DNA of 64,000 bases from Clostridia bacterium (GTDB taxonomy: Bacteria > Bacillota > DULZ01). The first letter of the stretch is position 1; each line of letters opens with the position of its first letter. This document shows, one piece after another, positions 1-64,000 of this stretch. Below the pieces are notes generated by a model that was given only the letters and a program-made list of their open reading frames with translations, did no database searches and was not told where the DNA came from. A program made the position numbers and the translations under genes. The stretch covers positions 38,284-102,283 of the forward strand of contig DULZ01000092.1 of the NCBI GenBank assembly GCA_012840125.1. The letters are read 5' to 3'.

Positions 1-1
1 G

Positions 2-550
2 GTAGCTAGACCCCGGCAGGGAGAAGACTGCCGCGAGCAACTGGCTCAAGCCGTACAGGAAGCCAACCGGAGGGTGTATGAGCTGAGCCAAAAAGATGCC
101 GACAAGCAAGGGATGGGGACGACGCTCACGGCGGTTTGGATTAAGGACGGGGTGGCACACCTGGCCCATATCGGCGACAGCCGTGCCTATTTGATCCGCA
201 ACTCTCAATTGAGCTTGCTCACCAACGACCATTCTCTGGTGGGAGAACTGCTCCGGCAGGGCAGCCTCACCCCCAGCGAAGCTCAATCCCACCCGCGCCG
301 GCATGCTTTGACCCGGGCCCTGGGGATTGAAGCGGAAGTAAAAGTGGATACCAGGAGTATGACCTTAAACCAAAACGATCTCCTGTTCCTGTGTACCGAT
401 GGATTGACCAATCTGGTGTCCGATGAAGAAATCAACGCCGTTTTTGCGGAAACAGAAGGCTTGCAGGCGGCCCTGGAGAAACTGGTCCAGCTCTGTTTGA
501 AGCGAGGGGCCCACGACAATATTACGATGCTGGCTATTCGCATGGATTAG
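2..550 (+). CDS. PP2C-family Ser/Thr protein phosphatase (PrpC/Stp-like); the 5' end lies outside the window
   Basis: The frame is open from the window edge to the stop at 550. PP2C-like motifs are present (GTTLTAV, HIGDSRAYL, CTDGL, AHDNIT). It sits directly upstream of the SEDS, PBP and PASTA-kinase genes. Confidence 0.85.
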   Translation, partial: VARPRQGEDCREQLAQAVQEANRRVYELSQKDADKQGMGTTLTAVWIKDGVAHLAHIGDSRAYLIRNSQLSLLTNDHSLVGELLRQGSLTPSEAQSHPRRHALTRALGIEAEVKVDTRSMTLNQNDLLFLCTDGLTNLVSDEEINAVFAETEGLQAALEKLVQLCLKRGAHDNITMLAIRMD

Positions 551-558
551 GTGATGGT

Positions 559-1839
559 ATGAACAGGCCCAGACGGCAAGAGGCTGTGTTGTTGGTGCCA
601 GTAGTGGCGCTGCTCTTAGCGGGCGCCTGGTTGTATTATTTGCTGGATCCGGGGCCGGAGAAGCGAGTCTTGTTGGTGGGCGCTATTCTCCTGGGGTGTC
701 TTTTTTATTTAATTCATTTCCTGTTAGTTTGGCAGGCGCCTGCGGCGGACTTGTTCATTCTACCGGCGGCAGCGATGCTCACCGGTTTGGGTTTGCTCCT
801 TTTATACCACATCGATCCTAATTTGGCCTTGAAACAATGGTGGTGGACGGTACTCGGGTTAGTGGGCATGGCCTGCATAGTGATCGTGCTCAGGGATTAT
901 CACTGGCTCAGTGACTATAAATATACCTTCATGCTGTTAGGTTTGGTGTTTCTGGTCTTGACTGTCCTGGTGGGGGATGAAACAGGGGGTGCCCGGAGTT
1001 GGCTTAGCCTGGGGCAATTTCGTTTCCAGCCGGCGGAAGTAGTGAAACTCCTGGTCATTATTTTCATGGCCGCCTATTTAAGTGAGTACAAGGAATCCCT
1101 GGGGGGAGACCACGACAAGAACCCCTTCCGGCTGGATTGGCAAGGGATAGGACCGCTTTTGGTGACGGGCGGCCTCCTCTTGGTATTGCTCGTTTTCCAG
1201 AAGGACCTGGGAGCTGCCCTGATCTTTTTTGCCTTGATCCTGGCCATGCTCTATATTGCCTCCGGCAGGTCCTCTTTAGTGTTCTTGGGTTTGCTGGCAT
1301 TTGGGGCCGCTTGTCTGGTGGCATATCATCTTTTTCCTCATGTGCAGACCAGGGTGGCTGTTTGGTATAATCCCTGGCCCTTAGCCGACGGTGCAGGATA
1401 CCAGATCGTGCAATCCTTTTTTGCGCTGGCCCAAGGGGGAGTCTTTGGCATGGGCCTGGGGATGAGCCAGCCCAACTATATCCCGGCGGTGGCAACCGAT
1501 TTCATTTTTTCCGTGGCCGGGGCGGAACTCGGCTTTCTGGGAGGGGTGTTAATACTATCTCTTTACCTGTTGATCAGTTGGAGAGGCATGAAAATCGCCG
1601 CCGGTGCGCCGGACGATTTTGGCTTAATGCTGGCGGCGGGACTGGCAATTCTCTTTGCCGTCCAAACCCTGGTGATCCTGGGTGGGATCCTGAAGCTCCT
1701 GCCTCTCACGGGAGTGACCTTGCCTTTGATGAGTTACGGGGGCAGTTCCCTTGTCATCACCTACGCCATGCTGGGGCTGTTAATCAAGCTGAGCTCCCTT
1801 TTTGCCGCCTCGGGAGGGAAGATGAAGGATGCGCCGTAA
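559..1839 (+). CDS. SEDS-family peptidoglycan glycosyltransferase (RodA/FtsW)
   Basis: A 426-aa polytopic membrane protein with conserved SEDS C-terminal motifs (PLMSYGGSS). It is packed tightly between the phosphatase and PBP genes. Confidence 0.85.
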   Translation: MNRPRRQEAVLLVPVVALLLAGAWLYYLLDPGPEKRVLLVGAILLGCLFYLIHFLLVWQAPAADLFILPAAAMLTGLGLLLLYHIDPNLALKQWWWTVLGLVGMACIVIVLRDYHWLSDYKYTFMLLGLVFLVLTVLVGDETGGARSWLSLGQFRFQPAEVVKLLVIIFMAAYLSEYKESLGGDHDKNPFRLDWQGIGPLLVTGGLLLVLLVFQKDLGAALIFFALILAMLYIASGRSSLVFLGLLAFGAACLVAYHLFPHVQTRVAVWYNPWPLADGAGYQIVQSFFALAQGGVFGMGLGMSQPNYIPAVATDFIFSVAGAELGFLGGVLILSLYLLISWRGMKIAAGAPDDFGLMLAAGLAILFAVQTLVILGGILKLLPLTGVTLPLMSYGGSSLVITYAMLGLLIKLSSLFAASGGKMKDAP

Positions 1840-3211
1840 TCTGCGGAAAACCTGGACGGTCATCGGGATCGCTTTTCTCGTCCTTTCACTGGCCCTGGCT
1901 CGCATCCAACTGCTGCAAAGGGAAACACTGGCGCGTCATCATTTTAATCGTTATACCATGGCCAAGGAAGCCGCGGTGCAGCGCGGTGAAATCTTTGACC
2001 GTCATGGACAACCTTTAGCGGTGTGGCAAGGAGAAGGCCAACGCCATTACCCCCTCGGCGCCGCCGGCAGCCATCCCGTCGGGTATTACAGCAGGACTTT
2101 AGGTGCCGCCGGGGTGGAACACTGGTTTGCCGGCACCCTTTTAGGGCAGGAAGGGTCACTGCGCTTCAAGAACGCTTGGCAAAGGTTAGCAGGCCGGAAA
2201 GGGCAGGGCTATAGTATCCAGCTCACCATCGATGCCGGTTTGCAGGAGTTGGCTTACCGGCTATTGCAAGGCAGGAGAGGTGCCCTGGTGGCCCTAGACC
2301 CCGGGACGGGGGAGATTCTGGCCCTGGTCAGTTCGCCCGGCTTTAACCCCGACACCGTTGACACCGATTGGGAGGTATACACTCAGGATCAGAACAACCC
2401 TTTGTTCAACCGGGCCGTTGCCGGAACCTATCCACCGGGATCTACTTTCAAACTGGTGGTGGCGGCTGCTGCTTTAGAGACGAATCCCGATGTGAAAGAC
2501 AGGGAGTTTTATTGCCCCGGCTATATCGACATTGAGGGCCGGCGGTTGACATGTGCCAGAGCCCATGAACAGCTGGATTTGACCGAGGCCATCGCTTATT
2601 CCTGTAATGTGGTTTTTGCTCAACTGGGTTTGGAATTGGGTGAAGAAATTCTTAGGGACAAAGCCCGGGTACTTGGTTTTGAACAACCGCTGCTGGAACC
2701 TGTACCGGTAAAACCGTCGAGTTTGGGTGCCTCGCCCATGTCAGCCAACGGGCTGGCTGAGGCTGCCATCGGCCAGGGACAGGTACTGGTAACGCCGTTG
2801 CAGATGGCCCTGCTCACCGGTGCCATTGCCAATGACGGTGTGCTGGTATCACCTTCCTTGTTAAAAGGTAAGGCTGCCGGCGGCCAGGAGTTCTCGAACA
2901 TAAGGGCCCTGCCCGGGGAGGTAAGGGTCATGAACAGGGAAGCGGCTGCTTATTTGCAGCAGGCCATGGTGGGTACGGTGTCTTTCGGGACCGGGTGGCA
3001 GGCCCAGCTCAGCGGCATCGAAGTAGCCGGCAAGACCGGCAGCGCGGAAAACCCCCATGGGCAAGCCCACGCTTGGTTTGTCGGTTTCGCCCCGGCCGGA
3101 CAACCACGGATAGCCGTCGCCGTGGTGGTGGAAAACGCCGGCTCGGGAGGAGGAAACGGGGGGCCGATTGTAAAAGAATTAATCAATTATTTCTTAACCA
3201 GAGGACAATAA
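1829..3211 (+). CDS. class B penicillin-binding protein, transpeptidase (PbpA-like)
   Basis: An N-terminal TM anchor followed by the STFK (SxxK), SCN (SxN) and KTGS (KTG) active-site motifs. It overlaps the SEDS stop by 11 nt. Confidence 0.85.
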   Translation: MRRNLRKTWTVIGIAFLVLSLALARIQLLQRETLARHHFNRYTMAKEAAVQRGEIFDRHGQPLAVWQGEGQRHYPLGAAGSHPVGYYSRTLGAAGVEHWFAGTLLGQEGSLRFKNAWQRLAGRKGQGYSIQLTIDAGLQELAYRLLQGRRGALVALDPGTGEILALVSSPGFNPDTVDTDWEVYTQDQNNPLFNRAVAGTYPPGSTFKLVVAAAALETNPDVKDREFYCPGYIDIEGRRLTCARAHEQLDLTEAIAYSCNVVFAQLGLELGEEILRDKARVLGFEQPLLEPVPVKPSSLGASPMSANGLAEAAIGQGQVLVTPLQMALLTGAIANDGVLVSPSLLKGKAAGGQEFSNIRALPGEVRVMNREAAAYLQQAMVGTVSFGTGWQAQLSGIEVAGKTGSAENPHGQAHAWFVGFAPAGQPRIAVAVVVENAGSGGGNGGPIVKELINYFLTRGQ

Positions 3212-3284
3212 ATGGTATATTATACTTAGGTTAAGATGGCAGTTACTTGCGCCTTGGTGCTGGCTTTGCATATAGAGTTGGCAA

Positions 3285-5150
3285 GTGAGAAATGAGGTGA
3301 ACACGCTGATCGGGCAAATAGTAGGTAATCGCTATGAGATTGAAGAGCGGCTCGGCGGCGGCGGGATGGCCGTTGTTTACAAAGCGAAAGACCGTTTGCT
3401 GTCACGGGCTGTCACCGTTAAGATTTTGCGGGACCAGTTTGCCAATGACCGGGAAGTGGTGCGGCGCTTCTTAAAAGAGGCCCAGTCGGTAGCCAAGTTG
3501 TCCCATCCGAATATCGTCAGTATTTACGATGTGGGCCAGGACCAGGGGCTTTATTACCTGGTGATGGAGTACGTGGAAGGATGTACCCTTAAAGATGTCA
3601 TCCAGACAAAAGGCCGGTTGGATCCTTTGGAGGCCATCGAATATGCCCTGCAGATTTGCGATGCCCTTCAACATGCCCACGACAGCAACATCATCCATAG
3701 AGACATCAAGCCGCAGAATATCTTGATTACGAAAAAGGGGCAGGCTAAAGTCACCGATTTCGGTATTGCCAAAGCGGCAACCAACGCTACCATGACTTAT
3801 TCGGGCAGCAGTATCCTCGGGACGGTCCAGTACATCTCGCCGGAACAAGCCAGGGGTGACCTGGTGACCGTTCATACGGATATCTATTCCGCCGGGATCG
3901 TGCTGTATGAAATGCTGACAGGTAGACTGCCTTTTGAAGGGGATACGGCCATCAGCATCGCTATCAAACATATCCAGATGGAATACCCGGCGGCCTCGCA
4001 AATTGTACCGGATCTGCCCGGAGAGTTGGAGGCTGTTTTGGCCAAAGCTCTGGCCAAGAAGCCGGAAGAACGTTTTGCCAGCGCCTTAGACATGAAGCGG
4101 GCACTGGAAGAGGTGCGAGACAAGCTGGGGCAAGGTTTGTCCCAGACTGTGGTGTTACCGAGGGTCACCCGAAAAACCGGCGATGAAGGGGCAAGGGAGC
4201 GGCCCAAGAGCAGGCGGCCAAGGCTGGTCAGCTGGGTGCTCTTCCTGCTGGCCTTGACTTTGTTGGCTGCGGGTTCGGTTTATTTCGGCATCAATCGATA
4301 CCTGGCCGTCAGCGAAGTGGAGGTGCCTGACGTCACCAACATCCCGTTGAGGGAAGCGGAAAGGATCCTTTTTGAGCACGGGTTAAATTGGGAGATCGGC
4401 ATGAGCCGTCATGATGATCAGGTGCCGCCGGATTACGTGCTGGCCCAGAGGCCGGCGGCCGGAGAAAAGATCAAAAAGACGAGAGCGGTAGTCTTAGATG
4501 TGAGCCTAGGTCCTAATATGGGCAGGATTCCCGATGTGATCGGTTTGAGCCAGCGAGAAGCCAGGGTGGAAATCGCTAATGCGGGTTTTAAGGTGGCGCA
4601 GGATGTGGGGGAAAGCTATTCGGACGTAGTTCCGGAGGGGCATGTTTTGGATCAGGAACCCGGGCCCAATGCCGAGGTACCTCTGGGCACCGAAGTAATC
4701 CTGACCATCAGCCTCGGTCCCCAACCTCGCTATATTACCATGCCTGATTTAGTAGGGAAAACCCTGGCGGAGGCCACGGAAATCCTGGAGCAGAATTACT
4801 TGGAATTTGAAGTGCATCAGGAAACGAGTCATGAGTACTTTTCCGGTTACGTGACCGGCCAGGATATACCGCCCGGGGAGCAGGTACTGCAAAGAACAAC
4901 CGTTAATTTAACGGTCAGCCTTGGGCCGGGGCCTGCGGCCAAGACAGCCACCATCCAAGTGTGGGTTCAGGATGACGGGGAACAGCACCGGATCAAGGTG
5001 GTCATCGAGGATCAAACGGGCCTCCGGGAAGCTTATAACGCTGTGCATGACCCGAACGACTTCATCAGCATTGAAGTACCCTATTACGGCCAAGGAAAGG
5101 CACAAGTCTATGAGGATGACGTTTTGATTCAAGAAACGGCATTACAGTAG
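3285..5150 (+). CDS. prkC: Ser/Thr protein kinase with extracellular PASTA repeats (PrkC/PknB-like)
   Basis: Hanks kinase motifs are present (GGGGMAVVYKA, HRDIKPQN, DFG, SPEQ). It also has a central TM segment and three PASTA-like repeats plus a C-terminal domain. GTG start. Confidence 0.9.
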   Translation: MRNEVNTLIGQIVGNRYEIEERLGGGGMAVVYKAKDRLLSRAVTVKILRDQFANDREVVRRFLKEAQSVAKLSHPNIVSIYDVGQDQGLYYLVMEYVEGCTLKDVIQTKGRLDPLEAIEYALQICDALQHAHDSNIIHRDIKPQNILITKKGQAKVTDFGIAKAATNATMTYSGSSILGTVQYISPEQARGDLVTVHTDIYSAGIVLYEMLTGRLPFEGDTAISIAIKHIQMEYPAASQIVPDLPGELEAVLAKALAKKPEERFASALDMKRALEEVRDKLGQGLSQTVVLPRVTRKTGDEGARERPKSRRPRLVSWVLFLLALTLLAAGSVYFGINRYLAVSEVEVPDVTNIPLREAERILFEHGLNWEIGMSRHDDQVPPDYVLAQRPAAGEKIKKTRAVVLDVSLGPNMGRIPDVIGLSQREARVEIANAGFKVAQDVGESYSDVVPEGHVLDQEPGPNAEVPLGTEVILTISLGPQPRYITMPDLVGKTLAEATEILEQNYLEFEVHQETSHEYFSGYVTGQDIPPGEQVLQRTTVNLTVSLGPGPAAKTATIQVWVQDDGEQHRIKVVIEDQTGLREAYNAVHDPNDFISIEVPYYGQGKAQVYEDDVLIQETALQ

Positions 5151-5159
5151 GGGGGTAGT

Positions 5160-6035
5160 ATGCTAGAGGGAATTATTATCAAAGGCTACAGCGGATTCTA
5201 TTATGTCCAAGCCGGGAGCGAAGTCTGGGAGTGTACCTTGAGGGGCAAGTACCGGGTGAAAAACCAGGACTTCCTGGTGGGTGACCGGGTTTTGATTAGG
5301 CCGGTCAGCGACCGGAAAGGGGTCATTGAAAAAGTATTTGAGCGCAAGAACCAGTTGGTGAGACCCCCGGTGGCCAACGTGGAACAAGTCATCATCGTGA
5401 TGTCCGTGGACAGTCCACCGCCGGATCTGATGCTCTTGGATCGCCTGCTGGTTGTTGCCGAGTTTCACGGCCTGGCTGTGGTCATCGTTTTCAACAAGGC
5501 CGACCTGGTCGCCCCGGCTGCCATGGACAAGTATCGTTCCGTCTATGAGGGCATAGGCTATCCGGTCATATTGAGCAGTGCGAGGACCTTGGCCGGTGTT
5601 GATGCCCTGAGGGAACGCCTGAAAGATAGAATATCCGTTTTAGCCGGGCCATCCGGGGTAGGTAAATCCAGCCTGTTAAATGCCGTGCAGCCCGGACTGT
5701 CTCTCAAAACCGGTGATGTGAGCCATAAAACCAAGCGCGGCCGTCATACCACCCGCCATGTGGAATTGTTAAGGCTGGCGGATGGCGGGTTTGTAGCCGA
5801 TACCCCCGGCTTCAGCCGTTTGAACCTGACTGGCATGACCAGGGAAGAGTTAGCCGGTTATTTTCCGGAACTGGCAAGGTTGGAGGGCAGCTGCCGGTTT
5901 TCCAGCTGCTTGCACCATACGGAACCCGACTGCGCCGTGCGGGGTGCCTTGGATGCCGGATTGATCGACAGCGGTCGCTATCATCATTACCTGTACCTAT
6001 TGGAAGAAGTTATTTCAAACGAGAGGAGATATTAA
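5160..6035 (+). CDS. rsgA: ribosome small-subunit biogenesis GTPase RsgA (CpgA)
   Basis: Circularly permuted GTPase motifs (NKADL ... GPSGVGKSSL) and a C-terminal Cys/His zinc site (CRFSSCLHHTEPDC). Confidence 0.9.
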   Translation: MLEGIIIKGYSGFYYVQAGSEVWECTLRGKYRVKNQDFLVGDRVLIRPVSDRKGVIEKVFERKNQLVRPPVANVEQVIIVMSVDSPPPDLMLLDRLLVVAEFHGLAVVIVFNKADLVAPAAMDKYRSVYEGIGYPVILSSARTLAGVDALRERLKDRISVLAGPSGVGKSSLLNAVQPGLSLKTGDVSHKTKRGRHTTRHVELLRLADGGFVADTPGFSRLNLTGMTREELAGYFPELARLEGSCRFSSCLHHTEPDCAVRGALDAGLIDSGRYHHYLYLLEEVISNERRY

Positions 6036-6036
6036 G

Positions 6037-6690
6037 ATGGTGAAGCTGGCTCCATCCATCTTGAGCGCCGACTTCAGCTGTTTGAAGTCGGAGATGGAAA
6101 AAGTGGAAAGGTGCGGTGTGGAGATGCTGCACCTGGACGTCATGGATGGACACTTTGTACCGAATATTACCTTTGGGCCCGGTGTGGTCCGGGCGCTGCG
6201 CCCGCATTCCAACATGGTCTTTGATGTGCATTTGATGATCGAACGACCGGAACAATATATCAAAGATTTTGCCCAAGCCGGTGCGGATTATCTTACCGTG
6301 CATGCGGAAGCTACCTACCACCTGCACCGGGTTTTGGCGCAAATCCGGGAGCAGGGGGTTAAGCCGGCGGTGGCTATTAATCCGGCGACGCCCTTGTCAG
6401 CCATTGAATGGGTGTTGCCGATGGTGGACATGGTGCTAATCATGAGCGTCAACCCGGGTTTCGGCGGCCAAAAATTCATTCCGGAGGTAATTCCGAAAAT
6501 CAGGGCGCTGAAAGCAGTGCTAGAGGAAAAGAAGCTAAAGATCCCAATTCAAGTGGATGGAGGTATCGGTCCGGAAACTGCTCCTTTAGTGGTGCAGGCG
6601 GGAGCGGAAATCCTGGTCGCCGGTTCCGCCGTTTTTGGCCAGCCGGATGTGGGCCAGGCCATTGAGAGGATTTTGGCATCCCTGCCTTGA
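6037..6690 (+). CDS. rpe: ribulose-phosphate 3-epimerase
   Basis: A 217-aa TIM-barrel epimerase signature (HLDVMDGHFVPN, MSVNPGFGGQ). Confidence 0.9.
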   Translation: MVKLAPSILSADFSCLKSEMEKVERCGVEMLHLDVMDGHFVPNITFGPGVVRALRPHSNMVFDVHLMIERPEQYIKDFAQAGADYLTVHAEATYHLHRVLAQIREQGVKPAVAINPATPLSAIEWVLPMVDMVLIMSVNPGFGGQKFIPEVIPKIRALKAVLEEKKLKIPIQVDGGIGPETAPLVVQAGAEILVAGSAVFGQPDVGQAIERILASLP

Positions 6691-6715
6691 CACCGGGTGG
6701 TGTAAATGCTATATT
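6687..6715 (+). promoter_or_regulatory. sigma-A-type promoter (TTGACA - 17 nt - TATATT, with a TGc extended -10) upstream of the FMN riboswitch
   Basis: Hexamers read directly at 6687-6692 and 6710-6715, with a 17-nt spacer. Confidence 0.5.
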
Positions 6716-6735
6716 AAGAATAAAAATAATACAAT

Positions 6736-6852
6736 ATGGTTCCTTCGGGGATAGGTGGAATTCCTTACCGGCGGTAAAGCCCGCGAGCCGCACGGCGGTT
6801 GATCTGGTGAAATTCCAGAGCCGACAGTGAAAGTCTGGATGGGAGAAGGAGC
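6736..6852 (+). promoter_or_regulatory. FMN riboswitch (RFN element) aptamer
   Basis: Near-identity to the conserved RFN core (GGGG-AGGTG-AATTCC ... ACCGGCGGTA-AAGCCCGCGAGC ... GCCGACAGTGAAAGTCTGGATGGGAGAAGGA). P1 is formed by TCCTTC (6741-6746) and GAAGGA (6845-6850). Confidence 0.85.
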
Positions 6853-6931
6853 GAAAATCACAGTGTCCTGTGCTGTGATTCCGTCTGCTTTTTTCAACCC
6901 CGGAGGTATGCGCCGGGGTTTTGGTTTTGTA
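6853..6931 (+). terminator. riboswitch expression platform: two tandem hairpin + U-tract intrinsic terminators
   Basis: Hairpin ATCACAG/CTGTGAT followed by CTGCTTTTTT, then hairpin CCCCGG-AGGTATGCG-CCGGGG followed by TTTTGGTTTT. They lie between the aptamer and the ribU start. Confidence 0.5.
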
Positions 6932-6965
6932 TCCGGGGGCCATATTGGGGAACAGGAGGAGAAAG

Positions 6966-7547
6966 ATGCCGGTCAAAAGAATGGTGCAAGTAGGTTTCCT
7001 GTCTGCGGTGGGTTTTTTACTGATGTTTACCTTGGAGTTTCCCCTGCCTTTCCTGCCGCCCTTTTTGAAGTATGATCCCAGTGAGGTCCCTGCTTTGATT
7101 GCAGCTTTTGCTTACGGTCCATGGGTCGGTGTGCTGGTGGAACTAATCAAAAACGTGGTGTTCTTTGTTTCCGGGAAAGCCACTTCGGGCATCATCGGGT
7201 TTCTGGGCGCTTCCATCGCCGGGTGTACGTATGTGTTGGTGGCGGGAAGTGTTTACGATCACTGGCGCACCAAGACCGGGGCGCTGGTCAGCCTGGTGGC
7301 GGGCTCCCTGGCCCTGGTGGCGGTCATGTCCCTGGCCAACTACTTCATCCTGCTGCCTTTATGGGGTATTCCTGCCGAGGAAGTAGGGGGACTGATCATC
7401 TCGGCCGTTGTTCCTTTTAATGCCGTGAAAGGATTCTTAAGCGGGTGTATTTCCTTTGTGGTTTATAAGCGAGTACGGGTGTTCTTAGGAGAAACCGTCG
7501 ACCGGGAAGTGATCAAAAAAACTTCCGAAATCACGGCGGGCAAATAG
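6966..7547 (+). CDS. ribU: ECF transporter S component, probable riboflavin transporter (RibU/YpaA-like)
   Basis: A ~190-aa, 5-6 TM protein immediately downstream of the FMN riboswitch. GGAGGAG RBS 6 nt before ATG 6966 (the ORF-track start 6921 is upstream of the RBS). Confidence 0.75.
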   Translation: MPVKRMVQVGFLSAVGFLLMFTLEFPLPFLPPFLKYDPSEVPALIAAFAYGPWVGVLVELIKNVVFFVSGKATSGIIGFLGASIAGCTYVLVAGSVYDHWRTKTGALVSLVAGSLALVAVMSLANYFILLPLWGIPAEEVGGLIISAVVPFNAVKGFLSGCISFVVYKRVRVFLGETVDREVIKKTSEITAGK

Positions 7548-7567
7548 AACAAGGAGGGTAAGCATAC

Positions 7568-8119
7568 TTGATTCTCATTACCAGCGATACCCACGGCGAC
7601 CTGGCCGCCTGGGAAGGAGTTATGAACAAATATCAAAAGGACCTGAAACTCATTCTCCATGCCGGTGATGTGCTGTACCACGGTCCCAGGAATCCCCTCA
7701 CGCCCGGGTATGCACCCCAGGCCCTGGCCGATTCAATGCGGCAGCTGCCCGTGCCCCTTCTGATTGCCCAGGGGAATTGTGATAGCCAGGTGGATGAGAT
7801 GGTGCTGGAGCTGCCCCTGGCCAGTGAGTACATCGTGACCATCATCGCAGGGAAAAAGGTTTTGCTGCATCACGGGCATCGCCTGGATGAAGGGACCGTG
7901 CAGCGGTTATGCCGGCAGTGGGCCATTGACCTTTGCATTCAAGGACATACCCATGTGCCGGTGTTGACCCGGATTGATAACACCGTTTTCCTTAATCCGG
8001 GGAGTCCTTCCCTGCCGAAACAAGGGAAGGAAGGCACCATTGGGCTGTGGGAAGGAGAGACGATTTCTCTCGTTGCCTGGCAGGCAGGTCAGGTGGTGGC
8101 GCAAATCAAACTGGAATAA
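7568..8119 (+). CDS. YfcE-like metallophosphoesterase (calcineurin-like phosphodiesterase)
   Basis: MPP motifs are present (DTHGD, GDVLYHGP, GNCD, GHTH). TTG start. Confidence 0.8.
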   Translation: MILITSDTHGDLAAWEGVMNKYQKDLKLILHAGDVLYHGPRNPLTPGYAPQALADSMRQLPVPLLIAQGNCDSQVDEMVLELPLASEYIVTIIAGKKVLLHHGHRLDEGTVQRLCRQWAIDLCIQGHTHVPVLTRIDNTVFLNPGSPSLPKQGKEGTIGLWEGETISLVAWQAGQVVAQIKLE

Positions 8120-8120
8120 T

Positions 8121-8157
8121 AAAATAAAAAAGACCCCTTCATCGCGGGTCTTTTTTC
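8121..8157. terminator. bidirectional intrinsic terminator between the convergent phosphoesterase gene and rpmB
   Basis: Hairpin AGACCC-CTTCATCGC-GGGTCT flanked by an A-tract on the 5' side and a T-tract on the 3' side. Confidence 0.7.
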
Positions 8158-8170
8158 AATGTATGCCGCT

Positions 8171-8359
8171 TTAGATTGCCCTTTTTACTCTGCCGGAACG
8201 AAGGCACCGGGTGCAGACATGGATCCTGCGAGGACTGCCGTTGACGATGGCGCGGACCCTTTTGATATTGGGTGCCCAAGTCCTTTTTGTTTTAATATTT
8301 GAGTGGCTGGCTTGATGACCAGATATGACTTGTTTACCACATACAGCGCATTTAGCCAT
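8171..8359 (-). CDS. rpmB: 50S ribosomal protein L28
   Basis: A 62-aa protein, MAKCAVCGK ... HSN ... RTW ... N, the classic L28 sequence. The ORF-track start is 9 nt further upstream. Confidence 0.9.
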   Translation of the reverse strand: MAKCAVCGKQVISGHQASHSNIKTKRTWAPNIKRVRAIVNGSPRRIHVCTRCLRSGRVKRAI

Positions 8360-8623
8360 TTTATCCACCTCCTTGGTAGCCTGAACCTCCTAACAAACAA
8401 ACCTTTGCTTATTTTAGCAGAAAGCATGGGATTGTGCAAGGCTGTCCCTTGTTTAATGAGGTTAAATTGAAAATTTTATCCTTCAGCAGGGTTTGTTCTT
8501 GCAGATGTGGAAAAAATATTTTAGAAATGTTGTGGTAATCTCGTCAGACCGGTGATGCGCCAGTTGACTCGGGGGAAGGGTTTCCGGTATTGATAAATAA
8601 TACGCTGCTTGGGAGGGTTGCCG

Positions 8624-8821
8624 GTGATTACGAAGGACATGACTTTAATGGAATTGATGCAGCGTTTTCCCCAGACACAGCAATACCTTAAGTCGATCAA
8701 CATGCATTGCAGCAGCTGTATGGGAGCCGTGAACGAGACCATTGAAATGGCTGCCAGACAACACGGGATGGATGTGGATGAGCTGCTGGCGGAATTGAAC
8801 CGCTTGGTGCGAGAGGATTAG
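8624..8821 (+). CDS. DUF1858-domain small protein (hybrid-cluster-protein-associated redox disulfide family)
   Basis: A ~65-aa protein, ITKDMT-ELMQRFPQT ... MHCSSCMGA, typical of the family. GGGAGGG RBS precedes GTG 8624. Confidence 0.6.
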   Translation: MITKDMTLMELMQRFPQTQQYLKSINMHCSSCMGAVNETIEMAARQHGMDVDELLAELNRLVRED

Positions 8822-8855
8822 TGGGTGTCGGCGGTTTGAAAGGGGGTAGTGGATT

Positions 8856-9212
8856 GTGGCTTCAGTACAACAGAATGAATACGGCAAGATCTTTATTTCC
8901 GATCAGGTAATTGCCAGCATCGCAGGGTGGGCAGCCCTGGAGAGTTACGGCTTGGTAGGAATGGCTGCGAAAAACATTCAGGATGGTATTGGCCAGCTTT
9001 TGGGGAAGGATTCGTTGGCCAAAGGCATCACCGTCGATACCCGTAGCGGCAACCTGGTGATCGATGTCTATGTGGTGGTCAGCTATGGCATCAAGATTTC
9101 CGAAGTAGCGCAAAACGCCATGGAAAAGGTGCGCTACGCGGTGGAAAAGGCCACCGGTCTAACGGTCAGTGCGGTGAATATCATTGTCCAAGGAGTAAAG
9201 GTCATGGACTGA
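8856..9212 (+). CDS. Asp23/Gls24-family alkaline shock protein (YloU-like)
   Basis: A 118-aa protein with a conserved Asp23 N-terminus (ISDQVIASIAG-AALE-YG). It precedes yloV as in Bacillus. Confidence 0.8.
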   Translation: MASVQQNEYGKIFISDQVIASIAGWAALESYGLVGMAAKNIQDGIGQLLGKDSLAKGITVDTRSGNLVIDVYVVVSYGIKISEVAQNAMEKVRYAVEKATGLTVSAVNIIVQGVKVMD

Positions 9213-9226
9213 GGAGGTAGCCGGGT

Positions 9227-10849
9227 TTGCAATATGGGATCTTGAGCGTCGAACAGCTGAGGCAGGCCTTTCACGGGGCCAAAGCTGTTTTAGGGGCGAA
9301 TAAAGCATACGTCGATTCACTGAATGTATTCCCGGTACCCGATGGGGATACCGGTACCAACATGCACTTAACCCTGTCGGCGGCGGTCCGGGAAATGGAT
9401 AGCCGGGATACAGATAACGTTACGGCCTTGCTGCAGGCCCTTTCCAGCGGTGCTTTAATGGGCGCCAGGGGAAATTCGGGGGTCATTCTTTCTCAATTGT
9501 TTCGCGGCTTTTACCAGGGGGCGGAAAAAGGCGAGTTTGACAGCCGCAGTCTCGCCAACGCTTTCCGGAAAGCGGCGGAGGTAGCCTACCGGTCCGTTAT
9601 CAAGCCGGTGGAAGGGACGATGTTGACCGTTGCCAGGGCTTGTGCCGAAGGGGCCCAGCAAAAGGCCGGTGAAGGAGGAGACTGTTTGGCCGTTTTGGAA
9701 ACGGCTTTGTCTCATGCTGAAGAGGCATTGAAAAACACACCACGATTACTCCCGGTACTGGCGGAAGCGGGGGTGGTAGATGCCGGCGGGCAAGGGCTGG
9801 TGTTTATTATCCGCGGCATGATCGCCGGCCTTAAAGGTGAAGTCGGGCCGGGGGAGGATGCGGGTGTTGCCGGGCAGGTGCCGGCAGCCACGGCTACAAC
9901 CTCTCCTATTAATCTCACTTATCGCTACTGCACCGAATTAATTATCAAGGGACAGGGGCTGAACGGCGAGGGGTTGAAAAAAGAGCTGCTGGAGTTAGGG
10001 GACAGCCTCCTGGTGGTCGGTGACGAGCACATGCTGAAAGTGCACATTCATACTAATCGTCCCGGGCTGGTCCTGGAAAAGGCCGTTGAGCTAGGCACCT
10101 TATTTGATATTAAAATTGACAATATGGAGGAACAACACCGGGAGAGCAAGTTTTTTGAAGAGCCGGCGCCGCCAAGGCCCTTGAAGGAAATGGCCGTCGT
10201 GGCCGTTACCGTGGGTGAAGGGCTGACTACCATTTTACAAAGCTTGGGGGTCGATGTGGTGATTCCCGGTGGACAAACCATGAATCCCAGTACCGAGGAT
10301 TTACTGGCCGGCATTAGAGAAGCGGGCGCAAGGCAAGTGATTGTACTGCCCAACAACAAGAATATTTTCCTGGCGGCAGAGCAAGCAAAAACCCTGGCGG
10401 AACAGGAAGGGATCCAGGCAGCCGTTATACCGGCACGGAATTTCCCCCAAAGTGTAGCGGCTATGCTGTCTTACCACCAGGAGGAGTCTTTGGAAGATAA
10501 CCGGCAGCGGATGACGGAAGCGCTGGATACGGTGAGGACGGGGGAAATCACCTTTGCGGTGCGGGATTCCCAGTATAACGGGTTCAACATCAACAGGGGG
10601 GAGATTCTGGGGCTGGCTGACGGCGAAATCGTAGCCAAAGGAGAGAAAATTGACGAGGTGGCCCTGCATCTCCTGGAGCAGTTGGGAGCAGGAGAATACG
10701 AACTCCTCAGCGTTTATTTCGGGCAGGATGTGACTGAAGAGGATGCTGCCGTACTTCAGGAAACCATTCAAGATAGATTTCCTCAACTAGAGATAGAAAT
10801 GCACAATGGAGGACAGCCCTTGTATTACTATATCTTCGGTTTAGAATAA
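9227..10849 (+). CDS. yloV: DAK2-domain fusion protein YloV (DhaL-like N-domain + DegV-like C-domain)
   Basis: A 540-aa protein with N-terminal DAK2 motifs (DGDTGTNM). The position between asp23 and recG is conserved. TTG start. Confidence 0.85.
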   Translation: MQYGILSVEQLRQAFHGAKAVLGANKAYVDSLNVFPVPDGDTGTNMHLTLSAAVREMDSRDTDNVTALLQALSSGALMGARGNSGVILSQLFRGFYQGAEKGEFDSRSLANAFRKAAEVAYRSVIKPVEGTMLTVARACAEGAQQKAGEGGDCLAVLETALSHAEEALKNTPRLLPVLAEAGVVDAGGQGLVFIIRGMIAGLKGEVGPGEDAGVAGQVPAATATTSPINLTYRYCTELIIKGQGLNGEGLKKELLELGDSLLVVGDEHMLKVHIHTNRPGLVLEKAVELGTLFDIKIDNMEEQHRESKFFEEPAPPRPLKEMAVVAVTVGEGLTTILQSLGVDVVIPGGQTMNPSTEDLLAGIREAGARQVIVLPNNKNIFLAAEQAKTLAEQEGIQAAVIPARNFPQSVAAMLSYHQEESLEDNRQRMTEALDTVRTGEITFAVRDSQYNGFNINRGEILGLADGEIVAKGEKIDEVALHLLEQLGAGEYELLSVYFGQDVTEEDAAVLQETIQDRFPQLEIEMHNGGQPLYYYIFGLE

Positions 10850-10860
10850 GGTGGTCGCAG

Positions 10861-12921
10861 GTGGCAAGTACAGTGCCAACCAATTTGAGCCTGCCGGTGG
10901 AGCGGTTGGCCGGCGTGGGTGCAAGAAGGGCCCAATTACTAAGGCAGCTGGGTATCGCCACAGTGGAGGATTTATTCTATCATTTTCCTATCCGCTATGA
11001 AGACCGCAGCCGGATCATCCCCTTGCGGGACGTGGCCGGCGGGCAGCAGGGAACCTACTGGGGTGTGGTCCGTGAGGTGCAGGAACTGAGGCCGAGGCCC
11101 AAATTGTCGATCCTTAAAGCCTTGCTGGATGACGGTACCGGGCAGGCCTATGCCGTGTGGTTCAACCAGACTTATCTTAAACGCCTGCTGACTGCCGGCA
11201 CGAAGTTGACCGTTTACGGCCGCGGTGTGGCGCGGCCCATGGAAAAGACCATCGTCGTAGGGGATTTCGAGATTGTACCGCCGGCGGAGGAAGTGGAGGT
11301 AGGACAAGGGATCCTTCCCGTATACCCTTTAACGAAAGGGCTGACCCAGCGGTTTATCCGCCAACTGGTGCAGCAGGCCCTGGATAAGTACGCCGGCGAG
11401 ATGCCCGACATTTTACCGGACAGGATCAGGGAATTCTATCGCTTGACCGGCAAAGCTGAGGCTCTTAGGCAGATCCATTGTCCTAAGAGCATTTCTGCTG
11501 CTGAAAGAGGGAGAAAAACCATCGCCTATGAAGAGCTGCTCCTCTGGCAACTGGGACTGTTGAGAGATAAAGCGGTGGCCGGGCAGGAAGAGGGCATTGC
11601 CCATACCCAATCAGGGCCCCTGGTAAGAAAATTCCTGGCTCATTTGCCCTTTTCCCTGACTAGGGCCCAGCAAAGGGTGATGGAAGAAATCTTTCACGAT
11701 ATGGAACAGCCCGTCCCCATGTCCCGCCTGCTGCAGGGAGACGTGGGTTCCGGCAAAACAGTGGTGGCCGTCCTGGCTTTGCTGAAAGCTATTGATAACG
11801 GCTATCAAGGGGCCTTGATGGTTCCGACGGAAATACTGGCAGAGCAGCATTATCTTAACTTTAAGCATTATATGGGTTCCTTGGGTATTAAGATAGCCCT
11901 GGCCACCAGCAGCCTGGTCAGGGAGGAGAAGGAAAAACTAAAGCACGGCTTGGCCGCCGGAGAAATCCAGCTGGTGGTAGGGACCCATGCCCTCATTCAG
12001 GAGGATATTGCTTTTGCCGATTTGGGGCTGGTGGTGATTGATGAGCAGCACCGTTTCGGCGTTGCGCAAAGAGGGAAATTGCTGGCTAAAGGGCAGAAAA
12101 AGCCGGATCTCTTGATTATGACGGCCACACCCATCCCGCGGACCCTGGCCTTAACTTTTTACGGTGATTTGGATTTTTCCGTCATTGATGAGCTTCCTCC
12201 CGGGCGGCAGCCGGTCGTCACCAGGTATGTGCCGGAAAAGAAACGGGAGCAAGCCTATGCTTTCATCCGGCAGCAGTTGGAGCGGGGCAAACAAGCTTAT
12301 ATCGTCTGTCCTCTCATCGATGAGTCGGAGAAAATCTCCGCAGAGGCTGCCACCACTTTATATGAAGAACTGCGCAGGGGTGCTTTTCACCGGTATCGCC
12401 TGGGGCTGGTGCACGGCAGGATGCCCGGTCCCCAGAAAGAGCAGGTGATGGATGGTTTTCGTCGCGGCGAGTTAGATGTATTGGTGGCGACGACGGTGAT
12501 TGAGGTTGGTGTGGATGTCTCTAATGCCACCGTGATTTTAATTACCGGTTGCGAGCGGTTTGGCCTGGCCCAGCTGCATCAATTGCGCGGCCGAGTGGGC
12601 CGCGGTCGGGACCAATCCTACTGCTTGTTGATGGGCAACCTGGCCGGCAAAGAGGCCAAGAGCAGGGTCAAAGCCATGCTGCAATACGCCGACGGTTTTG
12701 CCCTGGCGGAGGAAGACTTGAAGCTCAGGGGCCCCGGCGACTTTTTCGGGGTGCGGCAGCACGGCATGCCGCAATTTAAAGCGGCGGACCTCTTACGGGA
12801 TCACCGGATCATGCAGTTGGCCCAGCGGGATGCCCGGCATATCGTCAGTCATAAACACAAAGCGGAATACCGGCAGCTGCTGGCCTTTGTGCAAGAACAC
12901 TATCGGGAATTCTTGCCTTAA
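10861..12921 (+). CDS. recG: ATP-dependent DNA helicase RecG
   Basis: A 686-aa protein with a wedge domain plus SF2 helicase motifs (GDVGSGKT, DEQHRFG, QLRGRVGRG). Confidence 0.9.
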   Translation: MASTVPTNLSLPVERLAGVGARRAQLLRQLGIATVEDLFYHFPIRYEDRSRIIPLRDVAGGQQGTYWGVVREVQELRPRPKLSILKALLDDGTGQAYAVWFNQTYLKRLLTAGTKLTVYGRGVARPMEKTIVVGDFEIVPPAEEVEVGQGILPVYPLTKGLTQRFIRQLVQQALDKYAGEMPDILPDRIREFYRLTGKAEALRQIHCPKSISAAERGRKTIAYEELLLWQLGLLRDKAVAGQEEGIAHTQSGPLVRKFLAHLPFSLTRAQQRVMEEIFHDMEQPVPMSRLLQGDVGSGKTVVAVLALLKAIDNGYQGALMVPTEILAEQHYLNFKHYMGSLGIKIALATSSLVREEKEKLKHGLAAGEIQLVVGTHALIQEDIAFADLGLVVIDEQHRFGVAQRGKLLAKGQKKPDLLIMTATPIPRTLALTFYGDLDFSVIDELPPGRQPVVTRYVPEKKREQAYAFIRQQLERGKQAYIVCPLIDESEKISAEAATTLYEELRRGAFHRYRLGLVHGRMPGPQKEQVMDGFRRGELDVLVATTVIEVGVDVSNATVILITGCERFGLAQLHQLRGRVGRGRDQSYCLLMGNLAGKEAKSRVKAMLQYADGFALAEEDLKLRGPGDFFGVRQHGMPQFKAADLLRDHRIMQLAQRDARHIVSHKHKAEYRQLLAFVQEHYREFLP

Positions 12922-12929
12922 CGTTTCAA

Positions 12930-12958
12930 AGCTATGCTGCAAAGCATAGTCTTTTTTA
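12930..12958 (+). terminator. intrinsic terminator after recG
   Basis: Hairpin CTATGCT-GCAA-AGCATAG followed by TCTTTTTTATTTT. Confidence 0.7.
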
Positions 12959-13010
12959 TTTTGGTAAAGCTAAAGGTGGATTATAGTTTCAAAAGAAGGA
13001 GGTAACGGTC

Positions 13011-13187
13011 TTGCGGGAACCGAAAAACAAGCAAAATTATCCAAACAAGAGAAAAGAAGGTTACTTCCCGGGCACGGATGAAAGGACCGGCCCATTTGAT
13101 GCGGATTTTGATGATTACAGCGATTATGAGGAAACGCTGGAGTTCTTGAAGACAGGCAAAACTTTGGGTGGGCGCAGGTTCAAGTAG
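13011..13187 (+). CDS. small hypothetical protein (58 aa, TTG start), acidic C-terminal half
   Basis: Not in the ORF track (TTG start). GAAGGAGG RBS 8 nt upstream. It lies between the recG terminator and the SASP gene. No recognisable family. Confidence 0.3.
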   Translation: MREPKNKQNYPNKRKEGYFPGTDERTGPFDADFDDYSDYEETLEFLKTGKTLGGRRFK

Positions 13188-13237
13188 TTTCTTTCCTTGA
13201 AGGTACAAGTCAGGCAAATACTACTAGGGGCATGACA

Positions 13238-13266
13238 GCATAAAAGTAACCTGGAGAGCCATAATA
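13238..13266 (+). promoter_or_regulatory. forespore sigma-G/sigma-F-type promoter (GCATA - 17 nt - CATAATA) upstream of the SASP gene
   Basis: Matches the GhATr-N17/18-CATnnTA consensus known for ssp genes. Read directly from the sequence. Confidence 0.45.
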
Positions 13267-13297
13267 AGACTACAAGAGCAAAGGAGGTGAAACTAGG

Positions 13298-13528
13298 ATG
13301 GCATCCGGACAAAGAAGCAACACAATCGTAGTTCCTCAAGCTCGTCAAGCTATGGACCAGTTGAAGTATGAAACTGCGCAAGAGATCGGCCTCCCGAACT
13401 ACAGGGGCTATCTCGGAGACATTCCTTCCCGCCTGAACGGTGCAGTCGGTGGTAACATGGTTCGTAAGATGATCCAAGCTTACCAGAGCTCTGTTGCTAA
13501 CCAAACCCCCGGGGGCGGGCAGCAGTAA
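13298..13528 (+). CDS. alpha/beta-type small acid-soluble spore protein (SASP)
   Basis: A 76-aa protein with the two conserved SASP blocks (KYE-A-E-G) and the germination-protease cleavage context. Confidence 0.9.
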   Translation: MASGQRSNTIVVPQARQAMDQLKYETAQEIGLPNYRGYLGDIPSRLNGAVGGNMVRKMIQAYQSSVANQTPGGGQQ

Positions 13529-13549
13529 CAAAAGTGAATAACATTTTAT

Positions 13550-13582
13550 CATAGCGAGCCTGCGGGCTCGCTTCGTTTTGCC
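13550..13582 (+). terminator. intrinsic terminator after the SASP gene (convergent with the gpr end)
   Basis: Hairpin AGCGAGCC-TGCG-GGCTCGCT followed by TCGTTTTG. Confidence 0.55.
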
Positions 13583-13599
13583 CCCGGGAAAACAATTCC

Positions 13600-14607
13600 T
13601 TACTGCAGGTATAAAGCATAATCCTGCGGGTTGATTGCCACGTGCAGTGCTTGGTTGAGACCGGAAGCTACGACCTTGGTAGTGCGGGTAATCAACTCAT
13701 CTATTTCCTTGGGAGTAACGGTAAGGCTGGTACCGAAAGAACCCAGCACTTGCTGAATGGATTTTTCCATGTTGTCCTGAGTGATGGATGGCTCCAGGGC
13801 CGGGTTGTTCTCCATTAAGCTGCCGAAGAGCTGAAAGGCCAGTACCAGGGCGTTGACCACGGTGGGGATCCCGACGGCGATGACCGGCACGCCCATGGTT
13901 TGCTGGTTGATGCCTTTCCTCTGGTTGCGGATGCCGGAACCGGGCGATATGCCCGTACTGGCCAGCTGGATGGTGCTGGCAATCCGGTCCACATTTCCTG
14001 CGGCCAGGGCATCGACGGCGATGACCAGTTTAGGTTGTACCTTTTCGATGACACCTTGAATAATCTCGGCCGTTTCGATGCCGGTGATACCCAGCACCCC
14101 CGGGGCCAGGGCGCACACGGGACGAAGCCCGCCGGTCAGCTCTTTTGGAGCCAGTTGAAACATATGCCTGGTCACCAGCATGGTGTTAACCACTTTCGGC
14201 CCTAAAGCATCGGGTGTAGCGTTCCAGTTACCCAGTCCTACCACCAGGATAGGGTCGGCGGGAGTGATATTAAAGCCCGCTATCATGTTTTTCAACGCAT
14301 CGGCAAAAACCCTGGCGATGTTTTTATGGGCGTCCCAGTTATTGTGGCGCAATTCGCCGGATTCAATGGTAACATAGGTGCCTTTGGGACGGCCCATGGA
14401 TTGTTCTCCTTCCTCATTGAGGATGGTGATGGTCGTGACTGTACCGTGGGAAAACCGTGCCTGTTCGTGCCTTACGCCGTGAATCTCCTGCCCCGTACTA
14501 CCCCGCAGCAGGTCATGGGCCTCTACGGCTAAGTCCATGTAAGGAGTCAAGTGTTGCGGCAATCGATAGTTGTTCAATGTCTTCACCTCAACTTTTGTCA
14601 TTTTCAT
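13600..14607 (-). CDS. gpr: germination protease GPR (SASP-degrading endopeptidase)
   Basis: A 335-aa protein that aligns along its length with B. subtilis Gpr (RTDLAVE, VGLGNWN-TPDALGP, LVTRH, APGV-GITGIET, IAVDALAA, GVPVIA-G-PTVV). Confidence 0.9.
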   Translation of the reverse strand: MKMTKVEVKTLNNYRLPQHLTPYMDLAVEAHDLLRGSTGQEIHGVRHEQARFSHGTVTTITILNEEGEQSMGRPKGTYVTIESGELRHNNWDAHKNIARVFADALKNMIAGFNITPADPILVVGLGNWNATPDALGPKVVNTMLVTRHMFQLAPKELTGGLRPVCALAPGVLGITGIETAEIIQGVIEKVQPKLVIAVDALAAGNVDRIASTIQLASTGISPGSGIRNQRKGINQQTMGVPVIAVGIPTVVNALVLAFQLFGSLMENNPALEPSITQDNMEKSIQQVLGSFGTSLTVTPKEIDELITRTTKVVASGLNQALHVAINPQDYALYLQ

Positions 14608-14694
14608 ATTTTCCCAAGGCAGCCATTTCTATTCCTATAGAGGAATTGTTTTTGCAGGTATATAATGGTATAATCTTGCTGAGGTGAAGACGCC

Positions 14695-14862
14695 ATGAAA
14701 GTACGCTGCTCCATTTGCGGTCGTGAGCAGGAAATCTCGAAAATACATAAAGATTACCAGAGGCTGGCCAGGGATCCCCAAGCTGCTTTTGTATGCAATT
14801 TGTGTACCAACCGGGTGCAGTACCAGGCCAGGGAGGCGCAAAAACCGTTACGGCCTGTTTGA
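14695..14862 (+). CDS. small CxxC ... CxxC zinc-ribbon protein (YlaI/DUF2197-like)
   Basis: A 55-aa protein (MKVRCSICGREQEI ... FVCNLCTNR), not in the ORF track. It lies downstream of a TATAAT-rich promoter-like region. Its 3' end overlaps the convergent acs stop by 15 nt. Confidence 0.45.
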   Translation: MKVRCSICGREQEISKIHKDYQRLARDPQAAFVCNLCTNRVQYQAREAQKPLRPV

Positions 14863-16995
14863 TTTTAGAGTGACCAGGGCGTCTACGGCTGTTACGCCTT
14901 GTCCTTGTTCCCCCACGATTAAGGGATTGATTTCCAGTTCCTCGATGATCCCTTCTAAGTCCAGGGCCAGGCGGCTGAGTTTCACTAGCATGTCGATAAG
15001 GGCATCCATATCCGCCGGTCCCAAATTGCGGAAGGACTTTAGTACGGGGAAGCTCTTCAGCCTTGCCAGCAAAGCTTCCGCTTCATACCTGGCCAGGGGA
15101 GGAACGGCGGACACAAAATCCCGCAATACTTCGACAAAAATGCCGCCCATGCCGGCAATCAGGACGTTGCCAAAGGTAACGTCGTTTTTTATGCCCAGAA
15201 TCATTTCTCTTCCCGGCGGGACCATCTCCGCTACCAGTACCCCGTCAATTTGGGCCTGGGGCGCCTTGGTCTTCACCTGCTGCATGATTTGTTCGTAAGC
15301 GGCCAAGACCTCCTCCCGGGTGTTCAGGTTGAGGCGGACACCGCCCACTTCCGTCTTGTGCAGGATGTCAGGCGATAGTATTTTCAGGGCCACCGGGAAG
15401 CCCGTTTGTTCCGCCAGCCTGGCTGCTTCCTCGGCGGAACGGGCCGCCGCCTCCCGGGTCACGGGGATGTCGTAGAGCTTAAGGAGTTCTTTTGCTTCTA
15501 GTTCTGTCAGCTGCCGGCGCCCGATCTTGGCTAGAAACTGTCGCCCTGTACCGGTGCCGGTGGCCTGGACCGGTGTATCCTGCTGCTTGTATCGGATATA
15601 CTGCCGGTGCCGTTCGGCATAGTTGGCCAGGGCGGCCAGGGCTCTTACCCCGTGTTCCACTTGCAGGGCATTGGGTAAACCGGCCTGCTTCATTAATGCC
15701 TGGGTCAGGGCGTGGGCTTGGTCATCATGACTCCAGCCAATGCACATCATGGGCTTGTCGGAAGCCAGGTACGCTGCTTCGAGCTGCTGGATGACGTGCC
15801 CGGCGCCTTCCCCTGCCACGTTAAAGTACAACAGCAGCAAGTCGATGTTGGGATCCTGGAGGACGGCATCCAGGGCTTGTTTTAAGAGCCCTTCTTCCAC
15901 CATGGCCTGGGAAGTCAAGTCCACCGGGTTATTGACTGTGACAAAAGACGGCAGAATGCTTTCCAATGCCCGGCGCGTGGCGGGGGATAACTGGGCCACT
16001 TCCAAGCCGGCCTCTACACACAGATCCGCTAGATAAACGCTGCCTCCACCTGAGGTGGATAGGATACCGATGCGCTTGCCCCGGGGAAATTTCCGGTCGG
16101 CAAACAAATGCAATAATGGAAAAATCTCCTCAATTCCTGTGATGCGGATAATCCCTTTTTGATCAAAGAAGCCTTGATAGATATCGTCATTACCCACCAT
16201 GGAACCGGTGTGGGATTGGGCCGCTTGAGCGGCAGCCTGGTGTTTGCCTACCTTCAGGATAATCAATGGTACTCCCTTAGCCAGCGCGGCATCGGCTATT
16301 TGGCAGAACTCCTTCCCGTTTCTGACCCCTTCCAGGTATGCCCCGATGGCTTTGACATCGGTGCAGTGAATCATGTAGTTGAGAAAATCGGTAAAGCTTA
16401 AATCAGCTTCGTTCCCGGTGCTTACCAGGATCTGGGCGCCCAGGCCCTGTTTTTGCGCTTCCGAATAAGTAATGGTGCCAAACCCGCCGCTTTGGCTGAT
16501 AAAAGCATATGCGTTTTCTTTCACTACTTTTTCCGGATGATGGCTGACGGCAAAATTCGCCATGACCTTGGCCGGGGCATTGACGATGCCCAGGCAGTTT
16601 GGACCGGCAAACCTGATGTTGCCCCTCCGGGCCACGCCGAGCAGCTCTTCCTGCAGCTTCTTGCCTGCAGGTCCTATTTCAGCAAAGCCGGAGGTAAATA
16701 TGATGGCTGTCTTGACACCGGTATCAACACATTCCTGCATCACCGCCAGGATGTCCCTGGCGGGTACCGAGATGATGGCCAGGTCTATGCTGTCATTGAT
16801 AGCGGTTAGACTGGGATAGCACTTAAGCCCATGGATCTCTTGATAACGCGGGTTAACCGGGTAAAGACGGCCCCCATACCCGGCAGAGAGCAAGGAGATC
16901 AGAGGTTGGCCGCCCGGTTTTAACGGATTGGCTGAAGCTCCGACAATGGCAATGCTCTGGGGATTGAACAAATGGTCGAGTTGCTGTACGTCCAT
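14848..16995 (-). CDS. acetyl-CoA synthetase (ADP-forming), fused alpha/beta chain (NDP-forming acyl-CoA synthetase family)
   Basis: A 716-aa protein with an N-terminal CoA-binding domain (IAIVGAS ... GQPL), a succinyl-CoA-synthetase-like ligase domain with a phosphohistidine loop, and a C-terminal ATP-grasp domain. There is no C-terminal GNAT domain. AAGGAGG RBS 6 nt before ATG 16995 (the ORF-track start 17097 is upstream of this RBS). Confidence 0.8.
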   Translation of the reverse strand: MDVQQLDHLFNPQSIAIVGASANPLKPGGQPLISLLSAGYGGRLYPVNPRYQEIHGLKCYPSLTAINDSIDLAIISVPARDILAVMQECVDTGVKTAIIFTSGFAEIGPAGKKLQEELLGVARRGNIRFAGPNCLGIVNAPAKVMANFAVSHHPEKVVKENAYAFISQSGGFGTITYSEAQKQGLGAQILVSTGNEADLSFTDFLNYMIHCTDVKAIGAYLEGVRNGKEFCQIADAALAKGVPLIILKVGKHQAAAQAAQSHTGSMVGNDDIYQGFFDQKGIIRITGIEEIFPLLHLFADRKFPRGKRIGILSTSGGGSVYLADLCVEAGLEVAQLSPATRRALESILPSFVTVNNPVDLTSQAMVEEGLLKQALDAVLQDPNIDLLLLYFNVAGEGAGHVIQQLEAAYLASDKPMMCIGWSHDDQAHALTQALMKQAGLPNALQVEHGVRALAALANYAERHRQYIRYKQQDTPVQATGTGTGRQFLAKIGRRQLTELEAKELLKLYDIPVTREAAARSAEEAARLAEQTGFPVALKILSPDILHKTEVGGVRLNLNTREEVLAAYEQIMQQVKTKAPQAQIDGVLVAEMVPPGREMILGIKNDVTFGNVLIAGMGGIFVEVLRDFVSAVPPLARYEAEALLARLKSFPVLKSFRNLGPADMDALIDMLVKLSRLALDLEGIIEELEINPLIVGEQGQGVTAVDALVTLKSNRP

Positions 16996-17080
16996 AATGT
17001 TCCTCCTTGTAGCACAATTTTGACATGAATAACTATTCAGCATTATCCGGGAATTTCCTGCCGCAAGGAGAAAACTGTCG

Positions 17081-17113
17081 AAAAAACAAAAAAGCACCGC
17101 TTGACGGCGGTGC
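17081..17113 (-). terminator. minus-strand intrinsic terminator lying ~85 nt UPSTREAM of the acs start (leader attenuator or sRNA 3' end)
   Basis: Minus-strand RNA reads GCACCGC-CGUCAA-GCGGUGC followed by UUUUUUGUUUUUU. No minus-strand gene lies upstream to be terminated. Confidence 0.55.
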
Positions 17114-17334
17114 CGGTTGACGTTGCCCTACAGGCGCTAGGTACCTTTTGACGCCTGTAGGGACTGGGAGAGGAGAAACCGGAGGAAGAGCTCATGGGGG
17201 AGGGTTATTAAGTAATAACCACTAAGCTCTTCTGTAAAGCGCTTTACCAGTAATTATTATGGGCTGTTCATGTCAATAATATTCAGGGCAGGGAAAAATT
17301 TTTTGTGGATTTGACGATATTTGCGGTAAGGAAC

Positions 17335-17363
17335 TCAATTGCCATGACAGGATATGCTATAAT
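17335..17363 (+). promoter_or_regulatory. candidate rsmD promoter with an extended -10 (TGcTATAAT) and a weak -35
   Basis: TGCTATAAT at 17355-17363, 22 nt upstream of the rsmD ATG. Confidence 0.35.
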
Positions 17364-17384
17364 AGCTGTGGGTGGATATGGAAA

Positions 17385-17957
17385 ATGCGGATCATTGCAG
17401 GAAAAAGGAAAGGGTTGCTGCTCCAGGCACCAAAAGGATATGATACCAGACCGACTATTGACCGGGTCAAAGAAGCCATGTTTAACGTTATTCAAGGCTA
17501 TGAGCAGGATGCCCATGTTTTGGATCTTTTCGCCGGGACCGGAGCCCTCGGTCTCGAGGCATTAAGCCGGGGAGCTAGGCTGGCTGTTTTTGTGGAGAAA
17601 CATCCGCCGGCTTGGCGGGTTTTGTCGGCCAACATTGCTAAAGCCGGTTTTCAAGATCAAGCTGTCGTGATTAAAGGTGATGCTTTAGTTTTCCTCCGGC
17701 AATACGAAGGTATGCCTTTCGATTTGATTTTTATCGATCCCCCCTACGGCAGCGATCTGGTGGTCCAGGTGTTAACCTCCATCTGCCGGAGAGGATTGCT
17801 GGCCCCTGGCGGGCTGGTGGTTTTGGAAACGGGAGTTAAGTACGGGCCTGTTCCGGCAGTACCCGGTTTACAATTACTAAAAGAGAAGATATACGGCGAT
17901 ACCATGCTTTTATTTTTTGAGCCTGCAAAGGAGGAAGAAGGTCATGGACGTATTTGA
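17385..17957 (+). CDS. rsmD: 16S rRNA (guanine966-N2)-methyltransferase RsmD
   Basis: A 190-aa protein with the DPPY motif and N-terminus MRIIAG-KG, typical of RsmD (YlbH). Confidence 0.85.
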   Translation: MRIIAGKRKGLLLQAPKGYDTRPTIDRVKEAMFNVIQGYEQDAHVLDLFAGTGALGLEALSRGARLAVFVEKHPPAWRVLSANIAKAGFQDQAVVIKGDALVFLRQYEGMPFDLIFIDPPYGSDLVVQVLTSICRRGLLAPGGLVVLETGVKYGPVPAVPGLQLLKEKIYGDTMLLFFEPAKEEEGHGRI

Positions 17958-18402
17958 AATGCTCGATGAGTTGGAAGACATCATCGAAAGCGGTGCCAGG
18001 GTGCCCCTGACCGGCAAAGTGCTGGTGGATGCGGAAGAGGTTTTGGATTGCATCGATCAAATCCGCTCCGTATTGCCGGAAGAGATTCGGCAAGCCCGTT
18101 GGATTGCCAAGGAAAGAGAACGGGTGCTGGCCGATGCCAAGCAGGAAGCGGAAGAAACGCTGAAAAGAGCTCAAACCCAGATCGAACAAATGGCCCTCGA
18201 GAACGAAGTGGTTAAAATAGCGGAGCAAAAGGCCCAGGAGATTTTAGCCAGGGCCAAAGCCATTGAATTGGAGATGCGTGACGGAGCTACGGCTTATGCG
18301 GAGCAGATCTTGGAACAACTGGAGAACAATTTGAATAAGGCGCTGGAGAGCATTAGGGAAAGCAAATCTGAGCTCCAGGGCCTGAAAGCACAAGTAGGAT
18401 AA
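17947..18402 (+). CDS. hypothetical coiled-coil protein (occupies the position held by coaD in Bacillus)
   Basis: A ~151-aa protein. AAGGAGGAAG RBS 7 nt before ATG 17947, which overlaps the rsmD 3' end by 11 nt. The acidic N-terminal segment is followed by a long heptad-like region (EQKAQEILARAKAIELEMRD ...). Confidence 0.5.
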   Translation, partial: DVFEMLDELEDIIESGARVPLTGKVLVDAEEVLDCIDQIRSVLPEEIRQARWIAKERERVLADAKQEAEETLKRAQTQIEQMALENEVVKIAEQKAQEILARAKAIELEMRDGATAYAEQILEQLENNLNKALESIRESKSELQGLKAQVG

Positions 18403-18409
18403 ATACCGG

Positions 18410-19603
18410 TTAGGTTCGGATGCTGCGCCGTAAAACCGCCATTAGGCTCATGCAAGACAGGAGCCCCAGGATGGCGGCCATCGTCTTGACACTCTGCAGT
18501 ACCAGGGTCCAGGCAGAAGGGGGCCGGACCTGGATGACTTCCAAGCTCAGGAAGGGCAGCACCGAAAGCCCGGCGATGAAAGTAATTATCCCCGAGAGGC
18601 AGGCTTGCAATCCCCTGGCTAAGAAGTAAGGACCGAAAGGGATCCCGGCTTCGCTGGTAAATGCGGCTACCTGGGCGTGGACCGCCACCCCCGCCCATCC
18701 CAAGAGGAGACTGGTACATACCAGCTGCTGCAGGAAGGGAGCATTGCTTTCGGAGACCATTTTGATCCCGATGGTCATTTCCAATAAACCGCTGGCGAGG
18801 GGTACGAGGAGGTCCGGGGCAAACCCCAGGGGAATGAGAAAATAACCGATGGCAGCCCCGGCGATTTTGACGAACCCCAGCAGGGTCAAAATTTCAATCA
18901 GCACCGAGAAAACAATGATAAAGCCACCAACGACCAGGATATTCTGCATGGCTTTCTTGGTGGCATCGCCTAACAGGTGCCCAAAGGGTTTGTGGTTCGC
19001 CTGCCGGGCTTTCTCCATATGGCTGACCGCCAGCCGGAACAAGGTCCGGAGCGGGTACCCGGCCGCGGGTGCAGTTTTTGGTGGGGAAAGATATTTTAAG
19101 AAAACCCCGGTGATGATGTTGGCGCTGTAGTGGCTTAGGGCCAGCAGCCAGCCTACTTGGGGTAGGTGCAAAAACCCCACCGCCACGGAACTCAACATGA
19201 ACAAGGGAGACGCGTTGTTGGTAAAGGCCACCAAGCGGGCGGCTTCTTCCCGGTCGATTAAGTTCTGCCTGTGGAGCTGGGACGTGAGAATGCCCCCGAT
19301 GGGAGCTCCGGAGGTATAACCGGCGGCTACTACCAGGGCCCCGGCGCCTGGGACGTTAAAAAGGGGCCGCATCACCGGTTCTAAGAAAATGCTGAGGAAA
19401 TGGACCACGCCCAATTGGATCATCAGTTCGGAAATGACGAAAAAAGGGAACAGTCCCGGAAATACAACTTGCCACCAGGTATCGATCCCTCGCTTGGCCG
19501 CCGGGAAAATCTGCTGGGGATGGAGCATCATGATGGCGGCCAGGCACAGGAGCAGGGTGAGGCGGAGTAATGATGTCCAGCCTTGCTTAGGGAGAAGATG
19601 CAT
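18410..19603 (-). CDS. ylbJ: sporulation integral membrane protein YlbJ (nucleoside-recognition/spore-maturation membrane family)
   Basis: A ~397-aa polytopic membrane protein. Its position and orientation relative to rsmD and the patatin gene are as for B. subtilis ylbJ. GGAGG RBS before ATG 19603. Confidence 0.7.
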   Translation of the reverse strand: MHLLPKQGWTSLLRLTLLLCLAAIMMLHPQQIFPAAKRGIDTWWQVVFPGLFPFFVISELMIQLGVVHFLSIFLEPVMRPLFNVPGAGALVVAAGYTSGAPIGGILTSQLHRQNLIDREEAARLVAFTNNASPLFMLSSVAVGFLHLPQVGWLLALSHYSANIITGVFLKYLSPPKTAPAAGYPLRTLFRLAVSHMEKARQANHKPFGHLLGDATKKAMQNILVVGGFIIVFSVLIEILTLLGFVKIAGAAIGYFLIPLGFAPDLLVPLASGLLEMTIGIKMVSESNAPFLQQLVCTSLLLGWAGVAVHAQVAAFTSEAGIPFGPYFLARGLQACLSGIITFIAGLSVLPFLSLEVIQVRPPSAWTLVLQSVKTMAAILGLLSCMSLMAVLRRSIRT

Positions 19604-19609
19604 ATCCGG

Positions 19610-19637
19610 TTGACCTCCAGGCATGTTCTTTTATAAT
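19610..19637 (+). promoter_or_regulatory. sigma-A-type promoter (TTGACC - 16 nt - TATAAT) for the patatin gene, back-to-back with the ylbJ 5' end
   Basis: Hexamers read directly from the sequence. Confidence 0.45.
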
Positions 19638-19699
19638 CTATTACTGGTATGATGGTTTCTAGCACCAGTTTCAGGGGAAAACTTTAAGGAGGCAAGGTT

Positions 19700-20533
19700 A
19701 TGAACAAGACCCCGACAGTGGGGTTGGTTTTGGGAGCCGGTGCGGCCAAAGGTTTTGCTCATTTAGGGGTACTGAAAGTGTTGGAGGAGGAAAATATTCC
19801 TTTTGATCTAATCGTGGGCTGCAGCATGGGGAGTGTCTTCGGCGCTTTGTACGGTGCAGGAGTGGATTTGCACTTGCTGGAAAAGATGCTGGAGCACCTG
19901 CCCCAGAAACAACTGTTTGACCTAGCCGTGCCTAAAATGGGTTTGATCCGGGGACATCGCTTGGAAACACTGCTGCGCTTGTTGACGAAAGACAAGGACT
20001 TTTCCGAGCTGGACATCCCTGTTTATGTAGTAGCGGTGGACATTGAAAAAGGAGAAAAAGTAGTTATCAATGAAGGCTCGGTGGCCGAAGCGGTCAGGGG
20101 CAGCATTGCCATTCCCGGTGTTTTTGCCCCCAAGCGCTGGCGCGATAGGCTGCTGGTGGACGGGGCCGTTTTGGAGCGCGTTCCGGTGGGCGTAGCCCGG
20201 AAATGCGGTGCTGACATTGTCATTGCCGTTGATGTTAAATTTGGAGGTGATACCCGGAGGGAATTCAAGATTACCAATATTTTCGAGGTTTTCTTGCATT
20301 CCATTGAGCTCATGGAGCGGGAGGTAGCCCGGCCCTATTTGGCGGAGGCGGATATATTGATCCAACCCGATTTAGCTCACATTGCCAGCTCTGAGTTCAG
20401 TCGCTTTAAGGAATGTATCGCTATCGGAGAAGCTGCGGCCAGGAGGGCTGTTCCTCAAATCAAACAGCTCCTGACTGAATGTGGTATTGACTGCAGCAAT
20501 GGGTTGTCCCAAAGAAAGCAAAGGAGGACGTAA
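19700..20533 (+). CDS. patatin-like phospholipase (YlbK-like)
   Basis: GxGxxG ([11 protein letters not shown]), the GCSMG nucleophile elbow and a DGA catalytic Asp. Confidence 0.85.
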
Positions 20534-20538
20534 TAACA

Positions 20539-21750
20539 ATGAAGATTTTAGTATTGAATTGCGGGAGCTCTTCCGTGAAGTATCAATTGTTTGACCTGGA
20601 GCAGGAGGCTGTGATTGCCAAGGGCTTGGTGGAAAGGATCGGCTTGGCGCAAGCGGTTCTGAATCACCAGCCTCAGGGCAGGGACAAAATGGTCTTTCAA
20701 GAGGAGATTCCCGATCACAGCACCGCCATTAAACTGGTGTTGGATGCCCTGGTCCACCCGGAATATGGTGTCCTGGCAAGTATTGACGAGATAGAAGCCG
20801 TCGGGCACCGGACCGTGCACGGCGGCAGTGAGTTTGCCCAGTCGGTATTGATCGACGATGAAATCATGGCCACTTTGAAGCGGTTGTATGATTTGGCACC
20901 TTTACATAATCCCCCCGCCGTTAAAGGCATCGAGGCCTGCCAGCGGATTTTGCCCACCGTGCCCCAGGTAGCTGTCTTTGATACCGCTTTCCATCAAACC
21001 ATGCCCCCGCATGCTTATCTATACAGCTTGCCATATGAGCTTTATGAAAAATACGGCATCCGCCGTTATGGTTTCCATGGGACTTCTCACAAGTATGTGG
21101 CCCGGAAAGGTGCCGAGTTCCTCGGACGTTCCGTGGACGAACTCAAGATCGTTACCTGCCATCTGGGTAACGGTGCTTCCGTGACGGCCATCGACCGGGG
21201 CAAATCCATTGACACCAGCATGGGCTTTACTCCTTTGGAAGGGTTAACCATGGGTACCCGTTGCGGCGATATGGACCCGGCCATCGTCACCTTTTTGATG
21301 GAAAAGGAGAAACTAAGCAGTAGCGGGCTCAATGAACTCATGAACAAGAAAAGCGGCGTGCTGGGAATTTCCGGGGTTTCCAGTGACTTCAGAGATTTGG
21401 AACAAGCCGCCGGGCAAGGACATGAAAGAGCTAAACTGGCACTGGACCGGTTTGCCTACGTAGTCAAGAAATACATCGGTGCTTATATGGCCGCTTTGGG
21501 TGGATTGGACCTGCTGGTTTTCACCGCCGGTTTAGGAGAAAACTCCGCCACCATGAGAGCAGCGATCTGTCAAGGCCTGGAGTGTTTCGGCATTGTCATC
21601 GATGAGGAAAAAAACCAAGTTCGGGGCCAAATAGCGGAGATTTCCCATGAGACGTCCCGGGTGAAGGTGCTGGTGGTGCCTACCAATGAGGAGTTAATGA
21701 TTGCCCGGGAGACCCAAGAAATTGTCGAGCGGATTGACACTCGGGGATAG
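20539..21750 (+). CDS. ackA: acetate kinase
   Basis: A 403-aa protein with the N-terminus [16 protein letters not shown] and conserved AckA motifs (HRTVHGG, GFHGTSH). Confidence 0.95.
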
Positions 21751-21778
21751 GCTTTAGTATAATGAGATTTGGTGTTTT

Positions 21779-22321
21779 TTGTTTGTGGTGGTGAGGCATT
21801 TGCGCGTTGATGTGTCTGAAGTCAAAAGAGTTCCGGGCAAAACGCTGCAATTGGAGCTGTCGACGACATGGGAGCACCCTCTTCACTGGCAAGGGGAAGA
21901 GTTGCCGTTCACGGGACCCCTGTCCGTCCATTTGACCCTGGAGGGACAAAAAGGGGGCACTATTCTGGTGCGCGGGCGCCTGGCGTCGGCACTGGGGGTG
22001 GAATGCAGCCGTTGTTTGGAACCTTTTGATTATCCCCTGGAGGCGGACTTTGAGGGAGCCTTCTTTCCGGAAGGAAAGCGCACGGACCGGGATGAGGAAG
22101 AGTTTGCCGGTCAATTCTATGCAGGTGATACCATTGAGCTTGACGATTTGCTGCAGCAGAGTATTTACTTAATCCTGCCGATGCAGTTCCTGTGCTCCCC
22201 CGGTTGCCAGGGTTTGTGTCCTCACTGCGGGAGAAGGAAGGAAGAAGGCTGTCATTGCCAAAGTGAGCAAGTTGATCCCCGGTTGGAAGTACTGAAGCAG
22301 TTGTTGCAAGAGAAGAGTTGA
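21779..22321 (+). CDS. yceD: YceD/DUF177 family protein (23S rRNA accumulation protein)
   Basis: CxxC ... CxxC (CSRCLE ... CPHCG) DUF177 architecture, immediately upstream of rpmF as universally conserved. Confidence 0.8.
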   Translation: MFVVVRHLRVDVSEVKRVPGKTLQLELSTTWEHPLHWQGEELPFTGPLSVHLTLEGQKGGTILVRGRLASALGVECSRCLEPFDYPLEADFEGAFFPEGKRTDRDEEEFAGQFYAGDTIELDDLLQQSIYLILPMQFLCSPGCQGLCPHCGRRKEEGCHCQSEQVDPRLEVLKQLLQEKS

Positions 22322-22335
22322 AAGGAGGGGTTTGC

Positions 22336-22515
22336 ATGGGTGTACCAAAGCGGAGAGTATCCAAAGCGAGAAAAAACAAGCGCCGTTCCCAGTGGCTGAA
22401 GATTGGCATGCCGCATTTAACCGAATGTCCACAATGCCATGAACTGAAGCCCACTCATTCCCTGTGCCCGGCTTGTGGTTATTATAAAGGGAAGGCAGTC
22501 AATGCCGGTGAATAG
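22336..22515 (+). CDS. rpmF: 50S ribosomal protein L32
   Basis: A 59-aa protein, MGVPKRR-SK-R ... C-C-C-G-Y. AGGAGGGG RBS. Confidence 0.9.
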   Translation: MGVPKRRVSKARKNKRRSQWLKIGMPHLTECPQCHELKPTHSLCPACGYYKGKAVNAGE

Positions 22516-22615
22516 TGTGTATGTTAAAGCAAGGTCCCTGCACCTTGCTTTAATTTTTTTTGAAAAAAATGTTTGCAAATCACGGGTAGTTATAATATAC
22601 TCTAATAAGCTGATA

Positions 22616-22632
22616 TTAGCACCAGATACTAA
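22616..22632 (+). promoter_or_regulatory. FapR operator (17-bp inverted repeat TTAGCACCAGATACTAA) upstream of fapR (autoregulation)
   Basis: Matches the FapR box consensus TTAGTACC-n-GGTACTAA known from Bacillus fap regulon promoters. It lies 12 nt upstream of the fapR start. Confidence 0.6.
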
Positions 22633-22643
22633 AGGTGGTTATC

Positions 22644-23204
22644 ATGGAAGGCACTCCCCTGGATAAAGCTCAACGTCAGGAGCGGCTGCTGGCTTACCTC
22701 AAAGATAACCCGTTTGCTACGGATCGAGAGTTGGCCGAGTACTTTTCCGTTAGTGTCCAGACCATCCGCCTGGACCGGCTGGCTTTGGGTATTCCCCAGG
22801 TGCGGGAAAGAGTGAGCCAGGTGGCCAAGGAGGCCTATGCTCAGGTGAAATCCCTGGAGGCTAAAGAGGTGGTAGGGGAGCTCATTGATATTAGGCTCAA
22901 TCAAAGCGGTATCTCTATCTTAGATATCCAGGACGACAAGGTTTTGGAACGGAACCTGGTGGCCAGGGGTCATCACCTTTTCGCCCAGGCCAACTCACTG
23001 GCGGTGGCCATCATTGATGCTCCGGTGGTTTTAACAGGCAGTGCCAGGGTGCGTTATAAAAAGCCGGTCAAACTGGGAGACCGGGTGATTGCCAAAGCTA
23101 CGGTGAAAGTGCAACGTGGTAATACATATTTGGTTTCCGTTTATTCTTACGTGGGGAATGACATCGTATTCAAGGGGCAGTTTATCGTGACGGCCCCAAG
23201 ATAA
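22644..23204 (+). CDS. fapR: fatty acid and phospholipid biosynthesis regulator FapR
   Basis: An N-terminal DeoR-like HTH (RQERLLAYLKDNPFATDRELAEYFSVSVQTIRLDR) plus a C-terminal hot-dog thioesterase-like fold. It precedes plsX. Confidence 0.85.
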   Translation: MEGTPLDKAQRQERLLAYLKDNPFATDRELAEYFSVSVQTIRLDRLALGIPQVRERVSQVAKEAYAQVKSLEAKEVVGELIDIRLNQSGISILDIQDDKVLERNLVARGHHLFAQANSLAVAIIDAPVVLTGSARVRYKKPVKLGDRVIAKATVKVQRGNTYLVSVYSYVGNDIVFKGQFIVTAPR

Positions 23205-23207
23205 GGA

Positions 23208-24233
23208 GTGAAGGGAAAGTTGCGGATTGCGGTAGATGCCATGGGAGGGGATCATGCCCCACTGGAGATTGTTCAAGGAGCCGTGGCAGCAGCCCAGCGC
23301 TATAGTGATTGCACTGTCATATTGGTGGGCCGCGAAGAAGTTGTGGCAGAGGAACTGGCCAAGTACCCTCAACTTCCCAATATCAGGATTGTGCACGCTC
23401 CTGATTTGGTAGCCATGGATGAACAGCCGGCCATAGCCCTGCGCCGGAAAAAAGGCACCACTTCCATTGGGGTGGCTACCGAACTGGTGAAACAAGGGGA
23501 AGCGGATGCCCTGGTGTCAGCTGGCAGCACCGGTGCCCAGATGGCGGCGGCTTTGCTGATCTTGGGTAGGATTAAAGGCATCCAGCGGCCGGCCATTACC
23601 ACCCTTTTTCCTTCGTTAAACAAGCCTACCGTCCTGCTGGATGTGGGAGCCAATACTAATGTGGAAGCAGAACACTTGCTCCAGTTTGCCGTGATGGGCA
23701 GTATTTATGCGGAAAAGATCTTGGGTCGGCAAAACCCTTCGGTCGGTTTGTTGAATATAGGTACGGAACCGAATAAGGGTAATGACCAGGTGAAAGAAGC
23801 CTTCACCCTTTTGTCCCGGTCCTTTTTGAATTTTGCCGGCAATGTTGAGGCCAGGGATTTGCCCCAAGGTGTGGTGGATGTTTTAGTTTGTGACGGTTTT
23901 GTGGGCAATGTGGTCTTAAAACTGTCAGAAGGGCTAGGGACTACCATTTTTCAACTGCTGAAAGAAGAATTGACCGCCAACCTGCGCACCAAACTGGGAG
24001 CGGCCCTGGTGGCGCCGGGGCTGAAGCGATTAAGAAACATGATGGATTACGCCGAATACGGCGGGGCCCCTCTTTTGGGGGTCAAGGGTGTCAGCATTAT
24101 CTGTCACGGCAGTTCTAAAGCCCGCGCCATTACCAACGCGATTAGAGTGGCTATGGACTGTGTGCAAATCCGGATGGTAGAACAAATCGAAGCCAGTGTG
24201 GCGAGAATCGGTAAAGGAGAAGACCAGGCATGA
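23208..24233 (+). CDS. plsX: phosphate acyltransferase PlsX
   Basis: A 341-aa protein with N-terminus IAVDAMGGD-AP. Confidence 0.9.
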   Translation: MKGKLRIAVDAMGGDHAPLEIVQGAVAAAQRYSDCTVILVGREEVVAEELAKYPQLPNIRIVHAPDLVAMDEQPAIALRRKKGTTSIGVATELVKQGEADALVSAGSTGAQMAAALLILGRIKGIQRPAITTLFPSLNKPTVLLDVGANTNVEAEHLLQFAVMGSIYAEKILGRQNPSVGLLNIGTEPNKGNDQVKEAFTLLSRSFLNFAGNVEARDLPQGVVDVLVCDGFVGNVVLKLSEGLGTTIFQLLKEELTANLRTKLGAALVAPGLKRLRNMMDYAEYGGAPLLGVKGVSIICHGSSKARAITNAIRVAMDCVQIRMVEQIEASVARIGKGEDQA

Positions 24234-25228
24234 CCCAGCCTTTTCGAGCTGTGATCGCCGGGACGGGCAGCTACGTCCCCGAAAGAATTGTAACCAATGA
24301 TGATTTATCTCGCTTGGTGGACACCAGCGATGAGTGGATCCGGACGAGGACGGGAATCAGGGAAAGAAGAGTCTTGGCAGACGAACAAGCTACTTCTGAT
24401 ATGTGCCTGGAAGCGGCGCGGCAGGCGCTGGTGGACGCCCGGGTCAGCCCGGAGGAAATTGACCTGATCATCGTGGCGACGGTGACGCCGGACATGCTTT
24501 TTCCTTCCACGGCTTGCCTGGTGCAGGAGAAATTGGGTGCCGTCAACGCTGCTGCCTTTGACTTGTCCGCCGGTTGTACGGGATTTATTTACGGCCTGGC
24601 TACCGGAAGCCAATTTTTGGAGACAGGGCTCTATCGCACAGCCCTGGTTATCGGAGCGGATGCTTTAAGCCGCATTGTGAACTGGTCTGATCGCAGTACC
24701 TGTGTCCTGTTCGGTGACGGGGCCGGTGCCGTCGTGCTGCAGGGGATTCCCGGAACCAACTATGGTATATTGGGCAGTTATTTGAAATCAGACGGTGGAG
24801 GCGCAGGTTTACTGTGCCTGCCCGGCGGCGGTTCCCGCCGGCCTCCCTCTCCCGCCAGCCTGGCAGCGGGGCTGCACTACCTGCACATGGAGGGAAAAGA
24901 GGTTTTCAAATTTGCCGTGAAAGCCATGGAAGACGCGACAACTCAGACCCTCCAGGTGTGCGGTTTAACGGAAAAGGATGTGGATTTCCTCATCCCGCAC
25001 CAGGCTAACATGCGGATTGTGGAAGCAGCCTTAAAGAGGCTGGAGCTGCCTAGAGAACGCGTCATCGTCAACTTGGATAAATACGGCAACATGTCCAGCG
25101 CTTCCGTCCCGGTAGCCATGGATGAAGCGGCTAGACTGGGGAGATTAAGGAGAGGAGACGTCTTGCTGCTGGTTGCTTTCGGGGCCGGGCTAACCTGGGG
25201 GGGAGTGGCCCTCAAATGGGCCAAGTAG
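24230..25228 (+). CDS. fabH: 3-oxoacyl-ACP synthase III
   Basis: A 332-aa protein with the active-site Cys in AAFDLSAGCTGF and His/Asn in HQAN ... GNMSSAS. Confidence 0.9.
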   Translation: MTQPFRAVIAGTGSYVPERIVTNDDLSRLVDTSDEWIRTRTGIRERRVLADEQATSDMCLEAARQALVDARVSPEEIDLIIVATVTPDMLFPSTACLVQEKLGAVNAAAFDLSAGCTGFIYGLATGSQFLETGLYRTALVIGADALSRIVNWSDRSTCVLFGDGAGAVVLQGIPGTNYGILGSYLKSDGGGAGLLCLPGGGSRRPPSPASLAAGLHYLHMEGKEVFKFAVKAMEDATTQTLQVCGLTEKDVDFLIPHQANMRIVEAALKRLELPRERVIVNLDKYGNMSSASVPVAMDEAARLGRLRRGDVLLLVAFGAGLTWGGVALKWAK

Positions 25229-25243
25229 AAAGGAGGGTGAGCT

Positions 25244-26197
25244 TTGGAAAGAATACTGCACACTGAGTTGTGTGACCTGCTGGGGATTGATTATCCCATC
25301 TTTCAGGGAGGGATGGCCTGGGTGGCTACCGGCGAACTGGCCGGGGCCGTATCACAAGCCGGAGGTCTCGGCATTATCGGCGCCGGCAATGCACCCCCGG
25401 AATGGGTGCGGCAGGAGATCCGCAAAGTCAAAGCCGTCACTGAAAAACCTTTTGGGGTGAATGTCTACTACATGTCACCGTATGTGGAAGAGGTCATCCG
25501 AGTGATTATAGAGGAACGGGTGCCCGTCATCACGACGGGTGCCGGTAATCCCGGCAAGCACATGGCTTTGCTAAAGCAGCATTCCGTGAAGGTGTTCCCG
25601 GTGGTATCTTCGGTAGCCCTGGCCAAAAGGCTGGTCCGGGCGGGAGCCGACGGGTTGATTGCCGAAGGCATGGAATGCGGTGGGCATGTAGGAGAGTTAA
25701 CTACCATGGCGCTGGTTCCCCAGATCGTGGATGCCGTGGAGGTGCCGGTCATTGCCGCCGGCGGTATTGCCGACGGCCGGGGCCTGGTGGCCGCCCTGGC
25801 TTTAGGTGCCAAAGGTGTGCAGTTGGGAACCCGCTTTGTTTGTGCCACCGAATGTACTGTTCACCCCAATTATAAACAAGCGATTATGGATGCCAAGGAC
25901 CGGGACACGGTCTTGACCGGCTTGCCGGGCCATGAAGTCCGGGTATTGAAAAACAAATTGACCAGAGAATTCATCAAACTGAGAAATGAGCAGGCGTCCC
26001 TGGCCCAGTTCGAGGAGTTGGGTCGAGGTCGCTTGAAACTGGCGGCTGTGGACGGGGATGTGGAAATGGGTTCCGTAATGGCGGGGCAAATCAGCGCCCT
26101 GGTGCAACGGGAAGAACCGGCGGAAGCCATCATCCGGGATCTGGTCCAGGGGGCCGTGCAGGTGCTCAAGGAACTGAGAAACTTTCCGATAGGTTAG
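25244..26197 (+). CDS. fabK: enoyl-ACP reductase II FabK (FMN-dependent, nitronate monooxygenase family)
   Basis: A 317-aa NPD/FabK-type TIM barrel (IFQGGMAWV, GGLGIIGAG, EGMECGGH). It sits inside the fab operon between fabH and fabD. Confidence 0.8.
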   Translation: MERILHTELCDLLGIDYPIFQGGMAWVATGELAGAVSQAGGLGIIGAGNAPPEWVRQEIRKVKAVTEKPFGVNVYYMSPYVEEVIRVIIEERVPVITTGAGNPGKHMALLKQHSVKVFPVVSSVALAKRLVRAGADGLIAEGMECGGHVGELTTMALVPQIVDAVEVPVIAAGGIADGRGLVAALALGAKGVQLGTRFVCATECTVHPNYKQAIMDAKDRDTVLTGLPGHEVRVLKNKLTREFIKLRNEQASLAQFEELGRGRLKLAAVDGDVEMGSVMAGQISALVQREEPAEAIIRDLVQGAVQVLKELRNFPIG

Positions 26198-26205
26198 GTG
26201 AGAAG

Positions 26206-27144
26206 ATGCAGGGAAAAATTGCTTTTGTCTTCCCTGGGCAGGGATCCCAGTATCCGGGGATGGGACGGGAGCTTTATGAGAATTATCTTGCGGCCAGGCG
26301 GGTGTTTGAGGAAGCCGATGCCGTTGCTCCCCTGTCCCGGCTGTGTTTTGCAGGTTCCGAGGAGGAACTGCGCCAAACCGTCAATACCCAACCCGCGGTT
26401 TTAACGGCCAGTGTGGCTGCTTACCGGGTGCTGCAGTCTTTCGGCATCAAAGCGGATTTTGCGGCCGGCCATAGTTTAGGTGAGTATGCGGCTCTGGTGG
26501 CTGCCGGTGTATTGCGTTTTAAGGATGCGCTGCAAATCGTCATCACCAGGAGCCGGCTCATGGAACAAGCTGTGCCGCAAGGCACCGGGGGCATGGCTGC
26601 CGTGCTGGGACTGGGTGCCGAGGCCGTTACTGAGGTTTGCCGGGAAGCATCACAAAAGTCCCCGGTAGAGCCGGCCAATTTCAACTGCCCCGGGCAAGTG
26701 GTGATTGCGGGGTACATAGACGGGGTCAACGCGGCCATGGAATTGGCCAAGGCACGGGGTGCCAAACGGGTTATTCCTCTAAATGTGAGCGGCCCTTTTC
26801 ATTCCAGTTTGATGGAACCCGCCGGGCGTAAGTTGCAAGAGGAACTGTCGAAATTCAGTTTCCATACCCCGGAGATTCCGGTAGTGGCCAACGTCTCCGC
26901 TGCCATTGCAGGTGATCCGGAGACCATTCGCTTCAACTTGGCCCAGCAGGTGTACCGCCCCGTGCGCTGGGAAGAGAGTGTGCGTTTCCTGTACCGGCAA
27001 GGTGTCAGGATCTTTATCGAAGTCGGGCCGGGAAAGGTGCTCACCGGTCTCATCAAGAAAACATTAAAAGACGTTTTGCTGCTCAATGTGGAAGATGAAG
27101 CGAGCCTACAATTAACCTTACAGGAACTTAAGGAGGTAGGTTGA
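26206..27144 (+). CDS. fabD: malonyl CoA-ACP transacylase
   Basis: GHSLGE active site, FPGQGSQ N-terminus. Confidence 0.9.
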   Translation: MQGKIAFVFPGQGSQYPGMGRELYENYLAARRVFEEADAVAPLSRLCFAGSEEELRQTVNTQPAVLTASVAAYRVLQSFGIKADFAAGHSLGEYAALVAAGVLRFKDALQIVITRSRLMEQAVPQGTGGMAAVLGLGAEAVTEVCREASQKSPVEPANFNCPGQVVIAGYIDGVNAAMELAKARGAKRVIPLNVSGPFHSSLMEPAGRKLQEELSKFSFHTPEIPVVANVSAAIAGDPETIRFNLAQQVYRPVRWEESVRFLYRQGVRIFIEVGPGKVLTGLIKKTLKDVLLLNVEDEASLQLTLQELKEVG

Positions 27145-27887
27145 TGCTGTTAAAAGACAAAGTGGCGGTTGTGACGGGAAGCTCCAGGGGTATCGGTCGA
27201 GCTATCGCGCTGGCCCTGGCGGAGGAAGGATGCCATGTAGTCATCAATTATGTAGGCTGCGAAGCCCAAGCCAAAAGCCTGGCGGCGGAAATCGAAGCAC
27301 GAGAGCGCCAAGCCCTGGTGGTAAGGGCCGACGTCAGTGACCGGAACGAAGCCGGCCGCCTGGTGGACAGTGCCTTGCAAGCCTTTGGGCGCATTGACAT
27401 TTTAGTCAATAATGCCGGCATTACGCGGGATAACCTGCTGTTAAGAATGAGCCCGCAGGATTGGGACGCGGTGATCCAAACCAACTTGACCGGGGTTTTT
27501 AATTGTACGAAGCTGGCGCTCAAACCCATGCTCAAGCAGAGGTGGGGAAGGATCATTAACATTGCTTCCGTGTCTGGCATCGCCGGCAATCCCGGACAGG
27601 CGAATTATGCCGCGGCGAAAGCCGGGATCATCGCCTTTACCAAATCAGTGGCCAAGGAGGTGGCTTCCCGCAATATCCTGGTCAATGCCATTGCGCCCGG
27701 CTTCATTGCTACCGACATGACCGGGAAACTGCTGCAGGAGAACGAGGAAAAGCTGCTGGCTTCGATTCCGGTAGGGCGCTTGGGCCGGCCGGAAGAAATA
27801 GCGGGAGTGGCGGTTTTCTTAGCCTCCGAAAAGGCTAATTATATTACGGGCCAAACAATTGTAGTAGACGGTGGTTTAACAATATAG
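27141..27887 (+). CDS. fabG: 3-oxoacyl-ACP reductase
   Basis: SDR family (TGSSRGIGRA, NNAG, YAAAK). Confidence 0.9.
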   Translation: MMLLKDKVAVVTGSSRGIGRAIALALAEEGCHVVINYVGCEAQAKSLAAEIEARERQALVVRADVSDRNEAGRLVDSALQAFGRIDILVNNAGITRDNLLLRMSPQDWDAVIQTNLTGVFNCTKLALKPMLKQRWGRIINIASVSGIAGNPGQANYAAAKAGIIAFTKSVAKEVASRNILVNAIAPGFIATDMTGKLLQENEEKLLASIPVGRLGRPEEIAGVAVFLASEKANYITGQTIVVDGGLTI

Positions 27888-27923
27888 TAAACTTTGGAAG
27901 AATAGTAATATCACCGGAAGGGG

Positions 27924-28166
27924 GTGAATCTTTTGTCCACGGTTTTTGAGAAAATTAGAGCCATCGTGGTTGAGCAGCTGGGTGTGGAAGAAGACGAGGT
28001 AACCATGGAGACTACTTTCGAGTCTCTTAATGCCGACTCTTTAGATGTGGTGGAACTGGTGATGGCCTTGGAAGAGGAATTCGGGATCGAAATTCCTGAT
28101 GAAGATGCCGAAAAACTTGTTACCGTAAAAGCTGCTGTAGACTATGTTACGCAAAAGATTAGCTAA
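27924..28166 (+). CDS. acpP: acyl carrier protein
   Basis: DSLD phosphopantetheine-attachment motif ([19 protein letters not shown]). The real start may be TTG 27933, 7 nt after GGAAGGGGG. Confidence 0.9.
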
Positions 28167-28172
28167 CCTTGT

Positions 28173-28200
28173 GTCCCGTAGTCTATCTACGGGATTTTTA
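28173..28200 (+). terminator. hairpin + U-tract (partial terminator or attenuator) after acpP
   Basis: CCCGTAG-TCTAT-CTACGGG followed by ATTTTTA. Confidence 0.5.
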
Positions 28201-28236
28201 CTAAAGTTCAGTTAATAAATGTTTGGGGGAATGACG

Positions 28237-29193
28237 ATGCCGCTTCCAAAGTTGCGAATAGGTCATTTAGAGGCTAAACTGCCCATTATTCAAGGTGGGA
28301 TGGCCGTCCGCATCTCTACGGCGCCTTTGGCCGCTGCTGTGGCAAATGAAGGTGGAATTGGCCTCATTGCCGGTACGGGTATGACTGTACCGGAATTAAT
28401 CCAGGAAATCAGGCGGGCCAGGCAGCTCTCCAAAGGCATTATAGGCGTCAATGTGATGTTTGCGGTGCGGGAATTCGCAAGCTTGGTGGGGGCGGCACTC
28501 GAGGAAGGCATTGACCTGATTGTCTCGGGAGCAGGTTTTTCCCGGGACATGTTCCAGTGGGGTAAGCATTATCAAACACCGGTGGTACCCATTGTATCGT
28601 CCCCACGCTTTGCCAAGCTGGCGGAAAGCCTGGGCGCCGGCGCCGTCATTGTGGAAAGCGGGGATGCGGGGGGACACCTGGCCACTTTGGAGCCATTGCG
28701 CAAGATCTTACCAGCGGTGCGAGAGGCCGTCAAGATCCCGGTCATTGCCGCCGGGGGCATCTTCAGCGGGCACGATATTCTGGATGCTTTAGCCATGGGT
28801 GCAGACGGGGTTCAGATGGGAACCCGTTTTGCAGCCGCGAAGGAATCCAATGCTTCCGAAGCATTTAAACGTCTTTACCTGGAGGCCACGGAAGAGGACC
28901 TGGTGTTGATAGACAGCCCAGTCGGGCTGCCTGGTAGAGGTATCCGCAGCGAATTGGTGCGTCGCTTGGAAAAGGAACAACAACTACCGCCGCGGCAGTG
29001 CAGGCAATGTCTAAAACGATGCTCGCGCCGCTTCTGTATTAAGGATGCCCTGGAGAAGGCGCAAAGGGGTATTGTCCAGGAAGGTTTGTTCTTTGCGGGA
29101 ACCAAGGTCAGCCAGGTCAAGGAGATTCTATCGGTGAAAGAAATATTCCAAAGGATCTTGTCGGAGATAGAGAGTATAGGCGAAAGGAGGTAA
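28237..29193 (+). CDS. second FabK-like / nitronate monooxygenase-family FMN oxidoreductase with a C-terminal Cys cluster
   Basis: NPD-family motifs ([24 protein letters not shown]) plus a C-terminal [13 protein letters not shown] cluster that the first paralog lacks. GGGGGA RBS 6 nt before ATG 28237. Confidence 0.7.
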
Positions 29194-29197
29194 ACCT

Positions 29198-30439
29198 GTG
29201 AAAAAGCGGGTAGTGATTACCGGCATGGGTGTGATCTCGCCTGTGGGCACAGGGGTTGACGCCTTTTGGGACTCCTTGATTAACGGGCGTTCCGGGTTGG
29301 GACCGGTTACTAATTTTGATGCATCGAACCTGCCCACCAGGATTGCGGGAGAAGTGAGGGATTTTGACCCGCTGCAGTATCTGGACAAAAAAGAAGCCAG
29401 GCGCATGGATCGCTTTACCCAGTTTGCCCTGTCTGCTGCGCAAATGGCCGTTGCCGACGCCCGGTTGGAAGTTGATAGCGTAGATAAAGAGAGATTGGGT
29501 GTCGTCTTAGGAACCGGCATCGGTGGTACCTGGACTTTCGAAGAACAGCACCGGGTGCTGTTGGAACGGGGCCCCAGTCGAGTCAGTCCCTTTTTCGTGC
29601 CGATGATGATCGCCAATTTGGCTGCAGGCCAGATTTCCATTTGGCTTAAAGCCCTCGGACCCAATTACACGGTGGTAAGTGCCTGCGCTTCAGCTACCAA
29701 TGCCATCGGCGAGGCCTTTAAGGTCATTCAAAGAGGTGATGCTGATTGTGTCATTACCGGCGGCACAGAGGCGGCCGTTACACCCATGTCCATGGCCGGG
29801 TTCTGTGCTATGAAGGCCATGTCCACCAGAAATGACGATCCCCAAGGCGCGTCCAGACCCTTTGATAAGGAACGAGATGGTTTTGTCTTAAGCGAAGGAG
29901 CCGGTATCCTGGTGCTGGAGACTTTAGAGCATGCCCAGAAGCGAGGTGCCAGGATTTATGGAGAGCTGGCCGGCTACGGTTGCACCGCCGATGCATACCA
30001 CATTACCGCCCCGGCCCCAGACGGTTCCAGGGCGGCGCGGGCCATGGAGTTAGCTTTACAGGATGCGGGAATTCTACCGGCTGAAGTTGACTATATTAAT
30101 GCCCACGGCACCTCCACGGACTTAAACGATAAACTGGAAACCCTGGCCATTAAGAAAGTATTCGGTGACCACGCTTACCGGGTACCTGTCAGCTCTACCA
30201 AATCCATGACCGGTCATTTGCTGGGAGCGGCCGGTGCGGTGGAAGCCATTGCTTGTGTGCTGGCGATTAATCGCGGCATCATCCCGCCGACCATTAATTA
30301 TGAGAACCCGGATCCCGAGTGTGACTTGGACTACGTCCCCAATCAAGCTCGCCGGGCTCAGGTTGAGGTAGCTCTGTCTAATTCCTTCGGTTTTGGGGGG
30401 CATAATGCAACTATTGTCATCAAAAGTTTTCGGCAATAA
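29198..30439 (+). CDS. fabF: 3-oxoacyl-ACP synthase II
   Basis: A 413-aa protein with the Cys-His-His triad context ([18 protein letters not shown]). Confidence 0.9.
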
Positions 30440-30459
30440 TGTTTGGAGGATTTTAACTC

Positions 30460-31179
30460 ATGCTGGCTGTACGGTTAAAGCATCTGCAGGAATTGGCTGA
30501 GAAACTATCGGTCAGAATGAATGCTTGGGAACTATTAAACGAAGCGTTGACCCACCGGACTTATACGGCGGAACATCCCGGCCAGAGGTTGAGGGACAAC
30601 CAGCGCCTGGAATTCCTGGGCGATGCCGTATTGGGTATGATCGTGGCGGATTATCTTTTTTCCCGTTTTCCCGATAAAGCAGAAGGAGATTTAACTCGCA
30701 TGCGGGCGGCGGTGGTTTGTGAAGCGGCGCTGGCCCGCTTGGCATTCAAGTTGGATTTGGGGAAGTATCTCCTGTTGGGCAAAGGAGAGGACTTGTCCGG
30801 CGGTCGCTACCGTGCCTCCACCTTAAGTGATGCCGTGGAAGCCATCATCGGAGCCGTGTTTCTTGACCAGGGTTTGGAAAAAACAAAGGAAATGGTACTT
30901 GCCTTTCTAAAAGATGAGATCGAGGAAGTGGCCCAAAGAGGCAGCAGGGATTTCAAAACCGCCTTGCAGGAACTGGTTCATCGCCTGTACGAGGATGTCG
31001 TTACCTATGACGTGATTCAAGAGACGGGGCCTGATCACAATAAACGATATGAAATGGGAGTTATTATCAAGGGAATTCTGGTAGCTACCGGCAAGGGCCG
31101 GAGCAAGAAGGAAGCAGAACAACAGGCGGCGGAAAAGGCGCTTAATAAACTCAAAGCTAAATATAAATTGGAAATATAG
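30460..31179 (+). CDS. rnc: ribonuclease III
   Basis: ERLEFLGDAVL catalytic signature and a C-terminal dsRBD. Confidence 0.9.
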   Translation: MLAVRLKHLQELAEKLSVRMNAWELLNEALTHRTYTAEHPGQRLRDNQRLEFLGDAVLGMIVADYLFSRFPDKAEGDLTRMRAAVVCEAALARLAFKLDLGKYLLLGKGEDLSGGRYRASTLSDAVEAIIGAVFLDQGLEKTKEMVLAFLKDEIEEVAQRGSRDFKTALQELVHRLYEDVVTYDVIQETGPDHNKRYEMGVIIKGILVATGKGRSKKEAEQQAAEKALNKLKAKYKLEI

Positions 31180-31392
31180 GGCGCAACGGTGCCTCAACCG
31201 GTTCATGAACAACACCGGTAACCGGTGTTAATCGTGGGATTCAGGTGACGATCCGGGGATAAGCCGGGTCGCCCCCGGGTGTCTCCCATCGGCACTTGAG
31301 GGTGTTCAGGGATTGGCGTTTTTCCCCGGGCTCCCTCAGTTCAATTCTGCCTTTACGGTTGACACCGCTTGCCCTTTTTTGTTTACGGTCTT

Positions 31393-31416
31393 AGGCGCGG
31401 GTGCGCCTATTTTTTT
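31393..31416 (+). terminator. intrinsic terminator ending the rnc downstream noncoding region
   Basis: AGGCGC-GGGT-GCGCCT followed by ATTTTTTT. Confidence 0.6.
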
Positions 31417-31482
31417 ACAAAGATCCGGCTGTCGTGTTAAAATATTAGAGTGATTGGAAAAAAGCCGCTGGAGGTTAGAGGG

Positions 31483-34400
31483 TTGTTTCTAAAGTCCATC
31501 GAAATTCAAGGTTTTAAATCCTTTGCCGATAAAGTACGTTTGGAATTCGGTCCCGGTATTACCTGTATCGTGGGGCCTAACGGCAGCGGGAAAAGCAACA
31601 TCTGTGACGCGATTCGCTGGGTGTTAGGGGAGCAGAGTTTGAAAGCTTTGCGGGGCAGCAAATGGGAGGACATCATCTTTAGCGGCAGCGAGGGACGGAA
31701 GCCCCTGGGCATGGCCTCGGTCACCCTGGTTTTTGATAACAGCACCGGGCTCCTGCCTTTGGATTTTAGTGAAGTAACGGTCTCCCGCCGGGTTTATCGT
31801 TCCGGCGAGAGTGAGTTTTATATTAACAGAGTTCCTTGCCGCCTCAAAGACATTCACGAATTGTTTCACGACACCGGGTTGGGGAAAGAGGCTTTTGCCA
31901 TCATTGGGCAGGGGCAAGTAGACGCCATTCTCAGTTCCAGGCCGGAAGAGCGCCGGGCTTTGTTCGAGGAAGCGGCCGGTATCGTTCGCTATCGCAACCG
32001 GAAGGCAGAAGCAACCAAGAAGCTGGAACACACCAGTGCCAATCTGGACCGGCTGCAGGACCTGCTGTTTGAGTTGGAGCAAAACTTAATCCCTTTAGAG
32101 GAGGAGGCCTGCAAGGCCCAGCGGTATCAGGCCTTGAGTGAAGAATTGGCGGCTTTGGAGATCAGCTTGTCTTGCCTGGACATGGAACGAATAGCCGGCG
32201 CCCGGCAAAAAGTAGGGGAGGAGAAAGCGGCTCTAGAGCAAGCTCTCTGGCAAAAAGAAACCGATTACAGCCTTTTGGCCGGTCGTTTGGAGGAATTAGC
32301 TCTTGCACAGCAAAAACTCAAAGAACAGGAACAAGCCCGGCAAGGGGATTTGTTTCGCCTGGAGCAGGAACTGCAACACACCCAAGGGCAAATGGTATTG
32401 ACCCAGGACAGGCTCGCGTCCCTAAAGGAGCGACAGGAGTCCATCCGACAAGAAAGACAGCGCAACCTGGCGAAGCTGGAGCAACTGGAGTTGGAGTACC
32501 GGGAGTACAAGAAGCAGCTTGACACTTTGGCCGGTAGTTATGAAGTGCAAAAAGGGCAGCTGGCCGGCCGGGAGGAGCAGCTGGATGCTTGCCAGCAGGA
32601 CCTGGCCCGTTGTCAAACCACTGCCGCTCAATTGAAGAACGATCTCTTTGACATAGAACAACATCTCCTTTCCTGTCAAAACTCCTGTTTGGAAATCCAG
32701 TATGAATTGAAAAACCTTAATCACCAGGAACAAAAACTGGCCCACAGCGAGATAGCTTTTGAACGGCAGCAAAAGGAACTGCAGGAGACTATAGCGGTCA
32801 TCAGCAATAAGATAGCCGCCGGCAAAGAACAATTAGAAGCGCACCGGGAGCGGTACCGGCAAGTTCTCACCGGTCAGGGGGAAACCCAGCGGTATATCGC
32901 GGGCATCCAGGAGCAATTGAAGCAGTTGGACCGGAAAATGCATGCCACCCTCTCCCGCTGCAAAGTGCTGGAAGAAATGAAAGAGAACCTGGAAGGGTAT
33001 CACGGGGGCATTCGCAACCTGCTAAAAGTGGGCATGAAAACCGGGGCTTTCAAGCTGGCCGGCGTGGTGGGGGAACTGCTGGAGGTGCCTCCTGCCTATG
33101 AAAAAGCGATTGAGACTGCCCTCGGCGGCGCCATCCAGTATTTAGTGGCGGAGACAGATGAGGAAGCCCGGAAAGCCATTGATTGGTTAAAACGAGAAAG
33201 AGCAGGCCGGGCGACTTTTTTGCCGTTGAATACTTTGCAGCCCCGGAAGTTTCCCCGGGGTTTTCTCCCCCTGTTAACCGGGGCGGGAGTGATAGGGCTG
33301 GCCTCGGAACTGGTAAAGATCGCACCGGGGCAGGAACCGGTGCTCGAATACTTATTAGGTAACGTGGTGGTGGTCAAGGACCTGAGCGTGGCTTTATCCA
33401 TTGCCAGGAAAAGCGGTTATGCGGTGAAAGTGGTGACCCTGGACGGGGAAGTGGTGTACCCGGGAGGATCCCTTACGGGAGGCAGTTACAAAACCAGGGA
33501 AACCGGTTTGTTGGGCCGCAGCCGGGAAATAGCTGAACAGAAAAAGATATTGGGTGATCTCAAAGCCCAGGAAGAAGAATGGCTGGCAAAACTGCATCAA
33601 GCTGAAACACAGCGGGAACGGCTGCAACATGAGGAGGAAGAATTGAGGGCCAGGCAAAGCCAGCTGGAGTTGGAAATCCTCAATCTGGAAAGGGAGCAGG
33701 AAAGGCTGCGGCAGGACTTGGCGCAAGAAGAGCAGGCATGGCAGCACAGGGCCTGGGAAAGGGAGCAGCTGCAGGCGGCCCAAAGGAGTTTGCTGGAAAA
33801 ACTGGCCGGGCTGGAGCAGGACAGGGAGCAAACGGGGCGGCGCAAGGATGAGTTGCTGCGTCTTCTGGAAGAGACTACTAGGAAAGAGGCCTCTTTGCAG
33901 GAAACCATAAAACAGTTGAGTCAGACAGTAACGGAAGATAAAATCCGGTTGGCTGCTCTAAAAGAACAGTTAAAATCCCTGGAGAATTCCATCAATCACT
34001 ATGAAGGGAATTACCGGGAACTACAGCAAAAGGATCAAGCTTTGGCGGACGAGTTAGGCCAGTTAGAACAAAAGGCAGAGGGGCTCATGGCTTCTTTGGC
34101 AGCTTTGAAGGAACAAGAAATCAAACTGCAGCATGAGTGGCGTGAGTTGGAAAAAAGCCGGCAAAGCCTGACGGTCCACGGGCAGGAAGTCCATCAAGAG
34201 CTCCAAGAACTGCAAAAGGAAACCGGCCGGCTGGCCAGGGAATTAAAAGAATTAAAGGAGCGGCAGCATCAACTGGAGGTGCAGCAAACCAGGCTGGATG
34301 TGGAATGGGATAACGCCGTGCTGAGGCTGAAGGAGAAATTCCAGCTTACCTGGGAGCAGGCCCAGGCCCAGCGGGTGCCGCTGCCGTCACGAGGACAAGC

Positions 34401-35052
34401 GGAAACAAGAATTAAATCCTTGAAAAAAGAGATTGAGGCCCTGGGTTTGGTTAACCCGAACGCTTTGGCGGAGTACCGGCGCATGAAAGACAGGTATGAC
34501 TTCTTGACGCTGCAGCAAAAGGACCTCCTGAAAGCGCGGGATGGACTGTTTCAAGTAATCCAAGAGATGGAAAGAATCATGAGTCTCCGTTTTAAAGAAA
34601 CACTCCGGGCGGTGGAACAAGCTTTTCAGGAGACCTTTGCTTACTTTTTTGGCGGCGGCAAGGCAACCCTGGCGCTGACGGTGCCGGACAATCTTCTGGA
34701 GAGCGGGATCGAGATTGTGGTGCAACCCCCGGGCAAAAAGATGCAAAACCTGTCCTTGCTGTCCGGCGGGGAGAGGGCCCTCACCGCCACGGCTCTTTTG
34801 TTTGCCCTGTTAATGGTCAAGCCCAGTCCCCTGTGCGTGTTGGATGAAATAGATGCCAACCTGGATGAAGCCAATGTGGACCGCTTTGCCGGTTACTTGC
34901 GCAAGTTTATCGATAAAACCCAGTTCATCCTGATCTCCCACCGGCAAGGCACCATGGAGTCCGCCGACGCCCTGTACGGGGTGACCATGGAAAAATCAGG
35001 TGTTTCCAGGCTTGTATCCGTAAAGCTGGCGCCGGCCGGTGAAGTTGGTTGA
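31483..35052 (+). CDS. smc: chromosome partition protein Smc
   Basis: A ~1190-aa protein with an N-terminal Walker A (GPNGSGKSN), long coiled coils, a hinge, and a C-terminal ABC signature (LSGGE) plus Walker B (LDEIDANLD). Likely TTG start 31483 after GGAGG (the ORF-track GTG is at 31450). Confidence 0.9.
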   Translation: MFLKSIEIQGFKSFADKVRLEFGPGITCIVGPNGSGKSNICDAIRWVLGEQSLKALRGSKWEDIIFSGSEGRKPLGMASVTLVFDNSTGLLPLDFSEVTVSRRVYRSGESEFYINRVPCRLKDIHELFHDTGLGKEAFAIIGQGQVDAILSSRPEERRALFEEAAGIVRYRNRKAEATKKLEHTSANLDRLQDLLFELEQNLIPLEEEACKAQRYQALSEELAALEISLSCLDMERIAGARQKVGEEKAALEQALWQKETDYSLLAGRLEELALAQQKLKEQEQARQGDLFRLEQELQHTQGQMVLTQDRLASLKERQESIRQERQRNLAKLEQLELEYREYKKQLDTLAGSYEVQKGQLAGREEQLDACQQDLARCQTTAAQLKNDLFDIEQHLLSCQNSCLEIQYELKNLNHQEQKLAHSEIAFERQQKELQETIAVISNKIAAGKEQLEAHRERYRQVLTGQGETQRYIAGIQEQLKQLDRKMHATLSRCKVLEEMKENLEGYHGGIRNLLKVGMKTGAFKLAGVVGELLEVPPAYEKAIETALGGAIQYLVAETDEEARKAIDWLKRERAGRATFLPLNTLQPRKFPRGFLPLLTGAGVIGLASELVKIAPGQEPVLEYLLGNVVVVKDLSVALSIARKSGYAVKVVTLDGEVVYPGGSLTGGSYKTRETGLLGRSREIAEQKKILGDLKAQEEEWLAKLHQAETQRERLQHEEEELRARQSQLELEILNLEREQERLRQDLAQEEQAWQHRAWEREQLQAAQRSLLEKLAGLEQDREQTGRRKDELLRLLEETTRKEASLQETIKQLSQTVTEDKIRLAALKEQLKSLENSINHYEGNYRELQQKDQALADELGQLEQKAEGLMASLAALKEQEIKLQHEWRELEKSRQSLTVHGQEVHQELQELQKETGRLARELKELKERQHQLEVQQTRLDVEWDNAVLRLKEKFQLTWEQAQAQRVPLPSRGQAETRIKSLKKEIEALGLVNPNALAEYRRMKDRYDFLTLQQKDLLKARDGLFQVIQEMERIMSLRFKETLRAVEQAFQETFAYFFGGGKATLALTVPDNLLESGIEIVVQPPGKKMQNLSLLSGGERALTATALLFALLMVKPSPLCVLDEIDANLDEANVDRFAGYLRKFIDKTQFILISHRQGTMESADALYGVTMEKSGVSRLVSVKLAPAGEVG

Positions 35053-35103
35053 CGAGCCTCACCCGTTGCATCCCTTTGCTTCTCATGCTAAAATGATACG
35101 ACT

Positions 35104-36039
35104 ATGGACGAGGGGGTTTTATCATTGGGATTTTTTGATAAATTGAAAGCGGGATTAACCAAAACCAGGGAGGGTTTGGTCAGCAAAGTTAACTCTTTAA
35201 TTTCGGGACATAAGCAAATCGATGAGGAATTCTTTGAAGAACTGGAGGAGATCCTCATCCAGAGTGACGTGGGCGTGGACACCTCCTTGAGCCTGGTGGA
35301 ACGAGTTAGGCAAACCGCCAAGGAGAAAAAGGCCACCAGCGGCGAGGAAGTCAAGGAAATCCTCAAGGAAGAGATCAAGCAAATCCTTGCTGCGGCAAGC
35401 CATAGTATCAACCTGCAGCCGAACTCCCTCACAGTAATCCTGGTGGTGGGCGTGAACGGTGCCGGGAAGACTACCACCATTGGCAAACTGGCTGCCGGTT
35501 TTGTCAAGGACGGGAAAAAGGTGGTGCTGGCGGCGGCGGATACCTTCCGGGCGGCAGCCATTGAACAGCTGGAGGTGTGGGCCCAGCGGAGCGGGGCCCA
35601 GCTGATCAAACATCAAGAAGGCTCTGACCCGGCGGCGGTAGCGTTTGACGGTTTGCAGGCAGCCAGATCCCGCGGGGCGGACGTGTTGTTGATTGATACC
35701 GCCGGTAGGCTGCAGAATAAGAAGAATCTCATGAATGAATTGAATAAAATCGTGCGGGTACTGAAGCGGGAAATACCGGAAGCTCCCCACGAAGTATTGC
35801 TGGTCCTTGATGCTACCACCGGGCAAAACGCTTTATCGCAGGCCTTGATCTTTAAGGAAACCGCCAGTGTAACCGGAATCGTCCTAACCAAGCTTGACGG
35901 GACCGCCAAAGGAGGGGTTATCATCCCGGTGGCGGATCAGATGAGCATCCCGGTGAAGTACATCGGCGTCGGGGAAGGCATTGACGATTTAAAGCCTTTC
36001 CAAGCGGGAGAGTTTGTGGAGGCCTTGTTTGCTGAGTGA
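35104..36039 (+). CDS. ftsY: signal recognition particle receptor FtsY
   Basis: SRP GTPase NG domain (GVNGAGKTTT, DTAGR, TKLDGTAKGG). Confidence 0.9.
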   Translation: MDEGVLSLGFFDKLKAGLTKTREGLVSKVNSLISGHKQIDEEFFEELEEILIQSDVGVDTSLSLVERVRQTAKEKKATSGEEVKEILKEEIKQILAAASHSINLQPNSLTVILVVGVNGAGKTTTIGKLAAGFVKDGKKVVLAAADTFRAAAIEQLEVWAQRSGAQLIKHQEGSDPAAVAFDGLQAARSRGADVLLIDTAGRLQNKKNLMNELNKIVRVLKREIPEAPHEVLLVLDATTGQNALSQALIFKETASVTGIVLTKLDGTAKGGVIIPVADQMSIPVKYIGVGEGIDDLKPFQAGEFVEALFAE

Positions 36040-36067
36040 GAATCTTTGCCGAAGGAGGGCTAAACCG

Positions 36068-37372
36068 ATGAGTAAAATTTTGATCAAAAACTGTGTGGTA
36101 GTGCCGGTGGATCCGGAACTGCCGGAGGATGGGGCCCTTTCTTATCCCGGCGAAATAGCCGTGGACGGCTCCGAGATCGTATATGTGGGGCCGCCTGGTA
36201 CGACCCCAGGGGATTTTGCGCCGGACCGGGTCATCGATGCCGCCGGCAAAGTTGCCCTGCCGGGCTTCATCAATGCTCACACCCATGCCGCCATGACCCT
36301 TTTCCGGGGATTTGCCGATGACCTGCCTTTGATGGAATGGCTGAATAACCGGATCTGGCCTTTAGAGGCGAAGCTTACGGCGGAAGACATTTATTGGGGT
36401 ACGAAGCTGGCCATCCTGGAAATGCTCAAAGGAGGCATTACCGCTTTTGCCGACATGTATTTCTCCATGGACCGGGTAGCGGAAGCCGTTTGGGAAAGCG
36501 GGATGCGGGCCTCCCTGGCCAGGGGGTTGGTCGGGGGCGAAAGGGGTGGGCAGTCCATGGCCGAGGCGGAGGAATTGCTGGTCCAGTGGCAAAACCGGGG
36601 CGCAGGGCGCATTACTTTTATGTTGGGTCCCCATGCTCCCTATACCTGCTCGCCTGATTTCCTGCGGCTGGTGGTGGATAAAGCCAAGGAGCATCACCTG
36701 GGGTTACATATTCATTTAGCAGAAACGATGGCGGAAGTAGAGGATATCAAGAAACGTTACGGTAAGCGCCCGGTTGAACTGGTGCACGACATTGGCCTCT
36801 TTGAGGTGCCGGTCTTAGCTGCCCATTGTGTACATTTGACAGAGCATGAAATAGAGATTCTCAAAGAAAACCATGTGTCCGTAGCCCATAACCCGGAAAG
36901 CAATATGAAGTTAGCCAGCGGCATCGCCAGGGTACCGGAGATGCTGAACCGGGGCGTCAATGTGGCTTTAGGAACGGATGGGGCGGCCAGCAATAATAAC
37001 CTGGACTTGTTCGGGGAAATGCGGACCGCCGCGCTGCTGCATAAAGTGGACAAACTGGATCCCACCGTAGTTAATGCTTATCAAGTGCTGCAGATGGCTA
37101 CGGTTAACGGGGCGAAAGCTCTGGGCTTGGACCGGGTCGGCAGCCTGAAGCCCGGTTATAAGGCGGACCTCATCCTGGTGGATTTTGAGAAACCCCATCT
37201 CTACCCGCATCATGATGTCGTCGCCCACCTGGTGTATGCCGCCCAGCCCGGCGACGTGGACCTGGTCATGGTTGATGGACGAGTCCTGGTGGAAAAGGGC
37301 CGCGTCCTGACCATGGATGAAGAGGAGATTTATCAAAGAGTTAAGGAATGCGTGCAAAGGATTGTCGGATAG
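36068..37372 (+). CDS. amidohydrolase, 5-methylthioadenosine/S-adenosylhomocysteine deaminase-like (MtaD/chlorohydrolase family)
   Basis: Metal-binding HxH (INAHTHAAM), HLAE, and an Asp in GTDGAASNN. GAAGGAGGG RBS before ATG 36068. Confidence 0.75.
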   Translation: MSKILIKNCVVVPVDPELPEDGALSYPGEIAVDGSEIVYVGPPGTTPGDFAPDRVIDAAGKVALPGFINAHTHAAMTLFRGFADDLPLMEWLNNRIWPLEAKLTAEDIYWGTKLAILEMLKGGITAFADMYFSMDRVAEAVWESGMRASLARGLVGGERGGQSMAEAEELLVQWQNRGAGRITFMLGPHAPYTCSPDFLRLVVDKAKEHHLGLHIHLAETMAEVEDIKKRYGKRPVELVHDIGLFEVPVLAAHCVHLTEHEIEILKENHVSVAHNPESNMKLASGIARVPEMLNRGVNVALGTDGAASNNNLDLFGEMRTAALLHKVDKLDPTVVNAYQVLQMATVNGAKALGLDRVGSLKPGYKADLILVDFEKPHLYPHHDVVAHLVYAAQPGDVDLVMVDGRVLVEKGRVLTMDEEEIYQRVKECVQRIVG

Positions 37373-37383
37373 TAACGGTGGCT

Positions 37384-37412
37384 CTTGACATCTGTAGGCC
37401 AATCCTGTAAAA
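37384..37412 (+). promoter_or_regulatory. consensus sigma-A promoter (TTGACA - 17 nt - TAAAAT) for the ylxM-ffh-rpsP cluster
   Basis: Hexamers at 37384-37389 and 37407-37412. Confidence 0.6.
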
Positions 37413-37414
37413 TC

Positions 37415-37442
37415 GCTCTGTAAAGGCAAAATACTTTACAGA
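37415..37442 (+). promoter_or_regulatory. perfect 10-bp inverted repeat CTCTGTAAAG-N8-CTTTACAGAG overlapping the predicted +1 and the ylxM RBS
   Basis: Read directly. It lies between the -10 box and the start codon, and its right arm contains the GAGG Shine-Dalgarno. Confidence 0.5.
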
Positions 37443-37444
37443 GG

Positions 37445-37804
37445 TTGCGACAGATGCTTGCGAAAATGACCAGGATCGCTTGGCTGTACAGTTTTTACGG
37501 TTCCCTGTTGACGGAAAGGCAGCGCAGCTTAGTGGAGTTATACTACCACCAGGATTATTCCCTGGCGGAAATAGCTGCTCTGGAAGGGGTAAGCCGGCAG
37601 GCGGTGCATGATTTATTGAAGCGAGCGGAAAGCGCTCTGGAGGAATACGAAGCATCCCTGCACCTTTTCAGCAAGCATCTGCAGCAGCAGGAACTAGTGG
37701 AGCAGATCCGGGCTCTGTTGTCCGCCGGTGATGTAGACCGGACTTTGGTTGAGGAAGTATCCCGCCTGTTAACGAAGCTCCTGGAAGTGTACCAGGAGGC
37801 GTAA
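37445..37804 (+). CDS. ylxM: YlxM/UPF0122 HTH protein (putative SRP-operon DNA-binding protein)
   Basis: A sigma-70 region-4-like HTH (YSLAEIAALEGVSRQAVHD), conserved immediately upstream of ffh. The likely start is ATG 37454. Confidence 0.8.
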   Translation: MRQMLAKMTRIAWLYSFYGSLLTERQRSLVELYYHQDYSLAEIAALEGVSRQAVHDLLKRAESALEEYEASLHLFSKHLQQQELVEQIRALLSAGDVDRTLVEEVSRLLTKLLEVYQEA

Positions 37805-37816
37805 AGGAGAGACAAA

Positions 37817-39169
37817 ATGGGTGCCTTTTCTAGTTTGGCGGAAAAACTGCAAAACACTTTTCAACGGCTGAGAGGAAAAGGTAAGCTGTCTGAAAAGGAT
37901 ATCCAAGAAGCCATGCGGGAGGTTCGCCTCGCCCTGTTGGAAGCAGACGTGAACTACAAGGTAGTAAAAGATTTCGTAGCCACCGTGAAGGAAAGAGCCC
38001 TGGGGCAAGAGGTGATGGCGAGTCTTACCCCGGCCCAGCAAGTGATTAAGATTGTGCATGAGGAGCTTACCGCTTTGATGGGAGGAAGCCAGAGCAAGAT
38101 CGTCCTGGCTCCCAAACCCCCGACGGTGGTAATGCTGGTGGGTTTGCAGGGTTCCGGGAAGACCACCAGTGCCGGTAAACTGGCCAATTATTTCAAAAGG
38201 CAGGGCCGGCGTCCCTTGCTGGTAGCTTGCGACGTGTACCGCCCTGCGGCTATTAAGCAGTTGGAAGTATTGGGTTCCCAGCATGAGATTCCGGTTTTTT
38301 CTTTAGGGGATAAGGTCAGTCCCGTGGAGATTGCCAGGCAGGCCGTAGACCATGCCCAGCCCCACGGCAATGACCTGGTTATCCTGGATACGGCGGGGCG
38401 GCTGCATATTAACGAGGAATTGATGCAGGAACTGCAAGATATCAAGGCAGCCGTGCAGCCCCACGAAGTGCTATTAGTGGTCGATGCCATGACAGGCCAG
38501 GATGCGGTGACGGTAGCCGAGAGCTTCCACCAGTCCGTGGGCATTGACGGCATTATCATAACCAAGTTGGACGGGGATACCCGGGGAGGGGCCGCCTTGT
38601 CCGTCAAAGCCGTTACCGGCAGGCCTATCAAATTTGCCGGCGTGGGAGAAAAGCTGGACGCTTTGGAACCTTTTCACCCTGACCGGATGGCCTCGCGGAT
38701 TCTGGGCATGGGCGATGTGTTGACCCTGATCGAAAAGGCCCAGGCCAGCATCGATCAGGAAAAGGTCAAGGAAATGGAGCGCAAACTGCGCCAGCAGGAA
38801 TTCACTTTGGAGGATTTCTTGGAACAACTGAACCAAGTTAAATCCATGGGACCTTTGGAAGATATTCTGGGCATGCTCCCGGGCATGGGGCAGATGAAAA
38901 AACTGAAAAACGTCCAAGTAGATGAGAAGGAATTAAAGCATGTGGAAGCCATTATCCAGTCCATGACCCCCGAGGAGAGACGGCATCCCGACATCATAAA
39001 CGGCAGCCGCAAGCGGCGCATCGCCATGGGCAGCGGTACCACGGTCCAAGATGTGAACCGGGTGCTGAAACAGTTTACGGAAGTCAGGAAAATGATGAAG
39101 CAGCTAGGGGAGTTTTCCGGCGCTGCCAAGAAAGGCAAGAAGGGGTTTAAGTTTCCCTTATTCAGATAA
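37817..39169 (+). CDS. ffh: signal recognition particle protein Ffh
   Basis: NG domain ([24 protein letters not shown]) plus a Met-rich M domain. Confidence 0.95.
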
Positions 39170-39217
39170 GGGTCATTTCCATAGAACCATTACATCATGG
39201 GTAAGGAGGTGGAATGA

Positions 39218-39490
39218 TTGGCAACCAGGATTCGCTTGAGAAGAATGGGGAGTAAGAAAGCTCCTTTTTACCGGGTGGTAGTGGCGGATGCCCGTTCCCC
39301 CAGGGACGGCCGGTTCATCGAAGAAATCGGCTATTATAACCCTGTTAGCCAGCCTGAGGCTATTCAAATCGATACCGAAAAGGCAATTAAGTGGCTCAAC
39401 AACGGTGCTCAGCCTTCGGAAACCGTAAGAGCTTTGTTTAAGAAAGCCGGAGTTTGGCAAAAAATCGCTGAAGCTAAGGGAGCAGAGTAG
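39218..39490 (+). CDS. rpsP: 30S ribosomal protein S16
   Basis: N-terminus [22 protein letters not shown] start after AAGGAGGTGG. Confidence 0.9.
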
Positions 39491-39509
39491 CGGATGAGGA
39501 GGTCATATC

Positions 39510-39737
39510 ATGAAGGAACTCGTCGAATGCCTTGCCAAAGCTCTTGTGGATAATCCGGATGCGGTGAATGTGAACATGATTGAAGGCGAAAAATCAGTGA
39601 TTTTGGAGTTGAAGGTGGCTCCAGAAGACATGGGCAAAGTGATCGGCAAGCAAGGAAGAATTGCCAAGTCCATTCGCACCATTGTCAAAGCCGCCTCGAG
39701 CAAGGAAAGAAAGAAAGTTGTTGTAGAAATTATCTAA
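39510..39737 (+). CDS. KH-domain RNA-binding protein (YlqC/UPF0109)
   Basis: A 75-aa protein with a GxxG loop (VIGKQGRIAKSIR). Conserved between rpsP and rimM. Confidence 0.8.
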   Translation: MKELVECLAKALVDNPDAVNVNMIEGEKSVILELKVAPEDMGKVIGKQGRIAKSIRTIVKAASSKERKKVVVEII

Positions 39738-39751
39738 CGGGCTGATTAACG

Positions 39752-40279
39752 GTGAAAGACGGGGAACAAGGGCTTTTCATCGCTATAGGCAAAATTCTTA
39801 CGACCCACGGGCATAAAGGCGAACTGAAAGTTCAGCCTTTAACGGATTTTCCCGAGCGGTTTCAAACAGGGGAGGAAGTGTGGCTGGACCGGGATGGGCG
39901 GTTGAGTAAACATGAAATCGAGACCGTCAGGTACCACCGGCAATGGATTATTCTCAGGTTGTCCGGCGTTGAGGATATGTCAGCGGCGGAAGAACTGAGA
40001 GGAGTCCTCATTAAAGTGCCGGAAGACCGGGTCTACCCGCTGCCTGAAGGACATTATTATATCTTTCAACTGGTTGGATTGCCGGTTCTGACTGAGGAAG
40101 GAGATTTCCTGGGAATACTAAAAGAGATTTTGCCCACCGGCAGCAATGACGTCTACCGGGTTTGCCATCCGGAGACCGGCCGGGAGATCCTGCTGCCGGC
40201 GATTAAAGATTGTATCAAGAGCATTGATTTGGAGGGTCGCCGGATCCTGGTGAAGCTGCTTCCGGGATTGATTGATTAG
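39752..40279 (+). CDS. rimM: ribosome maturation factor RimM
   Basis: A 175-aa protein with an RimM N-terminal beta-barrel and a PRC barrel. GTG start. Confidence 0.85.
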
Positions 40280-40289
40280 GGGAATCGCC

Positions 40290-41030
40290 ATGCGCATTGA
40301 TGTCTTGACCATTTTTCCGGAAATGTTTCACAGTCCTTTAAACACCAGTATCTTGAAGAGAGCGATTGAGAAAGGGATTTTGGAAGTGGGGCTGGTAAAT
40401 TTCCGTGATTATGCCACTGATAAACATCGCCGGGTGGATGACTATCCTTTCGGCGGAGGTTCCGGTATGGTGATGAAGCCGGAGCCGATTTTTCGCGCCT
40501 GGTCAGAGGTGAAAAAAGGGGTCAAGGCCGGCGTCAATTCCCGTACCATCCTCCTGTCTCCTCAGGGCAAGCTGTTTAATCAAGAACTGGCTTGGGAATT
40601 ATCTAAAGAAGAACATTTGATCTTAGTATGCGGTCATTATGAAGGTATCGATGAAAGGGTGCGCATCCTGCTTGCTCCCGAAGAGATCTCCATCGGCGAT
40701 TATATCTTGACTGGTGGGGAGTTGGGTGCCCTGGTGATCATCGATGCCGTGTGCCGTTTGCTGCCCGGGGTGCTCGGTGATGAACAATCAGCCAGGGAAG
40801 AGACCTTTGCAGGCGGGTTGCTGGAATACCCACAGTATACCAGACCCCGTGAATTCTTGGGGTTGGAAGTGCCGGAGGTGCTCTTGTCAGGTCATCACGC
40901 TCAAATCAACCAGTGGCGGCGGATGCAATCATTAATCCGCACGAAGCAGAGGCGTCCGGACTTATTGGAAAAAGCTTCTTTATCCCAAGAGGAGCGAGAG
41001 TTTCTAGCCAGTTTAGATATGGATGGATAA
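40290..41030 (+). CDS. trmD: tRNA (guanine37-N1)-methyltransferase TrmD
   Basis: SPOUT-fold motifs ([39 protein letters not shown]). Confidence 0.9.
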
Positions 41031-41064
41031 ACAGTCTTATTTTTCAACGAAAGGAGGTACCGGC

Positions 41065-41406
41065 ATGGATATCGTCCAGACTATTGGTCAGGAGCAAATG
41101 AGAAAGGATATTCCCGATTTCAAACCGGGTGATACGGTTAGTGTGCATGTCAAAGTCGTGGAAGGTAACAGGGAACGGATACAGGTGTTTGAAGGCACGG
41201 TGATCCGTAGGAGAGGCAGCGGTATTCAGGAGACTTTTACCGTTCGCAGGATGTCCTATGGGGTAGGTGTGGAAAGGACTTTCCCTGTTCATTCGCCTCG
41301 CATTGAAAAGATCGTAGTGAAGAGAAGAGGAAAAGTCAGACGTGCCAAACTCTATTACCTGCGCGAACGCGTTGGAAAATCCGCCAGAATTAAAGAGCAT
41401 GCATAG
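41065..41406 (+). CDS. rplS: 50S ribosomal protein L19
   Basis: A 113-aa protein with the classic L19 sequence ([23 protein letters not shown]). AAAGGAGG RBS before ATG 41065. Confidence 0.9.
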
Positions 41407-41417
41407 CATAAAATTTA

Positions 41418-41446
41418 AGAGGGACTGCTTGTCAGTCCTCTTTTAG
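41418..41446 (+). terminator. intrinsic terminator after rplS
   Basis: AGAGGGACTG-CTTGT-CAGTCCTCT followed by TTTAGT. Confidence 0.7.
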
Positions 41447-41476
41447 TAACCAGAAAGCGACGAGGCGGAGGTTTTT

Positions 41477-41995
41477 ATGACCAAACAGAAATCCGTATTT
41501 TGGGACTGGATCGAAACCATAGCCATCGCAGTGATCCTGGCCCTGGTCATCCGGACTTTTCTTTTCCAGCCTTTTTATATCCCTTCCGGTTCCATGGAGC
41601 CGACGTTACAGGTAGGAGATAAAATTATCGTCAATAAACTGACCAGCCGGTTCAAAGATCCGGAAAGAGGACAGATTGTGGTGTTTAAGTTCCCCTATGA
41701 TCCGTCCCAAGACTTTGTCAAACGCATCATAGGATTGCCCGGTGAAACAGTGGAGATCCGGGACAGCCGGGTGTTCATTAACGGGCAGGCCCTGGCGGAA
41801 GACTATCTCCCTGAGGGACTGGTTTACCCGGATTTCCCGCCGGTTACCGTTCCTGCCAATAGCTATTTTGTGCTGGGGGATAACAGGAATAACAGCCAGG
41901 ACAGCCGTGTCTGGGGGCCCTTACCCAGGGATTTACTGATCGGGAATGTCCTGGCGATTTACTGGCCTTTGGAACGCATTGGTACCGTTAAGTAG
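41477..41995 (+). CDS. lepB: signal peptidase I
   Basis: TM anchor, SGSMEPTL (Ser nucleophile), KRIIGLPGE and GDNRNNSQDSR boxes. Confidence 0.85.
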   Translation: MTKQKSVFWDWIETIAIAVILALVIRTFLFQPFYIPSGSMEPTLQVGDKIIVNKLTSRFKDPERGQIVVFKFPYDPSQDFVKRIIGLPGETVEIRDSRVFINGQALAEDYLPEGLVYPDFPPVTVPANSYFVLGDNRNNSQDSRVWGPLPRDLLIGNVLAIYWPLERIGTVK

Positions 41996-42003
41996 GTGAA
42001 AAG

Positions 42004-42852
42004 ATGGATATTCAATGGTATCCGGGTCACATGGCCAAAGCCAAAAGGCTGTTGTCGGAGCAGATTAAACTGGTGGATGTAGTGCTGGAAGTGCGCGATG
42101 CTCGCATACCCATCAGTTCCGGCAATCCCGATTTGAGACAGCTGCTGGGAAACAAGAAAGCCATGATTGTCTTGAATAAGGCTGATTTGGCCGAGGAGGA
42201 TGCCACCCGAGCATGGCTTTCCTTTTTCACCGCCCGGGGGGAAAAGGCGGTGGCCCTGGCGGCCCGGCCGGAAGAAGTGAGAGTACTGCCCGTTATGATC
42301 AGGGAACTGGCCGAGGAACTGCTCTTGAAGTGGAAAGAAAAAGGCCTGCGTTCCCGGCCCGTCCGGGTGATGGTTGTAGGTGTTCCCAACGTGGGCAAGT
42401 CTTCATTGATTAACAGCATTATCAGGCGCAGCAGTACCAGGACCGGTGACCGGCCGGGAGTTACCCGGGGCACCCAGTGGGTGCGGATCCGGCGGGATTT
42501 GGAGCTGTTGGATACCCCCGGCCTTTTGTGGCCGAAATTCGATTCCCCTGAAACAGGCCTGTTGCTGGCCATCACCGGTGCCGTCAAGGAAGAGGTCTTT
42601 GAGGCGGTGCAGGTGGCGCAGGGCTTCATCAGCTTGGTGCGGCAGAGGCGTCCCGGCTTGTTAGCCGGAGTCTACGGCCTGGCGGAAGACGCCGGGCACA
42701 CGGATTGGGATATTTTATATGCTTTGGGTAACCGCTGGGGTTTATTGAAGTCAGGGGGTGCCGTGGACGAGGAGAAAACGGCCCGGCGCCTTCTACAGGA
42801 GTTTCGCAAGGGAAAGCTCGGCAGGATGACTTTGGAAATGCCGGAACAGTAA
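42004..42852 (+). CDS. rbgA: ribosome biogenesis GTPase A (YlqF/RbgA)
   Basis: Circularly permuted GTPase (NKADL, GVPNVGKSSLIN, DTPG). Confidence 0.85.
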   Translation: MDIQWYPGHMAKAKRLLSEQIKLVDVVLEVRDARIPISSGNPDLRQLLGNKKAMIVLNKADLAEEDATRAWLSFFTARGEKAVALAARPEEVRVLPVMIRELAEELLLKWKEKGLRSRPVRVMVVGVPNVGKSSLINSIIRRSSTRTGDRPGVTRGTQWVRIRRDLELLDTPGLLWPKFDSPETGLLLAITGAVKEEVFEAVQVAQGFISLVRQRRPGLLAGVYGLAEDAGHTDWDILYALGNRWGLLKSGGAVDEEKTARRLLQEFRKGKLGRMTLEMPEQ

Positions 42853-42895
42853 AAAGGGGATAGCGGTAAGGCCACCTATCTATCCCCTTTAGTTT
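42852..42895. terminator. bidirectional intrinsic terminator between rbgA and the convergent secreted-protein gene
   Basis: AGGGGATAG-N16-CTATCCCCT flanked by an A-tract and a T-tract. Confidence 0.7.
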
Positions 42896-42910
42896 CCATA
42901 GTTTATTAAT

Positions 42911-43525
42911 TTATTGATAAATGGAAATGGCTTGGCCGGTGTAGTGAACCGTGAACCCTAAGGCCTCGGCCACAAACCGCACAGGTACCATGTTGCTGCC
43001 GTCGATGGATTGTGCTTTGACGGGAGCCTTCGCATCACTGCCGTTCACTTTGGCTTCCTGCTTATCCAAGTAGACGGTTACTGATTTCTCTCCGGCGGTA
43101 AATGTAATAGCTTTGGCTTCACCATCCCAAGCTACTTCGGCGCCGAGGATGTTGCCCAGTTCACGGGCGCTGAGCAGGCTGTGATTATTGATTATGACCA
43201 CTTCAATATTACTGTTGTTGACAGCCAGGCTAACCTTTTTATAGGCGGGAGCTTTGGCTGCAGGTGCGGCTGCTTTAGGAGCGGATGACGTTTGCTGTTG
43301 AGGAGCTGCTTGTTGTTTCGGAGCTTCCTGTTTGGGAGCTTCTTGTTTAGGGGCTTCCTTCTTGGGAGCCGGAGCAGGCCCACCTTCATAATGGCAGCTG
43401 GCGCATTCCGGTTTGCTGTAGTCAGACCCCATGCTGGGCATAGCTGTGACCGTTTGGGCAGCAGCCAAAACAAATAGTAATCCGATCAGTACAGTCAGAG
43501 CAACAATACGAAGTTGGCGATTCAT
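42911..43525 (-). CDS. secreted protein: signal peptide, single CxxCH motif, Pro/Gln/Lys-rich EAPKQ repeat linker, C-terminal copper-amine-oxidase-N-terminal-like domain
   Basis: Signal peptide MNRQLRIVALTVLIGLLFVLAAAQTVTA, then PECASCH, then (EAPKQ)x3 and an Ala/Pro linker. The C-terminal ~110 aa resemble the Cu_amine_oxidN1 stalk domain common in Clostridia. AAGGAGG RBS 8 nt before ATG 43525. Confidence 0.65.
   Translation of the reverse strand: MNRQLRIVALTVLIGLLFVLAAAQTVTAMPSMGSDYSKPECASCHYEGGPAPAPKKEAPKQEAPKQEAPKQQAAPQQQTSSAPKAAAPAAKAPAYKKVSLAVNNSNIEVVIINNHSLLSARELGNILGAEVAWDGEAKAITFTAGEKSVTVYLDKQEAKVNGSDAKAPVKAQSIDGSNMVPVRFVAEALGFTVHYTGQAISIYQ
43319..43366 (-). repeat. three tandem ~15-nt coding repeats (GGAGCTTCCTGTTTG-like) encoding the EAPKQ repeats
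   Basis: Read directly on the + strand at 43319-43366. Confidence 0.5.
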
Positions 43526-43770
43526 GTGCATAACCTCCTTAATATTGTTCTTTTCCTGGTTTGTCGTCGGTTCCCGGTGCCGTTGTCACCCCCCGTTTTC
43601 AGGATTTGCGGCGGTATGCTCTTGCCGGAGTATTCTTTCCTTAATATTAAACGTCAAGGATAAATTTCCTGCTGGAGATTCAGAAATAAACACATATCAG
43701 GCAATGTTTTTGAAATTTCTCAAAAATAGTTTTGCTAGAAAATGCTTATCAAAAAACAAGGAGGGACGAG

Positions 43771-44541
43771 ATGGGTTTTCCGGGCTCAATCAAGGAACTC
43801 CGGCGCCTGCTGGATCAGAACGGTATGCCCGGCATGGAGGATCCCTTGTGGGAAATGCTGGCTGATGACCACCGGATCGCCGTGCAAGAACTCTATCAAA
43901 AGCTGCTGAAAGAGCGCCAACGACTGGAAGAACTGTTGACTTGGGAAAAGAAATGGGGCAGCCCGGCGACCCTGGTCGCTGGGGTTGATGAAGCCGGCCG
44001 GGGGCCTTTGGCGGGGCCGGTGACTGCTGCCGCCGTCATCCTGGATGTTTCCGTGCCCATTCCGGGATTAAATGATTCCAAGCAGTTGTCTCCTGTGAAA
44101 AGAAGGGAGCTGGCCGGGCGGATTAAGGAAAAAGCGAAGGCCTGGGCGGTGGGATGGGCTTCCGTAGAAGAGATCGACCGGTTGAATATTAGACGAGCCA
44201 GCTTGTTGGCCATGAAACGTGCGGTGGCCGCCCTGCCGGTACAACCTAGTATCTTGTTGATCGATGGAAATGCCGAGATTCCTGATTTGGACTACAGGCA
44301 GCAAACGGTGGTGGGAGGCGACCGGGCATCTGCTTCCATAGCTGCCGCATCAATCCTGGCAAAAGTGACCCGGGATGCTTATATGGAGGACCTGCATTGG
44401 CGGTATCCTTGCTATGGCTTTGACAAGCATAAAGGATACCCAACCAGGGAGCATTACGCCGCCATAGAAAAGTACGGCTTGAGCCCGGTCCACCGGAAGT
44501 CATTTCGCCGGGAGAAACGCCTGGAGCAGCAGATATTTTAG
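43771..44541 (+). CDS. rnhB: ribonuclease HII (with a Firmicute-type N-terminal extension)
   Basis: VAGVDEAGRGPLAGPV catalytic N-motif and a DSK box. AAGGAGGG RBS before ATG 43771. Confidence 0.85.
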   Translation: MGFPGSIKELRRLLDQNGMPGMEDPLWEMLADDHRIAVQELYQKLLKERQRLEELLTWEKKWGSPATLVAGVDEAGRGPLAGPVTAAAVILDVSVPIPGLNDSKQLSPVKRRELAGRIKEKAKAWAVGWASVEEIDRLNIRRASLLAMKRAVAALPVQPSILLIDGNAEIPDLDYRQQTVVGGDRASASIAAASILAKVTRDAYMEDLHWRYPCYGFDKHKGYPTREHYAAIEKYGLSPVHRKSFRREKRLEQQIF

Positions 44542-44784
44542 CTTATTAACAGGTTAACACTCTGCCGGTTTTAATTTGATCTTACAAAAGGTTGACAAGT
44601 TTCTTGCAAAAAAGTTTAGGGAGCCAGGAAGGTAAAAGAAAAGCAATGTAGAATAGCTATTATGGTTGTCGGGACCATTCACGTAAAAATATCGACTGGT
44701 CACCCCGTAAATTATTCCTAACATCCGCTAATTGTTTGGGCAATACAAAATTTAAAAAATTGCAAAAGAAAGGGGGGAAGAGGG

Positions 44785-45138
44785 ATGGAACAATACCTGT
44801 CCATAGGTATTTTTTTCCTGGTAGCTTTGGCTTTTGGTATTGTAGTGCTGTTGGTGGCGGGCTTGGTGCGTCCTAAGAAGCCTTCGCCGGAAAAACTGTC
44901 GACCTACGAATGCGGCTTGGAAACGCAAGGACCGACGTGGGTACAGTTTAAGATCAGTTATTTTATGTATGCTTTGGTGTTCTTGATTTTTGACGTTGAG
45001 ACCATTTTCCTGTATCCGTGGGCTGTTGCTTTTCAAAAACTGGGACTTTTTGCGTTTGTTGAAATGCTGATCTTTATCGGTATTCTGGTTGTTGGCCTAT
45101 GGTACGCTTGGAAGGAAGGAGCATTGGAATGGCTGTAA
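44785..45138 (+). CDS. nuoA: NADH-quinone oxidoreductase subunit A
   Basis: A 117-aa, 3-TM protein (YECG-E, FDVE-IFLYPWA). Confidence 0.85.
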
Positions 45139-45650
45139 ATAACAATAATCAAAAACCGTTGAGCCCTGAGGAAGAGATGGTGCGTAAGAATATTATTTTG
45201 GCTTCTATTGATCAAGTCCTGGATTACGCGAGAGCTCATTCTTTTTGGCCGGTGACCTTCGGTCTCGCTTGCTGCGCCATTGAGATGATGGCCGCTGGCG
45301 GAGCCAGGTATGACGTGGCCAGATTTGGTTATGAAGTGTTCCGTCCTTCACCCAGGCAGGCAGACTTGATGATTGTGGCCGGTACAATTACTGATAAAAT
45401 GGCTCCTATTGTGAAAAGAGTGTACGATCAGATGCCCGATCCCAAGTATGTAATCGCCATGGGAAGCTGCGCCATCAGCGGGGGCCCTTTTGCGGATTCC
45501 TACCATGTAGTGCCGGGCGCTGACCAGTTCCTGCCTGTGGATGTCTATATTCCTGGCTGTCCTCCCCGTCCGGAGGCGCTAATTCATGGTTTGCTGACTT
45601 TGAGGGACAAAGTCAAGAACCCGAAAGTGGTGATGAGGAAGCATGGATAG
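45129..45650 (+). CDS. nuoB: NADH-quinone oxidoreductase subunit B (N2 Fe-S subunit)
   Basis: CCxxE ([10 protein letters not shown]), GSCA and C-P-G-C-P-P cluster ligands. Confidence 0.9.
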
Positions 45651-46125
45651 AATGATGGCTGTCGATGAAGTCGTGGCCAAGCTGGCCGGCAAGTATCCTG
45701 AACAAGTGGAAGTGTTGGAGGGGTCCCTTCAGCCTGCCGTTCGGGTTAAACCGGAAGTATTGCTGCAAGTAATGCGGGACCTAAAGAACGAGCATAAACT
45801 GGATTTCCTGGCAGACTTAACGGCTGTCGATGCCGGCGACGAAGGTTTTAAAGGCGTATATCATGTGATGTCCTGGCAGCCTTACGGCATGTTAAGAGTG
45901 GAGGTGCAGGTGGCGAAAAATAACCCGCGATTGCCCTCCCTGGTGGACATCTGGCCCGCGGCCAATGTGCAGGAACGGGAGGCCTATGACATGTTCGGGA
46001 TTGTCTACGAGGGCCATCCGAAACTGACCAGGATCCTGTTATCCGATGACTTTGCAGGTCACCCCTTGCGCAAAGATTTTGAGGTGGCATCGCGAAGACA
46101 GTCGGCCGTACCGAAGGAGGTGTGA
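45643..46125 (+). CDS. nuoC: NADH-quinone oxidoreductase subunit C
   Basis: A 160-aa 30-kDa subunit signature (ERE-YDMFGI-EGHP ... LL). Confidence 0.85.
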
Positions 46126-47246
46126 AAATGTCCGTAGCAGACAACAAATTCTTGCGTACGGAAGAACTGACACTGAATATGGGACCCCAGCACCCCAGTA
46201 CTCACGGTGTTTACCGGGCGGTCTTAACCTTGGACGGGGAATATATCACCGGTATGGAGAACGTGATCGGCTACCTGCACCGCGGCATGGAAAAGCTGGC
46301 TGAGGCACGCACTTATACCCAGTTTATCCCCTATCCCGACCGCATGGATTACGCATCAGCTTTGCTCAACGAGCTGGGCTATGTGCAGGCGGTGGAAAAG
46401 CTCATGGGTATCGAGGTTCCGGAACGAGCCGAGTATATCAGGGTGATCCTGTGTGAATTGCAAAGAATTGCCAGCCACATGTTGATGCTGGGGAGTTATG
46501 CCTTGGATTTGGGTGGATATACTCCCTGGATGTACTTTTTCAGGGACCGGGAAAAGATTCTGGATTTATTTGAGATGGTTACCGGTGCCAGGATGACACC
46601 CGGTTACATGAGGATTGGGGGAGTGGCGGATGACTTGCCGCCGGAGTTCATGCCCCAACTGAAACAATTCATGGCCAGTATGCCTGCTTCTTTTGAAGAG
46701 TATGACAACATTATCGTCGGTAATGAAATATTTATCACCAGAACCAAAGGTGTTGGAGTGCTGACGGCGGAGAAAGCGTTAGCCTATGGAGTTACCGGTC
46801 CTAACTTGAGGGCTGCCGGTGTAGCTTACGATCTGCGCAAAGTAGCTCCTTATGGTATTTACGATAGATTTGACTTTGAAGTGCCTGTTTATCAGAATGG
46901 GGATTGTTTTGACAGGTTCGTCATCCGCATTGACGAAATGAAGCAGTCCCTGAGGATCATTGAGCAGGCGATAGCGGATATACCGGAAGGGCCTGTGAAA
47001 GCAAAAGTGCCTAGGGTCATTAAACCTCCCGCCGGGGAAGTCTATCACCAGATTGAGGGTTCCAAAGGTTGCGTGGGTTATTACGTGGTGAGTGACGGTT
47101 CAAATAAACCTTACCGGGTTCACATTCATGGACCATCCTTTGTTAATCTGGGAGCCTTGCCGGAGATGTGCATAGGTTTGAAGATTCAGGATGTGATAGC
47201 CACGATTGCTTCCATTGACTTCATCCTGGGTGAAGTCGATCGTTAA
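46122..47246 (+). CDS. nuoD: NADH-quinone oxidoreductase subunit D
   Basis: A 374-aa 49-kDa subunit ([12 protein letters not shown] ... RIASH ... HGPSF). Confidence 0.9.
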
Positions 47247-47272
47247 GAAAAAATAGCTTAGGGGAGAGGACT

Positions 47273-48319
47273 ATGGAAAACCTTTTCGTCAATATCGCCG
47301 GTGCAATACGCGGCTGGCTAACCGGTCTGGGACTGTCCTCCATGATGATTGAGGCCGTAATGGCGGTGGTTTATTTATTAGGTATTCTCGCCTTTGTGTT
47401 ACTAAATGTTATCTACCTGGTATACCTGGAGCGGAAGCTGTCAGCCTACATGCAGCAGCGGTTAGGTCCTAACCGGGTCGGCCCGCGCGGCTTATTTCAA
47501 ACGGTTTTGGATGTGCTGAAGCTTTTGGGTAAGGAGGACATCATCCCGAACGCTGCTGACCGGTGGGTCTTTCGTATTGCCGCCATTGTTGTCATGGTAC
47601 CTGCCATCATGGTCTTCGCCGTGGTGCCCTTTGGGAAGAACATGATCGCGGTAGACCTGAACATTGGTATCTTCTACTTCGTAGCGGTCGCCTCGACGGC
47701 AACCATGGCCTTCTTGATGGCTGGATGGGGTTCCAACAACAAGTGGTCCTTGTTGGGCGGCATGCGCTCCGTGGCGCAAATGGTGAGCTATGAGATTCCG
47801 ATGGTGTTGTCCCTTCTGGGAGTAATCATGCTGGCAGGGTCTCTGCGGGTTTCCGATATTATGGCTGCCCAAAAGACCGTTTGGTTCGTAGTGCTGCAGC
47901 CGGTGGCCTTCTTGATCTATCTGATTGCTTCGACGGCCGAGCTGAACCGCCAACCCTTTGACTTGCCAGAAGGGGAACAGGAACTGACCGCAGGGCCTTA
48001 TACTGAGTACAGCGGTATGCGGTATGCATTATTCTTCCTGGCTGAGTATACCAATATGATTGCCGTTTCGGCCATTGCTGCCACCCTCTTCTTGGGCGGT
48101 CCGCAAGGTCCTTGGCTGCCGTCCTGGCTGTGGTTTATGATCAAGGTTTACGCCATGATCGCCGTGTACATGTGGTTCCGCTGGACCCTGCCCAGGATCC
48201 GGATCGACCATTTGATGGCTTTCAACTGGAAATTCTTAGTGCCTTTGTCCTTAGCCAACGTGCTGGTTACCGGCATCGGCTTGGAAATCTATAAGTGGTA
48301 TCAAACATTAGGGTGGTGA
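47273..48319 (+). CDS. nuoH: NADH-quinone oxidoreductase subunit H
   Basis: A 348-aa polytopic protein (QQR-GPN-VGP-GL-Q, AE-NR-PFDL-EGE-EL). Confidence 0.9.
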
Positions 48320-48323
48320 TAAC

Positions 48324-48728
48324 GTGTTTGGCACAGGACTGTTAAAAGGGTTACGGGTGACGGCAAAACACCTGGTAGGGAAGGCCATCACGGAGCAATA
48401 CCCGGAAAGGAAGCCGAACTTGCCGCCGCGATCCCATGGCAGTTTTTCTTTGGAACCGGACAAGTGCAATGCTTGCGGTGTTTGCAGCAATTCATGTCCC
48501 AACAGCGTAATCACGGTTTTGTCCGACCGGGATGAAAACAAGAAGAGGTTCTTGACGGGTTATTACATGGACCTGGGATTTTGTTTGTTTTGCGGTTTGT
48601 GCGTAGAGGCGTGCCCCAATGATGCGCTCCATGTGGAAAACGATTTTGAACTAAGTGCCTACCGGCGTGGGGATGTGGTCCTTACCCTCTATGCCAGGGA
48701 GCAACAGAAACAAGTGGCCAATGAATAA
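48324..48728 (+). CDS. nuoI: NADH-quinone oxidoreductase subunit I (2x[4Fe-4S])
   Basis: Two CxxCxxCxxxCP motifs (CNACGVCSNSCP and CLFCGLCVEACP). GTG start. Confidence 0.9.
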   Translation: MFGTGLLKGLRVTAKHLVGKAITEQYPERKPNLPPRSHGSFSLEPDKCNACGVCSNSCPNSVITVLSDRDENKKRFLTGYYMDLGFCLFCGLCVEACPNDALHVENDFELSAYRRGDVVLTLYAREQQKQVANE

Positions 48729-48764
48729 TGACTTTTACGGTTTGAGAAACGGGGTGATTATGAC

Positions 48765-49259
48765 ATGGTGTCACCATTAGTGTTTTGGATCATAGCCGGA
48801 GTGACCATCCTGGCCGCCTTAGCCGTAGTCAGCCTGACCAACCTGGTCCACAGTGCCCTCTGGCTCGTGGTGGTTTTCGTTGGGGTGGCTGCTACTTACT
48901 TGATTTTGGAAGCGGAGTTTTTAGCGGCGGTGCAGGTGATTGTCTATGCCGGTGCCATTGCGATCCTCATCGTTTTCGGTGTGATGCTGACCAGAAGAGG
49001 AGATATCCGGGAGAGCAACCTGTTCAATAATTACCGGATTGGTGGGGGTATAGTGTCTTTGGCCCTCATGGCTGGGATTATCAGTATGATTGCCAAGGCG
49101 GATTGGGCCGTTGCCTCCGTCACTGCTCCCATCAAAGAGGTGGGCTTCCTGGCACAGAGTTTACTGGGACAGTACGTACTTCCTTTTGAAATTGCCGGTG
49201 TGCTGCTGCTGGTAGCTTTAGTGGGAGCAATCATCATAGCGAAAGAGGTGAGGGAATAA
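48765..49259 (+). CDS. nuoJ: NADH-quinone oxidoreductase subunit J
   Basis: A 164-aa hydrophobic protein (VIVYAGAIAILIVF). Confidence 0.8.
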   Translation: MVSPLVFWIIAGVTILAALAVVSLTNLVHSALWLVVVFVGVAATYLILEAEFLAAVQVIVYAGAIAILIVFGVMLTRRGDIRESNLFNNYRIGGGIVSLALMAGIISMIAKADWAVASVTAPIKEVGFLAQSLLGQYVLPFEIAGVLLLVALVGAIIIAKEVRE

Positions 49260-49568
49260 GTGGTAACTCTTAATCATTACCTCATCTTTGCGGCAATCCT
49301 CTTTTGCATAGGGTTATACGGTGCGGTGGCGAAAAAGAATGCCATCGCGGTTCTCATGAGCATCGAATTGATGCTGAACTCGGTCAACATTAACTTGATC
49401 GCTTTCAACAGGTTTCTCAATCCTAGTGAAGTAACCGGGCAGATATTTGCCATCATGGTCATTGTGGTTGCCGCTGCTGAAGTAGCTGTCGGTTTGGCAT
49501 TAATCCTTAACATCTACCGTCAACGTCTAACCACTGATATCAATGATCTGGATTGGCTCAAATGGTAG
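49260..49568 (+). CDS. nuoK: NADH-quinone oxidoreductase subunit K
   Basis: A 102-aa, 3-TM protein with conserved Glu residues ([19 protein letters not shown]). Confidence 0.85.
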
Positions 49569-49600
49569 ATTGGAATTAAAAGGTAGGTGACAAGAAATCC

Positions 49601-51493
49601 ATGGTTAAACTAGCTTGGTTAATTCCCGTATTACCGGCTATTGCTTTCCTTATTATTGTCTTCCTGACCAGGCGCTTGCAGTTGGTGAGTGCTCTAACGG
49701 CTATCCTGGCCATGTTGGGCTCCTTCATCATTTCTTTAGGGATTGGGATTGAAGTCTTAACCAACCCGATTACCATGCACAGCCCCGTTGAATTAAAGGC
49801 CAGATGGTTAGAAGTGCCCGGTTCACTGTTCATAGAGGCGGGCGTCCTCATTGATCCCCTGTCGGCTGTTATGCTGTTCGTGGTCACTTTTATCGCTTTG
49901 CTGGTGATGATCTATTCCATTGGTTACATGAAAGGGGATCCCGGTTTTTCCGTTTTCTTTGCTTACCTTTCCTTGTTCAGTTGTTCCATGTTGGGCCTGG
50001 TGGTTTCCAATAACTATTTCCAGATTTTCATGTTTTGGGAACTGGTGGGTCTCTGCTCCTACTTGCTGATCGGTTTCTATTTTCACAAGGATTCCGCTAC
50101 CCAAGCTAACAAGAAAGCTTTCATCACCAACCGGTGGGGAGACTTCGGCTTCATGCTGGGTATGTTTTTCCTCTTCCTGATCTTTGGAACTTTCAATTTC
50201 ATGGAATTAGCCGAACTCATCCCTTCCTATACCAATGAGGCCCTTTTGACGGTGGTGGCCCTGCTGGTGTTTGTGGGACCCATTGCCAAGTCGGCCCAGT
50301 TTCCCCTGCACGTGTGGTTGCCTGACGCCATGGAAGGTCCCACGCCGGTCAGTGCTTTGATCCACGCCGCCACCATGGTGGCTGCCGGTGTGTATCTATT
50401 GGCGAGGGGATTTGTGCTGTTTGAAAGTGCGAGAACGGCCCTGCTGATAGTGGCTATTATCGGTGGATTTTCCGCCATTTTCGCCGCCAGCATCGGTTTG
50501 GTGCAGCGGGACATCAAGAGAATCCTGGCTTTTTCCACCATGAGCCAGTTGGGTTACATGGTGATGGCCATCGGTTTGGGCAGTATCACGGCGGGTATGT
50601 TCCACCTGACCACCCACGCCTTTTTCAAAGCCTTGCTGTTCTTGGGAGCCGGTAGCGTGATTCATGCGGTGCATACCCAGGACATCTTTGAAATGGGCGG
50701 TTTGAGTAAGAAGATGAAGGTTACTACCTGGACTTTCATCATCGGCGCTCTGGCCCTGGCAGGAATTTTCCCGCTGGCCGGTTTCTGGAGTAAGGATGAA
50801 ATCCTGCTTACTGCTTCCCATGCCGGGGAGTATTACGGGATACCGATCCTTGGTCCTTTGTTCCTGATCTTGGGTCTCACGGTAGCGTTTATGACTGCTT
50901 TTTACATGTTCCGCTTGATTTTTGTGGCGTTTTTCGGTGAGAAACGAACGGATCATCATGCCCATGAGAGCCCACTGGTCATGACGATACCTTTGTTAAT
51001 CTTAGCCGTGTTCGCCGTCTTTTCCGGGTTTATCGGCACTCCTTTCACGGAACACGGTTTTGCCGAGTGGGTTTATTACGGTGAGCCCCATCACCCGCAG
51101 CCCAACTATACGATTATGATCTTGTCCACCGTGATTGCTTTGGCTGGTATCTACTTAGCCTGGTTAATCTACGGCAAACAGTCCATCTCGGCGGAAGCGC
51201 TGGCCCAGCGGTTTAGACCGATCCATACCTTGCTCTACAATAAGTTCTATATTGATGAATTGTACCTGTGGTTGTTCGATCATGTGATGCTCAAGCTGGC
51301 CGATGCTTGCCGGTGGTGCGACCGCAAGATCGTGGACGGTATTGCCGATGGACTGGCTGATTCCATCAGAGCTTTCGGTGCCAGGATGAGGTTTATCCAA
51401 ACAGGTAATGTGCAAAACTATGCCCTTGTCATCTTCGCTGCTGTCGTGATCATCGCACTGTGGCTGGCAGTACCTGTGTTAGGAGGGATATAA
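49601..51493 (+). CDS. nuoL: NADH-quinone oxidoreductase subunit L
   Basis: A 630-aa antiporter-like subunit (WLPDAMEGPTPVSALIHAATMV). Confidence 0.9.
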   Translation: MVKLAWLIPVLPAIAFLIIVFLTRRLQLVSALTAILAMLGSFIISLGIGIEVLTNPITMHSPVELKARWLEVPGSLFIEAGVLIDPLSAVMLFVVTFIALLVMIYSIGYMKGDPGFSVFFAYLSLFSCSMLGLVVSNNYFQIFMFWELVGLCSYLLIGFYFHKDSATQANKKAFITNRWGDFGFMLGMFFLFLIFGTFNFMELAELIPSYTNEALLTVVALLVFVGPIAKSAQFPLHVWLPDAMEGPTPVSALIHAATMVAAGVYLLARGFVLFESARTALLIVAIIGGFSAIFAASIGLVQRDIKRILAFSTMSQLGYMVMAIGLGSITAGMFHLTTHAFFKALLFLGAGSVIHAVHTQDIFEMGGLSKKMKVTTWTFIIGALALAGIFPLAGFWSKDEILLTASHAGEYYGIPILGPLFLILGLTVAFMTAFYMFRLIFVAFFGEKRTDHHAHESPLVMTIPLLILAVFAVFSGFIGTPFTEHGFAEWVYYGEPHHPQPNYTIMILSTVIALAGIYLAWLIYGKQSISAEALAQRFRPIHTLLYNKFYIDELYLWLFDHVMLKLADACRWCDRKIVDGIADGLADSIRAFGARMRFIQTGNVQNYALVIFAAVVIIALWLAVPVLGGI

Positions 51494-51496
51494 TTA

Positions 51497-53026
51497 ATGA
51501 GTGATTTTCCAATCCTTCTCACCATTGTTCTGGCCCCTGTCATAGGAGCATTAGTGATCCTGTGCATTCCCGGTAAGGATGAGCGGGTCATTAAGATTAC
51601 AGCCGCGGTGGCCACCTTTGTTTCCCTGGTGCTGTCTATCTACGCGTACGTCATGTATGATAAGACAGCGGGGGGATTCCAGTTTACACAGGATTTGGTC
51701 TGGATTGAGCGTTTCGGCGTGACCCTTTCCGTAGGTGTTGACGGGATGAGTCTCCCCCTCGTGCTGCTGACTGCGATTGTCATTTTCACCGGTGTTTTTG
51801 CCTCCTGGGATATGCATGAGCGGGTGAAGGAATTCTTTATCTTCCTCCTGATACTGGTGGCGGGCGTCTTCGGTGTCTTCGTATCCAGGGATTTGTTCTG
51901 GTTCTACCTGTTCTTCGAAGTGGCGGTGCTGCCCATGTATATCCTCATCGGTGTCTGGGGCAGTACCCGGAAAGAATACGCGGCGATGAAGCTGACCCTG
52001 TACCTGTTGGTAGGTAGTGCCTTTGCCTTGATCGGTATTATCGCCCTTTACCTCTATGCCAAGGGGCAGCTGGGATATGGTACCTTTGACATCATGACCC
52101 TGGGTACCGTAGAATTCGACGAAGCCTTCCAAAAGTTCGCTTTCTTCTTGATGATGATTGGTTTTGGGTTCCTGGTACCTATGTGGCCGCTGCATACCTG
52201 GTCTCCGGACGGTCACGTGGCCGCTCCCACGGCCGTGAGTATGCTGCACGCCGGTGTTTTGATGAAGCTGGGCGGATACGGCTTAATCCGTGCCGGTGTG
52301 TTCCTGTTCCCCTTGGGAGCTAAATACTGGGCGCCTCTTATCGCTGTTCTTTGTATTGTGAACGTGTGTTATGGTGCGCTGGTAGCCATGGTACAAAAGG
52401 ACCTGAAATTCGTCATCGGTTACTCCAGTGTCAGTCACATGGGGTATGTGTTGTTAGGGATCGCTTCCCTGAATTTCATGAGCATCGACGGTGCCGTAGC
52501 CCAAATGTTTGCTCATGGTATTATGACCGCCCTCTTCTTTGCCCTGGTGGGTAATATCTACCACAAGGCCCATACAAGAGAAATCGCCGCTTTTGGCGGT
52601 CTGGCCCACCAGATGCCCAGAGTTGCCGCGGGCTTCTTAATCGGGGGTTTGGCTTCCCTGGGCTTGCCGGGATTGAATAACTTTGTGGCTGAGGCTCTGA
52701 TCTTTTTGGGTTCTTGGGAAGTGGAAAAGGTTCTTTTCGGCTGGCTGCCCTTCCGCGTACTCTCCATACTGGCTATTTTCGGTGTGGTCATTACGGCTAT
52801 TTACGTGTTACGTGTGGTGCAAAGAGTCTTTTTCGGCCCCCGCAACCCGCGTTGGGATCATCTGACCGATGCCAAAGGGGTTGAAATGGTACCGATTGTC
52901 GTTCTCATTGGCACCCTGATCTTGTTTGGTATCTTCCCATCCCTCTTGATCGATACCATCAATGTCGGTGTTGGACCCTTGGTGGCCAAAATTTCCGCTG
53001 CGGCTGAGATAGGGGGTATTTTCTAA
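51497..53026 (+). CDS. nuoM: NADH-quinone oxidoreductase subunit M
   Basis: A 509-aa antiporter-like subunit (HTWSPDGHVAAPTAVSMLHAG). Confidence 0.9.
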   Translation: MSDFPILLTIVLAPVIGALVILCIPGKDERVIKITAAVATFVSLVLSIYAYVMYDKTAGGFQFTQDLVWIERFGVTLSVGVDGMSLPLVLLTAIVIFTGVFASWDMHERVKEFFIFLLILVAGVFGVFVSRDLFWFYLFFEVAVLPMYILIGVWGSTRKEYAAMKLTLYLLVGSAFALIGIIALYLYAKGQLGYGTFDIMTLGTVEFDEAFQKFAFFLMMIGFGFLVPMWPLHTWSPDGHVAAPTAVSMLHAGVLMKLGGYGLIRAGVFLFPLGAKYWAPLIAVLCIVNVCYGALVAMVQKDLKFVIGYSSVSHMGYVLLGIASLNFMSIDGAVAQMFAHGIMTALFFALVGNIYHKAHTREIAAFGGLAHQMPRVAAGFLIGGLASLGLPGLNNFVAEALIFLGSWEVEKVLFGWLPFRVLSILAIFGVVITAIYVLRVVQRVFFGPRNPRWDHLTDAKGVEMVPIVVLIGTLILFGIFPSLLIDTINVGVGPLVAKISAAAEIGGIF

Positions 53027-54471
53027 TGCAGATCCAGTGGACAGATTTCTCCCTGATGATGCCTGAAATTGCCACTGCAGTACTGGCCCTCGGCCTTTTG
53101 GTGATGGGACTTTTGGTACCGAGAGACCAAGCCAAAGCCATCGGCTTGATTGCCGTAGTGGGTCTAATCGGCATTTGGCTGTTGAACATGCTGTATTGGC
53201 AGGAGGATGCTTCGCTGTTTGGCGGCATTTACTTGGTGGATCCGTATAACGTCTTTTTCCGTTTCCTCTTCCTGACGGCGGCCATTATTGTAGCTTTGGC
53301 TTCTCGGGATTATGTGAATCGGTTGGAACGGAATCAGGGAGAGTATTATGCTTTAATGGTAGCTGCTACCTTGGGTATGATGATGCTGTCAGGCGCCGGC
53401 GACTTAATCACCTTGTACGTCGGTTTAGAATTGATGACCATCAGTTTCATTATCCTGGTGGGCTACCAGAAGAATGATGCCAAGTCCAGTGAAGCAGGCG
53501 TGAAGTACGTCATTTTAGGCGCCATGTCTTCGGCGATCCTCCTTTACGGTTTAAGCTTGGTTTACGGTTTCACCGGTACTACTATCATTCAGGAGATGGT
53601 GGGCCAACTTGGCGGTGCAGGGAATAATCCCTTATTGCTGCTGGGAATTGTGATGTTGATTGCCGGTTTCGGTTTTAAAGTTTCGGCGGTACCCTTCCAC
53701 ATGTGGTCACCGGATATTTACGAAGGAGCCCCTACACCGGTTACGGCTTTTCTGGCTGTTGCTTCAAAAGCTGCCGGTTTGGCGGCCTTCGTCAGGATTT
53801 TCCTGATTGCCTTACCTGATTTGCAGCCTTACTGGATGAGTGTAGTCGTGGTATTAACCGCGTTAACGGTGATCGTCGGTAACGTGATTGCCATCCCGCA
53901 AAGCAATATCAAACGCATGCTGGCCTATTCCAGTATTGCCCAGGCAGGGTACATTCTCTTCGGTTTGGTGGCTGTGTCTTCCTTAGGGGTAGGAGCCCTG
54001 TTGTTCCATTCAATTCTCTATGTATTCGCCAACATTGGTGCGTTCGGGGTGGCCGTAGCGGTTAAGAATGCTACCGGTAGTGATGAAATCAAGGATTACA
54101 GCGGACTGGCGCAAACATCGCCTTTCTTAGCCGCGGTGATGTTGATCTGCCTGCTCTCCTTGGCCGGTATCCCGCCGGTAGCCGGTTTTGTCAGCAAGTT
54201 TTACTTGTTCATGGCTGTCATCGATAAAGGGCTGATCTGGCTTGCCTTTGTCGGTGTTGGCATGAGCATGGTATCCGTTTACTACTATTTGATTGTGGCA
54301 AAAGCCATGTACTTGGGCAAACCGGTAGAAACAGCAGAGCCAATTAAAGTCTCGCCCGGCAACCAGCTGGCCCTGGCGGTATGCCTGGTGGTGGTGATCC
54401 TGTTTGGCATTTACCCGACGCCGTTACTGGACCTGGCGATGAACGTGGCATATAGTTTCTTTCCGTTTTAG
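53026..54471 (+). CDS. nuoN: NADH-quinone oxidoreductase subunit N
   Basis: A 481-aa antiporter-like subunit (MWSPDIYEGAPTPVTAFLAV). Confidence 0.9.
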   Translation: MQIQWTDFSLMMPEIATAVLALGLLVMGLLVPRDQAKAIGLIAVVGLIGIWLLNMLYWQEDASLFGGIYLVDPYNVFFRFLFLTAAIIVALASRDYVNRLERNQGEYYALMVAATLGMMMLSGAGDLITLYVGLELMTISFIILVGYQKNDAKSSEAGVKYVILGAMSSAILLYGLSLVYGFTGTTIIQEMVGQLGGAGNNPLLLLGIVMLIAGFGFKVSAVPFHMWSPDIYEGAPTPVTAFLAVASKAAGLAAFVRIFLIALPDLQPYWMSVVVVLTALTVIVGNVIAIPQSNIKRMLAYSSIAQAGYILFGLVAVSSLGVGALLFHSILYVFANIGAFGVAVAVKNATGSDEIKDYSGLAQTSPFLAAVMLICLLSLAGIPPVAGFVSKFYLFMAVIDKGLIWLAFVGVGMSMVSVYYYLIVAKAMYLGKPVETAEPIKVSPGNQLALAVCLVVVILFGIYPTPLLDLAMNVAYSFFPF

Positions 54472-54512
54472 CAGTTGAACAGCAACTAATTAATTTCCCC
54501 TCTCTAACATAT

Positions 54513-54560
54513 TCGGCCTGTTTATTCCTGGGTAATAGACAGGCCGAGTATGTCTATTTG
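54513..54560 (+). terminator. stem-loop (9-bp stem TCGGCCTGT/ACAGGCCGA) after nuoN; weak U-tract, possible terminator
   Basis: Read directly. Only a short T-run follows the stem, so efficiency is uncertain. Confidence 0.35.
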
Positions 54561-54612
54561 TCAGTCGGGAATTAATTTTAGTTGCTGTTTTTTTGAAAGG
54601 AGGAAACTGAGG

Positions 54613-54969
54613 GTGGACCGGCGTAAAGTGACGGGGCAAGAGGGAGAAGATATTGCCGTGCGGTTTCTTCAGGAGCAGGGGTATAAGATTTTAGAGCGTA
54701 ATTATCGCTGTGCTCAAGGGGAAATTGATATCATCGCATGTGATAATGAAGACTTAGTATTTGTTGAAGTGAAAACCCGTACCAGCCTGGCCTTTGGCTA
54801 CCCGCAAGAGAGTATCACCAGGTCGAAACAATTCCGGTTGAAGAAGATTGCTCTGCGCTATTTAGCGGAAAAGCGGCCTTTTTATCAAAACTACCGTTTC
54901 GATGTAGTGTCAATATTGCTGAAAAATGGTAAAATTGATTCAATAGATGTGATCCGCAACGCCTTCTAA
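54613..54969 (+). CDS. yraN: YraN-family (UPF0102) endonuclease
   Basis: A 118-aa protein (GQEGEDIAVRFL ... GEIDII ... FVEVKTR). AAGGAGG RBS 8 nt before GTG 54613 (the ORF-track ATG 54550 lies upstream of this RBS). Confidence 0.8.
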   Translation: MDRRKVTGQEGEDIAVRFLQEQGYKILERNYRCAQGEIDIIACDNEDLVFVEVKTRTSLAFGYPQESITRSKQFRLKKIALRYLAEKRPFYQNYRFDVVSILLKNGKIDSIDVIRNAF

Positions 54970-54979
54970 TGCAAGAAGA

Positions 54980-56569
54980 TTGACAATTATCTTAACAAGA
55001 TTTACGCAAGGAGATGGTGGGGTGCTGGCCGTTGTCAATTCACTGGCTTTGGCTGGGTTAGAGGCGCAGGCTGTTCAAGTTGAGGTGGACGTATCCCCGG
55101 GACTTCCTTGTTTTGATTTAGTCGGTTTGCCTGATACAGCGGTGCGTGAATCGAAAGAAAGGGTGCGAACGGCTATCAGAAACTCGGGTTTTGAATTTCC
55201 AGCCAAACGTATCACCGTTAACTTGGCGCCCGCTGTCATGAAAAAAGAAGGGCCGGGCTTTGATTTGCCCATTGCCGTTGGGATACTGTTGAGTACGGGT
55301 CAACTGCAGGGGGATTTATGGCAGAGGTGCTTTTTTGCCGGGGAGTTATCCCTCAACGGCGATATCAGGAGCATTCCCGGTGTGCTGTCCATGGCATGGA
55401 GCCTCAAGAACCTGGCTGAAGCAGGAGACCACTTGCTGGTGATACCGGAAGGAAACGGGTTTGAAGCGGGCCTGGTCTCGGGCATTAAAGCCATCCCGGT
55501 ACAAACCCTGCAGGAGCTGGTGGCTTTTCTGCAAGGAGAAAACCAGATAAATCCCATTCGCATAGACCTAGAGCAGGTTATCAGCAGCCGACCCGTGGAG
55601 CAGCACCTGAATTTTAACCAGGTGCGGGGACAGTCTGCAGCGAAAAGAGCCATTGAGATTGCCGCCGCCGGCGGGCATAATGTGCTGTTGATGGGACCGC
55701 CCGGCTCCGGGAAGACCATGCTGGCCCGCAGTCTGATCAGCATTCTTCCCCCGTTGGAGCCGGAGGAAATCTTAGAAGTGAGCCGGATTTACAGTGTAGC
55801 CGGTTTATTGAGCAGAGAGCAGCCTCTGGTTCTGCAAAGACCCTTCCGGACACCCCATCACACGGCTTCCACCGCCAGTATCATTGGGGGCGGCAAGCAT
55901 CCAAGGCCGGGTGAAATCAGCCTGGCTACCTATGGTGTTTTGTTTTTAGATGAAATGATGGAATTCCGTAAAGATGTCCTAGAAGCCCTCCGGCAGCCTT
56001 TAGAAGACAGGCAGGTAACGGTATCCCGGGTCCAAGCCTCATATGTTTACCCGGCGGACTTCATGCTGGTGGCCACGGCTAATCCCTGCCCTTGCGGTTT
56101 TCTGGGGGATCCGGACCACGAATGCTGCTGTACGCCTTATCAGGTACAAAAATACCGGCAAAAGCTGTCGGGGCCTTTGCTGGATCGCATCGACCTGCAA
56201 ATTGAGGTGCCCAGGTTAACTTTGGCGGAACTGCATCAAGAAAACCACGGGGAAGACTCCTCCCGCATCAGGGAAAGAGTGATCCAAGCCCGGCAAAGGC
56301 AGTTGCACCGGTTAAAGAGATTCGGTCTTTATTGTAATGCCCAAATCAAAGGAAGCCTGGTGAGCCGGCTGTGTCCCATCGAGCCAAAAGGACTGAAATT
56401 GCTGCAGGCTGCCTTCGCTAAACTGGGTTTCAGCATGCGCGCCTATGACCGTATTATTAAGATTGCGAGGACTATTGCGGATTTAGACGGGAGTTCCTTG
56501 ATCAGCGATCAGCATGTGGCCGAGGCGCTGCAGTACCGGTTCTTGGACAGGCCCTATGCCGCGGTGTAA
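54980..56569 (+). CDS. comM: YifB/ComM-family Mg-chelatase-like AAA+ ATPase
   Basis: A 529-aa protein with an N-terminal Lon-like domain and AAA+ Walker A (GPPGSGKT), Walker B (LFLDE) and sensor motifs. Conserved yraN-comM pairing. Confidence 0.85.
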   Translation: MTIILTRFTQGDGGVLAVVNSLALAGLEAQAVQVEVDVSPGLPCFDLVGLPDTAVRESKERVRTAIRNSGFEFPAKRITVNLAPAVMKKEGPGFDLPIAVGILLSTGQLQGDLWQRCFFAGELSLNGDIRSIPGVLSMAWSLKNLAEAGDHLLVIPEGNGFEAGLVSGIKAIPVQTLQELVAFLQGENQINPIRIDLEQVISSRPVEQHLNFNQVRGQSAAKRAIEIAAAGGHNVLLMGPPGSGKTMLARSLISILPPLEPEEILEVSRIYSVAGLLSREQPLVLQRPFRTPHHTASTASIIGGGKHPRPGEISLATYGVLFLDEMMEFRKDVLEALRQPLEDRQVTVSRVQASYVYPADFMLVATANPCPCGFLGDPDHECCCTPYQVQKYRQKLSGPLLDRIDLQIEVPRLTLAELHQENHGEDSSRIRERVIQARQRQLHRLKRFGLYCNAQIKGSLVSRLCPIEPKGLKLLQAAFAKLGFSMRAYDRIIKIARTIADLDGSSLISDQHVAEALQYRFLDRPYAAV

Positions 56570-56656
56570 GTGGCCGGCAGGAAAAGAAGCAGAAACGGGC
56601 TGGTAAGAGGGATGTGAACTTGTTATAATATGGATAATGAAGGGAGGAGTGAGAGC

Positions 56657-56776
56657 ATGTTTTACTTGTATGCCTTTATAGGTATGTTTTTGCAGTTGTT
56701 CGTACTGGTCTTGATATTGACTGCCATTGACCATAAAGAAGACCAACAACCACAGCAGGCTTGTTCAGGGCACTAG
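56657..56776 (+). CDS. candidate small membrane peptide (39 aa: hydrophobic helix + polar tail)
   Basis: Not in the ORF track. AGGGAGGAG RBS 6 nt before the ATG. Sequence MFYLYAFIGMFLQLFVLVLILTAIDHKEDQQPQQACSGH. Its stop codon is followed directly by a hairpin + U-tract. Confidence 0.3.
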   Translation: MFYLYAFIGMFLQLFVLVLILTAIDHKEDQQPQQACSGH

Positions 56777-56797
56777 GGGAGTTCTCCCCTTTTTTGT
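56775..56797 (+). terminator. intrinsic terminator after the comM/small-peptide transcription unit
   Basis: AGGGGA-GTTC-TCCCCT followed by TTTTTTG. Confidence 0.55.
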
Positions 56798-56826
56798 TTA
56801 TTAAAAGGGTTGGGAGGGTATTGCCG

Positions 56827-57918
56827 GTGGAAGACAGGTATTATCTCATTGGCCTGCGCCATATTCCGGGAGTGGGAGCGAAAACCGTCAACTTATTATT
56901 AGAACACTTTCGTACCGCCCAAAGCGCCTGGCATGCCACCTACCGGCAGTTAAAGAGCATCAATGAATTGGGAGACAGGTTTGTGGAACGATTTGTCGCA
57001 GCCAGGGATGCCGTAAACTTGGAGGCAGTTTTGGACAACCTGGTTCGCAAGAACATACAAACGGTGACGATCCTGGACCGGGAGTACCCGGCCAGCCTGC
57101 GGCTAATCTATGATCCGCCGCCGGTCCTTTTCTACCAGGGACGGTGGCATGACCGGGACGACCGGGCCTTAGCCGTGGTAGGGGCTCGCCGGGCGACGGT
57201 CTATGGAAAGAAGGTGGCGGAAAAGTTTGGCCGGGAGTTGGCTCAGGCCGGGTTTGTGATCGTGAGCGGGATGGCCCGCGGTATTGACAGTGCGGCCCAT
57301 CAAGGGTGCTTGGCAGCCAACGGCAGGACTATTGCCGTCTTGGGTTCCGGTTTAGATGTTATTTATCCCCGGGAGAATATAAAGCTAGCGGAACAGATTA
57401 AAGAAAAGGGGCTGGTGATGACTGAATATCCCCCGGGCACCCAGCCATTGAAGGGCAATTTTCCCGCCAGGAATCGCATTATTGCCGGGTTGTCCTTGGG
57501 TGTTTTGATTGTTGAGGCTGCCGTCCAGTCCGGTGCGTTAATCACGGCGGATTTCGCCCTGGAGTTCGGGCGGGAAGTATTTGCCGTCCCCGGGCCTATC
57601 ACCAGTCCCAACAGCAGGGGCACGCACAACTTGATCAAGCAAGGAGCAAAGCTGGTGGAAGAAGTGGCGGACATTCTAGAAGAGTTTATGCTCCCGGTAC
57701 AAGATCCACCTCTGCCAGGAGCACAGTCTCCTCTTAGCCTGGCCCCGGAGGAACAGGCAGTGTATCAATTATTGAGTTTAGAGCCGGTGAGTATCGAAAC
57801 CCTGGTCGAGAAAACAGGATGGACGGCCAGAAAGGTGCAGGCGGTGCTTACGATGCTGGAACTAAATGGAGTCATAGAACAGGTACCCGGTAGGCAGTTT
57901 ATAAAAAAGAGCATTTAA
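56827..57918 (+). CDS. dprA: DNA processing protein DprA (Smf)
   Basis: Rossmann-like DprA core (VVGARRATVYG ... IVSGMARGIDSAAH ... GREVFAVPG). GGGAGGG RBS 7 nt before GTG 56827. The ORF-track ATG 56761 would overlap the peptide and terminator. Confidence 0.8.
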   Translation: MEDRYYLIGLRHIPGVGAKTVNLLLEHFRTAQSAWHATYRQLKSINELGDRFVERFVAARDAVNLEAVLDNLVRKNIQTVTILDREYPASLRLIYDPPPVLFYQGRWHDRDDRALAVVGARRATVYGKKVAEKFGRELAQAGFVIVSGMARGIDSAAHQGCLAANGRTIAVLGSGLDVIYPRENIKLAEQIKEKGLVMTEYPPGTQPLKGNFPARNRIIAGLSLGVLIVEAAVQSGALITADFALEFGREVFAVPGPITSPNSRGTHNLIKQGAKLVEEVADILEEFMLPVQDPPLPGAQSPLSLAPEEQAVYQLLSLEPVSIETLVEKTGWTARKVQAVLTMLELNGVIEQVPGRQFIKKSI

Positions 57919-57992
57919 ATGGTGCGTCTAAAGGGTTTGGTCTTGACTATAATAGTAGGGGTAGGTACCATTGTTACTTGAGGTGAATTTCA

Positions 57993-60083
57993 TTGTCTAA
58001 AACACTGGTTATTGTCGAGTCGCCTGCCAAAGCAAAGACTATTACCAATTATTTGGGTTCAAGGAAATACATTGTTAGATCCTCCATGGGGCATATTCGT
58101 GACTTGCCTAAAAGCCAATTAGGAGTCGATGTGGAAAACGGCTTTGAACCTAAGTATATCACTATCAGGGGCAAAGGAGACCTGTTAAAAGAGCTCCGGG
58201 CGTTGGCCAAGAAGAGCGACCGGGTTCTTTTGGCACCGGACCCGGACCGGGAAGGGGAAGCCATTGCCTGGCATTTGCAGCAGATCTTAGGGATCGAGCA
58301 GCATGAAAAGTGCCGCATTGAATTTAATGAAATTACGAAAAAAGCCATCGAAGAGGCGGTGAAGCAGCCCAGGGAAATTGACTTCAATCGAGTAAATGCC
58401 CAACAGGCCCGCCGCGTTTTAGACCGGTTGGTGGGTTATAAGATCAGCCCCCTTTTGTGGGTGAAAGTGCGGAAAGGACTGAGTGCCGGACGAGTCCAGT
58501 CAGTGGCAGTGCGGCTGATTGTAGAAAGAGAAGAGGAAATCAAGAACTTTCAACCTGAAGAGTACTGGACTCTGACGGCGGAATTAACCAACCGGGAAGA
58601 AAAACCGTTTTTGGCCAAACTGGTTAAAGGACCGGACGGCAAAACTATTGAGATAAGCAGCCAAGATGAAATGGAACGGGTGCTGGCGCGGCTGCAAGGG
58701 GCCGTTTATTCCGTTACCGACGTTAAGAAAAAAGAAAAGAAAAGGAACCCATACCCGCCTTTTACTACCAGCAGCCTGCAGCAAGAGGCATATCGCAGGT
58801 TGGGTTTTGTGGCCAGAAAGACAATGCTGTTGGCCCAGCAGCTGTATGAAGGGATAGAACTGGGCAAAAAGGGCGATGCCCATGGCTTAATTACTTATAT
58901 TAGAACGGATTCCACCAGGGTTTCGGCAGAAGCTCAAGGTGAGGCAAGACGATATATTGAAACAGAGTTCGGCAGCCCTTTCGTGCCCCCGCAGCCAAAA
59001 CAATACACCTCCGGCAAGAAGAGCCAGGACGCCCATGAGGCCATTAGACCGACGTCCGTGTTTAGAACGCCGGAGAGTGTGAAAGAGTATTTGACGAGGG
59101 ATCAGTTTCGACTTTACCGGTTGATCTGGGAACGGTTTGTCGCCAGCCAGATGAGTGCCGCGGTCATGGATGTGACGACGGTGGAAATCGAAGCTAATCA
59201 GTACCAGTTTAGGGCATCCGGTTCGGTGGTGAAGTTTCCCGGTTTTCTTAAAGTGTACGGGGACCTGCAGGATGAGCAGGCCGAAGAAGGAGGGCTCTTG
59301 CCGGATATGGAAGTAGGCCACCGGTTAGGGCTCAAAAAACTGGATCCAAGGCAGCACTTTACCCAACCGCCGCCCCGTTATTCAGATGCATCGCTGGTTA
59401 AGACCTTAGAAGAATTGGGCATCGGCCGGCCAAGCACTTATGCTCCTACCATCGAGAATATTCTTAACCGGGGTTATGTGGTCCGGGAAAACAAGCAATT
59501 CGTTCCTACCGAGTTGGGCGTCATTGTCGTAGAACTGTTAAAGGAGTTTTTCCCGGATGTAATCGAAATAGAGTTTACGGCCCATATGGAGCAAAAACTC
59601 GACGAGATTGAAGAAGGAAATGTGGACTGGAAAACAGTGGTGGAAGAGTTTTACCAGCCTTTTGCCAAGCTGCTGGAACATGCGGAGCAGGAAATGGCAA
59701 AAGTGGAGCTCCCGGAGGAAAAGACGGAGGAAGTATGCGAGAAATGCGGGCGCCAAATGGTGGTTAAAACTGGGCGTTATGGAAAGTTCCTGGCATGTCC
59801 CGGTTTTCCGGAATGCCGGAATACCAGGCCTCTCATGCAAACCATCGGGGTACCATGCCCGCAATGTGGAGCGGAGGTAGTGGTGCGCAAATCGAAAAAG
59901 GGTAAGACATTTTACGGCTGCAGCCGCTTTCCGGAATGCGATTGGGTTTCCTGGCACAAGCCCACGGACAGGAAGTGCCCCGACTGCGGCGGCCTGCTCC
60001 TGGAAAAACCGCAGCGGAAATCCGTTAAATTGGTCTGTTCCCGTGACGGTTGCGGTTATGAAGCTGCGCCTCCTCAGAGCTGA
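57993..60083 (+). CDS. topA: DNA topoisomerase I
   Basis: A 696-aa protein with a TOPRIM domain ([13 protein letters not shown]), an active-site Tyr region, and C-terminal Cys4 zinc ribbons. TTG start. Confidence 0.95.
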
Positions 60084-60109
60084 AGGATGCGGTCTGGAGG
60101 GATGAAGTT

Positions 60110-61420
60110 TTGAGGAAGTTGGTGATTGTCGGTGCCGGTTTGGCCGGAGCGGAGGCGGCCTGGCAGGCTGCCAAAAGAGGTGTCCGGGTGGAACTTTGGG
60201 AAATGAGACCGGAAAAGATGACTCCCGCCCACCGGACGGGCTGGTTTGCCGAACTGGTGTGCAGCAATTCGTTAAAAGCCAAAGGTTTGGATAATGCCTC
60301 CGGACTGTTGAAAGAAGAAATGAGGCTCCTGGACTCCTTAATCATCCGTTGTGCCGATAAGCATCAAGTGCCCGCCGGGGGAGCCCTGGCGGTGGACCGG
60401 GAAGATTTCTCCCGGGAAGTCACCGAAGTGATCAAGAGCCATCCTCGGATTAATGTGGTCCAGGCGGAAGTAACGGAAATACCTCATGACCGGCCCGTCA
60501 TTATCGCTACAGGCCCTTTGACGGGGGGAAAACTGGCCGAGGCGATCAAAACCCTGACCGGCGAAGACTATTTCTATTTTTTTGATGCTGCCTCGCCAAT
60601 TGTGACACTGGAATCCATTAACCAGAGCAAGGTTTTCAAGTCTTCCAGGTACGGCAAGGGTGAAGCGGACTATATTAACTGCCCCATGACTGAAGAGGAG
60701 TACGAAGTCTTTTACCGGGCCTTGCTGGAGGCGGAGGAAGCTCCCAAGAAAGAGTTTGAGAGAGAAATTTATTTTGAGGGGTGCATGCCGGTAGAAGTGC
60801 TGGCCCGCCGGGGCAAGCAAACCTTGCTGTATGGGCCGTTGAAACCCGTAGGTTTGGTTGATCCCCGCACCGGGAAAGAGCCCTTTGCCGTGGTACAGCT
60901 GCGGCAGGACAACAAAGAAGGCACCTTGTACAATCTAGTCGGTTTCCAGACCAATTTAAAATGGCCGGAACAAAAAAGGGTTTTCAGCCTCATCCCCGGG
61001 TTGGAGGAAGCAGAATTTGTACGCTACGGGGTCATGCACAGGAACAGCTTCATCAACGCACCGAAACTGCTGGATGCCGCAAACCAGCTGAAGAGTGAGA
61101 AAGGACTCTTTTTTGCCGGTCAACTGACGGGGGTGGAAGGATATGTGGAGTCGGCCGCCAGCGGCTTGGTGGCCGGGATCAATGCTGCCCGTTGGCTGCA
61201 AGGGTTGACCCCGTTAGTCTTCCCAGTGGAAACGGCTATTGGCGCCCTGCATCATTACCTGGTGTCTACTCCAGTGACGGATTTCCAACCCATGGGTATT
61301 AATTTTGGCTTGCTGCCGCCCTTAGACCGTAGAATTAAGGATAAGAGGGAACGAAACAAGCAGATTTCCCAGCGTGCTTTAATAAATTTACAAACTTTTA
61401 TTGAGAATAATGGCATTTGA
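60110..61420 (+). CDS. trmFO: methylenetetrahydrofolate--tRNA-(uracil54-C5)-methyltransferase TrmFO (Gid)
   Basis: FAD-binding GxGxxG ([13 protein letters not shown]). A 436-aa protein in the conserved topA-trmFO-xerC-hslVU order. Confidence 0.9.
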
Positions 61421-61462
61421 TATTGCACTTGTTTGCCAAGTGTGGCAACATATTGATAGCCG

Positions 61463-62383
61463 GTGTTTTGGGGGTGCCTGTTATTGGAGACAGTTGAATT
61501 CTGGCTGGACCGCTACGCTCTTTTTCTGGAGACAGAAAAGAACTATTCCCCTCATACCGTGAAAGCATATCTCTCTGATCTCCGTGAATTCATGCAGTAT
61601 CTACGTGCCTCCAACCAGATCGACGGTTTTTTATTTCCCCAGCACTGGCAGGTGCGCGGTTATTTGGGAAGTTTAAATCGTCAAGGATTATCTAAAGCGA
61701 CGGTGGCCCGCAAGCTGGCGTCCCTCCGGAGTTTTTACAAATTTCTCGTGAAACAAGACGCAATTCCGGAGGATCCCTTACTATTGGTTGTGACACCGAA
61801 AAAGCCAAAACAGCTGCCCAGGTTTGTGCATTATTATGATTTAGAACAGCTGCTGGATGCGATTCCCGCGGAAACGGATTTGGGTGTGCGCAATCGAGCC
61901 ATCTGGGAGACTTTATATGCTTCCGGGATACGAGTATCTGAGTTGGTGAATTTAGACCTGGGGGATGTGGATTTTTCCATAGGCAGTCTCAGAGTTAAGG
62001 GTAAAGGGCAAAGAGAACGGTTGGCACCACTTGGCAGGCATAGTATTTACTGGCTTAAGCTGTATATCGAGACGAGTCGTATAAAATTGTTGGGCCACCG
62101 GGAAACGGAGGCTCTCTTTTTGAATAAGAGCGGCCGGCGTTTGACCGACAGGGGTGTGCGGTTTATCATTGATGAGGGTGTGAAGAAAGTAGCCCTGGCT
62201 CTCAAGGTATCCCCCCACTGGTTGCGGCATTCCTTTGCCACCCATATGTTGGAAAGAGGGGCGGATCTAAGAGCAGTACAAGAGCTGTTGGGACACATCA
62301 ACTTGTCCAGCACCCAGGTTTATACCCATGTGACCGGTACTCGCCTCAGGGAAGTCTACCTGAAAGCACATCCCAGGGCATAA
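61463..62383 (+). CDS. xerC: tyrosine recombinase XerC (CodV)
   Basis: R ... HxxR ... Y catalytic set (HWLRHSFATH ... LGHINLSSTQVYTH). Chromosomal dif recombinase context (followed by hslVU). The real start may be TTG 61484. Confidence 0.85.
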   Translation: MFWGCLLLETVEFWLDRYALFLETEKNYSPHTVKAYLSDLREFMQYLRASNQIDGFLFPQHWQVRGYLGSLNRQGLSKATVARKLASLRSFYKFLVKQDAIPEDPLLLVVTPKKPKQLPRFVHYYDLEQLLDAIPAETDLGVRNRAIWETLYASGIRVSELVNLDLGDVDFSIGSLRVKGKGQRERLAPLGRHSIYWLKLYIETSRIKLLGHRETEALFLNKSGRRLTDRGVRFIIDEGVKKVALALKVSPHWLRHSFATHMLERGADLRAVQELLGHINLSSTQVYTHVTGTRLREVYLKAHPRA

Positions 62384-62396
62384 GGGGGGTTGACTG

Positions 62397-62924
62397 GTGC
62401 ATGCCACTACCATTATCGGCGTGCTGAAAGACGGGCAAGTAGCCCTGGCCGGTGACGGGCAAGTCACCTTCGGCAATAATATTATCATGAAGCATCATGC
62501 CCGCAAAGTGAGAAAGCTTTATCAAGGCAGAGTACTGGCAGGGTTTGCCGGCGCCGTGGCCGATGCTTTTACCTTGTTTGATAAATTCGAGGCTAAACTT
62601 GAGGCTTACCATGGCAATTTATATAGAGCCGCCGTTGAATTAGGCAAAGAATGGCGCTCCGACCGGGTGTTGCGGCGGCTGGAAGCTTTGCTTTTGGTGG
62701 CTGACCGGGAAAAAATGCTGATTATTTCAGGTAGTGGTGAAATCATCGAGCCCGATGATGCGGTGGCGGCCATTGGGTCAGGCGGTGGATTTGCCCTGGC
62801 AGCGGGAAAAGCCTTGCTTCATCACACTGATATGACTGCCGGGGAAATCGCTCAAGAGGCTTTAAAGATAGCGTCCTCGATCTGTGTTTTTACCAATGAT
62901 CATATTACGGTAGAAACTCTGTGA
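62397..62924 (+). CDS. hslV: ATP-dependent protease subunit HslV (ClpQ)
   Basis: N-terminal Thr after processing (TTIIGV), GDGQV, and the GSGG motif. Confidence 0.9.
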
Positions 62925-62940
62925 CGATAGAAGGGGGAAC

Positions 62941-64000
62941 ATGATGCACGATTTGACTCCCAAGCAAATTGTGGAGGAATTGGACAAATATATAGTGGGG
63001 CAAGAAGAAGCCAAGAAAACGGTGGCCGTGGCCCTGAGAAACCGCTATCGTAGAAGTCTCTTGCCTCCATCCATGCAGGAGGAAATTACACCCAAGAATA
63101 TTATTTTAATTGGGCCCACAGGCGTAGGCAAAACAGAGATTGCGCGGCGGCTGGCCAAATTAGTAAACGCACCGTTCCTTAAAGTGGAAGTGACAAAATT
63201 CACAGAGGTGGGTTATGTGGGACGAGATGTGGAGTCCATGGTGCGTGATCTGGTGGAAGTAGCCGTTCGCATGGAAAAAAGCGAAAGAATCAAAGAAGTG
63301 GAAGAAAAAGCGCGGCACCTGGCAGATGAACGGTTACTGGACATATTGGTGCCTTATCCTCGAAATAGTAAATCTAATCGAAATCCTCTGGAGTTTATTT
63401 TTGGCTCACCTGTCAATAATAGTAATAGCCAGGAGTACCGCGCCAGGATGGAAGAAGAAGTGAGGCAGGTGGAGGAAAAGAGGGAGATCTACCGGCACAA
63501 ACTTAAGAGGATGGAGTTAGAGGACGAACCGGTGGAAGTGGAATTAGAAGACAACAGCCCGTCCATGCTGGAAGTGTTTACCGGTTCAGGTATGGATGAA
63601 ATGGGAATTAACTTGCAAGACCTATTAGGAGGGATGCTGCCGAAAAGGAAAAAGAAGCGCAAACTCAAGGTTTCGGAAGCGAGAAAGTATCTTATTCAGG
63701 AAGAGGCCGACAAGCTCATCGACATGGATGAAGTGGCCGCTAAGGCGATCAGCAGGGTAGAGCAAAACGGGATTATTTTCCTGGATGAGATTGATAAGAT
63801 TGCGGAAAAGGAAGGCAACTACGGCCCCGATGTGTCCCGGGGCGGCGTGCAAAGGGATATTTTGCCTATCGTTGAGGGTGCTACCGTAGTCACCAAATAC
63901 GGTCCGGTCAAGACGGATCACATCTTGTTTATTGCGGCCGGTGCCTTTCATGTGGCAAAACCGTCAGACCTCATCCCTGAACTGCAAGGGCGTTTTCCCA
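62941..64000 (+). CDS. hslU: ATP-dependent protease ATPase subunit HslU (ClpY); the 3' end lies outside the window
   Basis: Not in the ORF track (no stop before the window end). Walker A ([15 protein letters not shown]) and IFLDEIDKI Walker B. The frame is open to 64000. Confidence 0.9.

Follow-up and report, generated by a model that had tools for sequence, protein, structure and literature searches.

The minus strand of the window (the whole stretch of DNA analysed, 64,000 nucleotides) very probably carries, at about 17248-17081, a CsfG orthologue, that is, a free-standing trans-acting sRNA of endospore-forming Bacillota. The CsfG family, its strand and its regulation were already described between 2011 and 2013, and what the window adds is a Clostridia-type variant with an extra hairpin. 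The initial annotation of this region had favoured a riboswitch or attenuator of the neighbouring gene for ADP-forming acetyl-CoA synthetase (acs), and had given the 3' end of a divergent sRNA of about 200 nt as a fallback. The fallback turned out to be essentially right, the sRNA in question being CsfG with a predicted length of ~168 nt. The features on which the analysis draws are the following.

14848-16995, minus strand: acs, ADP-forming acetyl-CoA synthetase, with CoA_binding, Succ_CoA_lig and ATP-grasp_5 domains.
17081-17248, minus strand: predicted CsfG sRNA transcript of ~168 nt, with the 5' end predicted from the -10 and the 3' end at the terminator U-tract.
17081-17114, minus strand: intrinsic terminator with an 8-bp G+C-rich stem, a 6-nt loop and a 13-nt U-tract.
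17126-17162, minus strand: P3 hairpin, whose 11-bp stem can reach 14 bp when flanking pairs are counted, closed by a 15-nt loop.
17166-17202, minus strand: CU-rich core CUCCCCCAUGAGCUCUUCCUCCGGUUUCUCCUCUCCC, containing the C-rich and anti-Shine-Dalgarno motifs.
17185-17232, minus strand: P2 helix, in which GAAGAGCUUA (17232-17223) pairs with UGAGCUCUUC (17194-17185), enclosing P2a and the C-rich loop CCCUCCCCCA.
17203-17220, minus strand: P2a hairpin GGUUAUU-ACUU-AAUAACC, inserted in the P2 loop.
17234-17247, minus strand: P1, the 5' hairpin GUAAA-GCGC-UUUAC, from RNAalifold on five close relatives.
17255-17284, minus strand: candidate sigma-G / sigma-F-like promoter, with the -35 GAATA at 17284-17280, an 18-nt spacer and the -10 CATAATA at 17261-17255.
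17385-17957, plus strand: rsmD (formerly ylbH), Pfam Cons_hypoth95, E 1.8e-52.

Read on the minus strand, the terminator is formed by GCACCGC (17113-17107), the loop CGTCAA and GCGGTGC (17100-17094), and is followed by TTTTTTGTTTTTT at 17093-17081. As RNA this T-run is UUUUUUGUUUUUU, directly 3' of GCACCGC-CGUCAA-GCGGUGC (17113-17081 in all). Six of the eight pairs in the stem are G-C, and a terminator scan independently recovered the 8-pair stem at 17114-17093 on the minus strand. Between the end of the T-run and the acs start codon, an ATG at 16995 with the Shine-Dalgarno sequence AAGGAGGA, there are 86 nt, in agreement with the ~85 nt given earlier. A bidirectional terminator was considered and rejected, since on the plus strand there is neither a T-run nor a gene ending at this point. 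The other structural observations of the initial annotation were confirmed as well. The P3 stem has the arms CCCTACAGGCG (17162-17152) and CGCCTGTAGGG (17136-17126) separated by a loop of 15 nt; the two palindromes are present, the one forming P2a at 17220-17203 (GGTTATTACTTAATAACC, also written GGUUAUUACUUAAUAACC) and the one forming P1 at 17247-17234 (GTAAAGCGCTTTAC, also written GUAAAGCGCUUUAC); and the CU-rich tract 5' of the terminator lies at 17202-17166, with the window carrying the stretch CCCCAUGAGCUCUUCCUCCGGUUUCUCCUCUCC. The region had been called unusually structured, and the minus strand of 17060-17300 indeed folds with a minimum free energy (MFE) of -68.9 kcal/mol, z = -3.65 against shuffles. 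It is also correct that no minus-strand gene lies upstream for this hairpin to terminate, the next gene in that direction being the plus-strand rsmD. Together with the promoter this predicts a short free-standing transcript of ~168 nt with its own Rho-independent terminator.

At its gathering thresholds Rfam matched the whole window only with an FMN riboswitch elsewhere and gave nothing in the element region, and to this extent the earlier statement that no known family fits the element holds. However, a permissive Rfam scan of 16900-17500 gave one clear match, on the opposite strand, to RF00516, the 'ylbH leader' (plus strand, 17083-17237). This match covers the full model (1-122) and scores 34.6 bits, E 1.2e-5, against a gathering score of 50; the score stays below gathering because of insertions compared to the Bacilli seed, namely P2a and a longer P3. 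At its 5' end the RF00516 model opens with an A-run and then a G+C-rich hairpin, i.e. an intrinsic terminator read backwards. By northern analysis, Dambach et al. detected the ylbH leader region of B. subtilis solely from the reverse strand, with a strong signal, and they identify this reverse-strand RNA as CsfG, the sRNA of Marchais et al. 2011, RNA Biol 8:358. RF00516 is the CsfG family stored reverse-complemented, under the name 'ylbH leader'. We also built a covariance model, R1, from 29 Bacilli transcripts only, in the CsfG orientation and with the window and its relatives excluded. The best match of R1 in the whole window was on the minus strand at 17268-17088, with 28.9 bits and an E-value of 1.2e-6 (these E-values are rough). 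The RNAalifold structure underlying R1 took in only P2 and the terminator, and P2 is the counterpart both of the helix in R1 and of the 3' hairpin in the Rfam ylbH model. The proposal of a new class of regulatory RNA is not supported, as the matches to the reversed RF00516 and to R1 place the element in the described CsfG family.

CsfG of B. subtilis is an RNA of ~136 nt on the strand opposite ylbH, according to the literature, where it is described as conserved among endospore formers with the exception of C. difficile, as carrying strongly conserved CU-rich segments, both within loops and between the helices, and associating with Hfq (Dambach et al.), as controlled by sigma-F/G and restricted to the forespore (papers citing Marchais et al. 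2011), and as one of three C-rich-region sRNAs of B. subtilis, mentioned there without a known target. Genes for the germination protease Gpr, a SASP and YlbJ are present in the window, and by this gene content its host, an uncultured Clostridia-class organism from biogas reactors whose genome occurs in SRR35946764 and related runs and in DRR066655, is an endospore former. For the window itself, the present analysis establishes at the level of sequence the family membership, the synteny with rsmD, the promoter motif, the terminator and the helices with compensatory changes; expression during sporulation in the forespore and the association with Hfq are carried over from the literature on B. 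subtilis and B. anthracis only.

The assignment of the RNA to the minus strand, on which we agree with the initial annotation, rests on the promoter, the terminator, the wobble-pair counts and the B. subtilis northern blots. Covariation was counted only on five close relatives (the window and loci L015, L059, L135 and L149), since on the 3' side of the core MAFFT gave no reliable alignment of the 22 Clostridia-type transcripts. Among the five, the helices P1, P2, P2a and P3 had 97.8% of their cells paired, against 39-51% when the partners were slid, and four pairs were changed on both sides, a modest level of support. One pair of P1 changed from U-A to C-G and another to G-U, and in locus L071 the same hairpin reads GUGAA...UUCAC. 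In P3, three pairs show compensatory changes and 98.6% of the cells are paired across the five relatives. The P2a hairpin characterises CsfG of the Clostridia class, is not present in Bacilli, and takes the form GGUUCA...UGAACC in L063 and L099, with pairing kept. Wobble cells in the helices of the five relatives number 12 G-U versus 1 A-C, and standard pairs in these helices amount to 97.8% on the minus strand versus 91.8% on the plus strand; one pair in P2 is U-G, which on the other strand would turn into an A-C mismatch. Over all loci listed, the strand-symmetric helices contain 162 internal G-T versus 84 A-C mismatches, counts that are phylogenetically non-independent.

The folding energies point the other way. 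The window element has an MFE of -62.0 kcal/mol on the plus strand versus -59.0 kcal/mol on the minus strand, and in 82 loci, among the matches listed, the reverse complement folds better by a mean of 1.08 kcal/mol. MFE slightly favours the plus strand because the purine-rich strand gains G-U pairs. This comparison counts against the CsfG strand, but we give more weight to the promoter, the terminator, the wobble pairs and the northern blots in the literature. The slightly better fold, and the plus-strand match of RF00516 upstream of rsmD, would be expected if the element were a plus-strand 5' leader of rsmD/ylbH, an orphan riboswitch, as in Rfam and Barrick 2004. We regard this reading as extremely unlikely. 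No plus-sense RNA is detected in B. subtilis, where Dambach et al. report a strong signal from the reverse strand only; the RF00516 model begins, as mentioned above, with a terminator in reverse; both wobble counts (162:84 and 12:1) favour the minus strand; and it is only on the minus strand that forespore promoters and terminators show conservation. In addition, an extended -10, TGcTATAAT, is found on the plus strand at 17355-17363, between the element and the rsmD ATG and 22 nt before this ATG. The position of this motif makes a start of the rsmD mRNA downstream of the element probable.

The B. subtilis consensus sequences for forespore promoters are GHATR-N17/18-CATnHTA for sigma-G and GywTA-N15-GGnrAnAnTw for sigma-F. 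By comparison with this consensus we take GAATA-N18-CATAATA, upstream of the predicted RNA, to be a forespore promoter, and from the motif we infer its dependence on sigma-F/G. The -10 of the window matches at 7/7 positions and is located 55 nt from the core. Using an anchored scoring scheme with a flank control, a promoter with G[ACT]ATA, a spacer of 17-18 nt and a CATAATA/CATACTA-like heptamer was found in the CsfG orientation in 105 of 113 loci among the matches listed, with the heptamer matching at 5/7 positions or better in 91 of these 105. On the control (opposite) flank of the same listed loci, 89 of 113 had no promoter anchor and the score never exceeded 5/7. The motif usually lies 50-60 nt from the core, with a mode of 54-57 nt in Bacilli, and L049, from the B. 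subtilis group, has GTATA-N18-CATACTA at 54 nt. Strict sigma-F/G regular expressions were too narrow and recovered 22 and 34 of the 113 loci among the matches listed. Over both strands of the 64-kb window the strict motif occurs in two copies only, where 0.7 would be expected by chance, and the second copy (13238-13266) is located 31 nt upstream of the SASP gene; SASP genes are the classic sigma-G-dependent class. A hairpin with a T-run follows the core on its 3' side in 101 of 113 loci in the CsfG orientation, compared to 18 of 113 in the opposite one (among the matches listed). The terminator stems are wholly different in sequence among the relatives and always form.

To follow the element across genomes we used a degenerate core pattern of 33 nt with 22 specified bases, built from the window and the Rfam consensus. 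Exact matches to it were found at no fewer than 120 (at least 120) Bacillota genome loci, and by our own arithmetic ~0.07 chance matches would be expected in 596 Gb. Among the matches listed, the genomes bearing the core are nearly all spore-forming Bacillota, and include Bacillaceae (with the B. subtilis and B. cereus groups), Brevibacillus, Alicyclobacillus and Thermoactinomycetaceae on the one hand, and Syntrophomonadaceae, Moorellales, Thermoanaerobacterales and Dethiobacter on the other. A second, Clostridia-type pattern matched 32 metagenome loci. Within the window the core occurs once, and the idea of a repeat or mobile element was rejected on this ground. The gene directly upstream of the element, in divergent orientation, is rsmD in 112 of 120 genome loci (among the matches listed) and in 29 of 32 metagenome loci. 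Around the element of the window we find rsmD, ylbJ (Gate), a patatin gene and gpr, a neighbourhood that agrees with ylbH-ylbJ-ylbK of B. subtilis.

These neighbourhoods bear directly on the acs riboswitch of the initial annotation, a cis-acting element in the 5' leader of the acs mRNA whose terminator would be switched by a metabolite or a protein. The position of the terminator, 86 nt upstream of acs and on the same strand, fits such a device, as does a scan that found no sigma-70-type promoter in the 85 nt between terminator and acs. The UUCCUCC of the CU-rich tract is complementary to the acs Shine-Dalgarno GGAGGAA, with a duplex energy of -18.4 kcal/mol. The element travels with rsmD and not with acs, however, and acs is found downstream in just 2 of 152 other loci among the matches listed (L059 and L135, both Moorellales-like). 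The downstream gene is convergent in 50 of the 66 loci with a clear call (among the matches listed), and also in L015, the closest relative among the matches listed by identity of RsmD (62%) and YlbJ (66%). Moreover, the 5' arm of the terminator has no complementary stretch of 6 nt or more anywhere upstream, and therefore there is no antiterminator. The complementarity to the Shine-Dalgarno is real but generic, GGAGGAA being present in Shine-Dalgarno position before 5 ORFs of the window and GGAGG before 46; we judged it by these counts, and a ranking of initiation regions by duplex energy was confounded by the choice of start codon. The conserved part of the element is identical in genomes where acs is not a neighbour, and the CU-rich core is invariant there. 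A riboswitch of acs is therefore very unlikely, and the acs gene of the window should not carry an annotation as riboswitch-controlled. The adjacency of acs is a lineage-specific accident of gene order, limited to a small clade.

A different connection to the downstream genes would leave CsfG in place as an sRNA and give it a second role, in which partial read-through of the terminator would carry forespore transcription into acs and then gpr in the window, and into gpr alone in many Clostridia. The forespore gene gpr is downstream and on the same strand in 8 genome loci (among the matches listed) and in 13 of 32 metagenome loci, with acs lying between csfG and gpr in the window, L059 and L135. 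Locus L045 has ~15 nt between the U-tract of csfG and the start codon of gpr, leaving no room for a separate gpr promoter, and this gene arrangement argues that read-through exists somewhere in the csfG family. The scan result for the interval between the window terminator and acs, without a sigma-70-type promoter, is also in line with read-through, but acs may use a promoter type outside the model of the scan. Against this second role, the terminator of the window is strong, since 6 of its 8 pairs are G-C and its U-tract measures 13 nt, and the gpr gene of the window has its own forespore-like promoter candidate, GAATA-N15-GGAAAATATG, near 14634. On balance we consider such a dual role unlikely in the window. 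If it were true, csfG would be the first element of a forespore transcription unit reaching gpr in Clostridia-class spore formers, and in the lineage of the window substrate-level ATP formation from acetyl-CoA would join the forespore programme.

We also considered a small protein, given that the minus strand contains an ATG-initiated ORF of 50 codons at 17195-17043. The ATG of this ORF falls within the core, at CCCCATGAGC, where most family members read CCCCATAAGC and have no start codon (CAUAAG instead of CAUGAG); the ORF furthermore runs across the terminator and lacks a Shine-Dalgarno sequence. The probability of this reading is practically negligible.

Returning to CsfG as a free-standing sRNA, the following mode of action can be proposed. 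In the forespore, RNA polymerase with sigma-G or sigma-F would initiate ~7 nt downstream of 17255 (predicted range 6-9 nt), divergently from rsmD, and transcription would stop at the strong terminator of the element itself, 86 nt before the acs start, to give an sRNA of ~168 nt. This RNA is predicted to fold into P1, a long P2 that presents a C-rich motif in its loop together with P2a, an unpaired CU-rich tract, a variable P3 and the terminator, so that the invariant C- and CU-rich segments would be accessible both in the loop of P2 and in the stretch that separates P2 from P3. The CU-rich anti-Shine-Dalgarno tract looks functional, and the CU-rich core is the presumed seed region for pairing with mRNAs. 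These segments may pair with purine-rich ribosome-binding sites of target mRNAs in the forespore, and such pairing would lower their translation or stability. By analogy with RoxS/RsaE and FsrA, pairing of the CU-rich segments with ribosome-binding sites would be the most likely mechanism. In RoxS and FsrA, according to the literature, C-rich segments pair with purine-rich ribosome-binding regions of mRNAs, and a common mode of action has been proposed there for CsfG, RoxS/RsaE and FsrA. Like the window RNA, RoxS/RsaE and FsrA are short terminated sRNAs in which unpaired C-rich motifs pair, or in our case may pair, with Shine-Dalgarno regions. They are not homologous to the window RNA, however, their regulators (ResDE and Fur) and genomic locations are different, and the permissive Rfam scan of 16900-17500 gave no match to either family.

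The consequences for annotation are straightforward. Rfam misses CsfG in Clostridia-class genomes, where the family falls below the gathering threshold, and where RF00516 does match, strand and type are labelled wrongly, as a cis-regulatory leader of ylbH. The apparent 'unannotated riboswitch' of the window arose because Rfam stores the family on the wrong strand and with a Bacilli-only seed. A broader and correctly oriented CsfG model could be seeded with the Clostridia-type variant, which has P2a and a longer P3, and with the ~150 loci of the present analysis. The strict maintenance of the 33-nt core across Bacilli and Clostridia, and the frequent linkage to gpr in Clostridia, also provide constraints for a search for targets.

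Compared to CsfG of B. subtilis (S547), the window RNA has a near-identical CU-rich core, a P2 around a C-rich loop, the divergent position from rsmD/ylbH, a sigma-F/G-type promoter equally far from the core, an intrinsic terminator and a spore-forming host. It differs in being longer (~168 nt versus ~136 nt), in having P2a inside the P2 loop where the B. subtilis RNA has none, in its P1, and in a P2 that is a perfect 10 bp without a bulge. It stays below the gathering score of RF00516, and its downstream neighbour is the co-oriented acs, whereas in Bacillus it is ylbG. The Clostridia-class variants (L015, L059, L135, L071, L149 and others) have the same order of promoter, P1, P2, P2a, core, P3 and terminator as the window. 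The sequences of their P1, P3 and terminator stems differ from those of the window, with compensatory changes. L059 and L135 also share the downstream order acs then gpr, whereas at most loci of the Clostridia-class variant gpr follows directly, without acs.

In genomes of the class Clostridia, the germination protease gene gpr is usually the next gene after csfG, the predicted forespore sRNA gene, and lies on the same strand. This order was found in the following related loci carrying the CsfG core:

L045 (2865-2950), L094, L097, L102, L118, L129, L130, L134, L138, L142 and L153

At L045 the start codon of gpr follows the U-tract of the csfG terminator by only about 15 nt, and this spacing implies that gpr would be co-transcribed with csfG there by read-through of the terminator. 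In the window, and also at L059 and L135, acs (the ADP-forming acetyl-CoA synthetase gene) is interposed between csfG and gpr. A small ORF of 55 aa (14695-14862, plus strand) lies antisense to acs, overlapping its 3' end, and has a weak DUF2197 match in the precomputed annotation of identical contigs.

The 64 kb were scanned for the strict sigma-G-type motif found upstream of csfG, and besides that copy there was a single further match, which precedes a SASP gene. As the sole other strict match, it provides an internal control for forespore promoters in this organism. A forespore-like candidate was seen before gpr:

13238-13266, plus strand: strict sigma-G-type motif GCATA-N17-CATAATA, 31 nt before the SASP gene
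13298-13528, plus strand: SASP gene
14605-14634, minus strand: GAATA-N15-GGAAAATATG, roughly 30-60 nt before the start of gpr

This last element is a candidate sigma-F/G-like promoter for gpr, in which case gpr in the window need not rely on upstream transcription.

On the other side of csfG, these features were seen before and after rsmD (ylbH):

17355-17363, plus strand: extended -10 element TGcTATAAT, 22 nt before the rsmD ATG (17385)
17944-18402, plus strand: ORF of 152 aa, coiled-coil-like with many charged residues, with a GGAGGAA Shine-Dalgarno sequence

The rsmD leader is thus probably very short, with the CsfG region outside it. The 152-aa ORF, for which no Pfam match was found, comes after rsmD, in the place that coaD (ylbI) has in Bacillus.

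In a comparison covering 17081-17250 of the window together with 82 related loci, the purine-rich strand, which is the reverse complement of CsfG, folded slightly more stably than CsfG itself (mean difference 1.08 kcal/mol). For this family, then, minimum free energy misleads as a guide to strand, and this may explain why the original description placed the family on the wrong one.

In a scan of the whole window, one Rfam family alone reached its gathering score:

6737-6854, plus strand: FMN riboswitch (RF00050), 116 bits

The CsfG covariance model, built from 29 Bacilli transcripts, gave a second, weak match at 44709-44852 on the minus strand (13.4 bits; E 0.04, on a rough E-value scale), which includes CUCUUCCCCCC and is located in an A+T-rich gap with plus-strand ORFs on either side (43732-44541 and 44785-45138). 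This match probably arose by chance; alternatively, it may be another C-rich sRNA.

Three loci, L068, L070 and L078, are on contigs whose labels name MAGs of Acetobacteraceae or Desulfovibrio(naceae). They have csfG and rsmD in the Bacillota arrangement, with ylbJ as well in L068 and L070, and are probably mis-binned Bacillota contigs.

Follow-up and report, generated by a model that had tools for sequence, protein, structure and literature searches.

In a 64,000-nt stretch of genomic DNA from a Clostridia bacterium (the window), positions 31195-31392, which lie between rnc and smc, are best read as a palindromic insertion restricted to certain lineages and situated in the rnc terminator region; it would be a non-autonomous MITE-like element or its remnant, co-transcribed as rnc 3' UTR. 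We hold this reading with moderate confidence, at about an even chance of being right. The block is new and is not a conserved small-RNA gene. It is of a MITE or REP-like kind, possibly born by an insertion or deletion event; it is a candidate member of the MITE class. The features of the region are collected in Table 1.

Table 1. Features of the rnc-smc region (positions are those of the window)
Feature	Position	Strand	Remarks
rnc (RNase III), CDS, 239 aa	30460..31179	+	ORF and translation; Pfam Ribonuclease_3 and dsrm on contigs with identical protein
H1, first terminator-stem copy, GGCGC-AACG-GTGCC-T, without T-tract	31180..31194	+	Adjoins the rnc stop codon
Left flank of the insertion	31195..31216	+	Includes 31206-31218 (GAACAACACCGGT)
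Left inverted-repeat arm, contains GGTGTTAATC	31217..31238	+	Helix with 31352-31373
Core	31239..31351	+	Predicted three-way junction, hairpins 31245-31295 and 31296-31339
Right inverted-repeat arm, TTTACGGTTGACACCGCTTGCC	31352..31373	+	Two differences from the consensus GATTAACACC
Right flank of the insertion	31374..31392	+	Weak pairing with the left flank (MFE)
H2, terminator AGGCGC-GGGT-GCGCCT plus T7	31393..31416	+	Terminator scan; keeps its place before the smc promoter in all relatives
smc promoter, TTTACA, 18 nt, TG-n-TAAAAT (extended -10)	31414..31443	+	Promoter scan, 10/12 matches, with TG
smc, with RBS GGAGG (31470-31474) and TTG start at 31483	31470..35052	+	Gene calls with SMC_N and SMC_hinge domains

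The rnc-smc spacer measures 303 nt and was identical at 303/303 positions on 10 metagenome contigs encoding an identical Rnc; the TTG start of smc at 31483 was called independently on the same contigs. The NCBI name for the rnc product in a Clostridia MAG is ribonuclease III. The host is an uncultured Clostridia bacterium from biogas reactors. A preliminary description of this DNA, made from the sequence alone, had noted no reading frame of 60 aa or more in the spacer, and this was confirmed, none of the frames present being credible. The biggest spacer ORFs are 46, 32 and 30 aa, none of them with a start or frame conserved in relatives, and neither the ORFs nor the stop-free frames had a match in Pfam or among 5.8 billion proteins. 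The same description could not recognize the segment as 6S, SRP, RNase P, tmRNA or a known riboswitch, and the searches agreed with it. An Rfam scan of the whole window at gathering thresholds returned only an FMN riboswitch at 6737-6854, Rfam 15 scans at E<=10 of the spacers in the window, L095 and L096 yielded nothing beyond chance hits to eukaryotic or viral families, and ARAGORN detected no tRNA or tmRNA.

The folding of the block is strong. Positions 31180-31420 have a minimum free energy (MFE) of -107 kcal/mol, compared with -82.5 +/- 4.9 in 200 dinucleotide shuffles (z = -5.0), none of which was as good (0/200). The minus strand was nearly equal (z = -4.35), because one long palindrome dominates the fold. 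Long ORFs of the window are separated by twelve gaps of 100 nt or more, and of these the rnc-smc gap had the lowest z on both strands and was more structured than the gap with the FMN riboswitch. It also had the highest GC content (0.54; the FMN-riboswitch gap has 0.50, and the ten others range from 0.37 to 0.47). The view of this region as a strongly structured noncoding stretch is thus well founded, whereas the term GC-rich holds for its rank among the gaps but describes a modest excess, 56% against 52.6% in the whole window. The hairpins that had been pointed out are all present, among them CCGGGGATAAGCCGGGTCGCCCCCGGG at 31253-31279; however, the first of them lies at 31213-31227 (CACCGG-TAA-CCGGTG) and not at 31216-31230. 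A 405-nt rnc-smc spacer in a Peptococcaceae MAG (L002) was set aside as it encodes an 87-aa protein and is unstructured (z = -1.1).

The two hairpins that bracket the insertion are related. H1 occupies the position, relative to the rnc stop codon, of the lone terminator hairpin in the element-free sister species L091; H1 and H2 are identical at 10 of 15 positions, and H2 and the single terminator of L091 at 12 of 16. No terminator was called by the scan at H1, and H2 was the sole terminator-like site in the 1.7 kb scanned. The insertion is approximately 200 nt long, and the element measured from arm to arm is 157 nt (31217-31373). Its arms are predicted to form a closing helix of 21 bp, which includes 3 G-U pairs and is interrupted by one bulge; for 31217-31235 the pair probabilities are 0.9-1.0. 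Both deviations of the right arm from GATTAACACC still pair, as G-U on the plus strand. Within the left flank, the segment 31206-31218 matches GATTAACACCGAT at 10 of 13 positions and makes a local palindrome with the left arm; judged by its sequence, it looks like a degenerate extra right arm, or a leftover third arm, that abuts the left arm. A repeat pair in the same area, 31204-31219 / 31221-31236, is 81% complementary. In the MFE fold the flanks are joined by the helices 31197-31200 / 31386-31389 and 31206-31212 / 31379-31385, and the outermost pairing is that of 31180-31194 with the terminator stem. H1 and H2 pair in the MFE fold of every lineage because the copies are near-identical palindromes, and we take this pairing to be a by-product and not a riboswitch-like anti-terminator.

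Rnc relatives were found in the protein database at 90, 87, 84, 83, 74, 73, 72, 67 and 63% identity, and the rnc-smc region was fetched for all of them. Ten related lineages share a common skeleton, which consists of the rnc stop codon, a terminator hairpin with a T-tract, an extended -10 element, an RBS and a TTG start of smc, and in six of the ten the spacer contains nothing beyond it. The motif TGTTAMAATAT was kept in every relative whose sequence was printed, down to 63% Rnc identity. In the window, the smc promoter overlaps the T-tract; the 1.7 kb scanned contain no other promoter-like site on the plus strand, and the spacer contains no other at all. In 31180-31392 and upstream of it, a consensus scan for promoters of the sigma-70 type detected no candidate site on the plus or the minus strand. 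The terminator itself, with its stem at 31393-31408 and T7 at 31410-31416, lies 66 nt before smc, as had been reported. Because it holds the same place before the smc promoter in every relative, including the six without the block, H2 with T7 is, on this comparison, the ancestral rnc terminator.

These findings change the picture of an insulated transcript with a terminator of its own. The hairpin and T7 that were assigned to the block occur also in the six lineages lacking it, and nothing resembling a sigma-70 promoter precedes or lies inside the block, so that the small-RNA gene of the preliminary description was not upheld. Its other suggestion, a processed 3' UTR of rnc, is supported as far as the UTR goes: with the rnc stop codon before it and the terminator after it, the block is most naturally read as rnc 3' UTR. 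The comparison with Bacillus, in which the two genes were said to be adjacent and co-transcribed, is right as to distance, since rnc and smc are 0-40 nt apart in most of the Bacilli loci fetched, but in the clade studied here a terminator and a promoter stand between the genes regardless of the block.

The block was present in the window species and in three species of the neighboring sub-clade (L092-94, L095/L119 and L096/L097), that is, in four of the five closest lineages. It was missing from the sister species (L091, L111-L118), whose Rnc is 90% identical and in which nine contigs from different samples have a 92-nt spacer made up of the stop codon, AGGTGCGGCAGCACCT with T7, and the promoter. 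The five outgroups (L098, L099-101, L102-103, L121-122 and L123) have spacers of 49-142 nt, and all of them lack it. Thus, orthologous sites with conserved flanks differ in the presence of the block, with four lineages carrying it and the sister and five outgroups being without it, a polymorphism of the kind expected of a MITE. A tree of FabK, FabF and Rnc had the topology (((L096,L092),L095),(window,L091/L111)), which requires either one gain and one clean loss of the block or two gains. It had been proposed that a spacer not conserved in relatives would speak against a functional RNA; in this respect the outcome is divided, as a diverged block is found in three other species but is absent from the sister and five outgroup lineages.

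Terminal inverted repeats are common to all copies (18-22 nt, 79-90% complementary within each copy), and the arms approach the consensus GGCAAnCGGTGTTAATCG and its complement. All five left arms contain GGTGTTAATC unchanged, while four-fold-degenerate sites between the sub-clades are near saturation (0.42-0.43 identity). The element is small (below the approximately 500 bp of MITEs) and without coding capacity, and the core between the arms varies from about 90 to 130 nt. Core blocks conserved between lineages are GGGGATRAGC..CCYCCGG..CTCCCATC, GTTCAG and GGSCTCCMTC, and the pattern ATRAGC-N7-CCYYCGGRYGYNTCCYAT is found in all copies but nowhere else in the loci compared. The predicted fold of the core differs from copy to copy. 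In L092, the first copy has no core and consists of arms only (72 nt; a hairpin of -35.8 kcal/mol), and a second copy begins about 50 nt downstream and is cut by the contig end after about 90 nt. Three independent assemblies end within this second copy, and L119 ends at the left arm. Such contig breaks inside the element in two lineages are compatible with several genomic copies, which is suggestive only.

Every block is bracketed by terminator-stem copies, of which the first is without a T-tract and the last keeps both the T-tract and its place before the smc promoter. In L096, a second, unrelated hairpin block (arms GGAATGTTTGC / GCAAACATTCC) lies downstream of the first at the same site, so that three hairpin copies surround two unrelated blocks. 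At its start, this second block repeats the final 29 nt of rnc in degenerate form (24/29; 0/500 shuffles reached the score); therefore, at least some of the hairpin duplication came about by tandem segmental duplication and not by transposition. In the outgroup L099, two hairpin copies stand around 20 nt that share GCTTGTTGACA with L092.

With regard to conservation, element identity between the sub-clades was 59-65%, and one 36-nt block was identical at 30 of 36 positions, compared with the 0.42-0.43 of four-fold sites. Conservation of the core above the neutral level suggests constraint and possibly function. Between L095 and L096, element identity was 0.65 versus 0.63 at four-fold sites. 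The pattern of pairwise identity among the copies is roughly that of the host tree. In the consensus structure of three copies 87.7% of cells were paired, a figure to be read with the structure being derived from the same sequences; across three lineages, pairing amounted to 92% in the outer stem and 90% in the second core hairpin, and 2 compensatory pairs were present in each of them. A test of covariation, with 3 full copies only, gave no significant result (5 double-change pairs versus 2.9 in shuffles, with 49/500 shuffles reaching 5; RNAalifold covariation term +0.56). Mismatches in the closing stem were 7 G-U versus 2 A-C on the plus strand, which is not significant (p = 0.18). The preference of folding energy for the plus or minus strand was inconsistent between copies, as is expected of a DNA palindrome.

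Searches for further copies were negative. A 3-copy profile (nhmmer --max) detected no second locus for the element in the 64-kb window or in the 110-123 fetched loci, and blastn, blastn-short and an arm search found no repeat of it within the window. Blastn in distant mode gave no match to the element in plasmid and phage collections. In viral contigs, the core pattern occurred only in two stretches that read as coding and had no other similarity to the element, and two-arm patterns either were not found or matched once, by chance, within an ORF. Concatenated six-frame peptides of the element, used as query for spurious ORF calls on other copies, had no match in the protein collection, and comparison of the element with rnc, fabF and smc showed no similarity that would indicate an origin from the neighboring genes. 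No short target-site duplication adjoining the arms was visible; instead, the flanks are the two 15-nt terminator-stem copies. Two other candidates were rejected. A REP-like terminator motif, GGYRC-N3-5-GYRCC, occurs elsewhere in the window only inside genes and at chance level, and an inverted repeat at 37446-37686 lies inside a small ORF (a ylxM-like gene upstream of ffh) and is not noncoding.

Several explanations of the block have to be considered together. An insertion is favored by the clean empty site in the sister and five outgroups, by arms with an invariant left-arm sequence, by the core-less derivative with its tandem second copy in L092, by the unrelated second insert at the same site in L096, by the assemblies that break inside the element (L092-94, L119) and by the bracketing of each block with terminator-stem copies. 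It agrees further with the strong structure (z = -5.0 and a 21-bp closing helix of high pair probability), with the missing promoter and a terminator common to block-free relatives, and with a core fold that is not clearly conserved and shows no consistent strand preference in folding energy. Against it, the window, fetched loci, plasmids, phages and viral contigs yielded no second locus, the arms have no short target-site duplication beside them, and all known copies are at one locus in one orientation, which vertical inheritance fits equally well. Identity of the core above the neutral level between sub-clades, the lean of stem mismatches to G-U on the plus strand (not significant) and the segmental origin of the hairpin duplication with the rnc 3' end in L096 also speak against it. 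A rival view is that selection maintains the block as an RNA module within the rnc 3' UTR. In this case a single gain in the common ancestor of the five closest lineages would have been followed by vertical inheritance, with a later loss from one of them. The module might then act in cis on stability or autoregulation as an RNase III target, or it might give rise to a 3'-UTR-derived sRNA with C-rich loops (CUCCC) pairing with ribosome-binding sites. The single locus and orientation in all four lineages, the copy identities that roughly track the host tree, the 30/36 block, the 7 to 2 excess of G-U over A-C mismatches, the well-paired outer stem and second core hairpin with their compensatory pairs, and the position between stop codon and terminator that such RNAs require are all consistent with this. 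However, the sister species does without the block and has no replacement for it, L095 and L096 differ as much as neutral sites do, the stems are held by invariant sequence and not by covariation, the core fold is variable with one copy lacking the whole core, the strand preference of folding energy is inconsistent, and the locus is structurally unstable. We consider a maintained RNA module possible but rather unlikely.

The remaining explanations have much smaller chances. The blocks might belong to an undescribed kind of small insertion element which would have intrinsic-terminator hairpins as its target and would duplicate them on entry, giving arrays of the type hairpin-insert-hairpin(-insert-hairpin); we regard this as improbable. 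The three hairpins and two unrelated inserts of L096 are of this form, and the 20-nt segment of L099 is possibly a footprint. If such an element were real, it would ride on the 3' end of every host transcript, and here it would have placed an RNase III-type duplex on the mRNA of RNase III. It is very unlikely that the block is an independent small-RNA gene with promoter and terminator of its own: its strong structure, intergenic position and the clean terminator after it are what such a gene would show, but a promoter-like site is missing before and within it on both strands, the terminator belongs to rnc in block-free relatives, Rfam has no match, and the sister species and all outgroups lack it. 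There is an even slimmer chance that it serves as a leader or attenuator for read-through from rnc to smc, with the long-range pairing of H1 and H2 acting as anti-terminator. The MFE fold does pair H1 with H2 and thereby dissolves the terminator hairpin (-107 versus -100.9 kcal/mol with both local hairpins); yet this pairing is automatic for two copies of one palindrome and is seen in every relative whatever lies between them, co-transcriptional folding favors the local hairpins, a clade-wide smc promoter directly follows the T-tract, and block-free relatives have the same terminator and promoter. Finally, one frame is stop-free across the core in three lineages (43, 62 and 48 codons), as would be seen in a small protein-coding gene or a coding relic. 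This hardly deserves belief, as a conserved start codon or RBS is absent, substitutions between the window and L095, read from the sequences, are not enriched at third codon positions, indels outside the core shift the frame, and neither the protein searches nor the comparison with rnc, fabF and smc gave any similarity.

The comparison of lineages shows the insertion itself, its build and its patchy distribution, along with the conserved terminator and smc promoter; its transposon-like origin and the events in the RNA are proposed. The ancestral order in this clade was the rnc stop codon, one terminator hairpin with T-tract, the smc promoter and smc. In the window lineage and the three other species, approximately 200 nt have come to lie between two terminator-stem copies, of which H1 has lost the T-tract and H2 keeps it. 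Transcripts of fab-rnc would pass the T-less H1, run through the block and stop at H2 (31416), and the rnc 3' UTR would thereby be extended by about 215 nt. In such an RNA the arms would form a duplex of about 21 bp that closes a two-hairpin core in vivo, and a duplex of two helical turns would be a cleavage target for RNase III. The predicted helix has the near-continuous duplex of at least 20 bp of RNase III substrates (relatives have 19-36 aligned stem positions), and on this model it is a plausible substrate. Cleavage would remove the protective terminator hairpin, resulting in a shorter message life and less rnc mRNA. The likeliest effect would thus be in cis on the rnc message, whereas no effect on smc is expected, given the conserved promoter in front of that gene. 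Just as well, the element may be cargo that is neutral to the host.

Known systems offer partial parallels. In Correia elements (CREE), which are MITEs of Neisseria, the co-transcribed inverted repeats fold into a hairpin to which RNase III binds and which it may cut (PMC2649163, PMC2229807). Similar to the block, they are noncoding, approximately 100-160 bp long and built of terminal inverted repeats around a conserved core (PMC2649163; reviewed in PMC2229807 and PMC10969869), and they are found in intergenic positions beside genes with which they are co-transcribed, their presence or absence differing between related genomes. Unlike the block, CREE are scattered through the genome in hundreds of copies and have a TA target duplication as well as an IHF site, while the block has one known locus, no short target duplication and terminator-stem copies as flanks. 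There is no sequence relationship between the two, and the host here is a Clostridia MAG. REP sequences stabilize mRNA, and bcr1 is a palindromic repeat of the Bacillus cereus group. Along with BIME and ERIC/IRU of enterobacteria and BOX, RUP and SPRITE of pneumococcus, they resemble the block in being imperfect palindromes of 35-200 bp that are often located in 3' UTRs or between the genes of operons. Small palindromic repeats of this kind are transcribed within the neighboring mRNA and form stable hairpins that can protect or expose the mRNA 3' end (PMC2229807, PMC3049150). However, these classes are all defined by many copies per genome and the block is known from one locus; its terminator-like hairpin motif recurs in the rest of the 64-kb window at no more than chance level.

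Two further parallels concern the rnc message itself. In E. coli, rnc is reportedly autoregulated by RNase III, which is said (Bardwell 1989, Matsunaga 1996) to cut a stem-loop in its own mRNA. The window would be similar in that the rnc message carries a long duplex of the type cut by its product, with faster decay and negative feedback expected if the predicted cleavage occurs. The E. coli hairpin is located in the 5' leader and is conserved in enterobacteria, whereas the duplex of the block is in the 3' UTR and is a recent insertion missing from the sister species; by analogy, the block would be a 3'-UTR counterpart of the leader feedback of E. coli rnc. Regulatory 3' UTRs with C-rich anti-SD motifs are also known, such as the icaR 3' UTR of S. 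aureus. The block is like 3'-UTR-derived sRNAs in its position between stop codon and terminator and in UCCC/CUCCC motifs that are conserved in predicted loops; it is unlike them in that complementarity to the ribosome-binding sites of rnc or smc, compared by eye, reaches only about 5 bp, and in that it is not conserved across the clade.

As it stands, the finding is a fairly ordinary one of little significance, a young and unstable palindromic insertion before an old terminator. It does call for caution in screens for GC-rich or structured intergenic regions, as a palindrome inserted upstream of a resident terminator can give both a high folding z-score and a terminator. The finding would gain in weight if terminator hairpins turned out to be targeted and duplicated by the element, or if a constrained fold emerged from many copies. 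It would also matter more if the duplex were a self-targeting RNase III site, as this organism would then have acquired, by insertion, a 3'-UTR feedback on rnc.

One of the genomes carrying the palindromic element between rnc and smc, L096, contains a second insert between the second and third of its terminator-stem copies (the repeated hairpins that bracket inserts in this spacer), and this insert is unrelated to the element. It opens with a degenerate copy of the 3'-terminal 29 nt of rnc, in which 24 of 29 positions are identical, a score that none of 500 shuffles reached. This duplicate is followed by a 93-nt hairpin with the arms GGAATGTTTGC and GCAAACATTCC. No match to the second insert was detected among the other loci fetched, and a search of the L096 spacer against Rfam assigned it to no family. 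The related 1.4-kb contig L097 follows L096 through both inserts and then, at ~1360-1399, passes from within the smc -10 box into unrelated sequence; either the strain has undergone rearrangement or the end of the contig is chimeric.

In two lineages, contigs terminate within the element itself, four in all (L092 at 3471, L093 at 1579, L094 at 1428 and L119 at 3284). The break falls in the core of the second element copy in three of them (L092, L093 and L094) and at the left arm in L119. These breaks suggest that the genomes concerned contain a repeat at another site, or that strains are heterogeneous at the rnc-smc locus. In the outgroup L099 (3206-3334), and likewise in L100 and L101, two terminator-stem copies lie ~20 nt apart and the element is absent between them. 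The 11-mer GCTTGTTGACA occurs both in the inter-stem segment of L099 and in L092, where it lies in the sequence that separates the two element copies (~3346-3380). The L099 segment may be a trace of an older insertion, or its 11-mer may be a conserved -35-like box.

Features located in the window and in L096
Feature	Location	Strand	Remarks
FMN riboswitch (RF00050)	window 6737-6854	+	Rfam, 116 bits; gathering score 66.2
smc promoter	window 31414-31443	+	extended -10; directly after rnc terminator T-tract
Second insert of L096	L096 3454-3617		between terminator-stem copies 2 and 3; unrelated to element

Elsewhere in the window, the Rfam scan returned the FMN riboswitch as its sole match, upstream of an ORF starting at 6921. 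A 21-nt inverted repeat with a spacing of 199 nt (37446-37686) was considered as a second structured element and rejected, as it is coding sequence, contained in a small ORF that precedes the gene at 37817. We take the product of this ORF to be YlxM-like and the gene that follows to be ffh.

Adjacency of rnc and smc is not universal in Firmicutes, because the two genes are ~1.0-1.7 kb apart in L003-L005, L008, L016-L020 and many other Oscillospiraceae and Negativicutes loci, where one extra gene presumably fills the gap. In the Peptococcaceae MAG L002, the 405-nt spacer (751-1155) shows no unusual folding (z = -1.1) and contains an 87-aa ORF (MVEVLKVSAQSNPKSVAGALTAVLKENG...), presumably SpoVS-like from its appearance. 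The extended -10 of smc, TGTTAMAATAT, is kept down to 63% Rnc identity, being found in the window, in its element-free sister species L091, in the element-bearing L095 and L096, and in the outgroups L098, L099 and L102. Whereas rnc and smc are tightly linked in most Bacilli loci fetched, they are predicted to form separate transcription units in the clade of the window.
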